DNA of 28,820 nucleotides, from the IMG/VR virus record IMGVR_UViG_3300027906_002908, positions 1-28,820 of that record; one strand, given 5' to 3'. The stretch comes from a virus (taxonomy: Duplodnaviria > Caudoviricetes). The notes beneath the pieces are model-generated. The model was not told where the DNA came from. It did no database searches and was given only the letters and a program-made list of their open reading frames with translations. Every line of letters starts with the position of its first letter. The stretch's first letter is position 1. Of the stretch, positions 1 to 28,820 are shown in pieces. The position numbers and the translations under genes were made by a program.

Positions 1-567
1 CATTGGTATAATGGAAATGAATTTGATATGTCTATTATACATGAAGCAATAGAAGTAATACCAGATAGAACAAAAATAGTTATTCGTAGCACAGTTGGCC
101 CAAACAACTTAGAAGACACTTGGATACATTGGCCCGAATTCTTGCGAGAAAAGAATTGGGAAGAAGACTCAGATGATAAGTCAATTCCTTTTATCGTTGG
201 TGCTGATGGAGACACGCAATCAGAGATGGAATCTTGGTTTACAAATAGAAATACTATATTTGTTTCCCCCAAAACAGCTGCGATGTATAAGTTGTCTAGA
301 AACGCGATGTTAGCTGCTAAGGTAACTATGGCAAACTATATTCATACTGCATGTGTAGAACAAAATGTAGAATATAACAATGTATCGAAGTTATTGAAGA
401 CATACGCAAACCTTGGAACCTCTCATTGGGATGTGCCAGGCCCAGATGGAGAATATGGTTTCGGTGGTTCTTGTTTTCCAAAAGACACTACACACTTTGC
501 GTCAATGTTAGGTAATCAGAGTAATATCTTTACTCATGTTTTGAGGTGCAATGAACGAGGTCGCTAA
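1..567 (+). CDS. UDP-glucose/GDP-mannose dehydrogenase family protein, 5'-truncated by window edge
   Basis: Motifs VIRSTVGP, PEFLRE, K..RNA.LA.K and GPDGEYGFGGSCFPKD (catalytic Cys). Frame is open from base 1 (cat tgg tat aat...), so the true start is upstream. Confidence 0.85.
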   Translation, partial: HWYNGNEFDMSIIHEAIEVIPDRTKIVIRSTVGPNNLEDTWIHWPEFLREKNWEEDSDDKSIPFIVGADGDTQSEMESWFTNRNTIFVSPKTAAMYKLSRNAMLAAKVTMANYIHTACVEQNVEYNNVSKLLKTYANLGTSHWDVPGPDGEYGFGGSCFPKDTTHFASMLGNQSNIFTHVLRCNERGR

Positions 568-1828
568 ATACCTAGATGACATTACAAGAAGAAACAACGA
601 AATCGGTAAAGGGTTCTGTGTTCTAAAGTGGTGGCATTTAGAAATGCACTTAGGCACAGGTAACTACCATTCCTGTTTTCATTGCCCACAGCAAAACCTT
701 AAACTTGATGAAGATATGCATAATACTCTTCATAAGATACAACAAAGAAAGACCATGTTGGAAGGTGGTAGACCAGATGAATGTTCTTATTGTTGGAAGG
801 CTGAAGATGCTGGTGCGGTAAGTCCCAGAACAACTCTCACTCCAATATACACTCAGATGGAAGAGGATATTATTGAGACTACTGCTAACTTAAAGTGGGA
901 TGAGTATGTGTATCCGAAATACTTGGAGATGAGTTTTTCAAATACATGTCAAATGAAATGTTCTTATTGTGCTCCCTCTCTAAGTTCTACTTTGTTACAG
1001 GAAATAAAAAAAGAAGGTGCATACCCTCTTGTAGACCCAGAGAATAGAGGTCAATATGAATTGAATGGAACAGAGGAACTTTATAAGGATGATGATAACC
1101 CCCTGTTAGATAAGTTTTGGGATTGGTTTAGTGAGGCAAGAAAACATCTTAATACTTTAAGAATAACTGGTGGAGAACCCCTGTTACATAAAAGTACATT
1201 TGATATGATGGATAGATTGCGTGGAGAGTCTATTAACTTCCATGTAAACAGTAATCTATCAGTTTCTAATAGAAGGGTTACAGAAGCATGTAACTTATTA
1301 CCAGCGAAGTCTAAGATATATGCTAGTGTAGATACATTCGGAAAACAGGCGGAGTGGATTAGACACGGACTTAACTGGGACTTGTTTGACCAGAATGTTC
1401 TTACTGTTATCAACCATAAAATTCCTTTGAGTTTTATGACTACATTTTGTTTATTAAGTATTCCAAGATTCAAGGACTTCTTATACTATGTTGTACAACT
1501 AAAAGATATAGGGGATGTATTGATTGATACACCATTTATGACAAACCCGCCTCATCTATCATGTCTTATAATGGATGATGATATGAGAGAAACATTAGAA
1601 GACAGTTATCAGTTTATGTCATATAACAAAGAGTTTAATCACGCGGAAGTTGTGAAATTTGAGAGACTACTTAAATGGGTAGACGCAAATAGGTTTACTG
1701 GAGAACGCCTAAATAGTCATAGAAAGGATTTTAAAATATTTGTCGATGAACACGATAGACGGAGAAACACTAACTGGCACGAATCGTTTCCAGAGTTGAC
1801 ATATTTTTATGAGTTATGTGATGGCTGA
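551..1828 (+). CDS. Radical SAM enzyme with N-terminal twitch/SPASM-like Cys motif (#1)
   Basis: CQMKCSYC (CxxxCxxC), ITGGEP, NSNLS, SVD..G...EWIR; N-terminal C-x13-G-x4-C...CSYCW; C-terminal D.RR...FPEL. Confidence 0.9.
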   Translation: MNEVAKYLDDITRRNNEIGKGFCVLKWWHLEMHLGTGNYHSCFHCPQQNLKLDEDMHNTLHKIQQRKTMLEGGRPDECSYCWKAEDAGAVSPRTTLTPIYTQMEEDIIETTANLKWDEYVYPKYLEMSFSNTCQMKCSYCAPSLSSTLLQEIKKEGAYPLVDPENRGQYELNGTEELYKDDDNPLLDKFWDWFSEARKHLNTLRITGGEPLLHKSTFDMMDRLRGESINFHVNSNLSVSNRRVTEACNLLPAKSKIYASVDTFGKQAEWIRHGLNWDLFDQNVLTVINHKIPLSFMTTFCLLSIPRFKDFLYYVVQLKDIGDVLIDTPFMTNPPHLSCLIMDDDMRETLEDSYQFMSYNKEFNHAEVVKFERLLKWVDANRFTGERLNSHRKDFKIFVDEHDRRRNTNWHESFPELTYFYELCDG

Positions 1829-3209
1829 AAACAAACCCAATGAGTTTTGGATTGAACAATTAAAACAAAAAAGAAAAAAGATTAATGAGATTAGTCCTTC
1901 TTTTTGTTCTGCTAAGTGGTTGCAGACTACTCTGTATTTGCAGAATGGTTATAATCACTCTTGTCACCATCCCTCGCCTCATAAAATACCAGTAGAAGAA
2001 GTATTAGAGAATCCAGCAGCTCTTCATAATAGTAAGTATAAGAAACAACAGAGAATAAAGATGCTCAATGGGGAAAGACCCAAAGAGTGTGATTACTGTT
2101 GGAGAATAGAAGACCAAGGTAAAGACCATTTTTCTGACCGCCATTATAAGACCGCTGATTGGTGGTCATGGGATAAGGTTGATATTATTGCAACTGATAA
2201 CCCTACAAAAGATGTCTATCCAACATATCTAGAAGTATCCTTTTCAAACGCATGTAATTTCGCGTGTGCGTATTGTTCTCCAGAGATTAGTTCTAAGTGG
2301 ATGAAGGACATAGAAAAGAATGGCGACTATCCTGTACAGTTTGGTTCTGGTAATTTAGACTATTTAAGAGAAGTAGAAAAGTTCCCTTATAAACACTCTG
2401 ACCCAAACCCATATGTTGATGCATTTTGGAAATGGTTTCCAGAGGCACTCCCTCACTTGAAAGTATTCCGAATGACAGGCGGTGAACCTACCATGAGTAA
2501 GGATGTATGGAAAACTTTGGATTACATATACGAAAATGCAAACCCAGAGTTGTCTATTGCAATTAATAGTAATTTGGGTACACCCCCAGACCTAATACAA
2601 AAACTTGTTGATAAAGTAAATAAATTAAAAGATAAAGTCAAACAAATTGAGATATATACTAGTGCAGAAGCAATAGGAGAACAAGCAGAATATATTAGAG
2701 ATGGCATGGATTACGATTATTGGCGTGCCAATGTAGAAAAGGTATTATCAGAAACAGACGCGAATGTAGCAATAATGACTACATTGAATATATTGAGTAT
2801 GACTACTTTTGACCAGTTTATTGATGATATAATGCAGTTAAGGATAAAGTATAATAAAGATTTAGCAAATAATAGAATACCGTTAAGTATAAACTATTTG
2901 AGATTCCCGCCTCACCTACAATGTACCTTGTTAGATAGGACTACAAGAATATCCTATGCACAGGATTACGAATTGACCGCTAAGGTTTGGTTGAAATATA
3001 ATTCACCAGATATGTTCGCAAGAATTTATTTGGAAGAGTATGACCAGATACAGAGGTTCTGTGAATACCTTAGGCAAGAACACAAAGGTGCTGAAAAATA
3101 TAGAGCAGACTTTGTAAATTATATAAAAGCCTACGATATCAGAAGAGAGAAAAACTTTAGCAAAACTTTTCCAGAATATGCACATTTATTGGAGTGGTGG
3201 GATGACTAA
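1821..3209 (+). CDS. Radical SAM enzyme, twitch-like (#2)
   Basis: CNFACAYC, MTGGEP, INSNL, EYIRDG; CSAKW...G...SCHHP...CDYCW. Start placed at ATG 1821, overlapping the upstream stop (ORF track gives 1809). Confidence 0.9.
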   Translation: MAENKPNEFWIEQLKQKRKKINEISPSFCSAKWLQTTLYLQNGYNHSCHHPSPHKIPVEEVLENPAALHNSKYKKQQRIKMLNGERPKECDYCWRIEDQGKDHFSDRHYKTADWWSWDKVDIIATDNPTKDVYPTYLEVSFSNACNFACAYCSPEISSKWMKDIEKNGDYPVQFGSGNLDYLREVEKFPYKHSDPNPYVDAFWKWFPEALPHLKVFRMTGGEPTMSKDVWKTLDYIYENANPELSIAINSNLGTPPDLIQKLVDKVNKLKDKVKQIEIYTSAEAIGEQAEYIRDGMDYDYWRANVEKVLSETDANVAIMTTLNILSMTTFDQFIDDIMQLRIKYNKDLANNRIPLSINYLRFPPHLQCTLLDRTTRISYAQDYELTAKVWLKYNSPDMFARIYLEEYDQIQRFCEYLRQEHKGAEKYRADFVNYIKAYDIRREKNFSKTFPEYAHLLEWWDD

Positions 3210-3429
3210 AAAATACATTCATGTAAACATGCACAAGATTCGTGCTAATAAAAAACATGGAACAAACGAACCTGTTCTTACAGTAAAAGAGGGAAGAAAA
3301 AATACTTATGGACATAGTGTAAAGATACATGGCCCGAGTGAAGTAATATATGGTGGGAATGATAAACCATTGTTACCATGTGGGGCGAGAGTTGTTATAA
3401 TGACAGAAGCGGAGATTGAAATTGAATAA
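3202..3429 (+). CDS. Small basic hypothetical phage protein
   Basis: ATG 3202 preceded by GGAG-TGG and coupled to the upstream stop; IHVN..KIRAN...PVLTVK...Y...V.I.GPS...Y...L.CGARV pattern looks like a recurring phage family. Confidence 0.7.
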   Translation: MTKKYIHVNMHKIRANKKHGTNEPVLTVKEGRKNTYGHSVKIHGPSEVIYGGNDKPLLPCGARVVIMTEAEIEIE

Positions 3430-4924
3430 AGAGTATGATTTGATAAAATATCGTAAAGATATTCTTGATACCAAGTCAACAAGTTTTTGTGGTGCGAAGT
3501 GGTATAATGCTACTACATGGTTAGGTAGTGGTACTACTGCTTCTTGTCATCACCCCCCAGCACATAAAATTCCATTACACGAGATTTCAGCTGACCCATC
3601 CGCAATTCATAACACGCAACACAAGAAGGCAATGCGTAAGATGATGCAACGCGGAGAGAGACCGCGTGAGTGTGAGTATTGTTGGAAAGTTGAAGACATG
3701 GGAACTGATGCTGTTAGTGATAGAGTATATAAGTCAATCATATACACCAACTCAGATTTAAAGAAGGCTCACGAAGCAGACCACAATGATAATACATTAT
3801 TAAAAACATTTGAGATTGCATTTGACCGAACATGTAACCTTGCGTGTTCTTATTGTAACTCTAGTTTCTCTACTACATGGGCGAAGGATATAAAGAAACA
3901 TGGCCCTTATCAAAACATGGTATCAGATGGTGCAGCTGCCTTTCAACATGACGGTGCGTGGGCAGACCCATATGGTAAGAAAGAAGAGAACCCATATGTA
4001 ACAGCGTTCTGGGATTGGTGGGAAGATGGACTATCAGAGAGTCTTGAAGAATTGAGGGTTACAGGTGGCGAACCGTTAATGTCTGACCAAGTATGGAAGT
4101 TGTTTGATTGGTTTGAAAACAATCCATCTGATATGCGATTCGCAGTAAACTCTAATCTTATTGCGAAGAAAAGTATTGTTGATAGATTGATAGAGAAGTC
4201 ACAGGGTGTTAAGAAGTTTCACCTTTACACTAGTTGTGAAGCAACAGGAAAACAAGCTGAGTATATAAGGGACGGACTTGACTATGAACTCTGGACTAAC
4301 AATATAACGAGATTTATTAAAGAAGGTAATTATGAAGGCATTAATATAATGATGACCATTAACAGTTTGTGTTTGTTTAGTATAACAGACTTCTTAGATG
4401 ATGTATTCAAACTGAAAGAATTGACAAAAAGTAAAACGCCTGTGTTTAGTGTCAACCTATTGAGATTCCCTAGTTTCCAAAGTCCACTCTCACTACCAGA
4501 CCATATCAAAGATTACCTTAGAGAGAATCTATCTAACTGGTATGAAGAAAACAAAGACAGACCATACTGGCATGATTTTGAAAAGGCAAGTGTTGAGAGG
4601 TTGATAGACTATCTTGTAATCGTTGATGCTCCACATAGAAGGACTAGTGACAAGATGACTTTGTGGAGAGATTTTAAAACCTTCTATGGACAGTATGATA
4701 AAAGAAGAGATAAAAGTATTTCTGTTTTTCCAGAAATCCTTACTGATTGGATAGACACTCTTCCAGACACAGAAACTAAACCAATTACAGTTATGCCTAG
4801 TGGTGATAGTACGGAACAATACGCGGATGACCCAGATTTGAAAAAAATCGCAGAAGAGGAAGGATGGGTATTGAAACCAGATAATAAGAATATAGACGAA
4901 GCCTTAGGCGACTATGATAAATGA
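3416..4924 (+). CDS. Radical SAM enzyme, twitch-like (#3)
   Basis: CNLACSYC, VTGGEP, VNSNL, EYIRDG; CGAKW...G...SCHHP...CEYCW; acidic C-terminal extension. TTG start at 3416 or 3422 (GGAG at 3411). Confidence 0.9.
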   Translation: MKLNKEYDLIKYRKDILDTKSTSFCGAKWYNATTWLGSGTTASCHHPPAHKIPLHEISADPSAIHNTQHKKAMRKMMQRGERPRECEYCWKVEDMGTDAVSDRVYKSIIYTNSDLKKAHEADHNDNTLLKTFEIAFDRTCNLACSYCNSSFSTTWAKDIKKHGPYQNMVSDGAAAFQHDGAWADPYGKKEENPYVTAFWDWWEDGLSESLEELRVTGGEPLMSDQVWKLFDWFENNPSDMRFAVNSNLIAKKSIVDRLIEKSQGVKKFHLYTSCEATGKQAEYIRDGLDYELWTNNITRFIKEGNYEGINIMMTINSLCLFSITDFLDDVFKLKELTKSKTPVFSVNLLRFPSFQSPLSLPDHIKDYLRENLSNWYEENKDRPYWHDFEKASVERLIDYLVIVDAPHRRTSDKMTLWRDFKTFYGQYDKRRDKSISVFPEILTDWIDTLPDTETKPITVMPSGDSTEQYADDPDLKKIAEEEGWVLKPDNKNIDEALGDYDK

Positions 4925-4933
4925 GGAAAAAAA

Positions 4934-5491
4934 ATGCTATTTAAAAAAATAAAATTTGACTATGATTTAAACACCTTTTTGAGTGGGGATTTTACTCAAC
5001 ACTATGGAAGTTGTATTTCATATCAAAAAAGAGAACAAACGGATATCCATAAATCGGTTGGTAATGGATTCCCAGAAAGTTATCATGAAGATAATACTAG
5101 AATACAACAAATATGGTGGGAACCATCTGATATTGATTATGAAGCAATAGGGGAACAGTTAGACATTGATGTAAAGACAATTAGTGCCATTTTACAACCG
5201 CCTGGCAATACTGTTACTTTGCACCGAGACACATTTTTTAAATTCAAGACTCTTTATCCCGATGATGATAGGTTGAAGGTTAGAGCAAACATATTTTTAG
5301 AGGATTGGAAAGTAGGTCACTTCCTACAATATGAGGATGGTAATGGTGAGTGGATAAATTGCACTCATTGGAAAGCTGGAGAGGGATTGTTATGGGACAG
5401 CACTCCGCGTCACCTTAGTTGTAATGCTGGACTACATGACAAATATACTCTACAGGTAAGTGGATTTTGGAATGGGAAAAATAACTGGTAA
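4934..5491 (+). CDS. 2OG-Fe(II) oxygenase / Asp-hydroxylase-like cupin
   Basis: PGNTVTLHRD (HxD) and a distal H in RHLSCNAG; double-stranded beta-helix-like pattern; GAGG SD. Confidence 0.65.
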   Translation: MLFKKIKFDYDLNTFLSGDFTQHYGSCISYQKREQTDIHKSVGNGFPESYHEDNTRIQQIWWEPSDIDYEAIGEQLDIDVKTISAILQPPGNTVTLHRDTFFKFKTLYPDDDRLKVRANIFLEDWKVGHFLQYEDGNGEWINCTHWKAGEGLLWDSTPRHLSCNAGLHDKYTLQVSGFWNGKNNW

Positions 5492-6785
5492 TAGACCTTA
5501 TCTTTGTACTGCACCGTGGACTCATACTTATGTATCACCACAAGGCGAAAGAAGATTGTGTTGTGCTAGCAGAGAAGAGGCATCTTTCCAAAAACAGTAT
5601 TTAGATAGTGGAACGGCAAAAGGAAAGTTTGAACCACAGTCTTTAGAGGAACATTGGAATAGTGATTATATGAAAGATATCCGTAAAAGGATGTTAGCAG
5701 GAGAAAAATTAAAACAATGCCAAGTATGTAATGACCAAGTTTTAAACCTACACACATATCGTCAATATTTTACCGAAACATTGTTCCCCCACAAAGTAGA
5801 AGACATTATAGCAACTACGCGAGAAGATGGACATTATGATAAGATGCCAGTCTCGTATGATTATCGTATTTCAAATCTATGTAACTTTAAATGTCGGATG
5901 TGTGGGGAACAATTATCTTCCAGTTGGGAAGCAGAAAAGAAAAAGAACAATCTTATAGATGTTGTACAAGACCCTTGGATGGAACCAACCACCAGAAAGA
6001 AAATATCGAATTTTCAAGAAGAGGTGTTAGAAGAAGAACTACAAAAGGCAGTCGATGATAAAACTATAGAGGAAATATATTGGGTTGGTGGTGAACCATT
6101 GATGTGGGAAAGACATTGGACTATCATGCAACAATTGGTAGATAATGGCCACGCGAAAAATGTTACTATCCGTTATAATACAAATTTAAGTAGAGTAAAA
6201 TATAAAGATTATAATTTATGGGACATGTTACCGCACTTTAAGAATGTTAATATATGTGCCAGTATTGATGGTGCTTATGAAGTGGGAGAATATATCAGAG
6301 ATGGACTAGTATGGAGTGAGTGGATAGAAAACTTTAAGTCTGGTATGTTTTTAATAGACCAGTTTGGTGATGATGCATTAGTATTTGATGTAACTCTAAC
6401 AACGCCAGGCTTATTTCATCTTAACAAGTTAATTGATGTCGCTAGTTCTCTTGATATAAAATCATACTTCAAATTTACATATGCATTTGACCCTAGTGTT
6501 GTCATGTCACCGTTTTGTATTCCTAAAGATGTACTTTTACCTCAAGTTGATTCATTAATGCAACATATAGAGGAAAGACTAACATGGAAAACAAAAGTTT
6601 ATAAGGATTCTCTGGTTAGTCTAATAAATAGAGAGTCATTTGATGAACAATGGCCTGACACATATAAAGATGGATTGAAACGCGGAAAACAGTTTCAAGA
6701 ATATCTCGATGATTTAAGAAAATCCAAACTGAAGTTTGTTGATACACTTCACGGTAATGCCGTGGATTGGTGGAATAGAATATGA
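5472..6785 (+). CDS. Radical SAM enzyme, twitch-like (#4)
   Basis: CNFKCRMC, VGGEP, YNTNLS, SIDG, EYIRDG; CTAPW...G...LCC...CQVC. ATG 5472 preferred over GTG 5460. Confidence 0.9.
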   Translation: MGKITGNRPYLCTAPWTHTYVSPQGERRLCCASREEASFQKQYLDSGTAKGKFEPQSLEEHWNSDYMKDIRKRMLAGEKLKQCQVCNDQVLNLHTYRQYFTETLFPHKVEDIIATTREDGHYDKMPVSYDYRISNLCNFKCRMCGEQLSSSWEAEKKKNNLIDVVQDPWMEPTTRKKISNFQEEVLEEELQKAVDDKTIEEIYWVGGEPLMWERHWTIMQQLVDNGHAKNVTIRYNTNLSRVKYKDYNLWDMLPHFKNVNICASIDGAYEVGEYIRDGLVWSEWIENFKSGMFLIDQFGDDALVFDVTLTTPGLFHLNKLIDVASSLDIKSYFKFTYAFDPSVVMSPFCIPKDVLLPQVDSLMQHIEERLTWKTKVYKDSLVSLINRESFDEQWPDTYKDGLKRGKQFQEYLDDLRKSKLKFVDTLHGNAVDWWNRI

Positions 6786-8008
6786 GCGAAACATTTTGTC
6801 CATTACCTTGGAACCATTTAGCAACCCATCCACATGGGATATGCACTCTATGTTGTGAATCAAACCAAGAGGAAGGACAATCACAAGCTTTCAATCATAC
6901 TAGAAACAAAGCTTTTAGAGAATTTTTGACATTACAAAAGGTTGATGATTTTTCTGAGATTACCAATTCTGATAGTTTCAGTAAAGTTAGATTAGAAATG
7001 CTCAATGGAGAAAAACCAATTGAGTGTAGTAAGTGTTGGGAAGCAGAAAGTGTAGGAAATAAAAGTAAGCGATACTATGAAAGTCGCCGTCTTCCTATGA
7101 CTTTAGAACAGGCAAAAAAAATCACAAATGACGATGGTACATTAAAAGAGGTCAACTATGAATTTGTGGAATTACGCCTTGGTAATCATTGTAATGTTCA
7201 ATGTCGTACTTGCAATCCTTATTCGTCTTCTAGGTGGTTAAAGGATTGGGATAACATATACCCAGAAAGAAGAGCGCTTCCAGAATTCACGCGGAAGAGT
7301 AGTTTTAACTGGCCATTGGAAGAAGATTTCTGGGAAAAACTTATTGATAAATGCAACGAATTGAAATTGTTGTATATCAATGGCGGTGAACCTTTTCTTA
7401 TAGACAAACATTTTAACTTTTTACAGACTTTAGTTGATAGAGGGATATCGAAGAATGTAGAGATAGTCTATTCTACTAACTGTACAATTATTAACCACAC
7501 ATATGAAGACATATGGAAGGAATTTAAAAAAGTACAGTTTATGTTATCTATTGATTGTGTCGGTGAAAGAAATGAGTACATTAGAACATATACCTCTTGG
7601 TCAAAGGTATTAGAATTTGTAGATTGGATGAAAGATATAACATGGCAATACAAAAACCTAGATTATAACATACTTCAAACCGTATCTACATATAACATCT
7701 TTTATATACCAGAATTCTACGAGTATTTTGAGGGAGAACATATAAGTCATAATTTTGTAAAAGACCCCGCTCAATATGACCCCCTAATTTTACCGCAACA
7801 AGTACAACAAAAGATTTTAGACAAGTTGTCTGGGTGTGGGGGATATGATGTTGTTAAGAATTACTTTAATATAGAAGGCATCTCATATACTGACTTGGAA
7901 GTAATGAAGTCTTTCTTTCAAAAAACTGGTGCCATGGATGTTACGAAAAAAACATCTTTTAAGAAAACCTTCCCAGAATTTTATGAGTTAATTAAAGATT
8001 ATGAGTGA
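6782..8008 (+). CDS. Radical SAM enzyme, twitch-like (#5)
   Basis: CNVQCRTC, NGGEP, YSTN, SID, EYIR; CPLPW...G...LCC...CSKCW; ATGA overlap with the previous gene. Confidence 0.9.
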   Translation: MSETFCPLPWNHLATHPHGICTLCCESNQEEGQSQAFNHTRNKAFREFLTLQKVDDFSEITNSDSFSKVRLEMLNGEKPIECSKCWEAESVGNKSKRYYESRRLPMTLEQAKKITNDDGTLKEVNYEFVELRLGNHCNVQCRTCNPYSSSRWLKDWDNIYPERRALPEFTRKSSFNWPLEEDFWEKLIDKCNELKLLYINGGEPFLIDKHFNFLQTLVDRGISKNVEIVYSTNCTIINHTYEDIWKEFKKVQFMLSIDCVGERNEYIRTYTSWSKVLEFVDWMKDITWQYKNLDYNILQTVSTYNIFYIPEFYEYFEGEHISHNFVKDPAQYDPLILPQQVQQKILDKLSGCGGYDVVKNYFNIEGISYTDLEVMKSFFQKTGAMDVTKKTSFKKTFPEFYELIKDYE

Positions 8009-9218
8009 CAAGAAAAATCTATGTATGTTACCTTGGGTGCATTTGCACACATGGCCTAATGGTAATGTATATCCTTGTTGTATCACTCCAATGGAATACA
8101 TTGCTGGTAATTTAAACGATAACAGTTTAGAAGAAATATACAATAGTGACTTGATAAAAGATATCCGCGTGAAGATGTTGAATGATGAAAGACATGATGC
8201 ATGTTCAAGGTGTTATCACCAAGAAGATTCTGGTGGGCACTCCATGAGACATAGAGCAAACAAGTCATGGAAACATTATGAAAACTTAATTGAAACCACA
8301 GAGGATGATGGTACGATAGAAGAAATGAAACTCCCCTACTGGGATTTTAGATTTTCTAATATATGTAATTTCAAATGTCGTAGTTGTGGCCCTCAGTTGA
8401 GTACTGGTTGGTATCCAGATACAAAGAAGATTGCTGTTTTGGAAACAGGTAGGTCATTCCTACCAGACGATGTACCCAAGAAGAATACTTTTGATTTATG
8501 GGAACAGATAGAACCACACTTTGAATCTGTAGAAGAAATATATTTCGCTGGTGGCGAACCTCTTATAATGGAAGAACACTATCGCATATTAAAGAAACTA
8601 GACGCGATGGGTAAACACGATGTACTTATTAGATACAACACAAATTTTAGTGAGATGCGATATAAGGATTTGCATGTCTTGGAGTTCTGGCCGAAGTTTA
8701 AGAATATAGAGGTTGGTGCTAGTATAGATGGGATGGAAGAACAAGGAGAATTTATTCGTAGTGGATTTAACTGGGAACAGTTCAAAGAAAATAGAAACCG
8801 AATGAAAGAAACATGTTCTCATGTAAACTTTTATGTTAGTTCTACTATTAGTATTCAAAATGCATATCATGTAATACCATTCCATCACGCGCTTGTGGAC
8901 GGCGGATATATTGACAGTTACAACTCTTTTAATGTTAATATTGTTACAGAACCGAAACACCTTGATATGAGGATTTTACCACAACACCACAAAGTAGAAT
9001 TAGAAAAACTCTACCAAGAACACATTGACTTCTTGTCCGAAAAAAGTCTTTGGTCTGTAAAACAGGGATTCGATACTTTAAAAAATCATTTGATGCAAGA
9101 CTTAGATGGAGAACACCTCGAAGTGTTTGAATATAAAATGAAACAGTTGGATGAGTTAAGGGGAGAAGACTTCCAGAAAACTTTTCCCGAACTAGAGGAC
9201 TTATATCATGTCCGATAA
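8001..9218 (+). CDS. Radical SAM enzyme, twitch-like (#6)
   Basis: CNFKCRSC, FAGGEP, YNTN, SIDG; CMLPW...GNVYPCC..GNL...CSRCY. Confidence 0.9.
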   Translation: MSDKKNLCMLPWVHLHTWPNGNVYPCCITPMEYIAGNLNDNSLEEIYNSDLIKDIRVKMLNDERHDACSRCYHQEDSGGHSMRHRANKSWKHYENLIETTEDDGTIEEMKLPYWDFRFSNICNFKCRSCGPQLSTGWYPDTKKIAVLETGRSFLPDDVPKKNTFDLWEQIEPHFESVEEIYFAGGEPLIMEEHYRILKKLDAMGKHDVLIRYNTNFSEMRYKDLHVLEFWPKFKNIEVGASIDGMEEQGEFIRSGFNWEQFKENRNRMKETCSHVNFYVSSTISIQNAYHVIPFHHALVDGGYIDSYNSFNVNIVTEPKHLDMRILPQHHKVELEKLYQEHIDFLSEKSLWSVKQGFDTLKNHLMQDLDGEHLEVFEYKMKQLDELRGEDFQKTFPELEDLYHVR

Positions 9219-10389
9219 GATATGTGTATTGCCTTGGGTTCATACAGAGTTCACTACAGATGGAACCGCGAATCCATGTTGTTTATATAAGGGCAATCCT
9301 ATGGGGAACCTAAAACAAGAAAACTTTCTTGATGTCTGGAATGGAGAACCATATAAGAATTTGCGAAGAGAGTTTCTTGAAGGCAAACAACCGTCTGGAT
9401 GTGCCATGTGTTGGGAAGGAGAAGAGGCAGGATATCAATCAAAGAGATTACAAGATAATAAAAGATTTGCCAAAGAACTTGAAGAGATAAAAGAAAGAGG
9501 AAGTTTTATTGCTACTGATACTCCGAAATATCTTGACTTGAAGTTTGGTACATTGTGTAATTTAAAGTGTAGAACTTGTGGTAGTATAAACAGTTCAAAG
9601 TGGCAGACCGATGAGAAAAAACTATACGGTAGAATTCTAAACAAAAAAGACCCTCTGTGGATTATTAAAAATCCAACTGTGTGGGATGAGTTATTTGAAA
9701 TCATGCCATTGATAGAGCAAATGGACTTCACAGGTGGTGAACCATTTATGATAGAAGAACATTTTGAGTTATTGCGTAGAACAGTAGAGGCAGGACACGC
9801 GGAACATATATCCTTACATTATAACACAAATGGAACTATTCGTCCACCACAAAAAATATTTGATTTGTGGAAAGAGTTCAAGTCTTGTGAAGTAATGTTT
9901 AGCATTGATGGAATATTCAAGAAATTTGAATATATCAGACACCCAGCAAAATGGGATGAAGTGTGGGATAACTATAACTACTTTAAATCACTTGATTGGA
10001 TGTATGTCCAAGTATGTCACACAGTTAGTCTTTATAACATATATTACTTGGACGAATTTGTAGAGATGTTTGGAAGAGATAATATATATCTAAATCTCTT
10101 GCACTTTCCTAGACAGTATTGTGTTAGGAATATGCCAGATGTATGTAAAAAACAGGTCGAGGATAAACTTATAAATATTCCAGATATGAACGATATCATA
10201 TCGTTTATGAATCAAGAACCCAATTTCGATAAACTAGACCTTGGGTTTTTACCTGTTACAGAAAGATTAGATGGATTGAGAAATGAATGTTATAGTGAAA
10301 TATTTTCAGAATTTTATAGGATATTAGTTGATGGTGGAATTGGAAAAGAACCTTGGAACCCTAAACAGTACTTTGGACAAATTAGTTGA
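9208..10389 (+). CDS. Radical SAM enzyme, twitch-like (#7)
   Basis: CNLKCRTC, FTGGEP, YNTNG, SIDG, EYIR; CVLPW...G...PCC..GNL...CAMCW. Confidence 0.9.
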   Translation: MSDKICVLPWVHTEFTTDGTANPCCLYKGNPMGNLKQENFLDVWNGEPYKNLRREFLEGKQPSGCAMCWEGEEAGYQSKRLQDNKRFAKELEEIKERGSFIATDTPKYLDLKFGTLCNLKCRTCGSINSSKWQTDEKKLYGRILNKKDPLWIIKNPTVWDELFEIMPLIEQMDFTGGEPFMIEEHFELLRRTVEAGHAEHISLHYNTNGTIRPPQKIFDLWKEFKSCEVMFSIDGIFKKFEYIRHPAKWDEVWDNYNYFKSLDWMYVQVCHTVSLYNIYYLDEFVEMFGRDNIYLNLLHFPRQYCVRNMPDVCKKQVEDKLINIPDMNDIISFMNQEPNFDKLDLGFLPVTERLDGLRNECYSEIFSEFYRILVDGGIGKEPWNPKQYFGQIS

Positions 10390-12073
10390 TGAAGTCGTAG
10401 GACTCAGAACAGAACTTGCCGACTTAAAAAGAATTAACACTAGCGTATTACAAAAGTACTTAGTTAGAAAAAGCAGTCCCAAAGAAACACACTATCTTTT
10501 TTATGACAGAAAAAGACAAAAGGTAGACCACGAAAATTGCATGTCTTGGCCTCCCGCCAATGGTTCTGGTTCACCAGAAGCTCAAGGTGTTTTTAATTAT
10601 ACTACCGATGTCCTTGGACACTATCAAAATGTTGACTGGCCATATGAGTTAGTTGATATAGAAGAATTTGACCCAAATGGAGTTCACAAAAATACAAATA
10701 ATCTTTACTTCCTAGAACCCCAGTTTATATTTACTTCATCATTTAAAACTTGTCTCAACGCTGTTCCCCAAGAGGTACAGGAGTGGATACGAGCGAGACA
10801 GATGGCGTTGGTATTTTGGTTTCCGCATGAAGGTATGAATTATTATCAAGGGTTTCACTCTGAGGGGTGGTTACATCACTTCCATCAGCAGATGAGAGGA
10901 CACCAACTTGAAACTGCAATATGTTATTTGGTTTTTGGTGACATGCAAGCAGAAGCTAATTACAATCGTTGGTTAAGAACCCGACATGGCATGGACAAAA
11001 CAACCTTTCAGTTTACAAAGGTAATATCTTATGATTATTTTCATCGTGACTATTGGGGACAGTACGCGGAACGAACTGGCGTGTATGTACACAGGTTACA
11101 GAACCCAAAATACATGCACCAGAATAACTATGGACATTCACAATTAAGTGGTGGGTTTACTGACCATGTTATAATACCATATGAGGATTTCGATGCTAGT
11201 CTACTGGAAAGAGCACCCAATCAAGTAATACAGGACTCATTTGAAAGGTGTAAACCAGACGAGGTTCTTGTGGGTGTTCCTACAGGCGCAGATAAAAGTA
11301 AAGACTTAATATGTCTGAACGCGAGACCAAGGTCTCACAGGCCTGGATTGGTTGCAGAACTACACAGGTTAGGATACACCAACGATAACTCCTATATTAG
11401 TTTCCTTAGTAGAGGTGATGGCATCTCAAATGATGGTACAGACAGATACAATATGGAATGGAAAGACCAAATGTATAATAATCGTGATATATCTGCTTTT
11501 ACTGCTAGACATGATAATAGTTACATTTCTTTCTTTTCTTATGATGTGCAGAGAGAGTGGGTATATAAATTTTGGAAAGATAGAGAAAGAATTCTTGCCG
11601 ACCATGACCCCGAAAAAATTGATAAAGATGATAGATTAATGTCTGCTCCCATGTACAAGGATTCTTTTTTTAGTCTAGTGTCCGAAACACTATTCCAAGA
11701 TGACCCAGACGCTTTATTCTTATCAGAGAAAATATATAAACCTATTGCTTATAGACATCCCTTTCTGGTTGTTGGAAGTATGGGAACATTAAGGCATCTT
11801 AGATATCTTGGATATGAGACCTTCCCAGAAATGTTTGATGAAAGTTATGACCAAGAATATGATATTAGAAAAAGATTTGACCTTATAGTCAAAAATCTTG
11901 AAAGATGGAAACAATTGTCTCATGATGAAAAGGTAGCAAAATATAATAGTGTTAGGGAAAAACTAAAGCACAATTTTGAAGTATTTAAAAATGCAAGAGG
12001 AACTTTTGAAAGGGAGACTGTTGGAGTACTAAGTCAGTTATCTTCTCAATCAGTTGATATTCACAATGTATAA
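10331..12073 (+). CDS. Phage protein, possible glycosyltransferase-like fold; N-terminal coiled coil
   Basis: C-terminal LVSET...SEKIYKPI..HPF..G...L..L...GYETF...DESYD motif shared with 12839..13882; GT assignment is inference; exact start uncertain (10328-10340). Confidence 0.55.
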   Translation: MVELEKNLGTLNSTLDKLVDEVVGLRTELADLKRINTSVLQKYLVRKSSPKETHYLFYDRKRQKVDHENCMSWPPANGSGSPEAQGVFNYTTDVLGHYQNVDWPYELVDIEEFDPNGVHKNTNNLYFLEPQFIFTSSFKTCLNAVPQEVQEWIRARQMALVFWFPHEGMNYYQGFHSEGWLHHFHQQMRGHQLETAICYLVFGDMQAEANYNRWLRTRHGMDKTTFQFTKVISYDYFHRDYWGQYAERTGVYVHRLQNPKYMHQNNYGHSQLSGGFTDHVIIPYEDFDASLLERAPNQVIQDSFERCKPDEVLVGVPTGADKSKDLICLNARPRSHRPGLVAELHRLGYTNDNSYISFLSRGDGISNDGTDRYNMEWKDQMYNNRDISAFTARHDNSYISFFSYDVQREWVYKFWKDRERILADHDPEKIDKDDRLMSAPMYKDSFFSLVSETLFQDDPDALFLSEKIYKPIAYRHPFLVVGSMGTLRHLRYLGYETFPEMFDESYDQEYDIRKRFDLIVKNLERWKQLSHDEKVAKYNSVREKLKHNFEVFKNARGTFERETVGVLSQLSSQSVDIHNV

Positions 12074-12839
12074 AAGAATATTTGCGTTTGGTTGTAGTAT
12101 GACAAGATATCGTTGGCCTACTTGGGCAGACATATATGCTTCTGATAAAGCAACTGAATTTTATAATTACGGACACTCTGGTTCTGGTAATCAGTTTATT
12201 GCTAATCAAATAGTTGAAACATCTCAACGATTCAACTGGGATGATGAAGATTTAATTTTAGTAATGTGGTCTAGTATTACGCGAGAAGACCGATATGTAA
12301 CAAGAATACTAAGTGGTTCCAAACAAGAATGGAATCGCAATATGCCAGTCAATGAACATGGAAAATTAAAGGGGGGATGGCTTTTGCCAGGCAATATCTA
12401 TTCTCAAGACTTATATGATGAACAGTTTATGGATATGTTTGTTTCTGAGAAAGGATATCTTATAAGAGACCTTGCTACAATTAAATTAACTGAGTCATTT
12501 CTATCAAATTTCAAATACAAAATGTTTCAGATGGCACCTTTTGAATGTGAAGATAAAGACCACGAGGAAGAAGTTTATGAAATTTATGATAAACCAAACT
12601 ATCCATGTCTTTTAGATTCTGTCGGTGGTGAGTGGCCACACATTAAATGTACCTTTGATAATTCTTATGATTCTGACCGACATCCCGACCCCAACATGCA
12701 TTTTGAGTTTTTGGAATATACTGGGATGGAACCTACAGACAATATGAGGGAGTTTACAAACAAGTGGCAGAACAAAGTGTCTAATAGTCTTAGTCATCAA
12801 GAAGTTGGTTGGGATGCTGGTGAGGTAATTAGAATATAA
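12066..12839 (+). CDS. SGNH/GDSL-like protein (#1)
   Basis: FAFGCSMT (block I-like Ser), NYGHSGSGN, C-terminal DRHP; ATG 12066 coupled to the upstream stop. Confidence 0.6.
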   Translation: MYKRIFAFGCSMTRYRWPTWADIYASDKATEFYNYGHSGSGNQFIANQIVETSQRFNWDDEDLILVMWSSITREDRYVTRILSGSKQEWNRNMPVNEHGKLKGGWLLPGNIYSQDLYDEQFMDMFVSEKGYLIRDLATIKLTESFLSNFKYKMFQMAPFECEDKDHEEEVYEIYDKPNYPCLLDSVGGEWPHIKCTFDNSYDSDRHPDPNMHFEFLEYTGMEPTDNMREFTNKWQNKVSNSLSHQEVGWDAGEVIRI

Positions 12840-13882
12840 TGTATTGGAGTGAAGGCGCAGATAAAAAAAGTGGCAGTCAACATATAACAGAATTTGAAAA
12901 AGAGTTTGTTAGAGAGTTGAAAGAACAAACACCAGACGATTGTATTTTAGTTAATTCTACATGGTGGTCAAATCCAGAAAAAGTAGAGAGAATGAAACAA
13001 TGGTTCGACAAGAGTCAATTTAAAGCTGGTGAAACACCAAGGATTTTGGTGTACTCTGGTATGGATTGGGAAAGTACTAATTGTGTAGACTCATGTAGGG
13101 AAGCACATGCATTTCTGGAGGATAGGTTTGAGGTTATTCATATAGGAAATAGCAGACTCGGGCATTACTTTAATTTTTGGTTATCGTTTATCCACAAACA
13201 CCTTGACACTTTCTTTGATTCGTGTTATACTGAATTACCAAACATACAAAAACACTATATGACTTTGAATCACCAACCACATGAACATAGGAGATATTTT
13301 TTAAACGATTTGCATACTATGATGTCTTTTAAGGACACTATAGTTTCTGCTGTAATACCACATGAAGGGTATATATTTGAAAATCCTATTATATTAAACG
13401 AAAATAGACCACCGCATATAATGGAAAAATCAAATGAGTGGGAAAGGTTAAGTGATACACATTTAGCAAATGATATTATATCTTTGGGTGAACCACAGTA
13501 TTGGAATAAACATTTTTGTACGGTTGTGACAGAAAGTGTGATGCATAGTGATGTGTTTATAAGTGAGAAAACTTTTAAACCATTGATAGGACTTAGACCA
13601 TTTATTATTATGGGTGATAGATATCTATATGAAAAATTAAAAGAATGGAAATTTGATACTTTTGAAGACTTGTTTCCAAATATTCATCGTGACGAAGAGA
13701 ATAAATACAGAAGAATAGATAATGCTCTAAAAGATATGCATCAGTTCCAACTCAATCACGGATTGGACGAATTAAACAATATATACGGAGCATTAGAAGA
13801 TAGACTCATGTACAATAGGAAAAGAGTCTTAGAGGTAATTAATGAAAACTACAATGATATTATGGAGATTAATAAGTTATGA
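12839..13882 (+). CDS. Phage protein, possible glycosyltransferase-like (paralog of 10331..12073)
   Basis: VVTES...SEKTFKPL..RPF..G...L....FDTF motif; TAATG overlap. Confidence 0.55.
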   Translation: MYWSEGADKKSGSQHITEFEKEFVRELKEQTPDDCILVNSTWWSNPEKVERMKQWFDKSQFKAGETPRILVYSGMDWESTNCVDSCREAHAFLEDRFEVIHIGNSRLGHYFNFWLSFIHKHLDTFFDSCYTELPNIQKHYMTLNHQPHEHRRYFLNDLHTMMSFKDTIVSAVIPHEGYIFENPIILNENRPPHIMEKSNEWERLSDTHLANDIISLGEPQYWNKHFCTVVTESVMHSDVFISEKTFKPLIGLRPFIIMGDRYLYEKLKEWKFDTFEDLFPNIHRDEENKYRRIDNALKDMHQFQLNHGLDELNNIYGALEDRLMYNRKRVLEVINENYNDIMEINKL

Positions 13883-15114
13883 CCAATGTTGCATTTATTG
13901 GATTTGGTAAACTAGGAAAACCATGTGCTGAGGTTATTGCACAAAAAGGACACGATGTAAGTGTTTATGATACACGCGAAATAGAAAGCGAGTATTGTAA
14001 TGTCAAAGATACAATAGAAGAAGTCGTAAAAGATAGGGTATTTGTATTTGTTGCAGTACCTACACCACATGACCCACTCTATGATGGTTCAGAACCTACA
14101 AACCACTTGCCACCAAAAGATTTTAATTATGATACTGTTAAAGAGGTAATCTCAGAAGCAAATAAACACATGAATGAGAATCAGATATTGGTTCTTATTA
14201 GTACGGTATTGCCAGGCACCGTAAGAAAAGAAGTAGTGCCTCTTATAACCAATCCTAAATTTGTTTATAATCCGTACTTGATTGCCATGGGTACAGTCGC
14301 GTGGGATATGGTAAATCCAGAGATGGTAATGATAGGGACAGAGAATGGAGAAGAGTCTATAGAGGCACATAGTCTCATACACTTCTATAATGAGATAATG
14401 GAAAACAATCCCCGATATGAAGTTGGTACTTGGGATGAGTGCGAATGTATTAAGGTGTTTTATAATACCTTTATTAGTGCAAAGATTGGTCTTGTAAACA
14501 TGATACAAGATGTTGCAGAGAGACAGGGTAATATTAATGTAGATGTAGTGACAGATGCATTGAAAAAGAGTACTCAGAGAATCATGGGCCCCAGTTATAT
14601 GAAAGCTGGTATGGGTGATGGTGGCGCGTGTCATCCAAGAGATAATATCGCACTTAGATATATGGCACAAGATTTAAATTTAGGGTATGACTTGTTTGCT
14701 GAAATAATGAAGGCACGAGACATACAAGCAGAAAATATGGCAACGGCAATTTTAAAACACGGAAACAAAGTTGCATTTACATCTGATTCATATAAACCAG
14801 ATGTTCCATATACAAACGGTAGTTACAGTCTACTAGTCCAACACTATGTGAAAAGATATGGATTTATTGTACCTGTAGATGAAAACCCACATGTCATCGT
14901 AAAGGTACACGAGTCGGATTTGATACCTACCGATTATGAGGGAGTTGTGTTTGACCCTTGGAGAAGTCATGTGGGAATAAATGTTGTACACTACGGAGAT
15001 ACAAGAAATGAAAAAAAGAACGAAAAAAAAACTGCACAAATTCATGAAAGCTGGGAGACTAACCAAGGTGATCAGGAAGGCGTTGTCGGAGGTCTCGGAG
15101 AAGACCGACTCTAA
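13879..15114 (+). CDS. UDP-glucose/GDP-mannose dehydrogenase family protein
   Basis: Rossmann GFGKLG, FVAVPTP, ISTVLPGT, KVFYNTF, GDGGACHPRD (catalytic Cys), SYKPD. Confidence 0.9.
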   Translation: MTNVAFIGFGKLGKPCAEVIAQKGHDVSVYDTREIESEYCNVKDTIEEVVKDRVFVFVAVPTPHDPLYDGSEPTNHLPPKDFNYDTVKEVISEANKHMNENQILVLISTVLPGTVRKEVVPLITNPKFVYNPYLIAMGTVAWDMVNPEMVMIGTENGEESIEAHSLIHFYNEIMENNPRYEVGTWDECECIKVFYNTFISAKIGLVNMIQDVAERQGNINVDVVTDALKKSTQRIMGPSYMKAGMGDGGACHPRDNIALRYMAQDLNLGYDLFAEIMKARDIQAENMATAILKHGNKVAFTSDSYKPDVPYTNGSYSLLVQHYVKRYGFIVPVDENPHVIVKVHESDLIPTDYEGVVFDPWRSHVGINVVHYGDTRNEKKNEKKTAQIHESWETNQGDQEGVVGGLGEDRL

Positions 15115-15211
15115 ACTTGATGAGATAGAACAGAGAGAAAAAGAAAAACAAGAAGCTCTCGAAAAGAAAATGAAAAAGATGAGAGAAAGAGACCCTTTTA
15201 TTTATGACTAG
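15008..15211 (+). CDS. Small basic/coiled-coil hypothetical protein
   Basis: ATG 15008 with GGAG at about 14995; MKKRTKKK...MRERDPFIYD; end coupled to the next gene; overlaps the upstream CDS by 107 nt. Confidence 0.6.
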   Translation: MKKRTKKKLHKFMKAGRLTKVIRKALSEVSEKTDSKLDEIEQREKEKQEALEKKMKKMRERDPFIYD

Positions 15212-16019
15212 ACTTGTAGCATATGGATGTTCTCACACCGCTGGTTCAGAATTAGCTGACCACATAATGTTGGACACAGATATAAAAACTGCTGATGAAA
15301 TGAAAGTTATGTTTCTGAATCAAGGAGACACGATACCACAAGCATGGGAAAAAATGTGGAAAAAGTTTGGGTTTTCAGTTGACCCATATGATTTATTTGA
15401 CCAGATATGGAAGACTGTTAAATTAAAAGAAATACCATTTTTAGAATATGGTGAGGATTTAAATAGGTCTTTGACTTGGGTTAGATATCTTGCTGAACTA
15501 CGCGGTCATACTGCTTACATGAATATGGGTCAAGGTGGTGGTTCATTAGAACAATGTTTGTATTTATTGGAAAGAAATATAGCGGAGGGTGAAGTTGACC
15601 CAGTACTAGACGAAGTGATTGTACAGGTGCCTCATCCTTACAGATGGATTGAGTTTACTAGAGAAGGAAAAGTTGGTACATTTTATCCTTATGAAGTAGC
15701 AAATTATTTTAATATATCTTGGCATTATTTTCAGTTGTTGAAACACTTGAAATTCTTGGGGGTCAAATATTTTTTCATAGAAGCACCAGCGTGGAGACTA
15801 CAATCAGATATGAAGGCAGACCATCCAACACCACTAGATGATTCAAACAGAAATATCCTCGCGGCCGTTGAACGATGGTGGCAATGGATTGAAACAAATG
15901 CTATACCAACAAACGATGAATGGACATCTCACCCTAGACTTGGTGGCAATCATTATTTTACAGAAACACAAAAACAAATTGCGACACATTTATCAGTAGT
16001 TTCGGGTAGGTTTGACTAA
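15204..16019 (+). CDS. SGNH/GDSL-like protein (#2)
   Basis: VAYGCSHTAG.EL, NMGQGGGS, C-terminal GNHY. Confidence 0.55.
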   Translation: MTRLVAYGCSHTAGSELADHIMLDTDIKTADEMKVMFLNQGDTIPQAWEKMWKKFGFSVDPYDLFDQIWKTVKLKEIPFLEYGEDLNRSLTWVRYLAELRGHTAYMNMGQGGGSLEQCLYLLERNIAEGEVDPVLDEVIVQVPHPYRWIEFTREGKVGTFYPYEVANYFNISWHYFQLLKHLKFLGVKYFFIEAPAWRLQSDMKADHPTPLDDSNRNILAAVERWWQWIETNAIPTNDEWTSHPRLGGNHYFTETQKQIATHLSVVSGRFD

Positions 16020-17452
16020 TGATAAGTTGGGGAATTAGTGCTTGTACACATGATGCTTCTTTAGCGGTTGTTAGAACGGAACCGTTTGGTGAAGATGATG
16101 AAATATTGTTTGCCTCTCATAGTGAGAGATTTAGCGGTATAAAGAATGATGCATTTCTCAATCCAGAAATTATACTGGAAGCAAAAAAGTATGGTGAACC
16201 AGATTATGTTTATTGGTATGAAAATCCTTGGTTGAAATGGACAAGAAAAAAATACGCGAAACAACAAAGACCGTGGGTAAGTCCTAAAAAATATTTAAAA
16301 CACTTTGGAATCAAATCACCTTATTATACTACTCACCACAAAGCACACGCAGCTGCTGGGTATTACACTTCACCATTTAAGAGTTCTGCTATATTAGTTG
16401 TTGATGCTATTGGGGAGTGGACTACTACATCTATATGGAAGGATATGAAGTGTATTTGGACTTCTAAGTATCCAGACTCATTGGGGTTGTTCTATTCCGC
16501 GATGACAGATAGAATTGGATTGAAGGCAAATGAAGATGAGTACATCCTTATGGGCATGTCTGCTTATGGTGACCCCGATAGATTTTATGATGACATTAAA
16601 CCATTACTAAAACAGAACCTACATAGAGGATGTAAGTGGTGGAACCCAGATTTAAAAGAAGAAGATTATTTCGATGTCGCAGCTGCTACACAGAAAGTTT
16701 ATGAAGAACAATTTGGGAAACTATTATTTACAACTGCAAGATTAACAGATGAAACCAATTTGGTTTTTATGGGTGGGTGTGCTTTAAATTGTTTGGCGAA
16801 TAGAATTATACCACAGTATTTTGCTAATCATTGGATTATGCCAAACCCAGGCGATGCTGGTTCTTCTATTGGTGCGATTGCAGCTAGGGAACACAAAAGA
16901 TTAAAATGGAGAACGCCTTATCTTGGATATAATATAGAAGGCGCATATCCTACCAATGACCTACTGGCAAATCTTGTCGCATTGAAAATAGTTGGTGTCG
17001 CAAATGGTAGGGCGGAGTTTGGGCCAAGGGCTTTGGGTAATAGAAGTTTACTCGCAGACCCAAAGGGTTCTCAAATGAAAGATGTGGTTAACAAGATTAA
17101 AAAGAGACAGGAGTTTAGACCCTTTGCACCAGTTATATTAGAATCAGAAGTACATAAGTATTTTGATGTACCAGAAGGATTTCAATCACCATATATGCAA
17201 CATGTAGTTAGATGTAAAGAACCAGAACTATTTCCTGCCATAGTACATAAAGATGGAACTAGTAGAGTCCAGACTGTCAATGACGAACAACACAGCGGGT
17301 TATCTCAGTTGTTAAGGAGATGGAAAACACATAGTGGTCATCCTATCCTTTTAAATACCAGTTTAAACATTAAGGGTGAACCAATCGTTAATGATGAAAG
17401 AGATGCAGTTAGATTTGAGAAGAAGTATGGAGTTAAAGTGTGCGTGAGATAA
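16019..17452 (+). CDS. Carbamoyltransferase, NodU/CmcH family
   Basis: HDASLA, ERFS..KND, HHKAHA, VDAIGE, SLGLFY, MGMSAYG, GGCALN, GDAG, EFGPRALGNRS, KKRQEFRPFAP, HKDGTSRVQTV, LNTSLN. Confidence 0.95.
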   Translation: MISWGISACTHDASLAVVRTEPFGEDDEILFASHSERFSGIKNDAFLNPEIILEAKKYGEPDYVYWYENPWLKWTRKKYAKQQRPWVSPKKYLKHFGIKSPYYTTHHKAHAAAGYYTSPFKSSAILVVDAIGEWTTTSIWKDMKCIWTSKYPDSLGLFYSAMTDRIGLKANEDEYILMGMSAYGDPDRFYDDIKPLLKQNLHRGCKWWNPDLKEEDYFDVAAATQKVYEEQFGKLLFTTARLTDETNLVFMGGCALNCLANRIIPQYFANHWIMPNPGDAGSSIGAIAAREHKRLKWRTPYLGYNIEGAYPTNDLLANLVALKIVGVANGRAEFGPRALGNRSLLADPKGSQMKDVVNKIKKRQEFRPFAPVILESEVHKYFDVPEGFQSPYMQHVVRCKEPELFPAIVHKDGTSRVQTVNDEQHSGLSQLLRRWKTHSGHPILLNTSLNIKGEPIVNDERDAVRFEKKYGVKVCVR

Positions 17453-18312
17453 AGTATCACAATGGTGAAACTATAAAGGTAGACGGACTTCACTTCTATG
17501 GGTGTTCCTATGTTGCTGGACAAGAACTCATGGATAAAGAAATGCCTGACCCAATGGGAATTCCAGTAAAGGACATGAAGAAACAGAAGGGGGAAACTGT
17601 AGAGTCATATTACAAAAGAAAACTGTCACGAGAACTCCTTTTTAAGAAAAAGATGAAACTGGAAAATCAGTTGTCATGGCCACAACACATGTGTAATGTT
17701 TTGAAAGTCCGAACTTACAATCATGGAAGTCATGGAGCATCGATGACCTATATTAAAGCTAAACTACTGTCACATATAATGGGAGAAGAATATGAGATAG
17801 ATAGAAACAAAGAGGCAATTGTAGTTGGTCTTACTGGGTTTGCCAGAGAAATGATATTTGCCGAACAGGAAAACTTTTATTTTGAACTGGGTAGATATGG
17901 TTCCGCGAGGAGTCTTGTAGTTGCTACTGACTTTGAAAGAAGGGGTGACCCAGACTTTGCTAAAAAATATCTGGGACTAAAGGGGGTATACACTCTCTTT
18001 TGGCATTTTCTCCATGAAATCTACAGTATTATCAATATTTGCAAAGTTTATGACATAAAATTATATATTATACCAATGTTAGACCATTTTAATCCAAAAT
18101 GGTATAGAAAACAATATGAAATGGACTTTGATAGACCAATGTTTGCATCTCAAATCAAATTTCTAGAATCTGAAATAGATAAGTATATCATAGAAGGAAC
18201 AAAGTTAGACCCATTGGGTTCTAACATAATAGAAAGATTACCAAGGGGCCATCCTTGTGCCGAGAGTCATAAGAAGTACGGTACAAAGATTGGTGAAAAG
18301 TTATTAACATGA
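17440..18312 (+). CDS. SGNH/GDSL-like protein (#3)
   Basis: FYGCSYVAG.EL, SWP, NHGSHGAS, C-terminal GHP...H; GTG start with GGAG upstream. Confidence 0.6.
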   Translation: MREIKYHNGETIKVDGLHFYGCSYVAGQELMDKEMPDPMGIPVKDMKKQKGETVESYYKRKLSRELLFKKKMKLENQLSWPQHMCNVLKVRTYNHGSHGASMTYIKAKLLSHIMGEEYEIDRNKEAIVVGLTGFAREMIFAEQENFYFELGRYGSARSLVVATDFERRGDPDFAKKYLGLKGVYTLFWHFLHEIYSIINICKVYDIKLYIIPMLDHFNPKWYRKQYEMDFDRPMFASQIKFLESEIDKYIIEGTKLDPLGSNIIERLPRGHPCAESHKKYGTKIGEKLLT

Positions 18313-18605
18313 GTAATATACTGAAGTTCCCGAAAAAACATAGGTGGGAACCAACAGGATACAGAATCAATTTATATACAGAAGAGGATATCTATATTGT
18401 CCTTTTATGTCTTAATCTAACCGATGATTTGGATGATCCGAAAAAATGGGTACGCCAAGATCTTCGCACATTAGAACCAGAATTCGTCATTGAAAAAATG
18501 ACCGATTGTCTGGACAATCAAATAATATCAGAACCATGTAAAAAACAAATTTGCAGAATAATTCGTTCTGCTGAGGTTCTGCCATTATCAGCGCTTTATA
18601 ACTAG
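18309..18605 (+). CDS. Hypothetical protein
   Basis: 98-codon ORF with ATGA overlap; N-terminal 'SNILKFP' motif common in phage proteins. Confidence 0.6.
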   Translation: MSNILKFPKKHRWEPTGYRINLYTEEDIYIVLLCLNLTDDLDDPKKWVRQDLRTLEPEFVIEKMTDCLDNQIISEPCKKQICRIIRSAEVLPLSALYN

Positions 18606-18613
18606 GAGAAAAA

Positions 18614-19219
18614 ATGAAATATTTAATAATGATATTAATAATGATGGCATCATTTGGTGCTCACGCGGAAATAAGTTCTTCTGCCAACGGACAGTTGAGT
18701 AGTGAATATATTTTTAGGGGACAAACCCAAACTTTAGGAGACCCTGCTGTCTCTGGTGGGTTTGATGTTGGATATAAGGGAGCCTTTGTAGGAATGTGGG
18801 CATCTGAAGTAGATTTCGGAGATGGACTTGCAAACTTAGAGGTTGACCTTTATGCTGGATACGGATATGAGTGGAAAGACTTTTCCGCTTCTTACACATA
18901 TGTAGACTATAACTATAACGGAGACTCATCTTTAGATGGAGTTGAACATCAAATAGCATTAGGATGGAAAGATGTAGGTCTTTTACATGTAGTTGGTGCA
19001 GAGGGTTTTGTTGATTATAGTGAAGTCTCTTATACTTTACCTATAGTTGAATTTGATGTTTCATGGGGAACATGGGATACAATAGGTGACAATTGGACAG
19101 TCGGGAAAAGTTTTGACTTGGGCCCAGTTGACGGAACAATTCAGTACATAGAATTTCATGGTGATGCTGGTATTTCAAACGAAAGGAATATAGTATTAAC
19201 ATTAAGCAAAGAAATATAA
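18614..19219 (+). CDS. TorF-family (Gcw_chp-like) putative outer-membrane porin
   Basis: Signal peptide ending AHA; S.YIFRG.TQT...PAVSGGFD, G.WAS.VDF, EVDLYAGY; alternating beta strands; AGGAG SD. Confidence 0.8.
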   Translation: MKYLIMILIMMASFGAHAEISSSANGQLSSEYIFRGQTQTLGDPAVSGGFDVGYKGAFVGMWASEVDFGDGLANLEVDLYAGYGYEWKDFSASYTYVDYNYNGDSSLDGVEHQIALGWKDVGLLHVVGAEGFVDYSEVSYTLPIVEFDVSWGTWDTIGDNWTVGKSFDLGPVDGTIQYIEFHGDAGISNERNIVLTLSKEI

Positions 19220-19315
19220 CAAACAAAATACATTTTACAACAGGAGAAGATATGTAATAGACCTCTTTATGATGGATATCAATTTTTTTAACTAACCCAT
19301 CTGGAGAAATACCAC

Positions 19316-20083
19316 ATGCCAAGACGCAATACTAAAACCAACCTACAAGTAATTGAGAATTTAAATTCCGATATACAACAGGTGAAGAAGAAATCAACTT
19401 TGAAAATGCGTATTGAAGATTTAATTACAATCGATGCACTTACAGAAACCCAATCACATTTTTTTGCAGAGTACAAGAAAGATTGTAAAGCAATGTTATT
19501 GCATGGTTGTGCTGGAACAGGTAAAACATATATTGCCTTGTACCGAGCATTAGAAGAGGTTTTACAAAGAGGAAACCCATACAAAAAAGTAGTCGTTATT
19601 AGGTCAGCAGTCCCATCAAGAGAAATAGGACATTTGCCAGGCGATGAAACAGAGAAGACTGCGGTGTACATGCAACCATATATTGATATGTGTTCCGACT
19701 TATTCCCAACAAAACAACAGGCATTCCAGAGACTAATCGAACAAAAATATGTAGAATGGATGATTACATCATTCGTAAGAGGAATTACACTAGATAATTC
19801 CGTTATTATTGTTGATGAGTGTCAAAATATGAATGATATGGAGATTAACTCTATCATAACTCGCGTAGGACACAATTCCAAGATTATATTCTGTGGAGAC
19901 TTCCGCCAAACTGACCTATACAAGAAAGGTGATTTGAGTGGATTGCAGAAATTCATGGTAATTGCTGAAAATATGCCTTCATTTAGAATGTTTGAGTTCA
20001 ACGAGGATGATATTGTTCGTTCTGACTTAGTAAAAGAGTATTTAATATCAAGAATCCGCTATGAAGAGCAATATGGGACTTGA
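19316..20083 (+). CDS. phoH: PhoH-family ATPase
   Basis: Walker A GCAGTGKT, RSAV...IGHLPG..EK, RGITL, IIVDECQN, TRVG, GDFRQTD, DIVRS. Confidence 0.95.
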   Translation: MPRRNTKTNLQVIENLNSDIQQVKKKSTLKMRIEDLITIDALTETQSHFFAEYKKDCKAMLLHGCAGTGKTYIALYRALEEVLQRGNPYKKVVVIRSAVPSREIGHLPGDETEKTAVYMQPYIDMCSDLFPTKQQAFQRLIEQKYVEWMITSFVRGITLDNSVIIVDECQNMNDMEINSIITRVGHNSKIIFCGDFRQTDLYKKGDLSGLQKFMVIAENMPSFRMFEFNEDDIVRSDLVKEYLISRIRYEEQYGT

Positions 20084-20108
20084 CATTTGCTTCAAAGGCT
20101 AGTATAAT
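20080..20108 (+). promoter_or_regulatory. Consensus sigma70-type (early) promoter
   Basis: TTGACA (20080-85), 17 nt spacer, TATAAT (20103-08). Confidence 0.85.
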
Positions 20109-20135
20109 GGTTACATAATAATAGGAATTTTCGTA

Positions 20136-20795
20136 ATGTTTACACATATTGAAGAAAAACACGCCTTTCCCCAGTTAATGAGGGAGAATTTTGAAGGAAA
20201 ACGGACATATGTAACGGAAAATGGTGATAGATATCCCTCTATCACCACCGTTCTTGGTTATAAGATAAAACCCGCTATAAAAGCGTGGAGAAAAAAGGTA
20301 GGAGAACAAGAGGCGAACAAAATATCGCGTCAATCATCTGTTCGTGGAACCAAAATTCATGGTGTTTGTGAGGATTATCTTAATAATAAGGAACTTGATA
20401 CTGAAATGTTGTCCTTTGTAGAGACAGATATGTTCGATAACATGCGCCTTTACCTTGATAAGATAAATAACATACACGCGATTGAACAATTTTTGTACAG
20501 CGACCATCTAAGGTTGGCTGGACAAGCGGATTGTATCGCTGAATTTGAGGGAAAATTGTCTATTATTGACTTTAAGACCTCTGCTAAACCGAAAACCAAA
20601 TCATATATTAAGAACTATTTCGCTCAATGTGCTGGTTATGCCGTCATGTTTGAGGAAAGAACAGGAATACCTATCACAAATTCAGTAATTATTATTGGTG
20701 TGGCGAATGAAGAACCACAATTGTTCATAGAACATCGTGATAATTACACAGATTACTTGCTAGAATGTCGAGATTTGTACGAAAATAACGCTTGA
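20136..20795 (+). CDS. PD-(D/E)xK exonuclease (T4-like phage exonuclease / Cas4-like fold)
   Basis: YPSITTVL, RGTKIH, E...S...AG..DC, IIDFKTS, Y..Q..GY. Confidence 0.85.
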   Translation: MFTHIEEKHAFPQLMRENFEGKRTYVTENGDRYPSITTVLGYKIKPAIKAWRKKVGEQEANKISRQSSVRGTKIHGVCEDYLNNKELDTEMLSFVETDMFDNMRLYLDKINNIHAIEQFLYSDHLRLAGQADCIAEFEGKLSIIDFKTSAKPKTKSYIKNYFAQCAGYAVMFEERTGIPITNSVIIIGVANEEPQLFIEHRDNYTDYLLECRDLYENNA

Positions 20796-20825
20796 CTTTT
20801 GGCCCATCTTATAGTATTATAAATA
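20792..20825 (+). promoter_or_regulatory. Overlapping sigma70-type promoter and T4 late promoter upstream of tmRNA
   Basis: TTGACT (20792-97), 17 nt spacer, TATTAT (20815-20); TATAAATA (20818-25). Confidence 0.7.
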
Positions 20826-20829
20826 ACTT

Positions 20830-21186
20830 AACTCGATGAAACAAGTCGAAGGGTTTACAGGACGGGGGTGCAATTCCCCCCGCCTCCACCAAAAGGAGAT
20901 TAGTCATGGTAAACGGTGCTGGAAAATGGATGTTAAGAATGTATATTCTTTGGAGTATCATTGCAGACATCACTTTAGTTTCTGGAATCATTTACTTAGT
21001 CTTTTTTTGATGGGGGCGATTAGGATCGACTGGAACTTAATAGGTGCGTGGAGAGTTCGGAGAGGAAGCTACCGTAAGTGCAACAAAACTATAAATGCAG
21101 AAAATAATACTGCTTATGAGGATTACGCTTTAGCGGCGTAAAATCGCTCGGGGTTTCGGACAGTTCCTAGCACCAGAATACTGTCC
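20830..21186 (+). ncRNA. ssrA: Circularly permuted (two-piece) tmRNA: acceptor piece about 20830-20891, intervening segment 20892-21011, coding piece 21012 to about 21186
   Basis: T-arm GGGGG-TGCAATT-CCCCC (20864-80), then CGCCTCC-A-CCA (20881-91). Downstream GGGGGCG (21012-18) completes a 7-bp acceptor stem with G3:U70. Tag frame 21097-21141 reads AENNTAYEDYALAA*. Terminal stem GGACAGT/ACTGTCC (21158-86). Outer ends are approximate. Confidence 0.93.
20906..21010 (+). CDS. 34-aa hydrophobic peptide encoded in the tmRNA intervening segment
   Basis: AAGGAG (20893-98), 7 nt, ATG; MVNGAGKWMLRMYILWSIIADITLVSGIIYLVFF*; stop ends 1 nt before the coding piece. Confidence 0.65.
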   Translation: MVNGAGKWMLRMYILWSIIADITLVSGIIYLVFF

Positions 21187-21218
21187 TAACAAATTCTCAA
21201 AGAGAAGGAGGAGAAGAT

Positions 21219-21329
21219 ATGTGGTTAATTACAGGACTCGTTATTGGGATAGTAATTGGAGCATGGATTAAAGACCGCAAAGGTTGGTTGGATTTTCTTG
21301 ACACATTGTTTGACAAGATACCATTCTAA
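21219..21329 (+). CDS. 36-aa single-pass membrane protein
   Basis: Strong SD AAGGAGGAG; MWLITGLVIGIVIGAWIKDRKGWLDFLDTLFDKIPF* (GxxxG TM helix plus amphipathic tail). Confidence 0.7.
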   Translation: MWLITGLVIGIVIGAWIKDRKGWLDFLDTLFDKIPF

Positions 21330-21340
21330 TCTAGTACATT

Positions 21341-21889
21341 ATGTACACATGGTTTTTAACAGCCTTGGCAGCGGTGTCGCTTGTATTGTGGCCCGCTAGT
21401 GCTGATAACTATTACGACAAGGACATCCATATCTATGAACCAGTAAAGTTCATTGATCAAGAGGAAGTTGCTTGTCTCGCAATTAACATTTATCACGAAG
21501 CTAGGGGCGAAAGCTCTGAAGGTAAAATTGCAGTTGCTTTCGTTACCCTTAATCGTGTTAAACATGAAACATATCCAGACACAATCTGTGGTGTTGTCTA
21601 TCAAGGCAAACATAGACCGTCTTGGAGAGATGAAAATGAGTTGGTTCCAATCAGACATAGTTGTCAATTTAGTTGGTACTGTGACGGTAAGTCCGACATA
21701 GTACGAGATTTCACATCATATGAAGAAATCGTTGAATTGGCTATTGATGTTTGGTATGAAAGATACGAAGATAATACAAATGGTAGTTTGTTTTATCACG
21801 CGGATTATGTGGAACCAGCATGGGCACAACACATGGCTATGACAACAAAAATAGATAGTCACATTTTTTATACGGTATATCATGACTGA
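21341..21889 (+). CDS. Cell wall hydrolase (SleB/Hydrolase_2 family) with signal peptide
   Basis: CLAINIYHEARGE, AVAFVTLNRV, YPDTICGVVYQ, CQFSWYCDG, T.GSLFYHA..V.P.W, IDSHIFY. Confidence 0.92.
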   Translation: MYTWFLTALAAVSLVLWPASADNYYDKDIHIYEPVKFIDQEEVACLAINIYHEARGESSEGKIAVAFVTLNRVKHETYPDTICGVVYQGKHRPSWRDENELVPIRHSCQFSWYCDGKSDIVRDFTSYEEIVELAIDVWYERYEDNTNGSLFYHADYVEPAWAQHMAMTTKIDSHIFYTVYHD

Positions 21890-22805
21890 GAAAGTACATA
21901 ACTTTATCGTTACAGGTGGGTGCGGATTTATTGGTTCCCATCTGACAGAAGCATTACTCTTACATGGGCAGAATGTTCTTGTCATTGACGATATGAGGAA
22001 AGGTAAATTCAAAGTCGAAAATAGTCCGAATGTGAAGTATCTACATCAAGATGTTGCATCAGCAATTCCAGTTGGAAAGTTTGACGCAATATTTCACCTA
22101 GCCGCCACGCCTAGAATTAGGTTATCACAGACTGACCCATTTGGGACTATCACAAATAACTTTAATTCAACAATGGTCGTTGCTGAGTATGCACGAAGAG
22201 AACGAATACCCTTGTTTTTCGCTGCCTCTTCAAGTACTCAGTTTCTTCACCATCATGATAATCCTTATACATTTTCAAAGTGTATAAATGAGGAGTTACT
22301 AGAACTTTACCGCAAACAATTTAACTTGGAATACCATATGTTATATTTCTATAATGTGTATGGGCCGAGAGAAGCTGACTATGGAGAACATAGTACGGTA
22401 ATCCGAGCATTTAAAAAATGCATAGAGGAAGATAATCCTTTAAGGATATTTGGTAGTGGGAAAAAGGAAAGAGACTTCACGCATATCCATGATGTAATCG
22501 ATGGTATATTAAAGTTGTTAACAACAAAAAATAAACCAAAAAATGTACATCTTGGTTCTGGGAATCCAGTTAGTATATCGGATATAGCAAAGGCATTTGG
22601 TCACTCTATTGTTCATGAATTTGACAAGAAGGGTGAGGCAGAAGTAACTGAATGTGAAAGTCCATATATTGAACCGCAATATGATGTTATTAGTTATATT
22701 ATGAAATGGAAAAGTGATTATGAGGAAGAACGGATTTTAAAAAATGTAAACAAGGATTTGAGGAATGTGGAACGAAAATATGCCAAAATTGATAGTGGAC
22801 AATGA
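21882..22805 (+). CDS. NAD-dependent nucleotide-sugar epimerase/dehydratase (extended SDR)
   Basis: TGGCGFIGSH, FHLAA, ASSS, YTFSK (YxxxK), YNVYGP, RDFTHI.D. Confidence 0.92.
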   Translation: MTEKVHNFIVTGGCGFIGSHLTEALLLHGQNVLVIDDMRKGKFKVENSPNVKYLHQDVASAIPVGKFDAIFHLAATPRIRLSQTDPFGTITNNFNSTMVVAEYARRERIPLFFAASSSTQFLHHHDNPYTFSKCINEELLELYRKQFNLEYHMLYFYNVYGPREADYGEHSTVIRAFKKCIEEDNPLRIFGSGKKERDFTHIHDVIDGILKLLTTKNKPKNVHLGSGNPVSISDIAKAFGHSIVHEFDKKGEAEVTECESPYIEPQYDVISYIMKWKSDYEEERILKNVNKDLRNVERKYAKIDSGQ

Positions 22806-23070
22806 CACAGAAAAAGAAGAGAAGGTTAGCGATGTATTCATGGTTACGAAAGAATTTCATACATCCGCTGAGTTCTCTCAACACATAGAAAGAAAAGCTG
22901 TATCTGCTGGGAATTATATCGATGTACTAGTGGAATATTGTGGAAGGAATGAAATAGAGATAGAGAGTGTTAAAAAATTACTCACATCATCTCTGAAAGA
23001 AAAAATCAAAGCAGAAGCAATTGGACTTAACTTGGTTAAGGGACAAAAGTCTTGTAAGTTACCCATATGA
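22780..23070 (+). CDS. gp33: T4-like late transcription coactivator gp33
   Basis: F...IE...YIDVLVEYC..NEIEIESVKKLL..SLKEKIKAEA..LN; synteny with gp59 and gp32. Confidence 0.85.
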   Translation: MPKLIVDNDTEKEEKVSDVFMVTKEFHTSAEFSQHIERKAVSAGNYIDVLVEYCGRNEIEIESVKKLLTSSLKEKIKAEAIGLNLVKGQKSCKLPI

Positions 23071-23639
23071 TTGAACCCTATGAAGTTTATAAACTGTACC
23101 TAGCGATTAAACTTCATTTTACTACTAAGTCATATGATGTAGTGAAGTATAAGGGTAAGGTTAGAGTAAAACCAGAAACTTTCAAGAAAAGAAAGGACAT
23201 GGTATCTATAAAGAAACTTGCTAGGGATTATAAACGCGAAGAAATAATAGATTTCTTAGTCGCAAACTTTGTATCTGGAGAACGATGGGGTGGATTGTTT
23301 GATATACAGGCATCCAAACGATACGAAGATTGGAAGGTAAAAAAGAATCAAAGGGAATATCTCTTTAAAAGAGATGTCTCTAAGATAGTACTAGAGATGG
23401 AAAAACAAAAAGTTGGCGCTTTTTTTGAAAAAAATGGAAAACAGGGCTTGACTTTTCGTCTATACTTTGGTACAATGATCGAAATTGAAACTCTTGTTAT
23501 ATTAGATAAGATTTTTAATTTCGTAGAAGAAACGGATGATATCTTGTTAGAAGATGTTGTACTACTAGTGAAAAAGTATCGCCCGTTTGTTAAGGTGACT
23601 GACTCTATGAGAGAAGTTGCTAAAACACTTACTCACTAA
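23067..23639 (+). CDS. gp59: T4-like helicase loader gp59
   Basis: VYKLYLAIKLHF...YDVVKY.GK, FLVANF, IETLVILD, KKYRPF; synteny. Confidence 0.88.
   Translation: MIEPYEVYKLYLAIKLHFTTKSYDVVKYKGKVRVKPETFKKRKDMVSIKKLARDYKREEIIDFLVANFVSGERWGGLFDIQASKRYEDWKVKKNQREYLFKRDVSKIVLEMEKQKVGAFFEKNGKQGLTFRLYFGTMIEIETLVILDKIFNFVEETDDILLEDVVLLVKKYRPFVKVTDSMREVAKTLTH
23448..23476 (+). promoter_or_regulatory. Putative sigma70-type promoter inside gp59
   Basis: TTGACT (23448-53), 17 nt spacer, TACAAT (23471-76) with TGn extension. Confidence 0.5.
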
Positions 23640-23643
23640 CCTG

Positions 23644-23651
23644 TATAAATA
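23644..23651 (+). promoter_or_regulatory. T4 late promoter
   Basis: Intergenic TATAAATA overlapping an AGGAG SD. Confidence 0.7.
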
Positions 23652-23663
23652 GGAGTGTACATA

Positions 23664-23846
23664 ATGAGTAGGAAACTACATCCTCATGATGATGAGAAGC
23701 GTATGAGAAGAGTACCTAGTGAAGATAAAACTAGACTTGACAAATACAAACATCTCGTGTATAATGAGGACATTTATGAGTCTGAGGAGTTTTTGGACGC
23801 CTTAGATAAAAAAAGTAAAATACAACGCAAACATAAACCAATATAA
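23664..23846 (+). CDS. Small charged hypothetical protein upstream of gp32
   Basis: AGGAG SD, ATG 23664, 60 aa. Confidence 0.6.
   Translation: MSRKLHPHDDEKRMRRVPSEDKTRLDKYKHLVYNEDIYESEEFLDALDKKSKIQRKHKPI
23737..23765 (+). promoter_or_regulatory. Consensus sigma70-type promoter for gp32
   Basis: TTGACA (23737-42), 17 nt spacer, TATAAT (23760-65). Confidence 0.8.
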
Positions 23847-23863
23847 CGCACAAGGAGAAATAT

Positions 23864-24769
23864 ATGTCGTTTAATAGTATAGAAGAGCTACGCAAGTCGC
23901 GTGGCAACTTTGACACCCTTCTTAACCAAGTTGAGAAGATGTCTACAACTACCACCGAGTCTAATGACGATGGTAGGGAATGGAAACCAACTGTTGACCA
24001 AGCTGGAAATGGTTATGCAGTAATCCGATTTTTGCCCCCAGCAAAAGGTGAAGACCAATATTGGGCAAGACTCTGGACACATGGATTCCAAGGGCCTACT
24101 GGGAAGTGGTACATCGAGAATTCTCTCACAACTCTAGGACAACAAGACCCTGTTTCTGAATTGAACAGCGAATTGTGGAATAGCGGAGTTGAGTCTAACA
24201 AAGACATTGCTCGCAAACAAAAGCGTAGGCAGTCTTTTTATTCCAACATTATTGTTGTGAAAGACCCATCAAATCCAGAAAGTGAAGGTAATGTATACCT
24301 TTATCGTTATGGTAAAAAAATCTTCGACAAAATTCAAGACTTGTTAAAGCCAGAATTTGAAGATGAAACTCCAGTAAATCCTTTTGATTTCTGGGAAGGC
24401 AGAAACTTCAAACTGAAGATTCGTCAAGTTGAGGGATTCCGAAACTATGACAAGTCGGAGTTTGAGTCTGCACCATCACCAGTAGCTGCTGATGATGAAA
24501 TTGAGGCGCTTTGGGCGAAACAATACTCTCTTGCAGAGATTGTAGACCCATCTAACTTCAAGTCTTATGAAGACCTTAAATCCAAATTGGGTATGGTTCT
24601 TCAAGGCGCAAGCAAGGTTCCCACTGCTTCAACTGTCGCAGCCCAAACAGGCGACATTGAAGATGACTTGTTTGTTAACAAAAACGCTGAAGCAAAGGTA
24701 GTCTCCAATGGTTCAGATAGTGATGACGATGCAATGTCGTACTTTGCAAAACTTGCTGACGATAGTTAA
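23864..24769 (+). CDS. gp32: T4-like single-stranded DNA-binding protein gp32
   Basis: GNGYAVIRFLP, HGFQGPTGKWYIENSLTT, YGKKIFDKI, NPFDFWEG.NFKLK, NYDKSEF, acidic tail DDDAMSYFAKLA. Confidence 0.97.
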   Translation: MSFNSIEELRKSRGNFDTLLNQVEKMSTTTTESNDDGREWKPTVDQAGNGYAVIRFLPPAKGEDQYWARLWTHGFQGPTGKWYIENSLTTLGQQDPVSELNSELWNSGVESNKDIARKQKRRQSFYSNIIVVKDPSNPESEGNVYLYRYGKKIFDKIQDLLKPEFEDETPVNPFDFWEGRNFKLKIRQVEGFRNYDKSEFESAPSPVAADDEIEALWAKQYSLAEIVDPSNFKSYEDLKSKLGMVLQGASKVPTASTVAAQTGDIEDDLFVNKNAEAKVVSNGSDSDDDAMSYFAKLADDS

Positions 24770-24789
24770 TATCTCAGCTTAGTTATGCG

Positions 24790-24822
24790 AGGGGCGGCAT
24801 AAATAGTGTCGCCCCTTTTTTT
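24790..24822 (+). terminator. Intrinsic terminator after gp32, with CATAAATA across the loop
   Basis: AGGGGCGGCAT-AAATA-GTGTCGCCCCT hairpin followed by a T run. Confidence 0.85.
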
Positions 24823-26352
24823 ATGGCGAAAATTATGGATGGAATTATATTTGGTGGACAACTAGAAGACTTTGCTGGGTCAATTCATAAAGAAGATTCA
24901 AGAAACATCTCAATAAGAAGAAGTTCAGGCGGACACAAGATTGCCACTTTTTTGAGGCAGAATGGTTATAGTATAGATGTAATAGATTATGTTCACCGAT
25001 GGAAAATAGAACAATTAAAAGAATACATTAAACCTAGAGCAGAGAATTGCAAGTTCTTTGGGTTTGGTTCTACATTCTTTTTAGATAGTCCAGTTGTTAA
25101 AGAACTGGTTGAATGGTTAAAACAGGAATATCCAGATATACCGCGTGTCGCTGGTAGTCAAAATGAAAGTATGCGTAGTCTGGACATGGATTGGTATGTC
25201 TATGGTTATGGTGAAAATGCCATGTTGGAATTGATGAAACATTTCGATGGTGGCCCAGAACCAATACACTTCAATAATATAATTAATGCATATGTTAATT
25301 ACAAGTCTTTCCCCAGAGATGACTTAACAGTATCATATCAAGAAACCGATTTTATGAACCCAAGAGAAATACTTCTTTTGGAGTTTGCCCGTGGGTGTAA
25401 GTTTAAATGTAAGTTCTGTAGTTTCCCAATACTAGGTGTCAAGGGTGATTACTCTCGTACAGCAGAAAGCGTCTATGATGAGATGTTAGAGAATTATGAT
25501 AAGTGGGGAACAGAACATTATATTGTCCTAGATGAAACATTCAATGATAGTCCACAGAAGATTGAGAAGTTTGCTAATGTAATAGAAAAACTTCCATTCC
25601 AACCAAAGATGACCGCGTATATTCGTGGTGATTTAATCGCTTCGCGTCCTAAAGATTGGGATAACCTAATCAAGATGGGAATTACATCCCATTTCTATGG
25701 TATTGAAAGTATGAACCACAAGGCAGCTAAATCTGTTGGTAAGGGGATGAATACTGGTAGGATACAGGATGGACTATTAGAAGTTAAAGAATACTTTCAG
25801 AAGAATGCTGGATTCTATAAAGGTCATATATCACTAATATCTGGACTTCCATATGAAACCATTGATAGTCTACGCGATACAGTAAAATGGTGTTCTGAAT
25901 ACTGGGCAGACCAGAGTTATCATATGAATATATTGATGATTAAGTTACTAGGTAAACCATCTCTTAATCATAGTTCAGAATTTGATTTAAATTGGAAAGA
26001 TTACGGTTATAGAGAGGGTAAATTCCCCAAAGATGATATAAAGTGGGACATGAGTATCAATCCGTTCTATAAAGACCTCTACGACTATGTGGCGACCTCT
26101 GGCGAGTACATTATGTGGGAAAATGACTACTCTACCATGTATGAATGTTTTAAGTTCTGCGTGGAAGAGTTTAGTCAGGCAAAACTAAAGAATATATTAG
26201 ACCCATTCATGTATGATAAGTTCTTTATTGACCCTAGTGTTACTTGGGATGATTTTCAGACACAAACACATATGGAAAGAAGAGAGAGTTTTATCCTAAA
26301 CCATGTTGATGGATATATCCAGAAAAAACTTAACTGTTCTTTTGAACCATAA
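24823..26352 (+). CDS. Cobalamin-binding-type (class B-like) radical SAM enzyme
   Basis: N-terminal R..G...IATFL...G...VIDY...GFGSTF...GYGE domain; EFARGCKFKCKFCSFP, DETFND, GIES, G.G, LISGLPYET. Confidence 0.85.
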   Translation: MAKIMDGIIFGGQLEDFAGSIHKEDSRNISIRRSSGGHKIATFLRQNGYSIDVIDYVHRWKIEQLKEYIKPRAENCKFFGFGSTFFLDSPVVKELVEWLKQEYPDIPRVAGSQNESMRSLDMDWYVYGYGENAMLELMKHFDGGPEPIHFNNIINAYVNYKSFPRDDLTVSYQETDFMNPREILLLEFARGCKFKCKFCSFPILGVKGDYSRTAESVYDEMLENYDKWGTEHYIVLDETFNDSPQKIEKFANVIEKLPFQPKMTAYIRGDLIASRPKDWDNLIKMGITSHFYGIESMNHKAAKSVGKGMNTGRIQDGLLEVKEYFQKNAGFYKGHISLISGLPYETIDSLRDTVKWCSEYWADQSYHMNILMIKLLGKPSLNHSSEFDLNWKDYGYREGKFPKDDIKWDMSINPFYKDLYDYVATSGEYIMWENDYSTMYECFKFCVEEFSQAKLKNILDPFMYDKFFIDPSVTWDDFQTQTHMERRESFILNHVDGYIQKKLNCSFEP

Positions 26353-28150
26353 GACTATTAACTTCAGCATCTACAACCGATTTATCTGATACTAACACAG
26401 GTAAGTATTCTACTTTTCCACCAATGCCTCCGACAAAGTTTTCTAACTTTCCGAGCGTACTACTTGTTAGAGCTGCAGTTTGCATTGCCTTTTCTTCACT
26501 TGCTTTTGCTTGAGCATCTGCTACTTGATTGGATGCTGAATCAATTGTTACAGAACCACCTTCTGTTTCTGCTGGTGTGGATTGTCCTAATAAATCATCA
26601 CCAGAAGTTTCTGTAATTTCCATTTCTGGTGGTGCCGCTTTTAGACTTCCATCTTCATTGTGTGTGGCGCCCCATTTTTCATCCCATTCTTTTTGTTCGT
26701 TTGCGAATGATTCATCGGACTGAAAATAACCCTGATCATCTGATGTTGGTCTTGCATCTGTTGGTTTTTCCATTTCACTTTTACCAAAGTTCTCTTTCAT
26801 TTCTTTAAGTTTACCTGTCACATAATCTTTGATAGCTTTAAATTTTTCTCCGTAACCAGAACCTTCTGTGGCCGCGTCTGTATCATGGGGGAATCTTTTT
26901 GTCATATCATCACTTTCTGGGTCACCATAAACATCGTTGTACATATCTCTAGCAAGAAGACCAGCGTCTATTGTTACACCACCAACTGGCCCAACTAACG
27001 CGACACCCGCCAGTTCTGCGGCTGCCCCTGCTTTATCCCCTTTGATTAATCTCCATGCTGCCATTCCAAGACCAGCAGCTGCACCCACGAGAGGTATTTG
27101 TTTGATACCATACTTACCGATATTTTTCATCAATGAAGTTGCTAACTTACCAGTTTTTGCTAATGCCGTTTTCGCTGCTCCTTTTGCGTTTTTAGCTCCA
27201 TCAATACCGACTTTTAATCCTTTAACATTTTCTGGTTTGACCATATTCGTAGTTGGTTTACCATCCGCACCTTGTACAGTAAAATTACCTTTTTGCGATT
27301 GCACTACATTTCTACCTTGAGGGTCAGTACCAACAACCTTGGAACTGTCTATCGCGGGCGCACCAGCCTTATCAATGCCAGGCGTTGGTGCTCCAGTAAT
27401 TTTATTCTTGACCATTTTGGCAGCGGTAACTGCGCCAGTTTTAGCTGCATCCAGAGTTCCACCAACTAGACTTTTGGCAGCAATCAATTTATTACCTTGT
27501 GTTATTAATGATTGAGTTAGTTTTTCAGTAAAGTTATCTACGCCATCTTCAAGTTTTCCAGATACCTCTTTCAGTTTTTCTTCGTCTGTTTTCTCACCGC
27601 CACCAAATAGACCCATAGCAGTCATAGCAGCTAATCCACCAGCAGCTGCTCCTAATCCAGCACTTCCGCTGGGTATTCCACTACCCTTACCCTTTCCACC
27701 AAACATTGCATTTAATTTGTTTTCGTCTGGCGATTCTGCTGTCTTACCGCTGAACCCCATTGCTATCGTAGCGGTATCACCTTTTATGTTTACTAGAACT
27801 TCTCTTATATCATTTAAAGCATTGACTGTTGGATTCGATGAATCCCCATCTTGTAACGCGGAAGTAGCTTGAGCAGTTGATACTCCGCCTGAACCTCCTC
27901 CACCTCTTCTTCCACCACCAGCAGCTGATGGAAACGGAATAACATTATCCATTGATTTTTCATTTGAAGAAGGCACAGCAGTCTGACCACTACCACCGCC
28001 GGCTAGTGCTGCTCCAGCACCAAATCCAACCGCGCCTTTGGTAACAGACCCCGCCGCTCTTAGTCCAGATTTTGCTACCCCAGCCGTCCCTCTCATAAGA
28101 CCCATTCCTACTCTGGCTGCTCCCATTAAAGCGGGTACAAAGAATGCCAT
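26330..28150 (-). CDS. Baseplate hub / tape-measure-like protein (gp29-like position)
   Basis: 606 aa, Gly/Ala-rich, KQIPLVGAAAGLGMAAWRL..GD..GA motif; downstream of gp26/gp51; GGAG SD. Confidence 0.6.
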   Translation of the reverse strand: MAFFVPALMGAARVGMGLMRGTAGVAKSGLRAAGSVTKGAVGFGAGAALAGGGSGQTAVPSSNEKSMDNVIPFPSAAGGGRRGGGGSGGVSTAQATSALQDGDSSNPTVNALNDIREVLVNIKGDTATIAMGFSGKTAESPDENKLNAMFGGKGKGSGIPSGSAGLGAAAGGLAAMTAMGLFGGGEKTDEEKLKEVSGKLEDGVDNFTEKLTQSLITQGNKLIAAKSLVGGTLDAAKTGAVTAAKMVKNKITGAPTPGIDKAGAPAIDSSKVVGTDPQGRNVVQSQKGNFTVQGADGKPTTNMVKPENVKGLKVGIDGAKNAKGAAKTALAKTGKLATSLMKNIGKYGIKQIPLVGAAAGLGMAAWRLIKGDKAGAAAELAGVALVGPVGGVTIDAGLLARDMYNDVYGDPESDDMTKRFPHDTDAATEGSGYGEKFKAIKDYVTGKLKEMKENFGKSEMEKPTDARPTSDDQGYFQSDESFANEQKEWDEKWGATHNEDGSLKAAPPEMEITETSGDDLLGQSTPAETEGGSVTIDSASNQVADAQAKASEEKAMQTAALTSSTLGKLENFVGGIGGKVEYLPVLVSDKSVVDAEVNSLMVQKNS

Positions 28151-28154
28151 TTAA

Positions 28155-28286
28155 TTATCTCCATTTGTTATTTTTTATTGAGTCCGCTTTCTTCTTTAAA
28201 TGTTGAACCAACATTGAAATATATACTTGCCTTTCCCACGGAACCCAACTCTCTATTTCTGTTAAACTATATTTATGTTCTTGCAT
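28155..28286 (-). CDS. gp51: gp51-like baseplate hub assembly protein (probably the -1 frameshift extension of gp26)
   Basis: (YFKTNFLL)MQEHKYSLTEIESWVPWERQVYISML matches the T4-like gp51 pattern; not in the ORF track; frame open back to 28349. Confidence 0.75.
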   Translation of the reverse strand: MQEHKYSLTEIESWVPWERQVYISMLVQHLKKKADSIKNNKWR

Positions 28287-28336
28287 AAGTAGAAAGTTAG
28301 TTTTAAAATAATTTTCTAAATTTTCGTGAAAAAGGC

Positions 28337-28819
28337 TTATACGAAAAAATCGTAATACCCATTTAAGTATGCAACATTGTCTTTTTCACACTTGTTGCAT
28401 TTATATTCGACATGGTTTTCTATTACTGGCATTGACTCAAAAAAGTTTTTAATGTGTGCAAACTGTTCTGAAGTTAGGTTGTCAATGAAATCACTTCTTT
28501 CCTCTTCCTTCAGTTCGTTAAATTCAATGATTGCATCTCCATAGAAAACAGTTTCTATACAAGTTTCAGCGACTTTGTAAATGTCACTTTCTGTCTCTGA
28601 ATGTCCCAGAGCAGTAAGTTCTTTAGCATTTGGATATCTCATTTTTACTGATATGTCCTCAGCAATTTTAAAGTCCATCGCGTGTCCTTCTGTTTCATGA
28701 AGCTTAAAAGTATCCAATGATATTTGAACATCTATTGGTGCTTCACAATGTCCACATAGTAACCTTATGTCTACTGTGTCTGATACTGAGACCTTCCTTA
28801 ATTCCAAAAAGATTTTTTG
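28337..28819 (-). CDS. gp26: T4-like baseplate hub subunit gp26, 5'-truncated by window edge
   Basis: FLELRKVSV, CGHC, VKMRYP, FIDNLT..QF..I..FFESMP, CNKC, G..DFF; frame open to the window end. Confidence 0.85.
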   Translation of the reverse strand, partial: QKIFLELRKVSVSDTVDIRLLCGHCEAPIDVQISLDTFKLHETEGHAMDFKIAEDISVKMRYPNAKELTALGHSETESDIYKVAETCIETVFYGDAIIEFNELKEEERSDFIDNLTSEQFAHIKNFFESMPVIENHVEYKCNKCEKDNVAYLNGYYDFFV

Positions 28820-28820
28820 C

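Follow-up and report, generated by a model that had tools for sequence, protein, structure and literature searches.

A conserved membrane-type peptide gene in the intervening segment of a permuted phage tmRNA, probably read from the nascent precursor

The window, by which we mean the whole 28,820-nt stretch of DNA analyzed here (IMG/VR record IMGVR_UViG_3300027906_002908), is a segment of a marine, T4-like phage carrying genes for PhoH, an exonuclease, a cell-wall hydrolase, gp33, gp59 and gp32, the last of which has its best cultured-phage match in the OM43 phage Melnitz (54%). A permuted tmRNA was located at 20796-21232 by ARAGORN and matched two Rfam models (RF04321, 114.7 bits; RF01849, 89.4 bits); no other family was detected when the window was scanned against Rfam. 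The RNA has the layout that these two models describe: an acceptor piece with the T-arm and CCA comes first, downstream of it lies the coding piece, with which the acceptor stem starts, and the tag reading frame, AENNTAYEDYALAA, ends in ALAA-type residues. Upstream of it, a sigma-70-like promoter motif and a T4-type late promoter motif overlap each other. Among the 93 scorable loci of the family described below, a -35-like TTGAC is present in 88, the late motif in 88 and both together in 85. The segment between the two tmRNA pieces, hereafter the spacer, holds a 34-codon gene (Table 1).

Table 1. Features of the tmRNA locus (window coordinates)
Feature	Position	Strand	Basis
T4-like exonuclease gene, upstream neighbor	20136..20795	+	phrog_298, E 1.4e-70; exonuclease also in 69/80 relatives' loci
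Sigma-70-like promoter site, TTGACT-17-TATTAT	20792..20820	+	10/12 consensus match; predicted by motif
T4-type late promoter motif, TATAAATA	20818..20825	+	sequence motif
tmRNA acceptor piece, CCA at 3' end	20830..20891	+	Rfam RF04321 alignment; exact 5' end inferred
Intervening segment (spacer), 120 nt; predicted single long hairpin extending the acceptor stem	20892..21011	+	fold -31.4 kcal/mol
Shine-Dalgarno site (SD; AAGGAG 20893-20898), 5' strand of predicted closing stem	20892..20902	+	sequence and folding
34-codon gene, single-helix membrane-type peptide	20906..21010	+	reading frame, selection, hydropathy, helix model
Final ORF codons, 3' strand of predicted closing stem	20997..21007	+	folding
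tmRNA coding piece	21012..21187	+	tag frame 21097-21141 (AENNTAYEDYALAA); ARAGORN, Rfam

Two other parts of the window deserve mention. Directly 3' of the tmRNA, at 21219-21329, lies a second SD-led hydrophobic ORF of 36 codons that adjoins the cell-wall hydrolase gene and is present in 21 of 21 close relatives; it is a better holin candidate than the spacer gene. Farther away, at 551-10389, a long tandem series of large ORFs with CxxxCxxC motifs, which we take to be radical-SAM-like, is followed by sugar-modification-like genes.

The initial annotation described the spacer as an SD, an ATG, 34 codons and a TGA ending 1 nt before the coding piece, and this holds except that one extra A separates the CCA from the AAGGAG; 7 nt then lead to the ATG, and the TGA (21008-21010) is followed by a single T before the coding piece opens with GGGGGCG. 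When the spacer was shuffled 20,000 times, a closed ORF of at least 30 codons arose in 4.9% of the shuffles, and one preceded by an AGGAG-type SD in 0.025%. The exact fit at the 3' end should be read with more caution. A TGAT ending is generic in this clade, closing 11 of 20 distinct spacers that hold no ORF, so the 1-nt fit makes use of a leader end that was already there and does not count as separate evidence. We also considered programmed read-through or frameshifting into the tag. The window has a 101-codon frame that reaches the tag, but only 7 of 74 relatives keep such a frame open, and their offsets are mixed; we rejected the idea and put the frame down to chance.

Whether the ORF is a gene is best judged from its relatives. 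A peptide alignment search matched 143 viral loci, of which 80 were taken for analysis, the best 80 per query being kept; the scored set, also 80, comprised the fetched loci minus one incomplete locus plus the window. The ORF was scored as nested in a tmRNA spacer at 75 of these 80 loci, lay outside the spacer at 4 and was cut off on the 5' side at 1. For 39 distinct sequences compared across 28 core codons, dN/dS is 0.10, and 0 of 200 column shuffles reached a value as low. The frame contains stops in 0 of the 39 sequences, whereas each of the other five frames contains stops in 23-39 of them, and the variable columns fall 14, 7 and 25 on codon positions 1, 2 and 3. The same pattern holds for codons 13-33, nearly all of which lie outside the predicted RNA stems (pN 0.10, pS 0.51). 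Because peptide searches favor intact copies, a DNA-only search (CCA followed by an SD) was added, from which 120 of about 440 loci were taken; 70 of these were not tmRNA, 3 had no coding piece and 47 had complete spacers. An intact family gene is present in 41 of the 47 SD-led spacers, other ORFs in 6 and broken copies in 0 (pN 0.20, pS 0.71). The stop sits 1 nt before the coding piece in 94 of 95 distinct family spacers. The 120-nt form found in the window is known from just 4 distinct sequences; the two divergent ones differ from it by 4-5 amino-acid and 3-4 silent changes, so that the changes within this form alone are weak evidence of selection on it. The nested gene proposed in the initial annotation, which had suggested surveying the spacers of permuted phage tmRNAs for a conserved SD and ORF with dN/dS below 1, is thus borne out by the in-frame dN/dS, by codons 13-33 and by the peptide-blind sample: by the pattern of substitution, the spacer gene is real, conserved and under purifying selection.

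The family to which it belongs is widespread, abundant in marine phages and nameless. With an E-value cut-off of 0.01 it comprises 221 proteins, reduced to 72 representatives at 50% identity, for which we found no name beyond 'hypothetical'. The window peptide has no match in PHROGs, Pfam, NCBIfam or the PDB, and its best ESM Atlas score, 0.86, is uninformative. Searches with 50 family members gave only single or double weak family matches, none of them to holin, toxin or S23p families. No cultured phage was found to encode the peptide, the 120-nt form giving 2 chance-level matches at E 4 and the 38-residue form none. An origin in host genomes was considered and rejected: the 3 matches in 185,579 genomes are a T4-like nested copy in a MAG, the end of a short MAG contig and a weak, unrelated-looking match.

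The peptide is of a small hydrophobic membrane type. The hydrophobic C-terminal helix noted at the outset is confirmed by the best 19-residue hydropathy window (residues 14-32), which averages 2.12, and a 38-residue relative was modeled as a single helix spanning residues 4-37 (mean pLDDT 91.9). The most probable location of the peptide is the host inner membrane, where by the positive-inside rule its basic N-terminus would face the inside. Five residues are invariant in the family (Y13, W16, S17, D21 and G27), and by helical spacing they lie largely on one face of the helix, which suggests a binding surface. The peptide would act during infection through this one conserved face, with its buried Asp, by binding a host membrane protein or itself.

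Most relatives carry a longer spacer of 159 nt, in which a first SD (SD1) and start codon open a leader ORF of about 19 codons, followed by a second SD (SD2) and the gene for a 38-residue peptide. The leader is in a different frame from the peptide gene and overlaps it, an arrangement like that of hok/mok. It is present in 91 of 99 nested genes and absent from the 120-nt form of the window, which is 39 nt shorter, so that there SD1 would drive the peptide directly. In 34 of 34 distinct leaders the start codon is at the same place, and stops in codons 2-6 number 0 against 14.8 expected; the distances measured for 80 simple leaders, 25, 28, 31, 34 or 40 nt, differ by multiples of 3 and always keep the same frame. 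The amino acids of the leader are nearly free to vary (pN 0.44, pS 0.55, no stops), and SD2 lies inside a predicted local hairpin. Of the 38 copies that were at first put in the free-standing class, 17 gave a positive leader test as well, a count that carries no chance control. In the available text of PMC9841398, translation of mok up to the toxin SD is required for hok expression; by analogy, the leader of the relatives may work through the same kind of coupling.

These features raise the question of whether the product is a type I toxin-like peptide, or one for lysis or exclusion, with the leader and the long-range occlusion of the SD limiting a membrane-damaging product. A single hydrophobic helix with a charged residue would suit such a role, as would the constrained overlapping leader, the second SD held in a hairpin and, in the window, a cell-wall hydrolase gene 330 nt downstream. 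The resemblance to hok/Sok likewise extends to a small membrane peptide, long-range 5'-3' pairing (here predicted) and, in most relatives, an overlapping leader ORF. The differences are several, however: the context is that of a lytic phage, the occluding strand is itself coding, the window copy has no leader, and there is neither sequence similarity nor a sign of an antisense RNA. A motif scan found antisense promoter-like sites in 5 of 83 against 6 of 83 after shuffling, and we reject an antisense antitoxin on this lack of excess. Linkage to lysis was rejected as well, a hydrolase lying within the flanks of only 9 of 80, 5 of 80 and 1 of 35 loci, and no holin or toxin family was matched. We regard a toxin, lysis or exclusion role as quite unlikely.

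The secondary structure of the spacer, as predicted, bears on when the gene could be read. The spacer folds into one hairpin atop the acceptor stem (z -3.2; 1 of 200 shuffles folds as well), and in the prediction SD1 base-pairs with the four final codons of the gene. Across 95 spacers 98% of the cells of this stem are paired, compared with 58-72% when the alignment is slid, and all 8 spacers that encode a peptide with a different end (KISF) retain the stem. The closing stem shows no significant covariation (104 of 500 shuffles score as high; Fisher p 0.30). Similar stems close spacers that hold no ORF, those of cultured phages included, and it is probable that the SD took over a stem that normally closes the spacer. 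In two copies located just upstream of a tmRNA the 3' end folds locally instead, which implies that long-range occlusion is not required by the gene itself.

For the window, the predicted probability that the SD is unpaired is 0.29-0.71 in the incomplete transcript and 0.00 from base 21011 on, while in the excised spacer it is 0.01-0.02; the predicted cost of opening the SD is 8.5 kcal/mol in the nascent RNA, 25.1 in the full precursor and 16.0 in the excised piece. Since the SD is predicted to be open in the nascent RNA and shut in both the precursor and the excised piece, translation is likely to be co-transcriptional and not to occur from a released mini-mRNA. The initial annotation had offered both routes, and these calculations make translation from the precursor the probable one. 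The other, in which the excised spacer is a working mRNA stabilized by its hairpin and activated by later 3' trimming, has in its favor that the spacer is a self-contained SD-ORF-stop unit and that hok mRNA is activated by 3' trimming (PMC9841398, available text). In the excised form, however, the SD is predicted to stay almost fully paired, and since the occluding strand consists of the last four codons, trimming it would remove the stop; we consider this route very unlikely.

The occluded SD of the finished precursor would also be compatible with nested copies being silent passengers kept for RNA structure, with only the free-standing copies expressed. There is a precedent in the ORF for S23p in the 23S rRNA intervening sequence of Coxiella, which, according to the available text of PMC4990558, is decaying and apparently not made in vivo, the segment being cut out by RNase III. 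Our gene resembles that ORF in lying inside a segment, here putatively excised, of a stable-RNA precursor. It differs in being under selection, unrelated in sequence, of membrane type, and placed in a tmRNA between the CCA and the RNase P site. The codon-position-specific selection among nested copies, which acts outside the stems, and the frame-keeping leader both argue against silence, and this explanation seems to us highly improbable.

The distribution of the gene shows how readily it is lost or moved. Among 21 loci whose exonuclease is 89-99% identical to that of the window, the 120-nt spacer is found in 5 and a 24-nt spacer with no ORF in 16. Flanking DNA identity to the window is 89-94% for the ORF-less loci (7 of the 16 compared), higher than the 83-87% of three carriers. 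The gene is, from this distribution, dispensable. Absence of the ORF from close relatives, one of the observations that the initial annotation named as counting against its reading, is thus seen in part, in 16 of 21 loci; a lack of purifying selection, another of them, is not seen, dN/dS being 0.10. A script sorted 150 distinct gene sequences into 99 plus 5 nested, 7 upstream of a tmRNA, 38 free and 1 unclear; inspection moved three (L220, L363, L409) to the nested class and one (L560) to the upstream class, giving about 107 nested, 8 just upstream and 35 free-standing, in which the nested share is over-counted because the best 80 matches per query were sampled. The late-promoter motif is present at 11 of the 38 copies first classed as free. 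Three free-standing copies (L532-L534) follow immediately on the 3' ends of tRNAs in phage tRNA arrays, which are a further stable-RNA setting for the gene. The family is also nested in beta-type tmRNA (L479, L587), besides the alpha type, and the nested state must have changed at least 3 times to fit the starred branches of a gene tree on 90 columns, itself weakly resolved. Both the ORF-less relatives and the free-standing copies weaken the obligatory tie between expression and tmRNA maturation that the initial annotation had put forward.

The spacer itself accepts other contents. Unrelated ORFs of 29, 22 and 35 residues occupy other spacers, and by this comparison the spacer is an exchangeable slot for mini-genes. 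In two beta-type tmRNAs (L329:622-711 and L369:526-594, the latter on the minus strand) different hydrophobic ORFs of 29 and 22 residues have an SD-led start and a stop placed as in the family gene, the stop again 1 nt short of the coding piece. Some spacers are polycistronic (L101:1364-1468, L108, L199 and L150:1241-1459), the family gene being preceded by an ORF of 33-35 residues, which ends in a Y(D/E)D(L/V)CM motif, or of 72 residues. Others (L003, L012, L110, L141 and L554) are structured, 60-130 nt long and recurrent, with no ORF and no Rfam match at the gathering score, and are possibly new RNA motifs; a 62-nt element recurs alone and, in L110, ahead of the family gene. Melnitz itself (MZ577097.1; L446:667-808) has a 142-nt spacer with an SD-led ORF that extends beyond the spacer by 42 nt, into the coding piece, and whose PKYL(S/T)G stretch recurs in a 50-residue ORF downstream of the tmRNA in L112. 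In some relatives the tmRNA tag frame is unusually long, at about 30 residues (L363:870-950).

That start and stop abut the two tmRNA pieces so closely suggests another reading, also foreshadowed in the initial annotation, in which translation of the spacer gates tmRNA processing. A ribosome on the spacer would block the acceptor stem, so that tmRNA matures only from ribosome-free transcripts and its output is tied to the supply of free ribosomes. Such gating is geometrically plausible: an initiating 30S subunit would lie over the CCA and over the 3' strand of the acceptor, which are 14 nt from the AUG, and a terminating ribosome would lie over the GGGGGCG, 1 nt from the stop. Nibbling of the stop from the 3' side could in addition let tmRNA tag the peptide, a feedback of the kind known for arfA. 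The start and stop geometry kept in 94 of 95 spacers speaks for a gate, as do the two unrelated membrane-type mini-genes and the longer C-terminal variant that keep the same positions, and the SD and the stem are the same bases. Against it stand the 16 of 21 close relatives with no ORF, the copies outside tmRNA, the TGAT of ORF-less spacers and the scarcity of an open frame into the tag. We judge a gate unlikely.

The reading we favor, and hold to be probably correct, is that a gene of this widespread membrane-peptide family sits in the tmRNA spacer and is read from the nascent precursor before its own 3' end shuts the SD. The gene would likely use the early and late promoters of the tmRNA, and ribosomes would load on the nascent precursor while the SD is open. 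The end of the coding sequence would then pair with the SD and shut the ribosome-binding site, and the closed stem would let the acceptor stem form. The two tmRNA pieces would be freed by RNase P, which processes tmRNA precursors, together with 3' trimming, and the silent spacer would be thrown away, as inferred from the known biology of two-piece tmRNA. The gene would thereby acquire strong promoters without burdening the mature RNA, its dose being capped per transcript. Since the gene would be read briefly before the RNA folds shut, one transcript would serve as both messenger and tmRNA precursor.

Permuted tmRNA genes of Alphaproteobacteria and marine myophages have the same gene order, tRNA-like ends and tag frame as the window, and in Melnitz, whose ssrA has been described (PMC9004378 and preprint, available text), the tmRNA occupies the same position, between the exonuclease and gp33. 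What sets the window apart from the known permuted tmRNAs is a spacer filled by a selected gene. Known spacer cargo includes a tRNA-Ala gene and a repetitive element (PMC11915505), and the available text of that paper mentions no protein-coding spacer gene; the word 'intervening' does not occur in the Melnitz paper PMC9004378, and the available texts of PMC10117765, PMC3978253 and PMC12320835 contain nothing on spacer ORFs. Our literature search, which covered sources outside subscription, turned up no description of a protein-coding gene within a tmRNA spacer. The initial annotation knew of no description of this arrangement either; ORFs in excised 23S rRNA spacers are the precedent.

The spacer of two-piece tmRNA has been treated as a throw-away, and annotation hides its contents, as the unannotated spacer ORF of Melnitz illustrates; in relatives of the window, with alpha- and with beta-type tmRNA alike, it serves as a slot whose contents are exchanged. 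If, as we think rather unlikely, the spacer is a switch in which a transcript is either held by ribosomes, making the membrane peptide, or snaps shut into tmRNA, then rescue capacity and a late membrane effector would be set reciprocally by the supply of free ribosomes, with mini-genes swapped in the same slot. The locus would be a natural case of one transcript choosing between the fate of an mRNA and that of a tRNA-like precursor, and it hints at a second reason, beside ribosome rescue, for marine phages to keep tmRNA genes.
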